DNA of 62,608 bases, the filler included, from Folioceros fuciformis (taxonomy: Eukaryota): NCBI GenBank assembly GCA_049999805.1. It is 11 parts of 11 records of this genome, joined end to end, with 100 filler letters (N's around TTAATTAATTAA, not from the genome) between each part and the next. Parts side by side here need not be neighbours in the genome. Positions count along the whole stretch, not along the records: positions 47,140 to 53,668 come from JBNGIO010001526.1; 10 more parts are not named here. One strand, written 5' to 3'. Below, in pieces: positions 1 to 62,608 of this stretch; positions within the stretch are counted from its first letter, which is position 1, and each line of letters begins with the position of its first letter. Both the position numbers and the translations under genes were made by a program. The notes under the pieces are model-generated. The model was not told where the DNA came from. It was given only the letters and a program-made list of their open reading frames with translations, and searched no databases.

Positions 1-17
1 TTATTTTCTAAAGAACT

Positions 18-138
18 TAATGAATGATATGACTATGTATACACATTAACTCAATTCACCTAGAAAAGTTATTTCAATTTAATGAATGATATGACTTTGT
101 ACATTAACTCAATTCACTTAGTAAGATTGTTTCAATTT
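18..138. repeat. Imperfect tandem duplication of about 60 bp in AT-rich DNA
   Basis: ttaatgaatgatatgact..cattaactcaattcac..tttcaattt occurs twice. Confidence 0.8.
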
Positions 139-1436
139 ACTACTGAATTTAAATGAAGTATGAAATAGTAATTTTCAGTGTTTGCAATATGTCTTAAGCT
201 CTAAAGTTTATACCCTTCTTCTTTCCTACCTACATTACTAAAGAGAACAATTTACTATTAGCTCTTTTACTCCCTAAACATCCAATTTAAAGCATCAGCT
301 ACCACATCTGCCACACCATTAAGTACTTGATCACTCCACCTGCAGGCATATAGCAGTACATATAAATTAAGATTCATAATCATTTAATTACTAGTAATAC
401 ACGTTAATCAAATCTAAAAATTATATTAGAATTAACCTTTGTTATTACACAAATTAGACTTCAGTACTAACCCTCCCCCACTCGTTCCATTCATTAAGAC
501 ACAAATCAGAACACCTACATCACTAGCTTGATATTAACCATACGTTCAAAGCAATAGAGTAGACAGGTCTACTCCCACGCGACACGATACCATAACAAGT
601 TAGTATCCAAACACAAAGCCACTCCTCAAGCAAAAGTATCGAGCTCCATAAAAGAAAGAAAACAGACACAAGACATGCAGTAGTTAGTTTGGCCATGTCA
701 CGAGTTATTCCCATTATCCCCCTGACGGCATGCACAACAAGGATGGAACAAAAGACTAGAATTGCCAAAAATTTTCATCGGAAGTGTATTGAACCGGGCG
801 GCAAATGAGGCCAATTTCAGTAGTGCCTTATGTACGGCAGGTTCTGGAGGGTGGAAGACAAGAAAATCATCGACCGGTCATGCACTTTTCAGCTTCCAGT
901 AGAGCTCAGAAATGAAAAACCAAGATGACTGTCAATAAAACAGGTCGAAGTGTCTGGGATGCAGAATTGGAGCACTAGAAGGATCTCAATATTGCAACCG
1001 TAACATATTTCCTTCCAGAACCTTGGCATGAGCAGCACAACTGCGACCACTCGCACGACAACAAAACAGTGGTTCAAGATATGGGCAACGGACGATGTGG
1101 TTAGGCGACAACACAAATACCACCAAAAGGAAAATTGTAAACGAAATAAAAGAAGGCTAGATTCTGCTGCTGAAGAATGAATGCATGCTCCATAGCACAA
1201 GTTGTTCAACCCAGAAGCTATAGAACGCTTTAAGGAATGACGTCAGACGAATTTCCACTACAGCAAGAGAACATTTCTCGAACCCTCACAAGCTCAGCAG
1301 GCACGAACATTACAACTAATGAAATGTCACCCACAAAGCAGAACAGATAGCTGTGAGCAAGTCCGCTGTACATGAATGAGCATATCAAAGAAAACTTATC
1401 TATGCTGCAACTTTCAGCTGTTGTTCAATGAAAATG

Positions 1437-4400
1437 CTATGGACTCATCAAAGGAGCACTTGCATGCAGAAGATCAAGAGAATGTGGGGCTAACGTTGGG
1501 TCAAGGTTGTGGAGCTGTTCCATCAATTGAGACCGTCGCTCCTTGAAAAAATCCAGACGTGACGTTAGTTCGACCAGAGCGGCAGATGCCACTGGTTGCC
1601 GCTGGATGGCTCTTGGCTGCGACCCCTGAAATAACGATAAAATCAACATCAGACAAAACTCTCGACATCCCAGGACTACACTGGTCAGAGGCAGAGAAAC
1701 AGAAGTTTGCTGATCACCTCCAGATCATATGACGATTTCCTTCCTGCAGGTACGTCTTCACCTGAGCTACCATTTCCCAGATCTGATGGTGATCCATTGA
1801 GTTTACCATCGCCCGGGTCCAGCCCATCTCCCCTGTGTCTCCAAGCAAACTGCCTTCCAGCTGCAGACGGCCCTGGGGGGGGTCTCAAGGTTCTCCAGTC
1901 TCCAGAGCCAGCATCTTGCTGCTGGCTTGAGCGGCGTCGATACTCTTGACCTCGCATTTTCTCTGCTTTCAAAGCTTCCTACATGTGAAACCAAATCCAT
2001 CATTTTCAAGGTCCAGAATCTTCATTTGGAGATTTTCACAATCAAATTTCACCAATCCATTTCCATATAAACTGAATCCTGTTAGGACCTTTGCCTCAGA
2101 GATAGCCTGACGTTGTTGTGCCAGCATTTGCTCCAGAGCAGCAGTTTCGTCTTGTCCAACAAGGCTTTCAAGGTGCTGATCACCAAAAACGGCGTAAGCA
2201 AAGAAATAAGGAAAATGACAAGACAACTAGAAGAATTCTCTACACGACAACCATCATTTTTAGGCTGTGTCTACACCCTGAAGAATTCAGTACACTGTGA
2301 CCTAGCGTTCTAGTGGGGCAAGGAGGCCAGAAGCTTTATGTGAAGAAAGTACCTCATCGTTCTTCTGCTTTTCTTGGTGACACAGGGCAAGCGTCAGGTC
2401 AAGCTCTTGCTGTAGAACTTTCCTGTTAAAAACACATCAAACGTCACAAGCTTGATGAAGGTCATCACGAGCTTGATGAAGTACAATCAACAACACACTA
2501 AACTTACTGTTGAGCTTGAAGAGATTTCACTCGATGTGTCCTTTCAGACGAGTTTTCACCATGATGCCTTTGCTGGTTCAATTGTGAATGTAAATCAGCA
2601 ACCTTTTGTTTGAGCCTGGCGACTTCTGCCTCCACACCAGCTATCTCCTCGAGATCTGCTCGTGTCTACACCCAGTTCAACCAAATCCACGTCAGATAGC
2701 AACCAACAGATTCTCATGGTCCGGAAAGAAACCAAATTTAAGCAAACTCTGACTTTGGGTTCCAAGTTCTGAGGAGATGCCAGCTGTGAGGTCGTCAGAC
2801 CGATCTCTAACGCAGCTCTCAAGTCTCGCTCGGCTTGAAGCTGCTCTTGCAATCGTGCCACCTGCAAAAAGAAGTGGCCTGCATGATGAGCTAACAGCCC
2901 AAACCCACACAAGCTGTGGAAGCTGGTCAAGGTGATTCGAGTCATACATCTTGTTCAAGAGCTATACGCCTATCATGAAGTGCTTGTTTCCTCCTTTCCA
3001 AACTTGCTTGCAATATAGAATTTCCTTTCACCTGAAATTGATGCAGGTCACAAAATCTTCATTCCCTTTTCAAAATATTGCACAACAAGCACGGTCAGAA
3101 GCGCATTGACTTACTTCCTTCGCAATTTTCTGATGTAAATCACTGCAGGTTACTTCCAGCCTGTGTATAGCAAGCCTGCAAGAAGGCTCAACCACATGTT
3201 CACATTACCCATGTTCTACACCTTCTAACTGCTAAGCATGCAACATGTAGTCAACATAATGAAGAGAACTTACTCTTCTTCACCAGAAGAGTCATTTGGA
3301 TCTAAAGGTGCACTCTTGCTCCCACTCTGTAGACGAATGTTGCTTAGGTACTCACAGTATATCCAGTGGCTCAACACAAAGCGTAGGCTGACGGCTGAAG
3401 CCGTGCTTGACCTCTTGCTTTGGTTCACGTACAACAAATTCAATACAAAAAGTGCAAGTGTCCACATACGTACCGCAGACAGCCCCCATAAAGAGGTACG
3501 ATGGCCACTAGAAGTAGAGTTCTGGGGTTTCAAATGTATGAAATGATGCCCAGGTCCTGGACCAGAGGTGCTAGTCATTCTTGGACTGGATCCAGCAGAA
3601 TTGGTATCGGCCCAGGAGGTCCTACTATGTAGGTAAGATCCATTTTCCAAAAGTGCAACTGGACTAGTTCGATCATCAGGCCCTTGACGCTTGGGCCTGG
3701 ACCAACCAGCATGCGAGCCTTTTGTTTTGACTGGTATGGAAGTATTTGGAGACTCTAGCTCTGAATCCCCCGCTTCAGACATCTGCTGCAAATTCAAGAG
3801 AGAAGATAGTTAACCAGCAAGAACCCTTGTACACGCTGATGAAATGGCACAAACCACTATTTTACCAGTCTAGCGAAACTCGTCTGTCTACAGAAATACA
3901 GACAGAGGTGATGGGCTTGATTTCACCGACCTTGTAGTCATAGACATAGCTTCCCGCATTTCCACTGCTCTCACTGAGGGTGCCACTCAGTCTCCTGTCA
4001 CGGTCATCCTCAAGTTCGCCTTCTAGATCAATTTGTGCATCATGATATCCCTCATGGACATGTACCAATTCTCCCTCAGAATCTTCGCTTCTGGCCTCAT
4101 CTTGAGGTGCATACAGCATCGGTGATGGAGGTGTTTGTAATGGTTCATAGTCCTGCAACACAGACAAGTAGAGAATCAACATCAGAATTGACAACGAGGA
4201 GAGAAACTTAACTGTGACACAAGCTGCAGCACAAGAACACCTTCTATGCCATCAAATATGCTAGGCATATGCAATTTATTGCACTGCCAATATCTGACAG
4301 GCAACCCAAATAGACCAAGAAAATAGCCATTAGTAGGGTATAACCGGAATAAGTGGAAACCTCAAAAATTTCTTGATAGTCTTCAAGAAGAGTCGTGACA

Positions 4401-6886
4401 ATGGCCTGGGCATTGTTCGCAGCTGCAGTTGCAGCAAGAAGCTGTGCAGCATTGTCACCACTAATGTCTGAGTCATCATCCAAACCACATTCCCCTGCTA
4501 ACAGGGGACGCAATAGCAGGGGAGCCATGCAGGCTGCAACTGCCGAAGCTGACATCCTGTTCTCTGGAGTATGAGCTGCTATTGCACGCATCATTCTCAA
4601 AATCCTGCATGTAAAACAATGTCACGACTGCACGTAGTAAAGGGTCGTAGCAATCTAGGTCACACTTCAAAAACTTAGGCTACCAATTACCTCTGGAGCA
4701 ATCGGCGATTTGGTTCAGGAAAAGTATCCGCCACAGCTAACCGCATAGAAGTCACTCGAGCGTCTCTGCTTTCCAGACCTGATGTCCCGAAAGCCAGAGC
4801 ATGCATTACAGGGGCGTGAAACATGATAATAAACTTATGGGACAATATTGGGATGTCACGAAGGAGACTTACGGTGTGCTTCAAGAAGTGCAGTGCAGCA
4901 AGGCGTGGGCACAGGGGAGGAGGGCAGCTCTCTTAGGACATGCTATACCAGAGGCAAAAGAACCAAATAAGTACCATTCAGCAATTATTCGCAAGGCCAT
5001 CAGGCCCTGTAATACATCAGGCCCTGTAACCTTTCAACCGCATCAGCCAAGAGCACACCTTGATACAGTCTGCAACCACATGGGCATCTTCATCTGGAGC
5101 AAACTGATTACGACCTGGAGGCACGCAGTCAAGCTGTAGATCAACCAGTGGCATGCGCTGCAATGAACACTGCCAAGACCTCACAAAGTGACAGCTGTAT
5201 GGCAAGACCTCCTCCCAGCGACACAGTATTAGGCCTGAAGATGCATGTTACATGACAGTTCCCACAAGAACCCACATTACCTTGTTCATAATCCCGCACA
5301 CGTCGTTCAACTTCATCTACATCAGCTGACTGCCTTAAAATGCCTTCTACTTTTAAACCTGCGACAAAATATTCCGTAAGCATATCAAGGATTTCATAGT
5401 GAGGGTTACAAGTTGTGCAAAATCCCAGAGCCTCATCAGATGTGCTGTGTTGACTTACCATAGCGCTCAATAAAACAGAGTGCCTTCTCAAGGAAGGAGG
5501 GGCTCCCGTCAATGTCTTCCAGCGCAAGTAAGATTGGTCGTCCAATGACCAGCGACTTCACGGGCCTTCTGTCCCTCCCTATTGAGACCCAACCAAAAAA
5601 GTCATAAGATTGTGATTTCTGTTCCATAAATGTTACACCCAAACTGACATGTTGCACAAACATAACATCTCTGGAACTGTGAGACCCTCACCTAGGTCCA
5701 ATGAGCTCTCCATGGCATCTATTGAGTCATTCCGGAAAATTCCATTGTTGCCCATGACTAGAGCTGCGTCTGGAGCGGCAGCTAGAGCCCGCTCAAGAGC
5801 AATTCTCCAATCATCTACATCTTCTGATGTTTCTGCCTGTATTTGCAACCACACTCAACTCACAGGGAGAGGGAAGGCAATAGAATAGAGCTCAACTGCA
5901 GTATACTCCAACCACCTTCAGAGTGAAAGCTCGCCCATCAGGGAACAACACTGTAAGAAGTTTCTTCTCAGCCCGAACAAGAACGCTGTTTGAATTACAC
6001 ATTTCAAACTGTCAGCATCTACTTGGGCATCAGTTATGCTGCAACGGTTTCAGCAACCATTAAAGAGCACACCTGCCAGAGTTGTTGAGATCAATGCCAC
6101 CCAGAGTAAGATTTACTTCATTGGATTTTGCAGGCACCACATTCTGCACCATCGGGTCCGATACAAGAGAAATGAACAACCAAAGGGCCTTAGTGTGGTG
6201 AGAAAATAAGACCCTCGAACTCAAGAGCCCACGGAAACAGGAGAGCGCAGAATGGAGCCGTTACCGGATCATTTTTGAAGAACACTAGAGAGCTTCTAGT
6301 AAGAATAAACCAGCGACGCTTCCACGACTTCCATCCAAGCCCTGGAGTAATCGGCAGAGAGAGTTGCCATAGTGGCAAGACATACGATTAGTCTCCTGGT
6401 CCTGCCACGCAAGCTAGCACCAGTCCTAGAGATGGGGGGGGGGATACATATGCGTGTACCTTTGGAGGATATGTAAAGTGGACCACTCTTGAAGACCTGC
6501 AACGAGGGAAGGCAGATGAGTTACATGACTGTCCACTCAAAGCTCCCCAACTTCAATGACATTCAAGCAGACACGGAAGTTCTCTTGCCGACAGAGACTC
6601 GATCGATAGTTTTCACACCCCAGCCCCCATAGACAGACAAGGCCGGAAGGAGATGTGCAGAGCAGAAGTCCAAGTACAGATGAAACTGGAGTCCTGAGTC
6701 GCTAAGCGGAAATGGAAGAAGAGAAGGAGAGTATGGCGAAGGGTATGAAGGCGCATCCGGCAGCCGAGAACACATGATGCAAAGGGGATAGCAGCAACGT
6801 GAGCGAACCAGATTCGTCCCCCGCCCTCGCGGACGCTCATACGAGGATGAACCACCGGACATACTGTTCCTGCGCTCCTTATCCAT
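1437..6886 (-). CDS. REN: PH-domain Rho GTPase-activating protein (REN/PHGAP family), about 23 exons
   Basis: Spliced ORF pieces: PH domain (VFKSGPLYISSKG / LGWKSWKRRWFILTRSSLVFFKNDP / AETSEDVDDWRIALERAL), RhoGAP domain (LALEDIDGSPSFLEKAL, VEGILRQSADVDEV, ENRMSASAVAACMAPLLLRPLL), coiled-coil (LQASLERRKQALHDRRIALEQD-VARLQEQLQAERDLRAALEIG) and C-terminal LTSRLDFFKERRSQLMEQLHNLD. ATG 6886, TAG 1437-1439. Exon structure around 2090-2420 is uncertain. Confidence 0.92.
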
Positions 6887-7338
6887 AGGGGAATCACCAG
6901 TCAGCGGGGTGCGCCCTCATCCTCATGTACCGCAGGTCCAGAGCTGAAAAATCTTCCGCCTCCACCACGCACCAAGCTCAGCAATTGGAGGACGCTACAT
7001 AGGCATCGCGCGCGAGCAGAACGCAAGTACACCCGAGAAGGGACAGCCAGAAATTTGTGGCACCGGAACCTGCACGGCACCATGAGCCGAACCTCAAGAT
7101 TCCCCCCGGGTGCTCACATTACCCACCCTGCGCTGCCTTAGGTCTGCCCACGAAGATTTGTGACATCCCGCCCGCAGGTACCAGCTCCGAGACAGCGTCA
7201 GATCATCATTCTTGGCCCTCAGTGCAGGCGGCCCGGGCCTCCCCACGTACCCGGGCGGTCAGAGTGGCAGATCCCACCGTATCAGGTCCCGGCTGTCCCA
7301 AAACCTACACCTCAAGGCTGCATCTCCCGCGTCCATGT

Positions 7339-7438
7339 NNNNNNNNNNNNNNNNNNNNNNNNNNNNNNNNNNNNNNNNNNNNTTAATTAATTAANNNNNN
7401 NNNNNNNNNNNNNNNNNNNNNNNNNNNNNNNNNNNNNN
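7339..7438. other. Artificial contig spacer (first of ten)
   Basis: N44-TTAATTAATTAA-N44; others at 12714, 20833, 24763, 37925, 45299, 47040, 53669, 57785 and 60318, each 100 bp. Confidence 0.99.
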
Positions 7439-7876
7439 TCTACTTTTATAAGGTAAATTCAGTATATATGTTTATTTACTTTTATGCGGAAGTCGGATGA
7501 TCAATGCTACGTATTGCAAATATGAAAAGAGATCACGTATGACAAAATGGGAAAGGGAATTGGGAACCAAAGTGCTTTCAGGAGAAGAAAATCATGCAGG
7601 TGCTAAACCCCGGCCCTAGCCCCTTCTTCGCTCATTGTCACCTGGTGCTGCGCGTCGACGCCTGGGAATCAAGGCGAGTCCGTGTTGTCCAGCCAGCGTT
7701 GATCTTCTCAGTTGGCTTGCAAAGGGTATGGCTGTGCAGTGCGGGATGTGCGCTCGGATGTTCTGGCACTCAGGGGCGGAGAGATGCATGATGGATAGGG
7801 TTTGGCGGTAGCGGAACCCCGGCGTGTCGCACTCTGGTTGATCGGGTTAGCAGACTTGCACGCGTAAGGCGCAGCC

Positions 7877-10800
7877 ATGGCAGACAGTAGCGGTGGTTCC
7901 AATACCGCTGACTCCTATATCGGCAGCCTTATCAGCCTCACTTCTAAGAGCGAGATCCGGTATGAAGGCGTTCTCTATACGGTGGACACTGAAAATTCCA
8001 ACATTGCTTTGTCGAATGGTGAGATTCTCCTGGACTTTCCTGCTGCTTGGTGCAATTCCTTGCAGCCTGATGTAGTTTTGTACCCCCGGCTTCAGAATTG
8101 GGGAATGCCCGTCGCGCCTTCCCTGTTTTGAGAGTTTCTGCACTGTTCTGGACTCGAGCAAATGCACACCGTGCAGGTCGGGTGTGTAGGTACTGTGCAT
8201 AGCTCGAATGGTCCGGGATGCTCGCACCTGAAGGAGTCTAGATCGGGGTTCTGTTTGGCTTTGGCCCGGCTTTATGGATATTGTGCCCTACCTTGCCGTC
8301 GCGTGGTCGTGAATATCATTCCTCCGATCCGAACCTGTAGCAACGGAACTAGTGGAGCAGTATTTAGCCCGTCATAAGCTTAGAACCTCTTGAGTGCTAT
8401 GTCTGGCAGGTCATGATGCCCAATGTCTGGAGATCCTGTCATCGTAGTCCGTGGAAAGGTCTTTAGTTGTCAATTGAACTTTCATGTTTGAGTGTGTGGT
8501 GTACTGGAGGGTTTGGATTCCTTGTCTCTTTGTCTGTTACCACTGGTGAACATGGGATGGCACCACGTTTTATCCTTGTCGGTTCTCATGTTTGCAGTCA
8601 GATCCTTTGGAACGGAAGGGAGAAAGAAGGACGGCCCCCAAATCCTCCCAAGTGAGAAGGTTTACGACTTCATTATTTTTCGGGGCTCTGACATTAAGGT
8701 AGGAATTCAAGCGCTCACGGAAGTTCAAAGTGGTTCCGATCTGGGGAATCGTTCAGCTGAGAGGTGGCACCAAAGATGGTTAAAATGAGGCCTCCTGTGC
8801 GCAGGATTTGCAAGTGAAGTCCTCCCCTGGTGCTGTGCCAGCTTCACATCCAAGTGATCCAGCAATAATCCACCTTCAGGTACACTTTAGCAGCAAACCC
8901 GTACTGTAGGGGGTCGCTGCCCGGTCTCTAGTTTGTGGGATAGCATGCCGCTGCAATTCGATGATTCGTTTCTCTTTTGCTTGATCTAACTTGTCAAGGA
9001 GGAACTAGGCTATAGGGAGTGGACGTGGTCATCTCCTGTGTTTCTGCCAGAGACGACAAATTTACGACGTGTATTGTGTCTTCTGAACAGTCACAATATC
9101 CTCAACCAGCATCCTTGGCCCCAGCATATGTGCCTCCTTCTCAAGTTGGTCCTCCTACAGATACAAGCCTACCAGCAGCATACGGTGGCATCAGGTCACC
9201 TGCTCTTAGAGGCAGTGTTCCGCCCATGTACCAGTCAGCCGCTGGTATGGGGTCGTGGGGTGTTCCCCCAATGCCTGGTGTCAATGGAACAGGGATTGCA
9301 ATGCCTATGTATTGGCAGGGCTATTACAGGCCCCCAAGTGGACAGGCACAGTTACAACCACAGCCTCTACCTGTGCCTAACCTTACACCGCAACATGTTT
9401 TGCAAGCGCCTGGACGGTCTTATCTTTCGCCGCCGGCATCAGTGTCTGGAGTTCCAACTGGTGTAGCCTCCAGCCAGGCAGATATGGCCTTTGCAAATGC
9501 CCCCCCACCACCTATGGCTGCCATGCAATCTTATTTCCCTGCAGCAATTTCTGAGCCCTTGTCGCAAGCACTATTCCCCACCTCCATCGCAGCTTCTATG
9601 TTGGTTGCTGCACCATTGCCGTCTACCCCAGTTGTTCCTCCAGCAACACCCCCTGCAGCCTCAGCTGTGACTTCTTCTATTATTTCTGCAAGTACAGCAG
9701 TCAGTGGGGCAAGTACAGTTGTGGAAAATGTGGCATCTTCAGCGTATGGAGTTAGTGCCGTGATAACCCCAGCAGCCAAGAATCCTCGAAGGAGCAATGC
9801 CCCTGGTCAATCTGCTATCACTCCACTTCAGGATGGTGGTGTGGTCGGTGGGGCCAGCAGCGGTGGTGGCGTTGGTGTTGGTAGTACTCTACCTGTCCCT
9901 TTGGGTTTGTCGGCCTCTGCACACGGAGCCGCAACAAAAGCTGTGTGGTCCAATGCCAGTGGGCACAAGCCAATTGGAGCTCCTCAGCCTCAGAAAGGTG
10001 CTGGGAGCCTTGAATCTTCCATCTTGGAACAGAGTTTGCAACAGTCAGGACAACAAATCTCTGCTGTAGCATCAGAGGAACTGCAGCAGCAGATATCTCA
10101 ACCATTGCTACCTTTGCCTGTGACTTCAGTGAAGCCGAAGATTGTGCCACAGGTAACTTATGTAGCATCCCGATGTGCAAGTAATAAGATTGGCAGTTTT
10201 TTGGGCCTCACTTGGTTGAAAAGGCGATGGTAAAATGAACTCCAAAGCTTTGGTTGGCCTGAACCAGATGTCGTTTTGTTTGGACTGTTGCTGAAGATTT
10301 TTGTGTCTAACCAGTGGCATGGAGGCCAACGCAGTGCAGTTACCCGCCAGAGCGACCGTTGGCAGGTAGATGGGATGTCCAAAGTGCAAAAGGTGTATTC
10401 AGCGCAGATGCTGCGGCTGGGTCGACTTTTGTGGGGATGTGATGTTGTCTTATGGACGTGGGTTTGTTTTTACTGTTGTGTATTTCGAAGATCCATTGTT
10501 GCCTGAGGGTCTTGAGTAATTAATCTCACGAATGGTAATGTTGTTCTAGGTTTCAAAAGCTTTACGGTTGCATGATTGTTGCCTTTTGTGTTTCAGGGTA
10601 ATGGGTCGCCTGGGCATAGCAACAATTATGGTCGAAGGCCAAGAGGAAGAGCTGGAAGTGGAAGAGGCGTAGGGGTAAAAGGCCACGTTGCTTTCGCTTC
10701 ATTGCATTTATACACTTCTTCAATGCTTTCAGTGTTGGTGTAGGCTTGTGATCTCGCACGATATGAAGTCTACTGTGGGTGTTTGTCGTTCTCTAACGCT

Positions 10801-11494
10801 GCCCTTCTTATTTTGTGCAGGTTTCCCACCCGACCAAACAGTTTACGGAAGATTTTGACTTCACAGCCATGAACGAAAGGTTCAAGAAAGATGAAGTTTG
10901 GGGTGAGCTTGGTGGCAAAGGAGATGGCAGCGAAAAAGTACAGCTCCCCATAAGTGTGGATGGTGTGGACGGTAATCCTGATGACGAGGAACTGGATGGG
11001 TTGGCGCTTTCAAGCAAGTCAGTACCTGATGCGCCCAAGAAGGTATTAATGGAGAAGAACTTTGTGGAATGTTGGTTGAATGCTACCACTGTTCGACTTA
11101 CGCCCGGTCATCCTTTGTTGGTAATTGCAGACTATGTTGTACGTGAAGGAAGAATTCTTCGACTCCCTCTCATGCGATGCACTGGATCGCGAAGGAGGCC
11201 GTGCAGAACGCACGAAGTACTCTGAGCAACGCAAGATCGATACAGAGGTTGGTCGTAGGAATGAATGTGAGAGTCGAGCTACTTGTGTGATTCGTCGCAT
11301 TTCTCACACGAATGTCTCTGTTCCAGACGTTTGGTACGTCACTGAGAGGCCGTGGTGGGCGTGGAGGCCGAGGTGGCATGAGGGGAGGTTACAGGGGTGG
11401 TGGTGGTTTCTATAATCAGCAATATTCCGGCGGAGGCAGGGGCAATGGATATGGAAGGGCGCGCAATGCTCCCAGGACTACCTCACCGAAGTAG
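7877..11494 (+). CDS. DCP5: Decapping 5 (LSM14/Scd6 family), about 9 exons
   Basis: LSM14 domain [56 protein letters not shown] (exons 7877-8018, 8598-8698, 8805-8879 keep frame), Pro/Ser-rich exon 9091-10152, FDF ([21 protein letters not shown]), FFD ([13 protein letters not shown]), TFG box and RGG tail; TAG ends at 11494. Confidence 0.95.
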
Positions 11495-13178
11495 GTGGGC
11501 GTGGCTACTGCCTGTTTGTGGCCTCCTTATACCCGGCAATACGGCGCGGGGCATAGCGATGGAGTACGATCTTTGTGGCTGTACCTGGTTACCTGCTTCG
11601 GGACGTGGCCGGAGTTGTTGATACGGTGCTGCTCCTGGACTGGTGACACGTCTCCTCCAGTGGGTAGTGGGGTTAGTGCAGGCGAGTGGCTGGCGGGCAG
11701 GTGGGCGTGGTCGGGGTACCTGGAGGGTGTAGGGTTGGGTGGCTGTTGAACAGGAGTGTTGGTGGGGCCTGTTGTCCGTAGTCGTATTTTTCTTGGAGTG
11801 ATGCTAGTGGCCTTCCCACGGACACAAGAGCGAAAAAGCCTGTTGGTTCTTCCATGTATTGTCAGCTGGATCCACGGTGGGCCATCTAGGACATGGCAGC
11901 ATACTGCATGTAGTTGTCCGGGATTTGGGTCCCCAAGTTTGGCCAGATGGACCTGTTGATAACATTACACAGTGGCAATGAGCGGAAGGCGGATCTGCTT
12001 CCCTGCGGCCTGCCCTTTGGGCTGTACTGCAGTGTGTATGTTGTACCTGGCTCACGAAATTCCGGGGCGAGCCTGGCACACTGCCAGTGGTCGACAATCA
12101 CGGACAGGGCTTCCATAATGGAGTCACGAGGACTGCAGAGGGCCTAGGCGACAGGCGCATTTAAGCGCATTAATGCAACAAATAAAAAAGCGCATTGATG
12201 GCAAGCAGGACAGTCCCAAATCCGGGGGACCCGCTGATCCCGGCGCCGGCTGCCGGCTATACAAATCGGCGCTGCCTGCTTTGCGAGGACGCGAGGCCCC
12301 CGGCCCCGGTTCGGCCCGACTCCCGAGTCCCGCGTTAGGGGCAGCCGCAACCGCAACCGCAACCGCAGGCAGCTGGACTCGGCTAGTCATCCCGATCGGT
12401 CGACCCAGACTGGAAACTGCATTTGCAAAGAAAATGGAAATTTTGGCTTCCGTCTACGGCCGGTGGGCTAAGAGGCGAGAGGAGCAGCTGCAGTCTCTTT
12501 GCCTGGCAGATGTGCCGGCATGGCCTTTGTCCTTTGTCGTGTTCCTGTCCTGTCGCCGCGCCTCCCGCTCCTGCAATGTGCCGGGGCCGCATTCCCGGAG
12601 GCTCTGGACCAGTCTAGTGAGCGGAAGCGGAAGACTGATCCCATGTTGCTCGAAAAAAGCAACGCTGGATGGAGTCATACACGGTATGACGCCGGCTCCG
12701 TCTGCTGCTCCTGNNNNNNNNNNNNNNNNNNNNNNNNNNNNNNNNNNNNNNNNNNNNTTAATTAATTAANNNNNNNNNNNNNNNNNNNNNNNNNNNNNNN
12801 NNNNNNNNNNNNNGACCAATCCTGTCAGGACAATGCGCGCAAAAAACAAAACTAGGCCACTTGGCTGGCTCTTGGTGGCCAGCTCTGAATGACCATGAGA
12901 CATCCAGGTGTACTTCTCTTATTCCTCGCTTGAGAAGGTTCTTGACTGCGAGCAAGTGTCGAGAAGTCTGGCCTGCTTCGTTCCTTGGCGCTCAAGTTTT
13001 CGTTGTGCTGAAAACCCGAGTGGGAAGGTGTTCGGGTCGAGGTACTTGTGATTCCGCATTCTGCGACTGCTTTGTTTGGAGAACGGGGAAGTGTGAACTC
13101 CGCGTTGTCCATTGCGAGAGCCGGGCAGGGCCCAGGGTATTCTGAGAGGGGGTTAATTGGAGAGCAGAGCTTGCGAAG

Positions 13179-13736
13179 ATGGGAGGGGCAGAAGAGCCTA
13201 AGGTTGTGACAGGCCTAGAGTTAGAGAAGTATCAGGGCCGGTGGTACGAGATAGCATGCATGCCCTCCAGGTTCCAGCCTCAGGACGGGACCAACACTAG
13301 GGCAACCTACACTCTTAAGGAGGACGGGACTGTGGGGGTGTTGAACGAGACATTCACAGGCGGGAAGCGGGCCAGCATCCAGGGGAAGGCGTGGAAGGCG
13401 GATCCTAAGAGCGACGAGGCCAAGTTCAAGGTGCGCTTCTGGGTGCCGCCTTTCCTGCCTGTCATTCCAGTCACGGGGAACTACTGGGTGTTGGCTCTGG
13501 ATGAGGAGTATCAGTGGGCTCTGGTGGGGGAGAACACCAGGAAGTACTTGTGGATTTTGAGCAGAACTCCACAGTTGAGTGAGGAAACCTACCAGCGGCT
13601 GCTCCAGCTTGCGGAAGGCCAGGGCTTTGATGTGAGCAAGTTGCATAAAACTCCTCAGCCTGAAGGTGGAGACCAGGAGAACCAAGAGCATGACACGCAC
13701 GGTGCCTGGTGGTTCAAGTCGCTTGTTGGGAAGTAA
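13179..13736 (+). CDS. TIL: Temperature-induced lipocalin, intronless, 185 aa
   Basis: SCR1 (KYQGRWYEIA), Pro-rich loop FWVPPFLPVIPVTGNYWVL, SCR3 (YLWILSRTPQL), C-terminal GAWWFKSLVGK typical of plant TILs. Confidence 0.95.
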   Translation: MGGAEEPKVVTGLELEKYQGRWYEIACMPSRFQPQDGTNTRATYTLKEDGTVGVLNETFTGGKRASIQGKAWKADPKSDEAKFKVRFWVPPFLPVIPVTGNYWVLALDEEYQWALVGENTRKYLWILSRTPQLSEETYQRLLQLAEGQGFDVSKLHKTPQPEGGDQENQEHDTHGAWWFKSLVGK

Positions 13737-13967
13737 GTGATCGCGGCTTCCATGTACTTCTCGGCTTGCCGTCTCGGGAAGCAATAGTTTGTAGTCCGCT
13801 ACTACTGACGGGTCGTCCCTTGCCCTCCATCTGTGCGCATATTATGGAAGTACAGATTAGATGATGAGTCATTAGCACCAGGCTCATCCATGTATCCATG
13901 CGTACATATATTTTTGCGCTTCTCGTCTCCGTAAGACATTCATCCCGCTTTCAGGCCGGAGGAGGTG

Positions 13968-15003
13968 CTGTAATTTTGAGAGTTTCTGCTTCCTTACAGT
14001 GCGGCTTTGGCCCGCGCCATCCACAATGGACGTAATGCCAGTCAAGTGTTCGTTGATGTCCCCTGCATAAAGGAACTCAAGAGCAGACACATCCTAGCTG
14101 AAGTCTTGCCACCCTTTCAATGGGACGATGCCCTCAGCTAGTGTTTCCAATGGATTTATGCCACGGTCCGATTCCAGGAGCGCTCTGCCGATAGCGTTCA
14201 CTCGAATTCGATAATTCCCTAACTCCAAACCCAAAGCCTGTTCAAACCTTTCCAGCAAACGAACACATCACAGGATCCGGCACCTATCCTTCGGCTCCGA
14301 AATTCGTTGACGAGGACGAGAAAAAAGGATTCAACAGCACCTGACTGAACTCATGTGTAGCAGCAAGAAATGTCCCGAAGGCAACATAACCAGAGAAGAA
14401 TGATCGAGGAATGCCGGCAATGGAGGGGACGAAAGTAATCAGTGCCCCCTCCCCTGCTGCTGCATCCGCTTGCTAACAGCCTTACTGAGAAGCCACGCTC
14501 CTTCACATTCTGACTCATCGTTTCATCCCACTGTTCCTCTGCCAGCTCGAGCGGTGGTGTCGGTCTTGATGTCAATCCCAGGTCCAAGCGGCTAACGGTG
14601 CGAACTATAAAACCTGCACTCAAATCACGTCTATGGTAGCATTTCCCCGTCGACAATCACCTTGTTACAAGCCAGAGTGCAGTGGAATATCAACAGAGTC
14701 ACAAGCCCGAATTCCCTCCTCCACCGCTGCCTCAGCTTTCGCCTCTCCGGCGGATGCGTTGGATTCCACAAGCTTAATGTCACTACACTGATCTCGGCTG
14801 CGACCACCATTGATCTCAAGACCTTCATCTAAATCCTCCACAATTCTTCTCGGGACCGGTTCGAGGTCCGCTGTTCTCCCGACAGACACAAGCTTGCAGC
14901 CGTGCTTGGTCAGGCTTGGCGCCAAATGAATGCTGACGTCTTGCTCAACTCCAGACACAACGGCGACCTTGCCATACAATTCGACCGAATAGCGGACGGC
15001 CAT
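13968..15003 (-). pseudogene. Short-chain dehydrogenase/reductase pseudogene (At3g01980-like peroxisomal SDR)
   Basis: GKVAVVSG..LTKHGCKLVSVG; HSGL*QG (in-frame TAA 14665-14667); EEQWDETMSQNVK/GAWLLSKAVSKRM and ALITFVPSIAG need two frameshifts; last exon ALGLELGNYRIRVNAIGR..VPLKGWQDFS*DV..LTGITSIVDGAGQS with TAG 14094-14096. Confidence 0.8.
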
Positions 15004-15298
15004 GTGTGGTGAAGCGGAAAGACGTCCCGACGATAATGAAGTCGGACGTATCCGAGGACGAGCACTCTAAACGTGAAACTATTTTAATAGAGTGCCTTCC
15101 AAAGTACCATTGTATGTATACGTGAAACACACAGTGTATCGCCCTGAACAGCTCTGAGCTCGAGGCGGTGCTGATACAGGATTTGACAGACGGTGGAGTC
15201 TCAGACGATTGCATTAGCGAGAAGCTGAGGATCGGGGTTGTCGTGAGGGCTTGGAATTGGGATGTATGGAGCCTGGAATTTCCGTTGATTGAGGTGCT

Positions 15299-18200
15299 AT
15301 GGCCGAGCGGAGGCGCGAGGATAGCCGGAGCGCAGCAGGAGGAGGGATGGCTCGGAGCGTAGGGAAGGACAAGGACCGGGATAGGGAGAAGGAGCGGGAT
15401 AGACTGAAGGAGCGGGACAGGGATAGGGAGAAGGGTAGGGAGAAGGAGGAAAGGGAGAAAGGGAGGGACAAGGAGGAGGAGAAAGGGAAGGAGCGGGATA
15501 GGGAGAAGGAGGAGAAGGAGAAGGGGAGCAAGGACAAAGAACGGGAGCGGGACAAGGACAAGGAGCACAGGGCGAAGGAGAAGGACAGAGATAGGGCAAA
15601 GGAGAAGGAGAGGGAACTGGAGAAGGAGAGACAGCGAGAGAAGGACAAAGAAAGGCAGCGGGAGAAGGATAGGGAAAGAGAGCTCGAGAGGGATCGGCAG
15701 AAGCAGAAACAGAAGGAACGCGACAGGGACAGGGAACGTGAACGGGAGCGGGAAATCGAGAGGGATAGGGATACGGATCGCGAGAGAGATAGGGACCGGG
15801 ACAGGGATAATGAGAGAGATCGGCCGAAGTCCAAACTGAGGGACAAGGATAGGGAGCAAGACGCAGAGAAGAAAAATGAGAGGGAGAAGCCGAGGGACGA
15901 GCGTGACAAGTGTCACAAAGGGCCGCCGAGTGCGGGTATTGATGGGGAATCGAGAACTATTGTGGAGAAGGAGCGTCAGAAGCCTAAGCAGAAAGAAAGT
16001 GATGCGGAGAAGCGGGAAGAAAGAGAGAGGCATCGTGACGAGCAGGATAGGTCTCACAAGGAGTCTCAGCATGCATCCGCCGAACTGGAAGCACGAGTAT
16101 TAAGGTACATCTTCGACCTTTGAGACTTTGTCCTTTCTGTGACAGTTATTTGCAGTGGGAGGTCCGGTGGAGTCTCCTGTGATAAGCATCACTCTTGCGG
16201 GTAGCTCTCATGGGTTGTCTTGACGAGTGGGATATGTATTGTGTGTAGCTTTGTAGCACTCCATCAAGCATATGTGTTCCTTTTCCTGAATGTTGGGAAG
16301 CAGATGTCTTTGAAGTTCTACCACGTTGTTTTGCGTGTTAGAAATAGGAGAACTCCATGTTTGTGACTTGCCAGAACCTTTTCTTTCAAGATCCACGGGT
16401 GTATGGTTTTGCAGGGTTACCTTGCACCCCAGTGTCCAGTTTATCTGCGCCTGGTCTGAGATGAGCGTACATTGCACTACACTGCAGGATGCGGGAGGAG
16501 AGGTTGAAGTCAAATGCGGATAGAAGATCTGCCAGGAAGACCGAACCTGAAAACCTGGCTGCCGAGGATGATATCTCAGCTTGGGTCAATAAGAGCAGGA
16601 AATTGGAAATGGAAAAGGCTGCTCAAAGGGCCAAGATGTTGTCTGAACAGGTGGGATGCTATCAGAGATTGCACTATTGCCCTCCTGTTTATGTGGCCAC
16701 TTTCTTGTTCACTGAAGAAAATAAGTTGTCTCCTTGCCTCCTCCAGGACGACAATGAAGAGGAGGAGGATTCCATGGATGAAGGCCCAGCTGACAAGATT
16801 GACAGAAGTAATGTCTTTTTGGGTGTGCTTGTCACCATGATTATGCAGGATCTCAGATGTTGTGCATGCATCAACCGATTCTTTGCATTTCTGGATGTTC
16901 TGCAGAGAATCTGGCAGGAGTGAAAGTCCGTCATGGTTTGGATCAGGTGATGGAAGGTGGTTCTGTGGTGCTTACTCTGAAGGACAGTAACATTCTGGCA
17001 GGAGATGATGTGAACGAAGGTAAAGTTTCCCCGTGTATTGAATGCCAGCGACGTTTGGACTTTCCTGGGTTCTGATGGGTGCAATCTTTCTGGAGCATGG
17101 AGGCTGGTCGTTCTCATGAATGTGTGTTTGATGCAGAGGTTGACGAATTGGAGAATATTGAAATCGCCCAGCAGCAACAACGAGAAGAAGCTTATAGGGC
17201 AGCCAAGAAAAAACCGGGAATCTATGAAGACAAGTATGTTGGGATACTGCTCAATATTTTGTCGTCCCTCAGTTTCATTTGTTTTCACTGTCAGAAGGCT
17301 TGTGTTATGCCTTCATGGCCATGTGCTGAAGATGTCGCATTTTGGTTACGTCACACGTCGCATCCTCGTACAGGTTTGATAATGATATTACTGGCCTTGC
17401 TTCGCGGAGTATTTTACCACAGTATGATGATACAGTTAAAGATGAGGTAAAATTTTGGTCACTGTAGTTTTGCACTACCATCTTCGGGAGGTAAACCACT
17501 GTGAAGCTGCCATTGTTGCTGAGGAACTAACTTAGTTTGCAACAATCTCACATCTCCTTTTGTTATCTACAGGCTGTTGTCCTTGACGAGACTGGAGGTA
17601 TTGCAGACGAGAGCAAACAAAGGCTCGAAGAGGTACATTTTTCTGGCAGCTGCTGTATTCAGGGTTAGTGGAGCCCGTAGTTTGCTTACCTCTATAGAGC
17701 AAACGTGTGCCTATTGCATCATGGTTTCAGTGAAGAATAAAGTTATGCCAGTTATATCCATAGCTTCTTATTTAGGATACTGAGCTAATGCGTCTCGTAC
17801 TTCTCAGATTCGACAAAAGCTGCAAAGAATTGGCAGCCGTATGGAACAGTCACTCAATAGTAAGGCTGTTGCTGCAGACTTTTTTACAGAGGAAGAAATG
17901 GTGCAATTCAAGAAACCCAAGAAGCAGAAGAAATTGCGCAAAAAAAACGAGCTTGAGCTGTATGCTCTTGAAGCAGAAGCAGCTCCAGCTGGTCTTGGTT
18001 CTTCTGATCATGGAGCCCGGGGCTCTGGTAGTGTCTCGGCTGCAAAGAAAGCAGAGGAGGAAGGTCTGGCAGATGCACGAAAAAGTGCTTACCAGAGTGC
18101 TCTTCACAAAGCTATGGATGCCTCCAAATCTCTCCAGCAAAAGGGGTTTACTCCGATGGACACGGATGAGGACACTCCAGTGTTTGGAGCAGAGGAAGAT

Positions 18201-19678
18201 CAGGATTTATTCAGGTCACTGGCGAGGGCCCGACAAGCAGCACTTAAGAAGCAAGCTGAAAGCTCAGGAGCTGGCACCAAAAGTCTTGCTGTGCGCTTTG
18301 CTGGAATTCAGACGTCAGAAGAAACTTCTCAGGCAGCAGGGGCAGAGGATAAGAAGGAAGGAGAAGCGAAGGTCGTATTTACTGACACGGGGGAGTTTTG
18401 CCGTAGCCTCCAACTTGATGAAGGTACAAGCTTCGTGAGTGGTGTGGTTATTTGCTCAAAGCTTCCGCATACGGTAAAGTTCTATGCAATTGTCTGTCAT
18501 GCAGCCATAACCCGAAGAGCTGGGCCAAAGGATGCATTTGGAGAAGAGGAAGAAGAACCTCCAGCTGTTCCAATGGAGTTAGAAGTCCCGACTGCTGATG
18601 GAGGGTGGACAGAAGTTAATGAAGCTGCAAATGGGCAGGGTGCTGGAGACGAATCAAGGGACTATAAAGATGAGCCGGAGACTCCTATTAAGGAGGTTGC
18701 AGTCGGGAAAGGTTTGGCTGGTGTCTTAACTCTCCTTAAGGAGAGAGGCACTTTGAAGGAAACTGTGGATTGGGGAGGGAGGAATATGGATAAGAAGAGG
18801 AGCAAGCTTGTTGGGATAGTGGATGATTCAAGTGTGCAATTCAAGAGGGATCACAGAGAGATCATCCTGGATCGGGTTGATGAGTTTGGCCGAACGGTAA
18901 CTATGGACTTCCTAATGTCATTTTGACTCCGCTCAGTCGTTCTGTGGATTCTGTTGAGCAAGTTTGGTCTCTTCCTTGGAGCTAATGTAGTCTGTATTTC
19001 GGGGGCTTTGGTCTTTCTGGTTTCTTGCAGATGACACCGAAGGAAGCTTTTCGGAAGCTGTCACATAAATTTCATGGAAAGGGTCCCGGTAAGATGAAGC
19101 AAGAAAAAAGGATGAAGCAGCATCAGGAGGAGTTGAAGCTGAAGCAAATGAATTCAGGGGATACACCTCTTATGTCTATGGAAAAAATCCGAGAGGCACA
19201 GGCAAATCTCCACTCCCCTTACATCGTTATCAGTGGACACATCAAGCCTGGGTAAGTACTCCCCAGCACCTTAGCCTTCCTGTTCAACTCTATGCCAATC
19301 CATTCTCTTTTTGGAGATCAAAACCTTTAAGTGCAATCCGTTAATGCAGACAAACAAGTGATCCTCGAAGTGGCTTTGCAACCGTGGAAAAGGAGCCCAT
19401 TGGCAGCCTGACCCCCATGTTGGGTGATAAGCACAAGGTCGGGAGTCTGACTCCGATGCTTGGGGACAAGAAGGTACGGTCTTGGTCTAGTCGCTGGGTT
19501 AGTTGCACATTTTATTAAAGCTTCTGTTTCTGCGATTCCCCGGTGCTCGTGTGACCCAGAGTTTTCTTGACAGGTGGAGCATTTTCTTGGAATTAAGCGG
19601 AAGCAGGGCGGAAGCGGAATTAATCACAATGGCAGTATGGGACCACCTCCGCCGAAGAAGCCAAAGGCGGATCATTGA
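15299..19678 (+). CDS. DOT2: SART-1/Snu66 family U4/U6.U5 tri-snRNP protein
   Basis: Long K/E/R/D N-terminus; [112 protein letters not shown]; TGA 19676-19678. Confidence 0.93.
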
Positions 19679-20346
19679 TTTTGCTAACTGTAGAAAACAG
19701 TCTCCGGGAAGTTGGACACGAGCTCAATTATCCGTCAATTTCTTCAAGGCAAGCAAGTGGTCGCATGTGACCTTGCATACACCACAGTTCCGTTCAAGTT
19801 ATTGCGTTTTAACAACCTCGTGATTTGCTGCATGAATCAGGTTGTATCGGTATCCTGTACCTGCCAGAAGCTGGATGCTTGATTTTGGCCTGGCATTGTC
19901 CAGTAGGGTAGTCTACGAGCTTCGAGTGTACGAGTCTCCGTGCTTCGAGCTCCTCGTAGTAGGGCCCATTGTTATAACCACCACGGCATGGGATGATTAT
20001 GGACGTGGAAGATTGAAGTCACATCTCCTGAGCAGACAGGAATCGATGCTCAACGTGCTATGGGCCACCCTGAACCATACTGGTCGGGGGTACCCTGTAC
20101 CAAGCCTTGAGTGTTTCTTGATCGCAGTTGTGCATGAAGAATATTAAACACCTGTCCCGCGAAACAATGCACTGCCAGCCGCCACCGACGTGTAAGGTAC
20201 GACCGGGACACCTGGTCAGCCGGCCCAGATGTGACCGGGACTTGGAAATTAGCACTCACACATGACATGCCACCTTGTGTCTTGGAGCACGCTTTGCTAC
20301 CCTTTGTGAGATCTTTGGTATCTATGTTCTACGCGGCTCGCGATTT

Positions 20347-20669
20347 GCCAAATCGTCATAATATCTAGGCTTTGCGAATAATATTATGCACGTGTAAGGG
20401 CGTAAGTGGTGAACACGTTGCGAGAAATCATATCGCGCCGTAAATGCCCTGGACGGTGGGACGGAAAGAGGGCTAAGAAATGCAGAACGCTTGACGAGAT
20501 GGACCAATCTGCCAAAACGTTATCATATCTAAGATTGCGAATAGTATTATGTATGTGTGTGGCTGTGAGTGTTGTACACGTTCCGAGTTGACATATGACG
20601 TAGGAAACCCCTTCGGTGGAACGTAACGAGCGTTAAGAAACTCAGTGCGCCTGACGAGACAAACCAACT
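20347..20669. repeat. Diverged two-copy tandem duplication, unit about 160-165 bp
   Basis: gccaaatcgtcataatatctaggctttgcgaataatattatg..acacgttgcgag..gctaagaaatgcagaacgcttgacgaga (20347-20510) is colinear with gccaaaacgttatcatatctaagattgcgaatagtattatg..acacgttccgag..gttaagaaactcagtgcgcctgacgaga (20511-20669). Confidence 0.7.
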
Positions 20670-20932
20670 GGCCAGGCCAGTTGCGTGGCTCTCCCTTGAG
20701 GTGGGCCGAGACAGCGAGAAAGCTGACGTCGAGGTTGCTTTCCGGCTGAGCTGCTTTTTCCTGACAGGCCCAAGTTGTCTCATCGATCCGATTTCCCCAC
20801 TTGCTCTAATTCCTTGTCCGTCCCCTGCAGCTNNNNNNNNNNNNNNNNNNNNNNNNNNNNNNNNNNNNNNNNNNNNTTAATTAATTAANNNNNNNNNNNN
20901 NNNNNNNNNNNNNNNNNNNNNNNNNNNNNNNN

Positions 20933-23900
20933 AGACTGGGGGTGTCCTTTGCATGTCTTATATCCAGACTGTCCTGCACCAGCCTTCTACACGACGGAGC
21001 TACGGCCTCAGCTCGTGAAAGACTGTAAGGGAACTTGTCTGACTTCTTTTCGATGCCACCCATTTTCCAACAGTAGCCGTTGTGGAAGTCCTCCTCTTTG
21101 ACGAGGGAGAAAACAATGTCCATAAAGCTTCGGGAATGATGTTGAGTGGACGGGTGCTTCTGAGGAGGTTCGAAGCCATGAGCGCGAGCAATGGGCAGCT
21201 GGTGGCGCATTCCTCCCCAAAGTAGCCTGGCTTGCCGCAGGCTCTTGCTAAACATCCTGGGGGATCTCCAAAGGTTGCAGCCAGTCTCGGGATCCATTCC
21301 CAGTTCCAGGGGGTTACGGTGGCTTGGACAAGGGCCAGAGGCGCAGGCTGCCAGAAGAATGCATGCGGACAAAGCCGAGGGACTGACCAATTGGCCCATG
21401 GTGGAATGGAGCCAAATGGTGGAATGTCACTTTTAGGTGCCAGGTTTACAAGGCTGCCCCTTGAGGGCACCAGATCAGCAGCATGGAGGCTGAACGAACG
21501 TGAAGAGGTGGAGGCTCTGAAGGGTGTAGGATGCTCTGGTCAGAGTGAGGTTAGGGTTAGGGTTAGGAATAGGTCAGAGTTAGGTTTAGGGTTTGACGAG
21601 TGGAGGGTTTTGTTGGAGGCGTGCTGACCTAGTTGGGAGTGACAAGGGTTCTTGGCCAAGGAGGTATAAGGGGCCAGGCCTGTCATTGAGGGGGGGCTTT
21701 TTTTGGTGAAGAGCGCCCTTGACCTTGTGTGCAGGCTGCCGGGTTAGAGGTTTAACCCAGTGTGCAGATGTGCCTTGGCCTTGATTCCCCATGCCACTAG
21801 GGGAACGTGGCGGCTCCCAAAATCGCCGAGATCTGGGTGGCCAGATCCGCAGGGGCTGGCCTATCTTGCATGCTGGTTGGGTGGTTGGGGTACCTTGACG
21901 TCCCTAAGGGGTTTCCAACGTGACGGATTGCAGGGCTATGAGCCGAGGAGGCTATCCAGCCTGGGCCTGCACATCCCTGCCTCAAGGACTGCAAGTGAGG
22001 AGCTACTGTGTTCCAAAATCCAAGAGTGAGACGTGATGGTGAAGGGTTGAAGAGTTGAAGTGCTGGAGCAGAGATTTGAAGTGTTGGGGAAGTGCCGGAG
22101 TAGAGACTGGAGGTGCTGGAGTAGAGACTTGAAGGGCTGGAGTTTGGAGTTGTTTGTGCTGGGGTGAAGAGCTTAGGTGCTGAAGTTCTCAATCAATTGC
22201 TGGGGTGGCTGGCATTTAGGGCTGAGAGTGGAGGTCGAGGCCAGGGCTAGGGCCTCCTCTCAGCTGCTGAGGCGGCTGATACCTGTAGCTGGAAGTGGGA
22301 GCTGAAGATGATGCTGAGTCCTCATTCAACTGGGGCTGTGGTTGGTGTTGAAGACAGGGTTCTGATCTTTTTGCTATAGTGTGGTTAGGTCTAGGAGCCG
22401 GCTGATAGATAGGGTTAGATTTGGGCAGTGAGGGGGAGATTGTGGGGAACCTTGACACTAGTTCACTCCCTTGGGAGCGAATCCTAGTACTACGACGATG
22501 ATAAGGGGAAAGTGTGGCCCTTGGAGGTTCTTGGGTGCAAGTTCCATTCCACAACAGGCAGGGCATAAAAACCCTAGAGAAAGGGGAGCTTGTCCAGCAT
22601 CCTAAAGCGCGGGGAGCGGGAGTAACTTGAAGCGTGAAGCGGCTGAAGGAGGAGAAAGCGCCAGGACGACGGGGCAAACGACGCAAGGCGTAAGGGTTGA
22701 GCAGGCACAGGGGAGTGGGAGACCTCCAAGGCGCGAGCGGTGGAGAGAGCTGGGCGAACAGGGGAGGAGCTAGAGCGTGACCAAGACAGAAGAGTTCCGA
22801 GCCCGAGCGTGAGGGGAGGAGGACAGCCAGGATGAGGTCACGGCCTAAACTGATCCCTGGAGCAGCAGCCTCTAGACAGGAGGGGGGGCCTCCTGTCCCC
22901 CGAAACGACCTACTCCTGTGGCCAAATATGGAGCACTGGAGGGTCAGGGCAGGAAAGTTGGTGGCAGAGCTGGGTCTGACTTTTATGACCAGGAAGTGGA
23001 ACCATGCAGCACCCCAGCTGGTCAGGGAGTGCGCCCTGAGACTGATAGAGCCTGTACGTGAGGAGAGGATCAGAGGCAGACCCCAGGAATGGAACCTGGA
23101 GTTGATCATGAGGGTCTACGGGCGCGACCAACAGGAGGAAGGGGACTAGTGCTGGAATCCCTGAAGAGGCGTAGCGGAATGGGAGCCGCGAAAACGCTGC
23201 TCAAGGCAGGCACGAGAAAGGAAGCGAACGGGTGGCTGGTGCGCGACATGGCAAGTCCCTAGTTGTTGGGATTGGCCAGGTGGTTCCTGAGCTTCTTCCA
23301 GATACGCAAACAGGATTATCTGTCCGATCAGATGCTCCTGTTTGTGCATGAAGTAGTGAAGGGCACCAGGATCGACTGGGGGAGGATTTTATACGCTCGG
23401 ATGGATGAGGAGAGGCAGAACCTGATCCAACCCACCCCTGAACCTTCTATGATTTCCCCGTTTCTAATCCATGTGTACAGTTACGCTAACCTGGTCACTG
23501 AGCTATAAATGTTGGCCTCGCTGCACCTGTGGAAGCCAGTTCGCGATGTGAAGTGGAAGCCCGCTGAGCCAGCAAGGGCTGCCTCTAGCAGTTGGGAAGC
23601 TGACAATGGGAATAGCTCGCAGGAGGAAACCCCAGTCAAGCCCAAGAGGATGGTGCCACAAAAGAAGACTCCTGCCAAGAGAAAAAGGACCAGAGGACAA
23701 AGTGTGAGCATGGGGGCTGATCAGGAGGAAGGGAGGACAGCCCTGGAGCAAACGGGTCAGCAGGAGGCAGAACGAGAACCAGCTGTCCAGGGAATCAAGG
23801 ACCAAAGGTTGAAAGAGCAAGGTCAGGGTGAGACAAGACCCGAGGAGCCACCGGATCAGGTGATGGCAGCCGACACAGTTTCCTCCAGACAGGAGGATAA

Positions 23901-24762
23901 GTTAGGGCATGTTTCAACACAGGATGGTTCCTCAAGGTGGAAGGACATTTTCAGGTGCAGGCCTTAGAGAGACAGGTTGCAGGTGGGGAACCTGGACAAG
24001 TTGCGAGAATTCTTGGGCAGACAAATCACGGCGAGAGGAATGGGCACAGGAGGGGTGCAGGAGGTGGACCTACCCGGGCTGACTGCTGCGATGGTGCAGG
24101 CCCAAGCAGACCTCCTAGATCAGGCTGCTAGGGCCCTGATCTGGTTAAGTGTATAAGCGGAGCGAGAGGCCGAGGCTTGGGGAAAGGAGGAGAAGGCTCG
24201 TGAGCGAGAGGCTGAAGCAAGGAGGCAATTGGCGGAGTCGGAGACGGCGCGGCAACTGCTGGAGGAGAAGAAGCGGGTCCTAGACAGGGAGAAGGCTCAA
24301 GCCGAGGAAGAGGCGCGCGAGGCGAGGGCTGAAGTGCAGGTGCTGAAAGAGCAACAGGGAACCCTGCTAGCTCAGGTGAGGGAGGCTCACGAGACTAACC
24401 TGGAGATGCAATAGGAAATGGCCAGGGCACAGGAGATGGAGATAGCCGCTGTGGAGCAGGCTCAGAAGTTGGCTGATAGATACAAGCGGGAGCGGGATGA
24501 GGTCAGAGAGAGAGTGAAGGGGAAGAGCAAGGCTGGGCGTCTAAGTCAGTCGGCGACCGCGGTAGCAGAAGGGGCTACCGGTAGCCAAACCAGGGGAACG
24601 GTAGTCGAGGGGACTACCGGTGGTCGGGTAGTCCACGGGACTACCAATAGTCGGGTAGCCGACGGGGCTACCGATGGCCCAGCAAGGTCAGGATAGCTGA
24701 AGAACCAACCCTGGAAACGAAGGAGGAAGCAGTAGGGGCGCCTGCCCCTAGGCGCTCCAGGA
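20933..24762 (+). mobile_element. Retroelement-type repeat (copy A) with degenerate extra ORF and coiled-coil C-terminus
   Basis: 22555-23720 is highly similar to 44645-45298 and 45399-46570. ORF MRSRPKLIPG..KWNHAAPQLVREC..KEANGWLVRD..IDWGRILY..SPFLIHVY, then an E/A/R coiled-coil (24150-24530), broken by several stops and a frameshift. No RT is visible, so the class is inferred. Confidence 0.65.
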
Positions 24763-24960
24763 NNNNNNNNNNNNNNNNNNNNNNNNNNNNNNNNNNNNNN
24801 NNNNNNTTAATTAATTAANNNNNNNNNNNNNNNNNNNNNNNNNNNNNNNNNNNNNNNNNNNNGAATTAAATCTTGCTCCATGTTTGTTAATGGGCATCTT
24901 GGGGGATGTTAATGCAAGTACTAAATTATGAGCTTTGATTATCGGCATTCATTCTTCTAG

Positions 24961-25524
24961 ATAGCCACAAGGCTATTTGTTGCTGATGACTCAGTATTTT
25001 TGGAGCCTTTAGAACCTCCAACTGACTCCGCAATTCAACTCAACTATCTTACTATGCAAATTGCTGATCAAATAAGTTTCATGGTGGCAAAAATTGAAAG
25101 CATAAGAATGAGTTTGGATGCTATAGAAACTACTGCAAACTTCCTCCTACTTGATCAATGCAATACATCAAATGTTTGCTCAACTCAAGGGTCAGGCTTT
25201 CAAAGTAATTCAAGCTCAGGGCAACTAGCGATAACTTTGGAAAATGACGATTCCATTCAGTGCCCTGCCACTTTGCCTTATTGGGTTCTGGCTTTGGAAG
25301 GACTTCCTGGAAATGGTTATGATTCTGCCCTTGTTTACTCATGTGTTCAAGATAACAATGGAGATGTGAGTCAATCAATGTTTATTTTTTCAAGAAACCT
25401 TACAATATCTTCTAATACTTTAGAAAAGTATCTTAGCATTGCAGAAGATAATGATTTTGATTTGGAATGCAATAATCTGTTTGTTTTCCATCCTCATGAT
25501 ATTTCTTGTGCTGCTCTTGTTTGA
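24961..25524 (+). CDS. Terminal exon of an atypical lipocalin (ApoD/Blc-like); 5' part lost at the spacer
   Basis: Acceptor ttcttctag ends at 24960, open frame to TGA 25524; lipocalin motifs PYWVLAL, GYDSALVYSC, MFIFSRNLTI and helix LEKYLSIAEDNDFD. Confidence 0.6.
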   Translation: MATRLFVADDSVFLEPLEPPTDSAIQLNYLTMQIADQISFMVAKIESIRMSLDAIETTANFLLLDQCNTSNVCSTQGSGFQSNSSSGQLAITLENDDSIQCPATLPYWVLALEGLPGNGYDSALVYSCVQDNNGDVSQSMFIFSRNLTISSNTLEKYLSIAEDNDFDLECNNLFVFHPHDISCAALV

Positions 25525-26131
25525 GTGTAAGTTCATTTTTGTGGTAAGTTATAAAGTACATTTTAATCTAAAATAAAATCAAATAAAATTTAATATCACA
25601 TTATAATGTGAGAAAAAAAAGAAATAATAAAAACTGTTTTGTATCTTGACTTATCTCTCTCTTCCAAAGCCAAGCTAAGCTAAACAAACTAGCTTATATC
25701 CTAGGTACGCACAATCTAATAAACCACATGAAATAAATTATCTTTCATGATTGAAAAAAAAATTGATGTTTTACAGCTTTCTTTATAGTTTCAAGATTTA
25801 GTTAGTGCAGCTAATGTGATCTTTATGCCTGACCTAGAATTCTTAGTTCCGCTCTTCTACAGAGAAACCCTTACCCCAAATCCCCAAAACTTGAGACTGA
25901 ACTTTGCAATCAGCAACTTTCATGCAGTGCGAGTCAAGGCAAACTGCTAAAATGTTTAGATACTTATTTTACATTTTCCCTTCCCTTGTCAATAATGAGA
26001 AAGGTTCTGGAGAGGAGGATTTTGGGTTGGGTGAACAGTTGGAAGCTTGCCAACATGTTCGGTACACAAGTTGCCGCGGTTGCAACATGGACAGTGATCC
26101 ATGGAATACACTGACTGATATGCACATGATA

Positions 26132-29100
26132 CTAGCCTTCCGTAGCTTTACCTTTCCTTCTGCACATGTTTTCTCCATCTTCCAAGCTGCCTGTTTCCGT
26201 CTCCAGTAAGTAGCAAAGGATGTTGTTGACATCGTCCCCGAAGATGGTATGGGCCTCCATGACTCGCAAGTAACTGAAGCCCATGGACAGCAGCATCCTG
26301 ACATTGCTGGGCAGCTGGACGTCGGAGCCAGCGCTGGCGGCTGTGGAAGGACTGATAGCACGGCTAGTGTGCTGCAACCCCTGGTCGACTACCACACTCA
26401 CAGCACCCTCTGGGATGGCCGCTGCTGGTCAGAGAGGAACCGTGAGTAACCAAACCAGGACACACACCATGAATCCATGTGCAAGAAAAGGTACCCAACT
26501 GTGCAAAGACATGTGCTCACTTGTGCGGGAGGATGATGGCATGGCACTGCCAGAGGTTGACGTCTCTTCGTGCCCTGGAAACTGCTGCCTGTGGCTCTCT
26601 TCGGCTAGGAACTCAGCTCGGGATGCCTCCATCACCATCCGCTCTATTTCTTGCTCTGTAAGCTCCAAGTCCGAGTAGAACCTACCTTCCGCAAGAAGAG
26701 CCTGCACGCATCTCTTGCCATCAGCACCAATCTCACATGTACGTTTCCTGCTCCACACCGAACTTCGAAAAGCTACTTACTTTGTCTATTTGCTGCTCTT
26801 GCTGGGCCTTGATTGCAGCCTTCACTTGTTCTCGATCAACATTCCTCTGTACTCAAACAAGCAATCATGGAGTCAACCTGGATATCGTCAGAGACACGTG
26901 ACCTGACAGCCCATGTGACCCATCTCTATCGCACTGTGAAACCATGGGATCAACGAGGCTAAAGACCCACCAGAAACAAGACCCAACACCCTTTTCCTTT
27001 CTGCTCTCACTAAGGTCTCTAAGTAGAATCGTGTCATACCACTGACTGGGATTCCTTTTGTGACACTCTCTAACCAAAGTTCAGGCTCACTAACAAATGG
27101 TTCAGCAGTTAGCGCAGCCTACTGCTCTTCAAAAAACAACCATCCATTCCATTTAATGGTCTAGGATAAGGAAGCTTACCCCACGGAGACTACCAAACCC
27201 AAGACCTGCCCCCACAGCAGGCTTACATGGATCGACGAGAGAATTATAGTGGTTACTACGGTGGTAACTGAGCCGCATTGGAGGCAAGTCAGTCTCATAA
27301 CTCCCATGAAAGATGTTAATAGGCTCTGAAGGACAAAACGACTGTTAAAAAATGTGCTTTTCCTGAAACGACGGAACAATTTGGAGGAACTGTTACACGA
27401 ATATACTAAACACACTTGTGAATCACCTGTCGAATAGGAGTAAATGTGGATTGGTCGATTGTACATTTCAGCCATAGCTTGAATCTCAAGGTTGTTCCCA
27501 TACACCTGACAAAAGAAACGAGCGTATCCGGTCTAGTGTGAGTGCAAAGGCCACATGAAAGTCTCACCGTCTCTTCTCACTCACGTCTAGGCTGAAGTCA
27601 TCAGAGATAACTAGCTCTCAGAGTGCATGTGGACAATATTCTGGCTAGCACCTTGTCTCTTCGCTTCCTTTTGCAATAAGCTGTGAAGCTCTCAGTGACA
27701 AATGACGAAAAGTGATCCCTCTCTTTCTCCTGCACAGCAGTGGCATTTGAAGTAACACTTCTATACCAAAATCTTGGCAAAGTCCACCGAAAGAGACAGA
27801 ACCAGCACATCCCAGGAAGCCGAAGGACTAAGACAAAAGCAGACTCTGCAACATGGCAGTCATCGAACCCCGACCCTCTCAGAGAGATAGAGAGAGAGAA
27901 AAAGAAAAGAAAAGAAAGGGGAACCAAAATGTCGTACAACGCACTAGATTCGCAGTCAAATGAACCTGGAGGGCCAAATATCGGAGTGTGTGATCATAAG
28001 ACATCTACAACATCGATGTCATCCAAAGATCCAGTCAGGTTTCCATTTTGCAAGTTTGCAAGTGTGACTTTACCATGTAGTCTATGCACAACTGCCTCGT
28101 ATCATCGTACATTTCTGTGTCACCATAAACCTGGTCCGCAACAGCCCTGAAGAGGCAGTTGCCATCCTCTGCCATCCTCCTAACCTCCAAGTTCTTCAAT
28201 CGCCGAAGTTCAATTTCGAATTGCCTCTCTCTCTCACCCTGCACAAGACAGCCATTGTAAGCATCTGGAAATAAAAATGTGTCACAACAGCAGCTCAGAT
28301 AAGCGAGAGAGACAGGTCCACTGCGTACATCATCTTCGTAGGCAACTGGCCCGGAGCCCCATGCACTCTGCTCATCCGCACTGTTGTACCCATCACCTTC
28401 CCCAAAGGACCTGGGAGATGATGGGCGGGAGCCATTTGGTGACACCCTGGAACTCTTCGTAGTCTTTGGCAGCCTCCTTGAAGGACCACTCGCTCTTACT
28501 CCAGATCCAGCAGGTCCAATCCAACCACCTCGCCTGCTAGCAGACTTGGACGAACACGATGACAAGGCTGCAGCTGGAGCAGGTGCTGACAAATACGAGC
28601 AGCCCACCGACTCCACGATGTTCCGCACACAGCTGGCCCTGCCCCCATCCACGTCCTCCTTCTCAAAGCCAACTACACCGCCACCACCCGCTTCGAGATG
28701 ATACTGCAAGCTAGGCACCGAATGCTGAGCAGTAGCATGTCCAAGAGACTCAGCAGCAAGACCTTGCTGAGAAGATTGCTGGACAGGGCAAGCGCTAGAT
28801 ACGTGAAACGAGGCACCGGTACATTGGCTACAATGCTGAGGTTGAAATTGAGCACGCCCAGCTACATCTCCCACAAGGAGCTCCGGCCCCATGCTCTGTT
28901 CAGTTCTCACGCACTCTACATTCTCACACTCTGGACCGGACCTTTCAGACGCCCAACTTGCCCCTTCATCCTCGTCAGACAAGTCCAATGCTCTTCCGAA
29001 TTCTCTCTCCCCCCAGACACCGCTGCCCTCCTCGGCCACATGTGCAGCACTCAGGACCGCACCCACTTCTCCTTCTCTCCTCCTGTCCAACCCCTCAGGC

Positions 29101-29381
29101 AAGTTGTCCAAACCGCAATTTTCCTTCTGCCCAACTTCGTCCCTCTCCCGCGAGCTGCAAGCCGAGTACCTGCTATCCGGATCGGTTGCCAAGATGCCCG
29201 ATTCTCCGTACCCATGATGCTCACCCTCATCCTCCACGGAAGCACACTCAGGGGGGACGGCAAGGGAATAGGAGGCAGAAACCGAGGACGATGAAGACGA
29301 GGATGACGCAGACGGGGTGGCATCCCTCCTCTGGGACGGGTTCGCTGGCCCCCCTCCTCGCTGCACCACCACCCGAGTCAT
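26132..29381 (-). CDS. OTLD1: OTU-domain deubiquitinase OTLD1/OTU6-like
   Basis: Start MTRVVVQRG; EGDGYNSADEQ; catalytic EDGNCLFRAVADQVYGD; YGNNLEIQAMAEMYNRPIHIYSYST; HYNSL; SDLELTEQEIERMVMEASRAE; UBA-like LLSMGFSYLRVMEAHTIFGDDV..RRKGKATEG*. Confidence 0.93.
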
Positions 29382-30214
29382 CGACAATCAATCAAAACCT
29401 TGCCTTCGCTTCCTTTCCCTCTCCCGCTAAGGCTACCTTCCTACTCCCATTGCCCTTCCCTGAACACGTTCAAGACCATGCCTGGCGTTGCATACAAGCA
29501 TAAGAAGCCTTCTCCAATCCTGCAAGTACCTGTGACCACAAGAATTGCGGACTGTTAACCCTCCCAGCAGCACCAGCGCTCACTCACTCCCACGCTTCCC
29601 TCCGCAACCCACCAATTCCTGAGCACCAGCCAAATTTCCCCGCCCTGACACCACAAGCAAGACTGCTGCAAGCACATTTCCCCTCTCTCGGGAGCAGCCT
29701 GAGTTCACCGTCCGCAACCCTAGCTCAGCGCTGCTCTGGCTGTTGCGCCAGCGGGTGCATTGGCAGCCAATCGGAGATAATGCAATGCACAGCTTTTGGG
29801 CTGGCTGTATTCAGAGCCCCAGCGCACGAGGGTGTGTAGGTGTAGCGGAAACGGCAAGGCGAAGGGTCTTGCTGCTAGATGCGGCACGCGTTACGCGCCT
29901 CTGTGGCTTGCCGTCCGGGCACAGGAAAGGGCGCTGTCTATTGGCCTGCTGCTCGGTCCTAGCGTTTGAAGCTACTGCCCAGGTTGCAGGAAGAAGCGAC
30001 CGGTAAAGGTATCTCACCAGCACTGACTTCGGAAAAAACAATGCCTGGAACGCGGGATGCGCATTTTTCTGCTGTCGCTGCGCCATTGGAGCCGATTGCC
30101 AGTGCGTGCAAGCGAAAATTTTGATTTCGCATTCGGGAGCCCGCCGCCCACAAAACTTCTGCACCCAGCCGGAAATTGGGTTTCCTCCTCTTGCTGCCTG
30201 CTGGCTGGCCTGGG

Positions 30215-33200
30215 ATGGCCCAAGCGCGATCCTGGCTGCCTCGATGCCTCCTTCTCAGCCGGAGACGGGCATTTCCAGGTGCTCGATCCCGGCCGTGGTG
30301 TGACGTTTCCTTTTGGGCCTGTTGCAGCCCCTGAGCCTTTGGAATTCGTAGTCGCTGTCTCAGCTGCCTTCTGGTGGTGGGTGATCCTTGCGTGCAGTGG
30401 CCTCTTCCTCCGAGCTGCATTCTCTACAGCTCTGGGGCAGTTCATCCAAGTTCCCTGCCGGAGAATGCCAGGGAAGAGGGTTTGCAAGCGCCACGCAAGG
30501 TCCTGCGATTGAACGAGATGCGCGCTTTTCCAGTCTCAAGGACTCGGATGTCTCCTGGTTTCGACAAATACTGGGAGACAAGGGTGTGGTTGTGGATCTT
30601 GATGAGCTCAAAGTGGCAAACACTGATTGGATGGGAAAGTACCACGGGAACGGTCCACTCCTTCTTCGTCCCCGAACAACCGACCAAGTTAGTGTGCTTG
30701 ATCCTTCACGAAATGCACGAATGTACACAAGTGAGAGAGGACGAAAGGGTTGACCTCAATTTTGCTTGCTTTGCAGGTGTCGCAGGTGCTCAAGTACTGC
30801 AATTCAAGACGTCTGGCTTGTGTTCCGCAGGGCGGGAACACAGGCTTGGTTGGAGGGAGTGTCCCTGTATTTGACGAGGTGCGACTTGTACCAACCTGGT
30901 ACACAAGTTGGCATCCCCATCATACCTGCTTGCAGCTCACCGCTGGTTGACTTGCTGTCCCAGATTATATTGAACCTCGGGGCTATGAACAATGTCATCT
31001 CTTTTGATGGGGTTTGATTATCCTCCCCGTGTCCTCGCCTTTGCTGGCTCTCCCAAGCTAGGAGTTTTAGTGCTTGAGGTGATTCCCACATTGTTGCAGG
31101 TCAGTGGAATCCTGGTTTGTGAGGCAGGATGCATTCTTGAGAATCTGGATGCCTATGTCGGCAACTTAGGGTGAGCCCAATCGGACATGGCCTGGTTCAA
31201 TTGTCTGCATCATTTTCGGGAATTGTGATTGATTGTGTTGGTTACAGCCGACCATATTTGGGTTTACGGTTTCCGAACGTGTTTGTTATGAGAAGGTTCA
31301 CAATGCCTTTGGACTTAGGGGCAAAGGGGAGCTGTCAGATTGGAGGAAATGTCTCCACAAATGCTGGTGGCCTGAGGTTGTTGCGGTATGGCTCACTTCG
31401 TGGCAGTGTTCTTGGTTAGTTGACTCACATTTGCTTTACATCTTGTCCGTACTTGGTTTTGGTTGGATGGGTCCTCGACAAATCGATTGCGAGATTGCTG
31501 ATGTTCTGCTGACAGAGGGTTTGCTTGTCGTTCTATCCTTGCAGGGGTTGAAGCTGTGCTTGCAAATGGCACAATTGTTGATTTGCTGAGTAGTCTCAGG
31601 AAAGATAACACCGGCTGTGACTTGAAGCAGCTTTTCATTGGTAAGCCGTGTGTCTGTCACCGAGTCCGTTCTCGTGCTCCACCATGGTAGTTAGTCTAGC
31701 CTCATTCCTTTCTGGCTGGTATACGAAAGGTGGAGAGGGTACTCTTGGAGTGGTGACAAAGGTGTCAATTTTGACTCCACCTCGGCTATCATCTGTGAAC
31801 GTTGCTTTTCTAGCTTGCAAGGATTTTGCTACCTGCCAGGTCTGTCTTCAGCTTTGCCAAGCTCCTAGAAAGTCTGACTTGGGATCCTTCACTTTGACGC
31901 TTATTAGGGTGTCAATCTGAGATATCAATAGCAATTCTGATTTGATCAGGAGACGTTTGTCCTGGCTAGAAGGCAACTAGGCGAGATCCTATCCGCTTTT
32001 GAAATGGTTGATCGGGCAGCACTAGACCTTGTACGTGTTTCAAATCTGGCAAGCTGCACATTCTTGTAATGTGAGACTGAAGGGGCATGGGTCCTAATTG
32101 GTAACCATGTGCCGGTGGTCCGAGCAGGTGTTGAAGCACTTGGATGGTACTCGACACCCTTTGCCAGCTTCGAGTCAACAATTCTACCTTCTTGTTGAGA
32201 CAACGGGAAGCAACTCAATACATGACAAGTAATTGCGTCAGCTATCATTGAGGTATAGTGTCTGGGGCACCTCTGCTATCGTGCCTTCTGCTAACGTGCA
32301 TGCATGTATGCGTTGATTTGTCCTTCAGGGAAAAGTTGGATGCGTTTTTGGAATCATCTATGGAAAAGGATCTTGTGGTGGATGGCGTTGTAGCACAGGA
32401 TGCAACCCAGACTGCAGCTTTCTGGCGAATTCGTGAGGTGCAGTATTACCTCAAGTGTGTTCCTGGCTGGATACACGTGGGCATCTGGTATCACCGGAAG
32501 TTGATCGATAGACTTGTGAAATGCAGGGAATCGCGGAAGCACTGCAGAAAGCAGGAGCAGTTTATAAGTACGACCTTTCATTTCCCGTCAAGCAGCTCTA
32601 CGGCTTAGTTGATGAACTAAGAATACGACTCGGTAACTCTTGCGCTATTGATCCAAGTGTCACATGTCCAACTGCTGCGTCTGTCCTGCCTGCTGCTGAT
32701 CCTAGATTTTGAAGGAATCGTGCTGGTGTAGGTGACTCTGCCACAGTTGTTGGCTATGGTCATCTAGGGGACGGTAACCTGCATCTGAACGTTTCAGCTC
32801 CCAAGTACGATGAGAAGGTAGAGATGGCGTGCACTTCCAATGCAGGAATATTGGCAGTTATCAACTCGTCTTACTCTTTGTCTCGCGGTATCTAACCGGA
32901 TGCTCCTGCAGTTGCTTGCCAAAGTGGAGCCTTTCGTTTACGAGTGGACGGCGTCTTGTAAGGGGAGTGTGAGTGCCGAGCACGGCCTGGGTCTCATGAA
33001 GGCCCATGCCATAGGCTACAGCAAATCAGCAGCTGCTGTAAGATGCAACAATGCTCTGGAATTGTGATTGTCTTTGGATGGAAAGAAACGCCTTCTTGTA
33101 TGGACGTGCTGACCGTTCTACATTGCAGATCGATATGATGGTGGAGCTGAAAAACCTCTTGGATCCCAACGGCATACTTAACCCTTACAAGGTGCTGGTC

Positions 33201-33266
33201 ACCGGGAGCCACCAAGAACAAGTTCATCGAGCAATCGGGGGAGTACCAGGGAAGGGGGAGCAGTGA
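30215..33266 (+). CDS. D2HGDH: D-2-hydroxyglutarate dehydrogenase, mitochondrial
   Basis: Transit-peptide-like [18 protein letters not shown] (start inferred); [111 protein letters not shown]. Confidence 0.95.
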
Positions 33267-33562
33267 CTGCCGCTCCAGCACAGGCCTCTGAGAGAGATAG
33301 GCAGTCTCCCTAGGAGGCAATGGTAACTGAGAGAGGGAGCTGGACTGTTTTGCTGTGATCGACCATGCATCCATGTCCTCTCGCCGTCGGCCTCTCCAAT
33401 TGGTGGCCTGTCCATTAGTAGCATATGGTAGTTCAGACGGCACATGTTCTGCATGTGAAGCTGTAGCTGACAAGTCATCGTCAGTCGAGACAGATGACCT
33501 CGCTCTTTCTCTTCATCCCTGCAAGACCAAGAAAGTAACGTCACAAAAACGCATGAAAGGAA

Positions 33563-34344
33563 TCATGAACGTACGCCCATGTTTAATCCCTTGCAACTGA
33601 CGGGACCTGCTGCCAGATTTTGCTCTTCTACCATGCACGCCACGTCCTCTTCAGACACCGGTTCCTGCATCTGCAACGTAGGGGAGTCACAACACAGCGA
33701 GCATCTTGGCTGCGGAGGAAACGTGAATGGCTACACCACTCACCGTGGCGGCCACCTGAAGCCACTCCACACAGCGCCTCGTCGGGTCTGCATCCGAAGG
33801 AACGGTATCATGGTTCCAGTACGTCAGCTCCCGAAAGAGGGCCCGAACTTTCCAGGAGTCGAACTCCAGCGAGCTCTCGGGGTCATTAGTGTCTTTCTCC
33901 AGAAGGAACCCTGTAACAGGGAATGAAGCCTGGCGTTCCCTGAGTCTGCAAACCATTCGACAAAAACGAGGCAGAAGAGTTGGCACACACCACAGAAACC
34001 TGGAGCCGGTGCCAAAGTGCAGCCCAGCAGCTTCCTTCCCCGGAAAGCTGCCTCCTTATAAGCAAGGCCGTCACCGTTCACTCCTGCGAGAACAAGCATT
34101 AGCCAAAGACACCATTAATATGCAGTAGCCAAGACAGCCCTGAACCTTTCCTGGCTCGGGAAAGGGCGGGCAGCAAAAGCTCACCAGCGTCGCTGGGCCT
34201 GAAAAACTGGGAAACGGGCGCAACCCCGGTGTGGGCGATACAGCATGGCAGCAGATGCACGGCCTCGGGTTGCATCTCCCCTGCCCCCGGAACCTCAGCA
34301 GGTGCCCACCTCACCCGGCCAACGCAGCCAGCAGCATCGGCCAT
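33563..34344 (-). CDS. RNASEH2C: Ribonuclease H2 subunit C, 4 exons
   Basis: VHLLPCCIAHTGVAPVSQFF / EAAFRGRKLLG / FRELTYWNHDTVPSDADPTRRCVEWLQVA / MQEPVSEED; TGA 33563-33565. Confidence 0.9.
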
Positions 34345-34659
34345 GGCTGCGGTGCGCCACAACACGGACTGGATCAAAATAGACAGACACGTACCGAAAC
34401 CAGCAATTTCTAAGTGTAGCAGCTGCCCAAGTCTGCCGTCGTCCCCTCGGCCGACCCGTTGGCTCCAGTCCGGGTCCGGGTCCGGGCCCATCCCTTCCGC
34501 CGGGCACTCCGCCCTGTCTGCAAGCGGCGCAGTCCAGTGCAGTGCCGTGCGGCGCAGCGCATGCATCCCTCTCGCTGCCGCACCAGACTCAGCCATGCTC
34601 ACGCACCCCTCTCGCCTCCGCTCCCGCTCCAGACCCAGCCATCGCAGGAATTGGGGAAG

Positions 34660-36476
34660 ATGGCTTTCCTGCCCCTGCTCCTGCTCCTGCGCCTGCGCCG
34701 CCTGCTCCTGCTCCTGCTCCTAGTCGCTTCAAGCGGGCTGAGGGCCTCGATCGCCGGCCAATGCGGCTACGACGAGGCCAACGTCGAGCGGAGCCAATTC
34801 CACGTGGACGGAATCTGCAGGAAGCTGCGGCACCTGGGGCAGCACGGATCCCGCCCCCACCGCTTCTCCCTGGAGGATTTCGGGGCTGTGGGCGATGGCA
34901 AGACCCTCAACACCCGTGCCTTCCAGAACGCCATCTACCACGTGCAGGACTTCGCTAACAAGGGAGGAGCGCAGCTGTACGTGCCCGCAGGGACCTGGCT
35001 CACCGGCAGCTTCAACCTCACCAGCCATCTCACCTTGTACCTGGACCGTGACGCCGTCATCCTCGGGTCCCAGGTATGGAGCGTGCTGCAGGAATACACG
35101 AATTGAGTCCTGTGCGTGCGTTGCAGTGCAGTGCAGTGCAGGGCTGGGCTGAAGTTGAGTTGCTTCCAGGACTTCGAAGATTATGCCGTAGTGGATCCTC
35201 TGCCGTCCTACGGTCAGGGCAGAGAGCTTCCGGGTGGAAGGCACATCAGTCTCATCCACGGGGAGAATTTGGAGGATGTTGTCATCACAGGTAGAGCTGT
35301 CACCGATTCTGTTGTGGGTGTGTGTCACGGCGAACTGACTATGCCTCCTGCTGCGCTGTTGCCCTGCAGGTGAGAATGGCACAATTGACGGTCAGGGCGC
35401 AGTATGGTGGACGGCTTTCAGGGGCAAGACCCTGGATTTCACCAGACCACATCTCGTGGAGCTCATGTGGTCCACAGACATAATCATATCCAACATCACG
35501 CTTGCCAACTCTCCCTTCTGGACTCTACACCCTGTGTACTGCACGTAGGTGTCACCTCCACCTCCCGCGTTGTTGTCTGACAAGACTGGACCGGTGCACA
35601 GAACATCCGAGCTGATGAGGTTTCGAATCGGTTGTGGTGCAGTGACGTGAAGATTCAGGACGTCACCATCCTCAGCCCGCACAACTCTCCCAACACCGAT
35701 GGCATCGATCCAGGTATGTCTTCCGCACACCAGTGTCACACAAGCAGCGCACAGCATGGGTTCCAGGATGCAACAGCCCTGCTGTAAGTGACTGCCTTGC
35801 TTGCCTCCCCGTTGCAGATTCATCAACTAATGTGTGCATAGAGAACTGTTACATCAGTGTTGGAGATGACGCCATCTCCATCAAGAGCGGCTGGGATGAT
35901 TACGGCATAGCCTACGGCTGCCCCAGTTCAAACATAGTGATACGCGGACTGACCGCAGAGACCCCGACCAGCTCAGGCATAGCCATAGGAAGCGAGATGT
36001 CAGGAGGAGTCGGAAACGTGTTCGCAGAACGAGTGACAATCCAAAACTCGAGAAGGGGGCTCCGCATCAAAACCTCACCAGGTCGGGGGGGCTATGTGGA
36101 GAACGTCACCTTCACCCAAGTCCAAATGACAAACGTGACCACGGCCATCGAAATTACCAGTAACTACGGCGAGCATCCTGGCGACCACTGGAGTGCGGAT
36201 GCTTTGCCTCGGATAGACAGAATTCTGTACTCTTCCATCGTGGGAGAGCAGATCAAGACGGCAGGCAACCTCCAGGGCTTACAGGACGACCCGTTCTGTC
36301 ACATATGCCTCTCTTACGTCTCCCTCCTCGGGACAAGCACCGACTGGAGCTGCTCCAACGTGACAGGATTTTCTTCTGCCGTCCACCCCCAAGCGTGCCC
36401 CGAGCTGTCCCTGAGCGACGAAGCCAGCGTTTGCTCGGCTCTGGAAGGCCGAGCCAACGGTGAGGCACCAGCTTGA
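34660..36476 (+). CDS. Glycoside hydrolase family 28 polygalacturonase-like protein with signal peptide
   Basis: Leu-rich signal peptide; DFGAVGDGKTLNTRAF; WLTGSFNLTSH; NGTIDGQG; SPNTDGIDP; VGDDAISIKSGWD; GIAIGSEMSGG (no GHG histidine); GLRIKT. Confidence 0.93.
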
Positions 36477-37632
36477 TTGATCTCCTTGCACCCATAGTTT
36501 GCCTTGGTTGTTGGGACGATTTTTTGGTTCCTGTATTCATTGCGGGTTTACATCGCAGCATGGAGGACGAGGCCGGCATGGAGACGGATAGGCTCTGTAC
36601 TGGCCTCGTGAACAGGAGTAGACGACACCGCCTCTTTCCTATCGTTCCCTTCCTTTTCCTTTCCTTTCCTCCCCACACCTTGCTCATAGCTTGGTCACGT
36701 TCCTCCTCATCATCGATCACCTGCACACCTCTAAAAATCCTGTGTCTGGCAACTCGGGCCGTGCCCTGCAGCATCATCGTTACCCGACAAGCATCATCGT
36801 CACCCGACAAGCATCAGTCCAGGCAGGATGCATCGATGCCGATGACACTCAAATACGAACAAAACAAGGATGTTTTTTTTGGGGGGGAGTCTCTTCTTTG
36901 CGGAGTGGAACCTGCATTTGGCTTCTCTCAATGGCTTCACTGCAGGGAGGGAGGGAGGGAGCTTGGGTGCCTCTTCCTCCGCTGAGGTGAGCCTCTGAGT
37001 CTTTCTGAGAGGTAGACTGGCTATGGTGCAGTCTACCTTGGATGTAACACTTGCAACTAGGTACCTGAAGGATCAATTAAAAATAATATTTATTTGTTCA
37101 TTAATGAGTTTTAATTATTGAATTATTCGATAATACGTAATAAAGTATTAAAACTAATGAACTTGATCAATGCCTTTCCCTCCAGGTGAGTCGTTGATGA
37201 TGTGAATGTAAATATAAAAATGAAAATTATAGATGAGCATGTATGAAATAAAAATATAATAGAAAATATCTAGATATTTCTTATTTATTCTTTTTGCATG
37301 ATAGCAAGGCTTTTATGGATGTAGAGACTTGGAATGTAGAAGATTAGGCCCGCTGATTACCGCGGGTGTTACGATGGAACACGTGAAATGACCGAGGCAC
37401 GGCTGGAAGGTCCTCGGTAGGAATGAAAGGTTTTGGCAAAAGCTGATTTCACGACTTGGATTCGTGTGCATGGCGTGGTTTGAAGGGAACGCACGGGAAC
37501 GAGAGTGGACGTGGACGATGAGGACGACGAAGGATGGGACTCTCAGGTGCGCGTCAATGTTGCACCTCCTAAAACGACGTACAGTACTGGACTTGGCGCC
37601 GAAATGGCGTCACACCAGCTTCTGAGCATTGG

Positions 37633-37924
37633 ATGAAAGAGTCAAGGCTGGTTGACTGCCCTCCTTTTCTGCCCTGCCCCACGGAAAGATCAGGCACGGA
37701 CCAGGATCGTAAGCAGGAAGGTGGAGGTCCAGGAATGGAAGCCGGGGACGGGGAGCCGTCGGCTGACAAGGATCATGTCCCGTTCCTGGCTGACTCGGCT
37801 GAATTGACCAGGAGAGGCGTGAAGAGGCCCGTAGCTGACGAAAACGAAGATGCTGCTGCCCCGGGAGCGGGGAATGGAGGCGGGGATGGAGAGGATGCGG
37901 GCCAGGGGACTGCGGAGGAGGCAG
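37633..37924 (+). CDS. Possible 5' end of an unidentified gene, truncated by the spacer
   Basis: GC-rich ORF open into the gap with acidic/Gly-rich sequence and an NLS-like RRGVKRP; no recognisable domain. Confidence 0.3.
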
Positions 37925-38024
37925 NNNNNNNNNNNNNNNNNNNNNNNNNNNNNNNNNNNNNNNNNNNNTTAATTAATTAANNNNNNNNNNNNNNNNNNNN
38001 NNNNNNNNNNNNNNNNNNNNNNNN

Positions 38025-40082
38025 CTGGATGGTCAATATGACACTCTTGCTCCCATTAGTTCTGGGTTACCCCAGAGTTCGCCAATCTCGCCTATTCTTT
38101 TCCTATTCTTCACTTCTGATCTCATCACTCAACTTCAAACCATGGGTGGTGGCACTGGCTGGATTGATGACATGGGGGCATATGTCACTGCTCCTTCATG
38201 CAAAAAGTCTACAAAAAAACTTCAGGCTATGCTTCGTGTGGCATCAAAGTGGGGCCTCCACGCACCTCGTGGAGTTCGATTCTAACAAGTTTGAACTTAT
38301 TCATTTTTCCCTGAAGCGTAAGGAATCAACAAAGGAATGTACTCTTTCGTTACCCGATGGTTCCCTTATCACTCCCTCCGAGTGTATTAGGTTTTTGGGC
38401 TTCTATTTGGATTCCAAGCTAACTTGGAACATGCATGTTCATCAGGTTTCGGCTTCCGCAATGTGTACTTTGTCAGCTATAATCTCTCTTGGGAATTCAA
38501 TTTGGGGCCTCAATGCCAAGCTTCTTCGAAAATTATACATCAGTGTTGTCCTGCCCAAGCTCGATTACGGCTACAATATCTGGTTCAACGGAGGTTGTAC
38601 ACACATTCAACACCCTAAACCCTAACCTCCAATGGGTCCAACGTCTAGCCTGTAGAGCCATTACTGATGCGTTTTGAACTACCTCCACTGATGCCCTGGA
38701 ATTTGAAGCTTTTCTTCTGCCCACGGAGTTGCGCCTCCAACGCCATTCTCTCCGTTCTCTCCTCCGCAACGTCTCCTGCCCTCCCTCTCATCCCATCCAT
38801 CAAGTCTTTCTTCCTACGACTAACTACAAAAAACACTACCACAATGCTATCCGCAGTCGCCTCACACTTCTTTCCCCTAGTACTATGTACTCCGCTTTAG
38901 GACTGCCCACCTCCACTGTCATTGAGACTATTTTTCCTCGACTCGTGCCTCCCTGGGCCTCTCCTCTTTCTTTACCCACAACCATTGTAATTTTACAATC
39001 TCCCACTTCTGATATTGCCTTGCATTCCCTACATCTTTCGACTCCTGATGCCCTTGCCATTTACACTGATTGTTCTCTTCTAAATGGTCATGCCGGGGGC
39101 GCGGCTGTTTTCTACTTCAAAAGGGGTATTGTCCATCAATTATCTTTTGGTTTAGAAACATACTACGGGGTTTATGAGGCAGAACTCCTCTATGTGGTCA
39201 AAGCAATTTCATGCTTGCCCACCCTCTTTGCTTCCATCCCCAGGATTTCATCAGTTACAATTTTCCTTGATAATCAAGCAGCTATCATGTTATTAACGGA
39301 CACTTCGACTCGCCCAGCCCAAGCCATATCTCTCCAGGCTAGGACATCTCTCCATGCCTTCTCGGTAGCTCATCCGGTTTCCCTTAATCTCCACTGAATT
39401 CCGGGCCATCATAATATAGTTGGTAATGAGCATGCAGATGTAACCGCCAAGGCTGCCACTCTTCTTCCCATTTCCCACGAAGACCGGATCCTATCAGTGT
39501 CCAGAGCTCGCCAGCAAATTCATGCTACAAGTCTACAGGAGTGGCGTTTACGGTGGGTTTCCTCAACTAAGGCTTCTACGCTTAAGAGGGTGGTGCTTGG
39601 TGGCCCTTCGGCCTCAATGCTACAACGCCTTGGTCTCCATGACCGTAAGCTCTCATCATTTCGCTTCAAACTAGGCATATGGCTATTGGGGCTTACTTTA
39701 GAAGATTCAACATTGTAGAGGATCCATTTTGTCGGAAATGCATGTCTTCAGAAGAAACTCGTCACCACATCCTTGGCCAATGTATGGCCACTCGCAACAC
39801 TTGGCTCCAGATGTTTCAAGGCTCTTACTACGATATCCGCCAACTTCTTAGTGTTCCTAAACTCAGGGAAAAACTTCTCTCTTACTTCAAGGCGATTGGC
39901 AATTACTTAATTTAGGCTTATTGACATAGCTATCTAGACTTGCTATTTTGTTTGCTCTAATCCTCTTTCTTTTGCGCTTTCCCAAAGTGTCCATTCAATC
40001 ATGGTTTTGATTCACGTTCCGACGTCATAGCCTCACGGCTACATACGCCTAATGATAAATACATAAATAAATAAATAAATAA
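38025..40082 (+). mobile_element. LINE retrotransposon 3' part (RT, RNase H, CCHC), degenerate, Tad1/I-group-like
   Basis: WIDD; EFDSNKFELIHFS; IRFLGFYLDSKLTW; LYISVVLPKLDYG; RNase H IYTDCS, VYEAEL, FLDNQAAI, H*IPGHHNIVGNEHAD; CRKC..ETRHHILGQC; 3' hairpin TAGCC-tcac-GGCTA at 40028-40041 and (TAAA)n tail to 40082; internal stops and frameshifts. Confidence 0.9.
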
Positions 40083-40099
40083 TGAACATGGTGCTTTGA

Positions 40100-43000
40100 T
40101 GTCAACACCCCCGTGTGCTTCCCGTTCCTCGGACCTCGTGATGGACTTCGTTGGTCCTCCCAGTTGTTTGTTGTGAGCGTAAAGGGCCCCGTCCTACAAC
40201 TTGGGGCTTATGCTAGGTTCCCATGTAACCCATACCCGGAGGATTCCCAGCCACGTTGTACAAAGGATAATGAACATTAATGGTTTATGGCTGGGTTGAG
40301 CACTCTAGGTCGGAGGTTTTGGCCGGGTTTATTTTTAGGTACACTTGGATTTCTCCAACCCAGAGTACCCTCCATGCCGGTTGAAGCCATCTAAAATAAC
40401 GGAACGGCATTGTATACAATCCGGGTTGGATGTCATATGGGACCAGGAATTGCCCGTTTTTTTGCCATTTCCATGACCGCTACAAGTTGCCCTCTTTACA
40501 TGAATCATTCTATCGTAGAGGACAAGGAGCGCCTACATTGTACAGATGGACTCTTTTGTTATGCTATCGACTTCAGCAAGACCTCTGGCTGGATTCAATG
40601 TGCCAAGCATACCTGGTAGGTATCAAGTGTGAAGCATGCTACAAATTGTGAAGACATTGCTTATAGAAACGTGTATCAATCTCAACATTTGTCTTATGGC
40701 GTAGCTCCAGGTTTGAGCATGAGCGAGGGAGGAGGTCCTTTACTCCTCCAAACCCACACTCGGGATAATGTAGGAGCACACTTACAAGGTCCTTGCTATT
40801 CCGCAGCTTGGACGCCACAATTTCAGAGTGAGCTGGAGAGCCAAGGTCCTCAGAACCCGTCTGTGAATCCCAACTTTGCCGAGGGCAAGAAAAGGTCTAG
40901 GGTTCAAGCTTCAAATCACTCATTGACAAAGATAACACAGGGAAAAGGTGGGACGAATCTGAATTGCTCATATTGGTTTCTTTACGGAAGGAGGATGTTA
41001 TGAAGCACAAGGACAGCAGTATAAAAGAAAAGATGACTCCTGCCAACACAAGATGGGCTGTAATTTCAATTTCATGTGCAAGCCATAAGGTTTACAGAAC
41101 GGCAAAGCAATGTCGTGATCGCTAAGAAGCTCTCATGACGGACTTCAATAAAGTCCAAGATTGGGAGCGACTTGGTCACAATTCAGGACGGATCAACTAT
41201 TGGAATATAAAGAACGCTGAGAGAATTGCTCAAAAGCTGCCCAAAGCCTTCCTCCAGACCGTGTATGAAGCCGTTTATGTGTTCTGTTGCAACAAGGCAG
41301 TCAATGCCAATGGGACTTTTGATAGCACTAAACTAAATAGTGGTACTAGGAGCTCGGGTAATATCAAACAAGTAGATTCTGAGTGTTGCCCTAAGTTGGA
41401 CCCCTAAGTGTAGGCAAAACTATTTGGAGACGACGGGGAGCAAGAACATGCCTCAACCTGGAAAGGTAAAAAGAAAAAAACATCAAAGGACTCCACCATC
41501 ACTGGATTGGTGCCCATGATGAAGGAGAATCATGTTGCAAAACTAGAAGCCATGAGGGAAGCTAAGGAGCATCGGAAACAACGGCATAAGGAACTCTTAG
41601 ACTTAGAGCGTGACAAGATAGCATCCATTAGAGCAATGGAGCAAAGGAAACTTGAAGTGTATGAGTGTACCGAGGAGAAAAGATTGCAAGCTAACTTTGA
41701 ATTTGGGCGTGGAGTGGTCCAGGCAATGACCGACATATCTCTTGGGATCCGAAGTCTTAGTTCAGCTATCATAGAGGCAACCCATATCAAGAAAGGGTGG
41801 GTAGAACTTACACAACATTTATTTCTCGACAACAAAGAATTGAACGTATGGTTTCTAGTTCATGAGTTCATCTTATTGCTCCATAACATGTGCATCAAAA
41901 TGTCTCTCAACCCATGACCTTCGGCACTACCAAGGCCACTTGGTATGAAGTTTCGATGCATTCTATCTTCCTCATCGTCCTCCTCGCCATGTTCAGTTCA
42001 TGAAGCCATGTCGTTCAAAGAATCTTGCCTTCACTTCCTCCAATTGACTAGGCAAGGTGATGCCTAGCCTTCTGTATGATTGCTTTGACAAAACGGTGAG
42101 TAATTGTGCAAGCAGTTGATTGTCCGACTCTGAAGCTTTCACCTAAAGAGACAAAGCTATCATCTGTGGTCAGTCTCCTTAAGGCAATGGCAACCTGTTT
42201 CTACACATAGATAATCCTCCCGGGGATGTTCACAAATCCAGGAACTTGAGTCGGGTCAAGAACGTCATGAACAAGATTGCAGATGTACGTAAAGGTTGCG
42301 CATGGGAATTGATATAAATGGGAAAACCTTTTTGGATCTTCTTGTGCCACTTGAAGGTATAAAGTCCACATGTCCTGTACGCGGGGTTTCACATAGTACG
42401 TTGATAATTAAATGCCTGTTAGAAATCCCCTTGGTAATTGTCCTGTGCGGGCTGCAATTGCAAGAGCAGCCTCCAATTGTTGACATGACAGAACAATATT
42501 ATCAAGAGCATCATCTAGAAGTCTTTGGTCATCCATGCTCACAGATCTTAAAAATAGCCCTCAATCTGTGATGACAGCATCACTACTCCCCTCGAAGTAA
42601 TTCAGTAAATAAAACAAGTCTCGAACTACACTTAGTGTAGCAAGGGCTACACCATACATGACCATTTGCTCCACATTGGCCATAGATTGTCAATCCCTGA
42701 GCTTCAACCTAAAACGTAGCTGCTTGTTGAGCGTGAAACTTGCCAAGCTTTGTCAAAGTCCATAGCGACACTTGAGTTCGATCGTGAACAGCCCAAGGCC
42801 AGCTCGTTGTACTAAACAGGTGATGACCCGTTTCAGGCACTTGGCAACTGTCGGTCATGAGTTCCAATACGGGATCGTTCACATGTAATCGGGAAAAAAA
42901 TCGCTAAAAAAACGCTCAGGGTCCAGGCTACATGGGAACCTAGCATTATTGAGCTTGGGACTTGTTGCGCGGGTTTTTTTTGCGAACCGAACTTATATAG

Positions 43001-43696
43001 AAATAAGTGCAAGTGGGCAAGAACAACCATTAGGTGGGAGATGGATCACCCTGCTCGTAGGTATCTGCCTACTTGTCTAATATGAGATAGGGGAGCAGCA
43101 ACTCCGAAGAAGGCAATGCACAATATATATAGATAGAAGAGGTTACACTAGCTAGGACCCTAAGTACTTCTCACCACACATAAGGAGCAATGACCACCCA
43201 AAGGCCTTCCCCTCAAGTAGCAAATCTTGGGGCATTAAGTTTTCTTGGAAGGTTAGGGACCACTTTGAAGATGGCATATTGCACAATTGGATGCATCCGA
43301 CATATTGCATAACTGGATGCCTTTCGGCATTTTATACCCGATACAATGGTGCTCTATCTAACTCCCGATAGGCAGTGTTCCTCTCATCGTCTTAGGGAGG
43401 GAAGAAGCCTCACGAGGGGTGCAAGGCTGGACCCCTGGAGAAAATAAAATGCTACAATCTGATTTGTGCTTACGATGGGACTAGGGCTCCCTAATTAGCT
43501 TTGCACCTTGGACTTACTCGTCCATCACAAGCGGTTAGGCTCCCTCGATTGGCCACAATCTCGTCATTGACTCTGTCCGGCACCAGACGAAAAGAAGTAG
43601 AAATGCGAAGCGACACCGTCTAGGACCCATTGAGTTTGTGCTTGCCCCAACACCTCGGGGTTTAGCTCCGTCATCCATGACCCCACCGACCTTACA
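40100..43696 (-). mobile_element. Possible LTR-like sequence hosting the Harbinger insertion (about 0.86 kb net)
   Basis: Ends read TGTCAACACCCC (40100) and CCGACCTTACA (43696); TATA-like gggtataaaa on the minus strand near 43331-43340; no TSD, PBS or second copy found. Confidence 0.3.
40211..42945. mobile_element. PIF/Harbinger DNA transposon, non-autonomous, internally deleted
   Basis: 17-bp perfect TIR TGCTAGGTTCCCATGTA (40211-40227 and 42929-42945), TTA TSD (40208-40210 and 42946-42948); plus-strand Myb/trihelix relic (KWAVIS..RTAKQCRDR*EALMTDFNKVQDWE); convergent minus-strand transposase relic (FTYICNLV, KQVAIALRRL, FFERHGFMN, GLRDILMHMLW). Confidence 0.9.
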
Positions 43697-44316
43697 TTCA
43701 GCTAGTTGTCCCTTGGGATGCTTGCCCCATTGAGTGAAATAGGCTTCGATAGTGTCCCATTTTGTCGACCCGGGAGAACGGCTTGCCTAGAATCTCCCTC
43801 GCGAAACACCTTTGGGGTTTTACATCGGTGGAGGACACATGGACCGGGCTACTCTTTGGGCTAGAATAGAGAATGAATGCGAATGGGTCACTTTCGTAGC
43901 GCACTTCTGTCAGACCTCCTTCTTCCAAAGGCATTTCCACACTCGAAGGGGCTCTTGTTGGCCTTTTCCAACTGCCTATGTGAGGTGTAGCATCCGAGCC
44001 CCGCACTAGTGGCTTGACATGACCGCCGGTTGTGGCACCGGGTGTCTTTCGAAGAATTCGGACTTGGTCCATGGTTGTCCTCGAAGTTTCCATGAGTTCT
44101 ACCTATCCCAATTTTAGCCAGTATTGATGCTAATGGCTCCCCTTTGGGCTGGCATCGACTACGGCTGCTCGAGGCAAATATACCATTAATTTTAGGCGTT
44201 TCTCCTCTCCTCACATGAGGGGGGGGAGGGGGTTTCAGCCGGGTGAGTGGACCATTCATAGAGTGCCTCTCTCTCGTGTATCTCTTAATTGGGGTATGGT
44301 TCTCCAAGCGTTGGTG

Positions 44317-45298
44317 TGAACGACAAAAACTTTCGGAATCCCCATTTTGAGCGACGGAATGAGCAGGTTGTGATTTTTTTTGTGAAGGGACATGCGAATC
44401 GGCTTAGTAAGCGAGCAAGACCAGGGTGTTTATACCCAAAGTCCACCTTGGGCTTTGGGGTTTGGGGGTGTACTGGAGATCGGGACAAGGAGGAAGGAGG
44501 AAGCAGCGAGTGCCTCCCTGACCCTCGAGTCCTTGGGAACTTTCAGGTAGGCCAAAGTAAGGGCCGAGACGACGAGGCGACGGTAGCCGGCAGGGCAACC
44601 GTCGCTGGAGGAACGACTGGTGGTAGCCCGATGGGCGGAGGAAGCAGGCAGGGTATAAAAACCCTAGAGAAAGGGGAGCTTTGCCCAGTATCCGGAAGCG
44701 TGGGGAGTGGGAGTAACGTGAAGCGTAAAGTGGCTGAGGAAGGTGAAAGCGCCAGGACGACGGGACAGACGGCGCAGGGCGTAAGGGTCAAGCAAGCGCA
44801 GTGGAGTGGAAGACCTCCAAGGCGCGAGCAGTGGAGGGATCTGGGCGAATAGAGGAAGGGCCAGAGCGCGACCAGGGCAGAAGAGTTCTGAGTCCGAGCG
44901 CGAGAGGGGGGGGGCAGCCAGGATGAGGTCGCGACCTGAACTGATCCCTGGAGCAGCACCCTCTAGACAGGAGAGGGGACCTCCTGTCCCCCAAATCGAC
45001 CTGCTTCTGTGGCCCAACATGGAGCATTGGAGAGCCAGGGCAGGAAAATTGGTGGCAGAGCTGGGTTTGACTTTTATGACCCAGAAGTGGAACCATGCAG
45101 CACCTCAGCTGGTCAGGGAGTGCGCCCAGAGGCTGATAGAGCCCGTACGCGAGGAGGGGATCAGAGGCAGACCCCAGGAATGGAACTTGGAGTTGGTCAG
45201 GAGGGTCTACGGGCGCGACCAACAGGAGGAAGGGGGGCTGGTGCTGGAGTCCCTAAAGAGGCGTGGCGGAACGGGAGCGGCGGAAGCACTGCTCAAGG
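44317..45298 (+). mobile_element. Retroelement-type repeat (copy B), truncated by the spacer
   Basis: Highly similar to the reverse complement of copy C and, from 44645, to copy A; ORF MRSRPELIPG..LESLKRRGGTGAAEALLK open into the gap. Confidence 0.75.
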
Positions 45299-45398
45299 NN
45301 NNNNNNNNNNNNNNNNNNNNNNNNNNNNNNNNNNNNNNNNNNTTAATTAATTAANNNNNNNNNNNNNNNNNNNNNNNNNNNNNNNNNNNNNNNNNNNN

Positions 45399-46910
45399 TG
45401 ATCAGCCCCCATGCTCACACTTGGTCCTCTGATCCTTTTCCTCCTGGTGGGAGCCTTCTTTTATGGGGCCATCCTCTTCCTGGGCTTGGCTGGGGTTTCC
45501 TCCTGCGAGCTATCTCCACTGTCAGCTTCCCAACTGCTAGAGGCAGCCCTTACTGGGTCAGCGGGCTTCCACTTCACATCACGAACTGGCTTCCACAGGT
45601 GCAGCGAGGTCAGCCTTTCTAGCTCAGTGACCACATTAGCGTAACTGTACACGTGGATTAGAAACGGGGAAATCATAGAAGGTTCAGGGGTGGGTCTGAT
45701 CAGGTTCTGCCTCTCCTCATCCATCCGGGTGTATAAAATCCTTCCCCAGTCGATCTTGGTGCCCTTCACTACTTCATGCACAAACAGGAGCATCTGATCG
45801 GACAGATAATCCTGTTTGCATACCCGGAAGAAGCTCAGGAACCACCTGGCCAATCCCAACAACTGGGGACTTGCCATGTCGCGCACCAGCCACCCGTTCG
45901 CTTCCTTTCTCGTGCCTGCCTTGAGCAGTGTTTCCGCCGCTCCCGTTCCGCCACGCCTCTTCAGGGACTCCAGCACCAGCCCCCCTTCCTCCTGTTGGTC
46001 GTGCCTGTAGACCCTCATGACCAACTCCAAGTTCCAATCCTGGGGTCTGCCTCTGATCCCCTCCTCGCGTACGGGCTCTATCAGCCTCAGGGCGCACTCC
46101 TTGACCAGCTGAGGTGCTGCATGGTTCCACTTCTGGGTCATAAAAGTCAGACCCAGCTTTGCCACCAATTTTCCTACCCTGACTCTCCAATGCTCCATGT
46201 TGGGCCACAGAAGTAGGTCGATTTGGGGGACAGGAGGTCCCCTCTCCTGTCTAGAGGCTGCTGCTCCAGGGATCAGTTCAGGCCGCGACCTCATCCTGCA
46301 TGTCCCCCTCCTCTCGCGCTCGGACTCCGAACTCTTCTGTCCTGGTCGCGCTCTGGCCCTTCCTCTGTTTGCCCAGATCTCTCCACCGCTCGCGCCTTGG
46401 AGGTCTCCCACTCCCCTGCGCCTGCTCGACCCTTACGCCCTGCACCGTCTATCCCGTCGTCCTGGTGCTTTCGCCTTCCTCAGCCACTTTACGCTTCAAG
46501 TTACTCCCGCTCCCCACGCTTCCGGATACTGGACAAAGCTCCCCTTTCTCTAGGGTTTTTATACCCTGCCTGCTTTCTCTTCTTACCGCCCATCGGGCTA
46601 CCACCAGTCGTTCCTCTGGCGACGGTTGCCCTGCCGGCTACCGTCGCCCCGTCGTCTCGGCCCTTACTTTGGCCTACCTTAATGTTCTCAAGGACTCGAG
46701 GGTCAGGGAGGCACTCGCTGCTTCCTCCTTCCTCCTTGTCCCGATCTCCAGTACACCCCAAACCCCGAAGCCCAAGGTGGACTTTGGGTATAAACACCAT
46801 GGTCTTACTCGCTTACTAAGCCGATTCGCCTGTCCCTTCACAAAAAGAATCACAACTTGCTCATTCCGTCGCTCAAAATGGGGATTCCGAAAGTTTTTTT
46901 CGTTCACAAC
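45399..46910 (-). mobile_element. Retroelement-type repeat (copy C) with 316-aa extra ORF
   Basis: ORF 46411-45461 matches copies A and B; it ends at TAA where copy A has CAA (MVPQKK), so the stop looks like a C>T mutation. Confidence 0.75.
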
Positions 46911-47650
46911 TTGTAATTAAAGATACACATTATAATGCTAGCTATCCTTGGTTTGAAACAAGCAATCTTCCAAAGGAGCCAGAGGAATCCATGCTGCATT
47001 GACCAAGGATAACTTGTTAAGTTGTAGTTTGCATTTTGGNNNNNNNNNNNNNNNNNNNNNNNNNNNNNNNNNNNNNNNNNNNNTTAATTAATTAANNNNN
47101 NNNNNNNNNNNNNNNNNNNNNNNNNNNNNNNNNNNNNNNATTATGTGTCTAGTTAAATTTCATATCATCAAACATCAATGCTTTTCCTTCTACTTGATCA
47201 ATTTCCCTTATCACTTCAAAACATTGCTTGCTATACTAAATAATATTCTATAATATTACATGTACATTTTTATGATAAGTAGATATTATTTATTTTAAAA
47301 TATTATTATTTAAAGTACTATTGTAGGTAATAAATTAGTTTTATTTTATTTTATAAATAATAAGAGATTAAGAAGGGAAGGAGATTTATCCCATCAAGAT
47401 TTATGCTGACATATTGGAACCACTGAAGTTGAAGTATATATATGTCCATTGATCTACCTTGGCATGATACATTATTTATCCATGTATGACATATGTCACA
47501 TTATGCATAGATAATGTGTCGTGCCTGATGGGCGTTAGGAAGAAGAAAGACTCAATAGAGATCCCTCTAGGGGGTAGCGTTATCGTCATGTTCTGATATG
47601 GCCTGCGAGCAACTCTGAGTGAGCCTTTTCTGATCGTGGCGCGTTTTTTT

Positions 47651-50600
47651 TCACCCGAAATCTTGATGGGATTCAAATTCTCCGTTTTGGACAAGAAATG
47701 CGTCAGACCGGATCTGATTCGACGTTCTTTCATCATCACCGCGATGCTCCTTATCCCCAGCCACGAAACTGTGCAGCAATCCGTCTGTGTCTGTCCACCA
47801 GCTTTGACCTGGCTGCTTCCAAGCTCTAATTCTTTTTCTCCTTGTCTGCGTCTCACGTGCCTGCTCCCACATCCGAGCTCCGGTGTATATGTTCCACATC
47901 AACACATATGCTGCCGCATCTTTCTTGTCGAGTTTCACTGCTTCATTGAAAGCACGGCATCCCACTTGTACGTTGTTCCACTTTCGACAAGCACCCAACA
48001 GAGTGTGCCAAATGTCGGCATTAGGTGGAACATGCATCCTCTCTACCCAAGCTAGTGCCTCATCGAGTTGGCCCGCTCGTCCCAAAAGGTCCACCATACA
48101 TGTGTAGTGCTCCGCCATTGGAGTGATCTCATATTGTCTTGTCATAAGCTCAAAGTAACTCTTCCCTTTGTCCACCACACCTACATGACTGCATGCTTTA
48201 AGTACACTAAGGAATGTGATGCCGTCTGGCTGTATCCCAGCTTCGATCATCCTGTGAAATAAGTCAAAGACCACTTCATCGTCTCCTTGACACGTGTAGC
48301 CTCCAATCAGTGCACTCCACGCGAAAACGCTTCTTTCTGGCAGCGAATCAAAGACCTGCTGCGCATCCGCCATGCTCCCACACTTCCCATACATGTTAAC
48401 CAAACTGCTAGCCACAAACACATCTGCTTGAAGCCCTTGTTCTTCAATCTGTGCATGTAGCTGCCTTCCAATATGCAGAGCTGCCACACTTGCGCATGCC
48501 TGTAGGAGGCACACAAAGGTCACAGCGTCGGGTACAGAAAGCCCATCATCTTGCATAGCACTGTAGAGACGAAGGGCTTCCTGGCCCATGCCCTGCTCCG
48601 AATAACCTTGTATCATGGCAGTCCAAATCACCACATTTTTTTCAAGAAGCATGTCAAAAACTCTTTCAGCGTTATCCAAGCTGCCACACTTTGCGTACAT
48701 GCTTACCAGACTGCTGGCTACAAACGCATCTGCTTCATGTCCTCTTTCCTTAATTTGAGAGTGTAGCTGCTTCCCCTTGTCCAAACCGAGGGTGCCCATA
48801 CTTGCACATGCCTGCAGGAGGCACCCAAATGTTACAGTATCGGCTACAGTCCTGGGACATTCTTGCATAGCACTGTAAAGGCTAAGGGCTTCCTGGCACA
48901 TACCCTGCTGGGAATACCCAGCAATCATGGTATTCCACATCACTAAATCCTTCTTCCCAAGCTCATCAAACACTCCCCTTGCATCCCCTAGGCTACCACA
49001 CTTTGCATACATGTTAATCAAATTGCTCGCAACAAACACATCAGCCTGATGTCCTCCTTCTCTAATTTGCGCATGGAACTGCTTCCCACTCTCCAATGCA
49101 GGGCTGCCCACACTCGCACATGCTTGCAGGAGGCAAGCGAATGTCACAGAGTCTGGTACAGAGATTCCTTCCTCTTGCATAGCACTGTACAGGCAAAGGG
49201 CTTTCAGGCCCATACCCTGTTGGGAATATGCGCCTATCATGGCATTCCACGTTACGACATCTTTCTGACTCAGTTCATCGAACACTGTCTGAGCATCCTC
49301 TAAACCCCCACACTTTGCATACATGTGTATCAAACTGTTGGCTACAAACAAATCTGCTTGATGTCCTTGTTCTTTAATTTGCACATGAAGCTGCCTGCCC
49401 TTTTCCAAAGAGGAGCTTCCCACACTCGCACATGCCTGAAGGAGGCACGAATATGTCACGGAATTTGGTACAGTGTTGGCTTCTCCTTGCATAGCACTGT
49501 AAAGACGAAGGGCTTCCTGGCCCATGCCCTGCTGGGAATAGCCTGCTATCATGGCATTCCACGTCACCACATCTTTCCGGCCAAGGTCGTCAAATACTCT
49601 TTGAGCATCCTCAAGGCTGCCGCACTTTGCATACATGTTTACCAAACTATTGGCGACAAACACGTCTGCTTGAATTCCTTGTTCTTCAATTTGCATACGG
49701 AGCTCCATACCCTTCTCCAAAGCTGAGGTCCCCACAACTGCGCATGCCTGTAGAAGGCATACAAATGTCACTGAATTAGGTTCAGCAATGCCAACCTCTT
49801 GCATGTCACTGTAGACACGAAGCGCTTCTTCTCCCATGCCTTTCTGGGAATATCCTGCAATTAGAGAATTCCATGTAACCACATCCTTCTGGCCAAGTCC
49901 ATCAAACACTCTTTGAGCATCCTCTATGCTGCCACACTTTACATACATGTTTACCAAACTGCTGGCCACAAACCCATCGACTTGATGTGCTTGGTCATTA
50001 AGCTGTCTATGAAGCTGCTTCCCCTTCTCCAATGCCATGGTGCCCACACTTGCGCATGCTTGCAGCAGGCACACAAATGTCACAGCATTGGGTAGAGCTG
50101 TGCCTTCGTCTTGCATTGCATCGTATAGATGAAGGGCATCATGGAACATGCCATGCTGCGAATATCCTCCAATTAGAGCAGTCCAGGTTACAACATCTTT
50201 GTGCTCAAGTCCATCAAACAATCTCTGAGCATCTTCCAAGCTTCCACATTTTGCATACATGTTCACCAAACTGTTGCCTATAAAACCATCAGGTTGGAGC
50301 CCCTGTTCTCTAACTTGCGCATGAAGCTGCTTACCCTTTTCCAACGCTCTGGTGCCCACACTTGCACATGCCTGAAGGAGGTATACAAATGTCACAGAAT
50401 TGGGTACAACGATGCCCTCTTCTTGCATGGCATGATGGAGTTGAAAGGCTTCCTGCCCCATTCCCTGCTGTGTATAAGCTGCAATCATGGCATTCCAGGT
50501 CACCACATCCTTTTCACGCAACTGCGTGAACACAATCTGAGCGTCTTCCAAGCTGCCACATTTTGCATACATATTGACCAAACTAGTAGCTACGAAACTA

Positions 50601-52447
50601 CCAGCCTGATCTGCTCGTTCTCTAATTTGTTCATGAAGCTGAATGCCCATCGCCAGCGCTGGTGAGCCTACACTTGCACATGCCTGAAGAAGGCACCCAA
50701 ACGTCACGAAATTGGGTACAGCAATGCCTTCTTCTAGCATAGCACTGTAGACACGAAGGGCTTCCTGGCCTCTGCCCCGCTGGGAATACCCAGCTATGAG
50801 CACCGTCCATGTCACTACATCTTTTTGATGAAGTCCATCAAACACACTGTGAGCATCTTCCAAGCTGCCACACTTCGCATACATGTTTACCAAACTGTTG
50901 GCTACTTGCACGTGAGCTTGATGTCCTCGTTCTTTGATTTGTACATGAAGCTGCTTTCCCTCCTCCAACGCTGGGGTCCCCACACTTGCACATGCCTGCA
51001 AGAGGCACACAAATGTCACGGGATCAGGTACAGTCATGCCTTCTACTTGCATAACACTGTACAGACGAAGGGCTTCCTGGGGCATGCCCTGCTGGGAATA
51101 CCCTGCAATTAGAGCTGTCCACGCCACCACATCTTTTTGGCTAAGTCCCTCGAACACTCTCTGGGCATCCTCCAGGCTGCCACATTTTGCATACATGTTT
51201 ACCAAACTGTTAGCCACATACACATCAACTTGGTGTCCTTGCTCTCCAATCTCCACATGCAGTTGTTTCCCCTTGTCCAGAGCTAGGGTGCCCACACTTG
51301 CACATGCCTGCAGGAGGCACACGAATGTCACAGAATTGGGGGAGATGACGCCATCGTCTTGCATATCACTGTACAGACGAAGTGCCTCCTGTCCCATCCC
51401 CTGCTGGGCATACCCTGCTATCATGGTATTCCACGTCACCACATCTTTTTGACGAAGTCCATCAAACACACGCTTTCCATCCTCCAATCTCCCACACTTT
51501 GCATACATGTCCACCAGACCATTACAGACAATCAGATGAGGCTCATCCCCACTGGCCAACACATCTGCATGCACCTGCTGACCAGTTTTCAGATCTGATC
51601 CCCTTGCGCAAGCCTGCAGGGCTGCCACAAATACGTGGCCATCGGGCTTCGCACTGGACCTTTGCATCCGATTATACAATTTTATGGCTTCCTTGTCCTT
51701 CCCCAGTTTAACATGCGCAGAAATTATAGAAGACCACATAAAGGCATCTGGTTCAGCAATCAAGCTGAAAACATCCATTGCGTCGTGCAACCTCCCACGA
51801 GAGGCATACATCCGCAGAATGTGATTGCACAGAAACGTGTCCGACTCGTACCCTTGTTTCACCGTGAAAGCATGCACACGGCGACCAAGTGCGAGATCCT
51901 TCTTCACATCACACAACTTCAACACATAATAAAAGAGAGACTTCGAGACACAAACCTCTCTCCGCACCAGAACTCCCAGAGCATCAACAGCTTCATTGAC
52001 ACGGCCCTCGTCACATAGCCGGCTTACGATTTCACCAGTGACACCACTTTCATACCCTGCAGGCCGAGCATAGTCCGACTCATCCGACAAGCTCAAATCG
52101 GAATCGGCAGCACGACGCTCCATAGCCGCCAGCTGCGCATCCACCCACGGCGGCTTATGCACGCTGTTCAGCCAGAGCACCTCGTGCGACTCCCGATGCC
52201 GGAAATCAGGCGACCGGTCGCTCTTCTTGTCTTGCCTGTTATCCCACCAAAGCAAAGGATCCCGGAAAAACAGTCGCCACAAGAGCTCTTGTCGCTGTAA
52301 GATCCCCTGGCCGCGAGATCCATCTCCAGGCAGAGCTCTTGGACGAGCTGGCTTTCTCGCATAGCTGCGGCTCATCGCAGCTTGCTTCATTGAAGTTAGG
52401 TGAGCAGGGGCTCTTCCACCACCTGATAGCCGGCTCCGCACAGCCAT
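47651..52447 (-). CDS. PLS-class PPR protein (about 38 PPRs, E1/E2, WW-type PG box, no DYW catalytic core) with N-terminal OSB-type PDF motif
   Basis: Single 1598-aa ORF; R/S/A-rich N-terminus without acidic residues for 41 aa; LWRLFFRDPLLWWDNR..SPDFRHR..LWL..PPWV; 12 S-P-L triplets ending P2-L2-S2 (GITFLSVLKACSHVG, AEHYTCMVDLLGRAG); E1 IWHTLLGACR; E2 AAYVLMWNIY; KQPGQSWWTD..HSFVAGD. Confidence 0.95.
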   Translation of the reverse strand: MAVRSRLSGGGRAPAHLTSMKQAAMSRSYARKPARPRALPGDGSRGQGILQRQELLWRLFFRDPLLWWDNRQDKKSDRSPDFRHRESHEVLWLNSVHKPPWVDAQLAAMERRAADSDLSLSDESDYARPAGYESGVTGEIVSRLCDEGRVNEAVDALGVLVRREVCVSKSLFYYVLKLCDVKKDLALGRRVHAFTVKQGYESDTFLCNHILRMYASRGRLHDAMDVFSLIAEPDAFMWSSIISAHVKLGKDKEAIKLYNRMQRSSAKPDGHVFVAALQACARGSDLKTGQQVHADVLASGDEPHLIVCNGLVDMYAKCGRLEDGKRVFDGLRQKDVVTWNTMIAGYAQQGMGQEALRLYSDMQDDGVISPNSVTFVCLLQACASVGTLALDKGKQLHVEIGEQGHQVDVYVANSLVNMYAKCGSLEDAQRVFEGLSQKDVVAWTALIAGYSQQGMPQEALRLYSVMQVEGMTVPDPVTFVCLLQACASVGTPALEEGKQLHVQIKERGHQAHVQVANSLVNMYAKCGSLEDAHSVFDGLHQKDVVTWTVLIAGYSQRGRGQEALRVYSAMLEEGIAVPNFVTFGCLLQACASVGSPALAMGIQLHEQIRERADQAGSFVATSLVNMYAKCGSLEDAQIVFTQLREKDVVTWNAMIAAYTQQGMGQEAFQLHHAMQEEGIVVPNSVTFVYLLQACASVGTRALEKGKQLHAQVREQGLQPDGFIGNSLVNMYAKCGSLEDAQRLFDGLEHKDVVTWTALIGGYSQHGMFHDALHLYDAMQDEGTALPNAVTFVCLLQACASVGTMALEKGKQLHRQLNDQAHQVDGFVASSLVNMYVKCGSIEDAQRVFDGLGQKDVVTWNSLIAGYSQKGMGEEALRVYSDMQEVGIAEPNSVTFVCLLQACAVVGTSALEKGMELRMQIEEQGIQADVFVANSLVNMYAKCGSLEDAQRVFDDLGRKDVVTWNAMIAGYSQQGMGQEALRLYSAMQGEANTVPNSVTYSCLLQACASVGSSSLEKGRQLHVQIKEQGHQADLFVANSLIHMYAKCGGLEDAQTVFDELSQKDVVTWNAMIGAYSQQGMGLKALCLYSAMQEEGISVPDSVTFACLLQACASVGSPALESGKQFHAQIREGGHQADVFVASNLINMYAKCGSLGDARGVFDELGKKDLVMWNTMIAGYSQQGMCQEALSLYSAMQECPRTVADTVTFGCLLQACASMGTLGLDKGKQLHSQIKERGHEADAFVASSLVSMYAKCGSLDNAERVFDMLLEKNVVIWTAMIQGYSEQGMGQEALRLYSAMQDDGLSVPDAVTFVCLLQACASVAALHIGRQLHAQIEEQGLQADVFVASSLVNMYGKCGSMADAQQVFDSLPERSVFAWSALIGGYTCQGDDEVVFDLFHRMIEAGIQPDGITFLSVLKACSHVGVVDKGKSYFELMTRQYEITPMAEHYTCMVDLLGRAGQLDEALAWVERMHVPPNADIWHTLLGACRKWNNVQVGCRAFNEAVKLDKKDAAAYVLMWNIYTGARMWEQARETQTRRKRIRAWKQPGQSWWTDTDGLLHSFVAGDKEHRGDDERTSNQIRSDAFLVQNGEFESHQDFG

Positions 52448-53185
52448 GAGCTCGCAGGAGCAAGAGCAACCGCCCGGACCTCCTCATATCCAGATCTGGT
52501 GCTTGCCTCAGCTTGCTTCCCTGACTGATCCACAAGCACATACTCCTTCAAACCTCCACTTCTTTCTCGTCTGGAGGCATGGCTGGCATCATAGGAGCTT
52601 CCAGAACCAGCTCCCTTTACACGTCCAGTAGAACGCAACATTTCGAGTGTCTCCTCAAGCGGCCTTCCTCATCAGTGTCATAAAAACGCCGGGTGAACAA
52701 ACATCCGCAGAGAAGCAACTCCAGTAAGCATTTGGATACATTACATCCACCTCCCTCGGACGGAAATCGGAAATACAGCATGCAAGGAGACGGAAAAACA
52801 GCATGACGAAGGTGCCACTGAAGGAGGATCGGACACAGTGAAGCATCCAAAATGCAAACAGTCCATTTTCCTCATCCTTCATGTCCTTCATTCTTCCTTT
52901 CCTTCCTTCTTCTCGGTTATGCAGAATTCTGCTGTTCAGCACACCAAAATGTTCCGAGGCAACATTCCTTACAATCCTACAACATCTCTCTGAACATAGT
53001 TCTATGTATTTATTGATATTTTATTCCACACTACAAAACTGGAGCCAGATCAAACCTGCAGTCCCGAACTCCCTGTCACCAACACTCCACGAAATCCTCT
53101 CCTCCCTTCCTCTTCCACCACAAACACTCGTAACAAAATCCCTTACTTTACTTCAACATCATGAACATCACATACAATTTCTAAT

Positions 53186-53668
53186 TCAAACTCTTACAGA
53201 AAAAACATATCCAATATGACAATCTGCAACTCGGTAATCAGCTGCAGCGGATGGGACACAAACATTTAGAAGTCTTTCACTCGCAAAATTGAGGCAAGAA
53301 CGGCATTGATGGCTTTCAGTCATCGTGGGTGATTTTCCAGCCACACAACTAGCAGTGACTTTCAAGTGATTAGGACCGTTATAAATGGGAAGATCATAGA
53401 CAAGAACATAGGGATGATTGCTTGCAAATCGTTTGCTAACTTCTACCATTGTTTCTTGTATCTTAAGATTTAATGTCTCTAAGATGGAATTAGGAAAGAC
53501 ATCTCCACTACAATCACAGGAAACAAAAGTGATATCTGGAGAAACTTCAGACTTTCCTTGTCCTGGCAGTCCTGTCCATGGAAAGGTACTTTCATCTCCA
53601 CCACTCAAAACAACTTGAACTCCCACAATTAGGTATAATGCAGCACAAAGACTGAGGACATGGAAAGT
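53186..53668 (-). CDS. Secreted cysteine-rich single DUF26/Gnk2-like protein, start lost in the spacer
   Basis: In-frame hydrophobic FHVLSLCAALYLIVGVQVVLS, then TFVSCDCS and SC-x13-CRSCLNFASERLLNVC..DCHIGY, resembling the Gnk2 C-terminal half. Confidence 0.55.
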   Translation of the reverse strand, partial: TFHVLSLCAALYLIVGVQVVLSGGDESTFPWTGLPGQGKSEVSPDITFVSCDCSGDVFPNSILETLNLKIQETMVEVSKRFASNHPYVLVYDLPIYNGPNHLKVTASCVAGKSPTMTESHQCRSCLNFASERLLNVCVPSAAADYRVADCHIGYVFSVRV

Positions 53669-53768
53669 NNNNNNNNNNNNNNNNNNNNNNNNNNNNNNNN
53701 NNNNNNNNNNNNTTAATTAATTAANNNNNNNNNNNNNNNNNNNNNNNNNNNNNNNNNNNNNNNNNNNN

Positions 53769-56217
53769 CAGGCCCAGGCCCAGGCCCAGGCCCAGGCCCA
53801 GGCCCAGGCCCAGGCCCAGGCCAGGGCTCCGGAGTCCCGGCTGGTGCAGGATGCAGGATATGCAGGATGCAGGTGCAGGGACGGCGACACCAGACATAGA
53901 GCGACAGCGACAGGCCAAAAAGGGACAAGGACAGGGACAGGCAGCCTTGCCTTGCCTTGCCTGCCTTTCTCATCATCATGGCAACCAGTGGCCACACCAC
54001 TCCTCCACTCTCTCTCTTCTACTCTCTCTCTAATCCTCTCCACTCTCCCCCACTCCTTCCACCTCTCCTCCCCTCTCGGCGGTGGCTGCGTTCCTGGCTC
54101 TGCCTCATGGGCTGGCCTGGCATGGCCTGGCCTGGCCTGGCCCGGCTCACGCTCCACTCCACCTTCGCTTTAATGATGAATCGCATTCAGCCATGATTGG
54201 CGGGATGCGGGGTGGGCCCCACCGCAATCCCGCCTCGTGCACCCGCCTCTATCTGTCTATATATATTTATAATGTATGTATGTATGTATAAAACAGCGGA
54301 AAGTAAGCACATACTACTAGTAGTACAGCACGTACAGGATGCCCAGCCCATGCATCATCTCATGTACATAGCATAGCATATACATAATGCGAAGCTTGGG
54401 CTCGCAACTTGGCTGCTGTTGCTGTTGCTGTTGGGGGGGTTGTGCTGCTGCTGCTGCTGCTCCCGCTGCGGCTGCGGCTGCGGGTGGCACATGGAGGGTG
54501 ATACCAGTCACGCCACTCATTATTGTTATTTAATAAGTCATGATGACGGTCATCATCATGATAGCGATGTTGCCCACCTCTGTCTCTCTCTCGTGTGGAA
54601 TTCCACCTATCCACCACGTAGGTGCAGGGCAGGCAGCACTGCACCACACTACACTACACTACGCTATGTATGTAGGCAACAAGAGCCACAAGGCCCTGCC
54701 AGGCCACGCCACGCCACGCCACGCCTCGCCTCGCCTCGCCTCGCCTCTCCTGGCCTGACCTGGCCGTGGAATGTTGGAAAATGATAATCATAGAAACGCG
54801 TGCAAGACTCAAGGTCCCCAGGGGGCGTTGGGAACCTTGTACAAGCACAGCACAGCCTCTGCGCCTCCGCCAATAATAATGATTATTAAAAAAACAGGAA
54901 AGAACAAAACAGGACCTGAAGGGGCGTAGCGTGGGAGGAGAAAAAGGAAAAAAAAGGAAGGCTGGAAGGTCGGGGAGTCGCATCCCGTCGCATCCCGTCG
55001 CGTCGGCACAAGAATGTGAGATACGGCGGGATACGCGGGATCCGCCTTCCACAAAGAAGCACAGTAGGCAGCAGCAGCAGCAGCAGCAGGAGAAGAAGAG
55101 AACACAAGACAACACAACAGAGCAGTGCAGTGCAGTGCAGCCGGCACAGGCGTTTCCTCCAGCCAGCCAGCCAGCTTGAATCCCTTCCTTCCTTCCTTGC
55201 ACCACAATCTCCGTCCAATCCACGAATCCAATCCGCCCCGGCCCCGGCACCGGCCCCGGCCCCGGCCCCGGCCCCGGGCTCTGTCAAGCGCATAACGTGC
55301 ACCGCAAGCCACTGCGTCTTGTCTCCACTCCTCGTCTTTGCATTGCATTCCCTATAAGATAATATAATATATGCATATCTGACTGAGGATGGGGCCCGGC
55401 CGGCCGGCCTGACTCCACTCCCCGAGCTCACCTCTCACCACCACCGCCTCCTACCGTATTGTATGCTATGACAACACGGTGCACACCACACGACACGCAC
55501 ACGAGACAGCAGACGAGGCGTGACCGCCATTTCGTCATGACATGACACGCATGGTATCCCTCCCCGCATTAGCGCCAAATCTGACCACGTCACTGTCAGC
55601 GGGTGAGTCATGTTAAAAAAACAGGGCGGAGGCTGTCAAGTCAGTGCAGTGCCACCAAGCACTCCTCACCCGCCCGCCGCTTATGACTCTGCACAGAGAG
55701 ACACATGGTGACACTTGTGATTTTTTACACATGTGGTTGTACACTTGACCGCATCTGGTAGACCAATTTAGGGTTGAGGCCACAACGTCGAGAATACCTC
55801 CTGATGATAAGTTTCACAAGTGAGAGAAGCTGCCAGCCATGTCACCATGGCATGACCTCGCAGTGTACTGTACAAGGGGGTTTACACGCACACCACCCAA
55901 TCCCGTCTCTCCATTTCCTTCCTGCACAGGCTGGTCATCACCACCACCCTAGTGTAAACCCGGCCTAAGACTGGGCCAAAAGTGTATTGGCAATAGACAC
56001 CAAAGCCAAGCCTAGCCAAGCCAAGCCAAGCCAATCCGTGGACCCTGGACACTGCTTGCATCTTCTCCTCACCATTGCATCACCTAGCCTTGTTTCTTCC
56101 CATCATGGCATGCATGCTCTGATCCGCCTGCTCCTGCTCCGACTCCTACTCCTACTCCTGCGCCTGCAACTCACCTCCTGCCTCTGTCCGTCCGTCCTTC
56201 CTCCCTCCCTTCCTTCT

Positions 56218-56254
<37 letters not shown>

Positions 56255-57000
56255 GTAAGCAGATCACACGTATTCCGCGGCCCTACCACGTCATGGACGA
56301 GACTGCATCTGGTACTGGTACCTTTACCAGTACACGTCGTCGCACTGGATCGCAATCTCGTCGCACTGCATCACTGCCTCCATCTCCCGCTCCACTGCCA
56401 AATCACCGAACATCAATCAAGACTTCGTCTTATCCGACCGGTAAAGCCTCAAGTCTCGTCGAGTCGCGTCCTCGCCTCGCCTCCTTGTGTAACGCCTGCC
56501 TGCCAATTGGAAACTGCTCTTGGATCGCAACTCAGCTCAGCGCATCGCACCGCAGCTTCTACACCAACTTCCTTCCCTTGGCCGGCGCCGGCGCCGGCGG
56601 ACATGAACCGAACAACAAAAAACGAGACAACCAATAGAAACAAAGGAAGAAGAGAAAGCAAGCGTGGGTAGGTAGAACTGTAGCTACTGTACATGCAACG
56701 TAACATCGACGCCCGCTGCTGTCACCAAGTGGCTTGTACATGGCACGTAGACGCAGACGCAGGGCAAGGCAGTGCAGGGCAGTGCAGTGCAGGGGCAGGC
56801 CACCACTAAACCAATTCCAATACATTACTCATGTCACATGTCTGTCTTTGCTTTTCCTTTGTTGCTCCTCGTCTTTCACATTTTCCTGCAGATGCATGCA
56901 CCCGTGCATGCGCCATCGCCTGCGCTACGGAGCAAGCCTCCTGCATTTCCTCTGGCCTGGCCGGCGTGCCATGGAATCATGCAGCACGACGTGAGCCCTC
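53769..57000. repeat. Microsatellite-rich intergenic region
   Basis: (CAGGCC)n at 53769-53825; (GCCTT)n, (GGCCT)n, (GCCAC)n, (GCCTC)n, (GCAGT)n, (GCCCCG)n; (CAG)12 at 56218-56253. Confidence 0.85.
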
Positions 57001-57571
57001 CGCTCCGCTCCTCTCCGTTCCGTTTGAAGCACAACCCCATGCACCAACATGTAGGCATAAGGGTGAATGATGAATGATGTGGAGGGTGCAAGAGCTTTCC
57101 TTCAATATGATATGATTACATGAGACTCAAGAATCTTAAATATTTGATGGGATCTATAGATCTTGATTTCCGACTCATCTTATTTCGTCATAGCCTAAGC
57201 AAGAAGTGGATTGAGATTATTGAATAAGTGAACTTATAAGATGTGCTTGGACCACCTTGAATTATGTTTGGTTCAATTGATGCTTAAGTTAAAAATGGAT
57301 TCACATTAGTACAAAAGTTTTTTGTTTGTAGAGATACCTTAGTTATATCTGGATAAGAATGCTCCTCATGGTGGCGGACTCTAAGCTTTATTTACAACTA
57401 GTTAACTTACATATTTAAGATTAAACTTTCATAATTATTTAGCTTGATATATATGGAGTTATGCAGTTATAAATATATGCACAAATTAGCATTTCTCATT
57501 GAATGTGATGAATACATTTTTTAGTCACTACATGTGTTTTTGTCATCTTAGCCTAAAATCATGCGTCTTTT

Positions 57572-57784
57572 CACTATCTGGTCTTAGGTTCAATGTGATC
57601 TTGGGTTCAATACCCAAGGTTCAATGTGATTTTGGGTTCAATACCCAAGGTTCAATGTGATTCACTATTTGGTCTTAGGTTCAATGTGATTTTGGGTTCA
57701 ATACCCAAGGTTTAATGTGATATTAGGTTCAATACCCAAGGTTCAATGTGATTCACTATTTGGTCTTAGGTTGAATGTGATCTT
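57572..57784. repeat. Tandem repeat, 91-bp higher-order unit built from 31-bp subunits
   Basis: Units start at 57572, 57663 and 57754; subunit ggttcaatgtgattttgggttcaatacccaa; runs into the gap. Confidence 0.9.
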
Positions 57785-58276
57785 NNNNNNNNNNNNNNNN
57801 NNNNNNNNNNNNNNNNNNNNNNNNNNNNTTAATTAATTAANNNNNNNNNNNNNNNNNNNNNNNNNNNNNNNNNNNNNNNNNNNNCTATATATTGATCTCT
57901 CACCTCTTTTTCCTCAATAGAATATAGATGATATAAAAACTATATCAAGGGTTAGTATCTTCATCTTCTATATAAAGCATTAGTTATTTCCTTTCCATCT
58001 TTTAAATTAAAATATACAGTTTGAAACCTAACATGGCCTAAGGTTTTTCAAATATGAAAACTATTTGATCCTAAAAGATGTATGTTTTCATTTATTTTTA
58101 GTTATCTTTGATTATATTTTACGATGTATCTATGTTTGTCTCATTAATTGAATAAGTTTTAAAGTGTCAAGATCACTTTAGTTGTGTGACAATGAGGACA
58201 AACCATGATTCTCCAAGGAGGTAGAAAATCCGTTGCACACGTTGATGGTAAGTTATTTCTCTCTTCTCCAAGAATA

Positions 58277-58432
58277 TTCTAAAATCCAATTTAGGAGGTG
58301 GCAGTTTGTTGTGTGCCTGCTCAGAAGGGATGTTCTAAAATCCAATTTAGGAGGTGGTAGTTTGTTGTGTGCCTACTCTAAGGGATGTTCTAAAATCCAA
58401 ATTAGAAGGTGGTAGTTTGTTGTATGCCTGCT
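58277..58432. repeat. Tandem repeat, 55-56 bp x about 2.8
   Basis: ttctaaaatccaatttaggaggtggYagtttgttgtgtgcct starts at 58277, 58333 and 58388. Confidence 0.9.
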
Positions 58433-58499
58433 TGGTGGTTGTGGGATCTTGTTCCAAGGTACTCTTTATAGACTGGAGCATCACATTTGTACTTTTTTT

Positions 58500-59877
58500 T
58501 CTTTCATATAATTGAATGAATGTGGAGGCATGTGCAAATGCCTCGGTGTGAAGATGTCCATAGAGAAAGCCTTGAATTGAGGACATGAAAGATAACGAAG
58601 TCCTCCAGGTGCGCCCAAAACTGTAAGGCAGCTACACTTGGGAAAGATACTTCCACAAACTGACACGGCAGAGCTTGAGCGCAGCAATTGCCGAGGTATT
58701 GCCCACCACAAGTAACTGCTGCAAAGTTTAAACCCGTATGGAGATATGTAAAGGCTCTTGTAATCGGCCCATCGCTGGGGAAAAGACTCCTCTTATACAG
58801 GGGACAACCAGTCCACCTTTCACGTTTGACAGCCAAGTTGGCCTACATCCAGTGAAGATCAACTGAGAGAGCTTCACAAACAAGTACACATCCAGTAGTT
58901 TCAGATCCATATTGCCGATTCGTTGCGTTAGAAAGGCAAGGAACGTACTCCATTATTTCGTACGTTGTAGCATAGGAGCCTGGCTCACCACCAAGGAAGG
59001 CCCACAGCAGCCCCCACCTATATCGTCTTGAACGAAGGACCTAAGGCTGGGATCAAATCAGTTCGTGCTAGAGTAATTCCAGATGCCTTCTCGCGGTTGG
59101 GAAACTGTGCTCAGAGTTCTCTCCAGCCACGAAATTCCCCCTCTTGCAGACTGCACATGTTGTTCACTTCAAGAAGCAGCATACATATCGAGAGTAACTT
59201 CTAGTATTGAGGAGAGGTGCTTCCTGTGCTGAGCATGGTCGAACTATGCTGGCTGTAGGTAACGCCTCACAAACGACTGCATCGCTGAATATCACGCAAG
59301 TTGTAGCAGCTTCTGCCAATAGGAGGCATCTGACAACCTTGCTCCAGAAGGTTTGGCCCAGAAAAAGGACTGCCTGATCACATGGAAACACGTACAAATG
59401 ACCTTTCGGACAAAAAACGGCCAGCGCTATGCGTACAGACTTTTTGAAAGCTGGTACATAAAAGCTTACCTCGGAGCACATACATACATAGCTGATGAAA
59501 GATAGGGAGGGTGAAGATGAGCCCCCCTTTGTACGACTGTTCAGGCACGAATAGAGAAGGGCCTCGTCTTGCCCACCCAACCTGTTACATTACAAGCAAA
59601 CGACTGGTCGAGGTACCACTCTGAAATAAGAGAGGCAGCACCGGAACCTTCCCGCTGCACTGCTCCGTATCCCGTCCCTAGAGCCCAGTGATGGAGCAAA
59701 GAGGTCCCTGACTCCCCAGACCTGTTGGCGCGCGCTCCTCCTCCAGCACAAAGGAAACAGGCCGTGCACTTTCTTCTCATCCTCCATCTCGGCAGAACGC
59801 CCCACACTGACGTCATCAGTCAAGGCTGTCACAGCTCCGGCAGGACAAGCAGCCTCCGATGTCGTCCTCCGGCCCAT
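58500..59877 (-). pseudogene. Possible heavily degraded F-box/LRR-type gene
   Basis: Fragments AVTALTDDV..FPLCWRR (F-box-like), IGRSCYNLRDI and MDLKLLDVYLFVKLSQLIFTGC (LRR-like) in shifting frames with many stops. Confidence 0.25.
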
Positions 59878-60417
59878 TCCCGCGCCCGAAAAAGACGCAC
59901 CGAGTTCCTAGGGTTTGTCAAGGGATCCCGTACGATACGAAACGAAACGACGTGGGGAAGCCATGTCGGATGGCAGGGGGCCTCCTCGCACCCCCGAACG
60001 CAACCCTTGGACAGGCGAGTGGGAGTCAGGACTCTCTTCTGCCACATTCTCGCCCTCCCAGATCGCCCCGGCTGCCCCTCCCAGGTACTCCACTCCCCGT
60101 CGGATCCCTGCCACTTCACGACTGCACGCATCCCTCACGCATGAGCCACCGGTGAGAGTGTGCACAGACAGCCATCTGCACCAGCATTCCATCTCCAGCA
60201 TTTAGCACTCCGCATCGTTACCTTTGGCAGGGTAGCATGTGGCACGTGCAGTCGGAGCGACAACGAGCTAAGGAGAACGCACTGATCAAGTTAGGCTTTG
60301 TGGACAGGCTCCCCAACNNNNNNNNNNNNNNNNNNNNNNNNNNNNNNNNNNNNNNNNNNNNTTAATTAATTAANNNNNNNNNNNNNNNNNNNNNNNNNNN
60401 NNNNNNNNNNNNNNNNN

Positions 60418-61206
60418 CCATTACCTGGAATAGTAAGAAGCAACCCACGGTGGCCATATCGACAATTGAAGCTGAGTACATGGCATCCACACAAGCCACC
60501 AAGGAGGCCGTATGGTTGAGAAAGCTCATGGAGGAGATTGGTTATGAACAATTGCATCCGACCACTCTTAGGAGCGATAGTCAAGGAAGCATGGCCTTGA
60601 TCAAGAATCCAGTGCATCATGCAAGGACAAAGCATATTGACATTCAACATCACTTTGTACGTGAGAAGGTGATGTTATTGGAGGTTACCTTTGAATATTG
60701 CAACACTGAGGAAATGGCTGCAGATTTCTTAACCAACGCAGTGAGTAAGTTCAAGTTTGATAAATGCAGGGGACTACTTGGACTCAAGCAAACTCAAGTG
60801 TGCTGAGTGGGAGTGTTGAGCATGATTAATGTTGAGATTAATTAGTGCTAATCCAGCTTATTGAGTTTGTACTAATTAGTGGTAAGAGTGATTAAGGTTA
60901 TGATTAATATATATAGCTTATTAGACTTTGTTATGTTAGGCAAAAAGGTATTGTAGGGTTTGGGGTCATTTATCCCATATTGGGCACGAAATGAGAGTGC
61001 CACCCATAGGTCCATAAATGAAGGGATGAACCCACCTAGTATTTGTAGTCTAACTCCCTCTTCACTTGTATTATGTTTTTTTGGTAATTCTCCTTTTATT
61101 TGAGTTTAAGAGCCTTGTTATAGTGCTCTTATTTTGGGATTTTGCATCTTGCTTCAACTAACTTGTTTTAACCTCTTTTGAGCATGGCAGGGGTGACATC
61201 TCAACA
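60418..61206 (+). mobile_element. Ty1/Copia LTR retrotransposon 3' end (RNase H, PPT, 3' LTR)
   Basis: WNSKKQPTVAISTIEAEYMA..DSQGSMALIKNPVHHARTKHIDIQHHFVRE..MAADFLT; PPT gagtgggag at 60805-60813; LTR starts TGTTG at 60814; LTR end uncertain (about 61172 or CAACA at 61206). Confidence 0.9.
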
Positions 61207-61271
61207 ATCGTGACGTGGGGGTGACATCTCAACAATCGTGACGCGGGGGTGACATCTCAACAATCGTGACG
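61190..61271. repeat. 28-bp tandem repeat x3
   Basis: gtgacatctcaacaatcgtgacg starts at 61193, 61221 and 61249. Confidence 0.9.
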
Positions 61272-61305
61272 CCCATGTCTTGCAGTGCAAAAACTGGCAC
61301 CTAAG

Positions 61306-62608
61306 TTAGCTTGGCAGCCAGTTGTGTGACTGTGGTGGCTTGAGGTAAGAGATACACATGCTCTGGCCAGGTGTTCTTCTCGTGGCCAGCTGTTCCACAC
61401 GCAGCGTTGAGTGCTCCTGGCCTTGTACTGGAATTGCAGACCCCGGTGGCAGCAGGGAAAAGGACTTTGGCATGGTAGCCTTGGCCCCTCGATTCCTGGT
61501 GACAGGCCCTAAGGCAGGTGCTGTTGTTCCCATGACCACCTGTAAATTCTACCCCACCCATGTGGCTGGCAATTCAACCTCCATGCTACTATCACCAATT
61601 CTGTCAATCGTACATACTTGGTGTGTTGGGCCATAATCCTCATCCTCTTGTACCGATACGAACTTCACCGCATTTGCTGGTTTGGAAGAGCCGGTGATGC
61701 TGGACAGGTTGGCTATCCAGACTCCAAGTTGAGCTATCATGGCGGCCATGGAAGCCTCAAGGGAGTTGACCTTGTCAGCAGTGGCGGCTACCTTAGCCTT
61801 GGCCTTGGCCTTGTCACGCTGCTACTTACTATGGGACAACCCAATAGCGCTCCTCGTTCCTCCTGCTTCCACACTCGCAATTGTGGCTCCTACAGACCCC
61901 ATGGTACCAATATTCTGGTAGCTTCGTTCGAGGTGCTTTTGGAAGCACACGGTAACCACGTGTCCATTCTTCTAGCAATGGGTGCAGTAGAGTCCCTCCA
62001 AAGGACACTTGCATGCAGAGGACATGTGCTCAGGGCTGCCACAATCGTTACACATGGCTACCACTGCTGCCGCTGGAGCTGCTGCTGAAGCTACCTTAAC
62101 TAGCTTAGTCTGACCAGTCTTGGCTCCTGCACCTGTGTTAGCTGCCCCCTTGCTAGAGAACATGGACTAGTAGTGCGTGAAGGCCTTGGAATGCCAAGAG
62201 GCATAGGCCGAGAAGGCTACCTCCTTCTTCTCAGCTTCTTCATGCACTTGCGCCAAAGTGTACTTGTCCCCATATTTGTCCACCAAGGACGTAACCAGCT
62301 GGAAATGAAACAACGGGTCTCCTTCAAGTGCAGTCAAAAACCTCTGCGCTGCTTCTTGATTTGTTAACATCCTTGTACCTCCCCTCAATTTCTGTAGCCT
62401 CTTGAAGCACATCTGGACTATCTCCCCCTTTTTGCGAGCAAAGGCAGCAAGTTCTGCAATTTTCTCTGGGTTCTTCAGTGGGAATGCCCTCTCCAAAATA
62501 GCTAGGAACTCCTCCAATGGGTTCAGGTACTTGCAGGTGTGTAGAAACTCCTGCACACCAGCTGTGGTAGTAGCCCGCTCTGCTAGTGTCAAATTCACCA
62601 CCGTTGGA
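61306..62608 (-). mobile_element. Degenerate retrotransposon gag-like ORF with two zinc knuckles
   Basis: FARKKGEIVQMCFKRLQKL (gag-like); CNDCGSPEHMSSAC (CX2CX4HX4C); a second disrupted knuckle CTHC*..GHVVTVC; stops and frameshifts. Confidence 0.6.

Follow-up and report, generated by a model that had tools for sequence, protein, structure and literature searches.

The window analysed here, a stretch of 62,608 nucleotides (filler included) from Folioceros fuciformis, carries in the part JBNGIO010001526.1 a single ATG-to-stop open reading frame (ORF) of 1598 amino acids on the minus strand (47651..52447). The corresponding stop-to-stop frame spans 47651..52483, with only 12 codons separating the first ATG from the in-frame stop ahead of it. 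An earlier note on this DNA had described an uninterrupted ORF of this length, and translation of the minus strand bore this out, with residues 54-106 reading ELLWRLFFRDPLLWWDNRQDKKSDRSPDFRHRESHEVLWLNSVHKPPWVDAQL (52130-52288, minus strand) as the note had quoted them. Translating these positions on the plus strand gives no sensible sequence. This ORF is the sole PPR gene of the window, and the PDF motif occurs in the window once. The features of the locus are as follows.

47651..52447, minus strand: uninterrupted ORF of 1598 aa plus stop, comprising presequence, PDF domain, linker, PLS PPR array, E motif and a short tail (translation)
52316..52447, minus strand: residues 1-44, basic, presequence-like and predicted to be disordered (composition; pLDDT about 45)
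52097..52315, minus strand: residues 45-117, PDF domain (HMM 70-78 bits; pLDDT 92-96)
52112-52294, minus strand: residues 52-112, match within the PDF domain (profile HMM)
52037..52096, minus strand: residues 118-137, acidic Ser/Asp-rich linker, predicted to be disordered (pLDDT below 50 for residues 119-129)
47981..52036, minus strand: residues 138-1489, PLS-class PPR array of 12 P-L-S triplets of about 104 aa each (Pfam, PDB match)
48347..51510, minus strand: tandem repeat with a 312-bp period, 10.2 copies and 74% matches, the DNA trace of the PLS triplets
47798..47980, minus strand: residues 1490-1550, E motif (E1/E2 region; PF20431, E 1.4e-9)
47651..47797, minus strand: residues 1551-1598 plus stop, a tail matching the beginning of the DYW region in relatives and ending before its catalytic part (blastp to the relative P0235)

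The PPR array and the end of the reading frame

In plant organelles, PLS-class PPR proteins act as the specificity factors of RNA editing, and they have become templates for designer RNA-binding and RNA-editing tools. Pfam recognised the repeats of the ORF with high significance (PPR_2, E 8e-198; PPR, E 2e-165), and a sequence search of the PDB matched the PPR part only, where it found the designed PLS9-PPR protein 5iww. With P, L and S motifs and an E motif present, the encoded protein is, as judged from its sequence, a PLS-class PPR protein of the E subgroup. Alignments of the ORF to DYW-bearing relatives ended at least 86 residues before the C-termini of those relatives, and PF14432 (DYW) was absent among the 25 Pfam families listed for the ORF. 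Equally, tblastn found no DYW remnant downstream of the ORF, where one masked stretch was unreadable. The earlier note had called the gene an editing-type factor; the PLS array and the E motif are present, but no DYW deaminase accompanies them, so that the protein, taken alone, could be no more than an editing factor's recognition part.

The 312-bp periodicity of the array is a sign of recent internal expansion, and its nearly identical PLS triplets may point to a young gene that has yet to become functional or has ceased to be so. Taken with an ORF that ends before the DYW catalytic part, this periodicity lends some weight to the view that the PDF domain lies outside the working protein, either because transcription or translation starts downstream (the first in-frame ATG past the motif is residue 108) or because this is a young or decaying copy whose frame is still open. 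We consider this very unlikely. A stop-free frame of 4.8 kb would be improbable in decaying DNA, the invariant residues of the PDF domain are all intact, and the base-specifying positions vary from triplet to triplet on a conserved scaffold. In-frame ATGs are found at residues 1, 20 and 25, all ahead of the motif, and a start at residue 108 would cost the protein its presequence.

Identity and predicted fold of the PDF domain

To examine the identity of the N-terminal stretch, a strict HMM was assembled from 166 PDF domains. These came from 78 proteins of the OSB (plant organellar ssDNA-binding) type, none with PPR repeats and all with their first PDF more than 150 aa from the N-terminus. This profile matched residues 52-112 of the ORF with 70.4 bits (E 4e-24), against a best score of 10.8 bits for 1000 shuffles of residues 41-125. 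A chance similarity of W-rich sequence was therefore rejected, and the claim of an OSB-type PDF motif was upheld. A broader HMM of non-PPR PDF domains scored 78.2 bits. Searching 1.84 billion representative sequences with residues 45-115 (phmmer) returned 586 matches with E<=1e-3, of which 165 had E<=1e-10 and 14 had E<=1e-30. Of 94 non-PPR PDF matches, 51 contained an SSB domain by Pfam (best E 8.5e-20), and the PDF copies followed that domain. P-D-F is nearly invariant in the consensus of these non-PPR matches and in our alignments A1 and A2, and is present in the 1598-aa protein as P80-D81-F82. The window's PDF domain retains every column that is invariant (10) or nearly invariant (7) in alignment A2, and the conserved columns are common to PPR-borne and OSB-borne PDFs.

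Reviews describe the PDF motif as about 50 residues long, with Pro-Asp-Phe as its conserved signature (PMC6963530, PMC4166229). On the grounds of architecture, the P-D-F signature, length and named matches that come from plants only, we equate our module with this published motif. OSB proteins carry the module, roughly 60 residues in length, behind their SSB-like fold in one to many copies, and the stretch in the window is, at the level of sequence homology, a counterpart of these repeats. We regard the PDF identity and the family membership of the 1598-aa protein as almost certain. Membership of the OSB family itself was rejected, because the OB fold is absent from the protein.

Several other searches returned little. 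The Pfam scan of the ORF offered no model for the PDF motif; PF26713 (precomputed) was considered as such a model and rejected, as the two occur together in 18 proteins and PF26713 alone in 29. Word-indexed protein searches with the motif region (lengths of 878-2797, and shorter proteins) gave no match, which reflects a limit of the index, since the exhaustive HMMER search found 586. A search of the ESM Atlas gave no usable match. OSB did not appear as a name among 10 PDF matches that were looked up, and the eight with a name were 'hypothetical', 'unnamed' or described by a kinesin domain only.

Structure prediction with AlphaFold2, using an alignment built from whole short PDF proteins, gave a pLDDT of 93.2 for residues 45-115 modelled alone. 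The predicted fold consists of a helix, three short strands and a second helix. In a model of residues 1-300 the PDF domain reached a pLDDT of 92-96 and the PPR helices 97, with the flanks below 50. In these models the PDF stretch is a real, independently folding domain. It is separated by a disordered linker of about 20 aa from the first PPR helices, which begin at about residue 138. On its other side, residues 1-52 contain 11 basic residues and one acidic residue and are predicted to be disordered; from this composition we infer that the N-terminus may target the protein to an organelle. Composition, Pfam and model thus agree with the position that the earlier note had given the motif, between a transit-peptide-like N-terminus and the first PPR. 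Comparison of the PDF-domain model with the PDB by Foldseek gave no match at E<=1e-3, and VIA-align against 48,161 chains reached a best Z of only 4.4, with no clear solved analogue. This missing analogue is no evidence of a new fold, and the structure accordingly gives no hint of a ligand.

Recurrence of the PDF-PLS architecture

PPR repeats were present in 13 of the best 150 of the 586 PDF matches, and a Pfam scan of nine long matches confirmed PPR in seven, one of them with DYW (P0093). In the reverse direction, 31 of the 120 nearest PPR relatives were PDF-positive, 27 of these at >=60 bits, although the count of 31 is inflated by a query (residues 1-420) that included the PDF domain. The named sources of such fusions were Sphagnum (four species), Calypogeia, Diphasiastrum, Adiantum, Ceratopteris and one Pteridium transcript. 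In Diphasiastrum alone, 18 named loci combine an N-terminal PDF with PLS-PPR. No PDF fusion was found among 26 conifer and Ginkgo relatives. The earlier note had presented the gene as a chimera: the fusion is real within the ORF but is not unique to it. On these matches, PDF-PLS-PPR proteins form a recurrent subfamily to which the present gene belongs, with further members in ferns, in peat mosses (Sphagnum), in one leafy liverwort and in one lycophyte.

The arrangement of the fusion proteins was consistent. In all 55 PDF+PPR proteins examined the PDF copies lay N-terminal to the PPR array, and 19 of the 55 had two copies. The gap from PDF to first PPR had a median of 20 aa (n=53) and was often 2-10 aa. 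Some PDF-bearing relatives are complete PLS-E-DYW proteins (P0093; precomputed PF14432). Relatives also hold PDF and PPR within one ORF, on short contigs and in the Pteridium transcript, which again argues against a PDF domain outside the working protein.

In a tree, PPR-borne PDFs grouped together (5 label changes, where shuffled labels gave a mean of 37.5), and their monophyly was not rejected (p-AU 0.714). MORF/RIP proteins are helper proteins of seed-plant editosomes, and we know of no MORF helpers in the non-seed lineages with PDF-PLS proteins. It would be a speculative, and in our estimate rather improbable, extension that PDF-PLS is an old land-plant device, possibly from one fusion before the bryophyte/vascular split, that gave editing specificity factors their own single-strand nucleic-acid clamp in cis. 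Such a clamp would couple editing to nucleoid transcription or boost the RNA affinity of the PLS array, and would have been lost in seed plants, which use trans-acting MORF/RIP instead. In a bolder, conceivable variant, members without DYW, the present protein among them, would combine PPR code and PDF so as to recognise particular single-stranded DNA of the organelle and take part in genome maintenance.

A literature search found no paper that joins the PDF motif with PPR proteins, in line with the earlier note, which knew of no functional description of the PDF+PLS architecture. The note's statement that typical PLS editing factors have only a targeting peptide N-terminally likewise agrees with a figure legend of a review, in which only a transit peptide is drawn at the N-terminus of PPR proteins (PMC9459714). 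A recent survey of the OSB family, as its selection is described, kept only proteins with both PDF and OB-fold (PMC13393729), and PDF-PPR fusions would therefore have been missed by design. What we describe is a real domain architecture of known parts that had apparently gone undescribed.

Proposed role and comparison with known systems

In our preferred reading, to which we give a probability of roughly 55%, the 1598-aa protein carries a PDF domain on a PLS E-type PPR protein, belongs to a recurrent subfamily and uses the domain as an organellar single-strand nucleic-acid anchor. The basic N-terminus would bring the protein into the organelle, where the PDF domain would serve as a sequence-unspecific anchor for single-stranded nucleic acid. 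The likeliest ligand would be ssDNA exposed in the active nucleoid (the displaced strand, R-loops, replication or recombination intermediates), and such anchoring would keep the sequence-specific PPR tract beside nascent transcripts. As the protein has no DYW domain, any part it takes in editing would need a deaminase in trans.

By analogy with OSB proteins, some role of the PDF domain in binding single-stranded nucleic acid is probable. The PDF motif of AtOSB1 is reported to be sufficient for ssDNA binding (PMC6963530), and OSB1 and OSB2 to prefer ssDNA over dsDNA or RNA (PMC4166229). We favour ssDNA because this is the only activity documented for the motif; that ssDNA, not RNA, is the relevant ligand here is nevertheless a tentative choice, for which we would give somewhat less than even odds.

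The PDF domain may instead bind RNA, contacting the transcript 5' of the PPR footprint and adding unspecific affinity, much as the trans helpers of seed plants do for PLS arrays. The geometry of the relatives speaks for this role, since the PDF lies directly upstream of the array and such closeness would matter for an RNA co-ligand and be irrelevant for a tether. The short spacing in most relatives fits an RNA contact at least as well as a DNA tether. The fusion is also kept in many paralogues with presumably different targets, as in the Diphasiastrum loci, and some relatives are complete PLS-E-DYW proteins. Against these points stand the preference of OSB1 and OSB2 for ssDNA over RNA (PMC4166229), conserved columns that are those of OSB PDFs and so give no sign of re-tuning, and the disordered linker of about 20 aa in the window's protein. 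This long linker in itself favours neither an RNA contact nor a DNA tether. We judge RNA binding in place of DNA binding to be unlikely, though the foremost of the alternatives.

A role in protein contacts in place of nucleic-acid binding, for instance oligomerisation or attachment to OSB proteins, other nucleoid proteins or a deaminase acting in trans, seems very improbable. AtOSB2 is described as assembling into a tetramer (PMC6963530), and the window's protein, having no DYW domain, would need a partner. However, nothing in this analysis points to one, ssDNA binding is the only activity described for the isolated motif (PMC6963530), and the PDF also occurs in DYW-bearing relatives, hence does not substitute for a deaminase.

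A conserved N-terminal PDF, with ssDNA binding as its one described activity and found in numerous paralogues of non-seed land plants, would be a component of the editing machinery that has so far been overlooked. It offers a way into two questions: whether the recruitment of editing factors takes place at the nucleoid during transcription, and how PLS arrays gain enough affinity without MORF helpers. With the fusion, the PDF domain is also seen in use outside the OSB proteins.

Like OSB proteins, the 1598-aa protein has a basic N-terminal presequence and a PDF of equal length with the same W/P/WWD.R/K/PDF.H/LW/P.W columns, and the tandem duplication of the module is shared by the 19 fusion proteins with two copies. 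Unlike them, it lacks an SSB-like OB fold: Pfam gave no SSB match within residues 1-205 at E<=10, and the model of residues 1-300 shows the PDF and the PPR helices but nothing rich in strands. Its PDF is N-terminal (residues 45-117 of 1598), not C-terminal, and precedes a 1350-residue PPR array and an E motif.

With PLS-class E/DYW PPR proteins it shares the P-L-S triplets, the E motif and a single-exon ORF, and its nearest relatives are annotated PPR proteins, many with DYW. It differs in an unusually long, internally repetitive array, in the absence of the DYW catalytic part and in a folded domain between presequence and first PPR, a place that the review's legend gives to a transit peptide alone (PMC9459714).

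PPR proteins with an extra domain include maize PPR4 (N-terminal RRM), PPR-SMR proteins, PRORP (NYN) and OTP51 (LAGLIDADG) (PMC9459714). These likewise pair a PPR tract with a second nucleic-acid module, in PPR4 also at the N-terminus, but they are P-class and carry other domains, none of them a PDF (PMC9459714). The relevant text of that review names extra domains for the P subfamily only and mentions no N-terminal accessory domain for PLS proteins (PMC9459714). MORF/RIP helpers differ from the PDF domain in acting in trans and are unrelated to it in sequence; by analogy, the two may be alike in function, each helping a PLS array to bind RNA with higher affinity.

The reading frame and its PPR tract

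The PPR gene occupies one ATG-to-stop reading frame, upstream of whose start the frame stays open for just 12 more codons. It is the only PPR gene within the window and carries the window's single PDF motif. Its features are as follows:

47651-52447, minus strand: ATG-to-stop ORF of 1598 codons (ORF translation)
48347-51510, minus-strand ORF: 312-bp tandem repeat, 10.2 copies with 74% matches, the PPR array at the DNA level
Residues 1490-1550, minus-strand ORF: E motif (Pfam, E = 1.4e-9)
47651-47797, minus strand: ORF tail, about 48 residues past the E motif, ending before the DYW catalytic part of relatives

The protein string quoted in the earlier note was recovered exactly from the ORF translation as residues 54-106 (52130-52288, minus strand). 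N runs of 44, paired 12 bases apart, occur at ten window sites (e.g. 47040-47139 and 53669-53768; 880 N in total), and two of these pairs flank the PPR gene. In Pfam, the ORF at 17784-18926 (+) matched the SART-1 family (E = 4.5e-25) and the one at 35646-36476 (+) matched glycosyl hydrolase family 28 (E = 2e-22), both consistent with plant nuclear DNA. A Pfam scan of six further long ORFs of the window gave no match.

Pfam assigned dozens of PPR repeats to the ORF (PPR_2, E = 8e-198; PPR, E = 2e-165) and no family to its first 137 residues, with a weak PPR_1 match nearby at residues 140-155. Sequence matches in the PDB, all to designed PLS-type PPR proteins, begin at residue 139. The array comprises 12 P-L-S triplets with a period of 104 residues and a scaffold near-identical between triplets. 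Within this scaffold, the PPR motifs differ from unit to unit at their fifth and last positions, which we take to be the base-specifying ones; the array sequence therefore argues for a working RNA-reading tract, not junk.

The proposal that this is a PLS editing-type factor was borne out for the PLS-class PPR array, which an E motif follows; a DYW deaminase was absent from the 25 Pfam families listed for the ORF. The alignment to DYW-bearing relatives runs through E1/E2 and about 35 further residues, then stops. No DYW remnant was found by tblastn downstream to about 46400, the N stretch at 47040-47139 being unreadable. Judged from its sequence, the protein is of the E type; to join editing, it would depend on a deaminase supplied in trans.

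Identity and predicted fold of the N-terminal domain

Searching 1.84 billion representative proteins with residues 45-115 (phmmer) gave 586 matches at E<=1e-3, of which 165 reached E<=1e-10 and 14 reached E<=1e-30; many of the 586 contain 2-13 matched stretches per protein. From the best 150 of the 586, we aligned the 94 proteins of 200-520 aa that start with M and have no PPR match. In their consensus, an N-terminal block precedes the motif LWxxLFxNPxxWWDNRxxKxNPxxPDFKHKxTGxALWLxxxxPxWV, present once or twice, and 51 of the 94 matched Pfam SSB (best E = 8.5e-20). This is the same architecture as that given for OSB proteins in passages of the reviews, namely an SSB-like OB fold and then one to several 50-residue PDF motifs with a Pro-Asp-Phe signature (PMC6963530; PMC4166229; PMC13393729).

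The identification of the domain as an OSB-type PDF motif, made in the earlier note, was confirmed using a strict OSB-type profile (166 domains from 78 proteins having no PPR and a first PDF >150 residues from the N-terminus), which scored the ORF at 70.4 bits (E = 4e-24, residues 52-112). With the same profile, residues 41-125 shuffled 1000 times reached 10.8 bits at best, and the broader non-PPR profile scored the ORF at 78.2 bits. Of ten PDF matches looked up, eight carry a name; they belong to Sinapis, Linum, Riccia, Kingdonia and Coptis. The names read 'hypothetical' or 'unnamed', apart from that of the Coptis protein, which refers only to its kinesin domain. The grounds for equating the domain with the published PDF motif are thus its architecture, signature and length, together with the restriction of the named matches to plants. 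In the gene model of P0048 (Coptis chinensis, 1526 aa), a kinesin motor domain follows the PDF matches (best stretch 338-391), and a single protein, P0003 (Kingdonia uniflora, 1160 aa), has 13 PDF stretches; either context could be a gene-model artefact.

Given 34 aligned short proteins that carry a PDF (A2), AlphaFold2 modelled residues 45-115 with a mean pLDDT of 93.2 and a pTM of 0.78; the predicted fold opens with a long helix, continues through three short strands and ends in a C-terminal helix. Foldseek returned no PDB match at E<=1e-3 and a structural search against representatives gave a best Z of 4.4, neither of which is proof of a new fold. A model of residues 1-300 (alignment A3) had an overall pTM of 0.58 and the following segments:

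Residues 1-44: disordered N-terminus, pLDDT about 45
Residues 45-117: PDF domain, pLDDT 92-96
Residues 119-129: part of the acidic linker, pLDDT below 50
Residue 138 onward: PPR helices, pLDDT about 97

The linker between the PDF and the PPR array is acidic (AADSDLSLSDESDYARPAGYESGVT). Because a confident PDF domain sits between low-pLDDT segments and the overall pTM is 0.58, the PDF is, in this model, a unit of its own, set apart by the acidic linker. The first 52 residues, with 11 basic and 1 acidic, look presequence-like in composition.

Recurrence and ancestry of the fusion

Among the best 150 of the 586 PDF matches, 12 also matched the PPR region of the window at E<=1e-5; at E<=1e-3 the number was 13. 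A Pfam scan of nine long PDF matches found PPR in seven, one of which (P0093) also carries E and DYW; the remaining two were a kinesin and an SSB protein. Fusions among the PDF matches came from Diphasiastrum complanatum (three clusters, many isoforms), Adiantum capillus-veneris (two proteins), Ceratopteris richardii, Sphagnum compactum and a transcriptome contig of Pteridium aquilinum. In a second search, with residues 1-420 as a query whose PDF enriches for PDF carriers, 31 of the best 120 of 576 PLS relatives were PDF-positive with the non-PPR profile (27 at 60 bits or more, 4 partial or weak), including four Calypogeia fissa proteins, Sphagnum fallax, S. jensenii and Adiantum. Proteins of Sphagnum magellanicum share metagenome clusters that belong to the PDF-PPR set, and Diphasiastrum has 18 named fusion loci in total over the best-match lists of both searches. 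PDF-PLS-PPR is, by these sequence comparisons, a family and not a one-off. Among the best 120, none of the proteins from Cryptomeria (12), Ginkgo (14) and Selaginella (3) carries a PDF, against the numerous carriers from Diphasiastrum, Sphagnum, Calypogeia and Adiantum; this contrast, seen in a small and biased sample, may be a lineage pattern. PF26713, present in 47 of the best 120 by precomputed Pfam lists, was rejected as a PDF marker since its occurrence does not follow that of the PDF (both in 18 proteins, PF26713 alone in 29).

The same columns are conserved in PPR-borne (61 domains) and OSB-borne (315 domains) PDFs. On a FastTree of 350 distinct domains, where some 'non-PPR' rows are N-terminal fragments of PPR proteins, the PPR label changed 12 times against a shuffled mean of 45.7. 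A second tree of 48 PPR-borne domains and 70 sampled from 156 strictly OSB-type domains, excluding 146 ambiguous and 86 unsampled OSB rows, had 5 changes, where shuffled labels gave a mean of 37.5, and well-supported branches forced one alone of the five. PPR-borne PDFs as a single clade were not rejected by an AU test (p = 0.714; 61 columns, low resolution), and the tree so constrained had a log-likelihood 18.6 units higher. These sequence trees are compatible with a single old PDF-PPR fusion. The window's PDF is nearest to that of P0093 (61-62% identity) and clusters in the trees with the proteins P0007 and P0235 and the Pteridium transcript P0108.

Proposed role and comparison with known systems

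A conserved, folded PDF domain thus precedes the PLS-E array in frame, and the protein belongs to a family built in this way. The PDF motif of AtOSB1 is on its own sufficient for ssDNA binding (PMC6963530), OSB1 and OSB2 bind ssDNA in preference to dsDNA or RNA (PMC4166229), and ssDNA binding is the sole activity that passages of these sources describe for the PDF. By homology, the window's PDF would bind single-stranded nucleic acid. Because ssDNA binding is the only activity described, we favour, with a probability of about 0.4, a PDF that would tether the protein to ssDNA exposed in the active nucleoid and so put the PPR tract beside nascent RNA.

The PDF is N-terminal to the PPR array in 55/55 PDF+PPR proteins (isoforms included), with one copy in 34, two in 19, three in 1 and none of at least 25 bits in 1. 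Between the last PDF and the first detected PPR lie 20 residues at the median (range -1 to 75, n = 53), a spacing tight and constant in most relatives. This agrees well with the main rival, only a little less likely than the tether, that the PDF clamps RNA 5' of the PPR footprint. A protein contact and an unexpressed or decaying copy jointly share the remaining probability, each of them improbable.

The suggestion that the fusion lacked a functional description stood up to a full-text literature search, subscription papers and supplements being outside its scope, which found nothing linking the PDF motif or OSB to PPR proteins. The only publication with both 'PDF motif' and 'pentatricopeptide' was a review of DNA replication proteins, whose PDF passages make no such link. 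A 2026 survey of the OSB family retained, in the part that gives its selection, proteins only if they combined PDF and OB fold (PMC13393729), so PDF-PPR fusions would be missed. The architecture combines known domains, recurs and is apparently undescribed. For research on organelle RNA editing it holds real interest, its proposed function resting on homology.

The window's protein shares the PDF with OSB proteins but lacks their OB fold and carries the PDF at the other, N-terminal end; membership of the OSB family was rejected on both counts. By class it is a PLS-type PPR protein of the E subgroup that bears an additional domain at its N-terminus. The relevant passages of PMC9459714 name extra domains (RRM, SMR, NYN, LAGLIDADG) for P-class PPR proteins only, and the N-terminal box of the architecture figure is a transit peptide.
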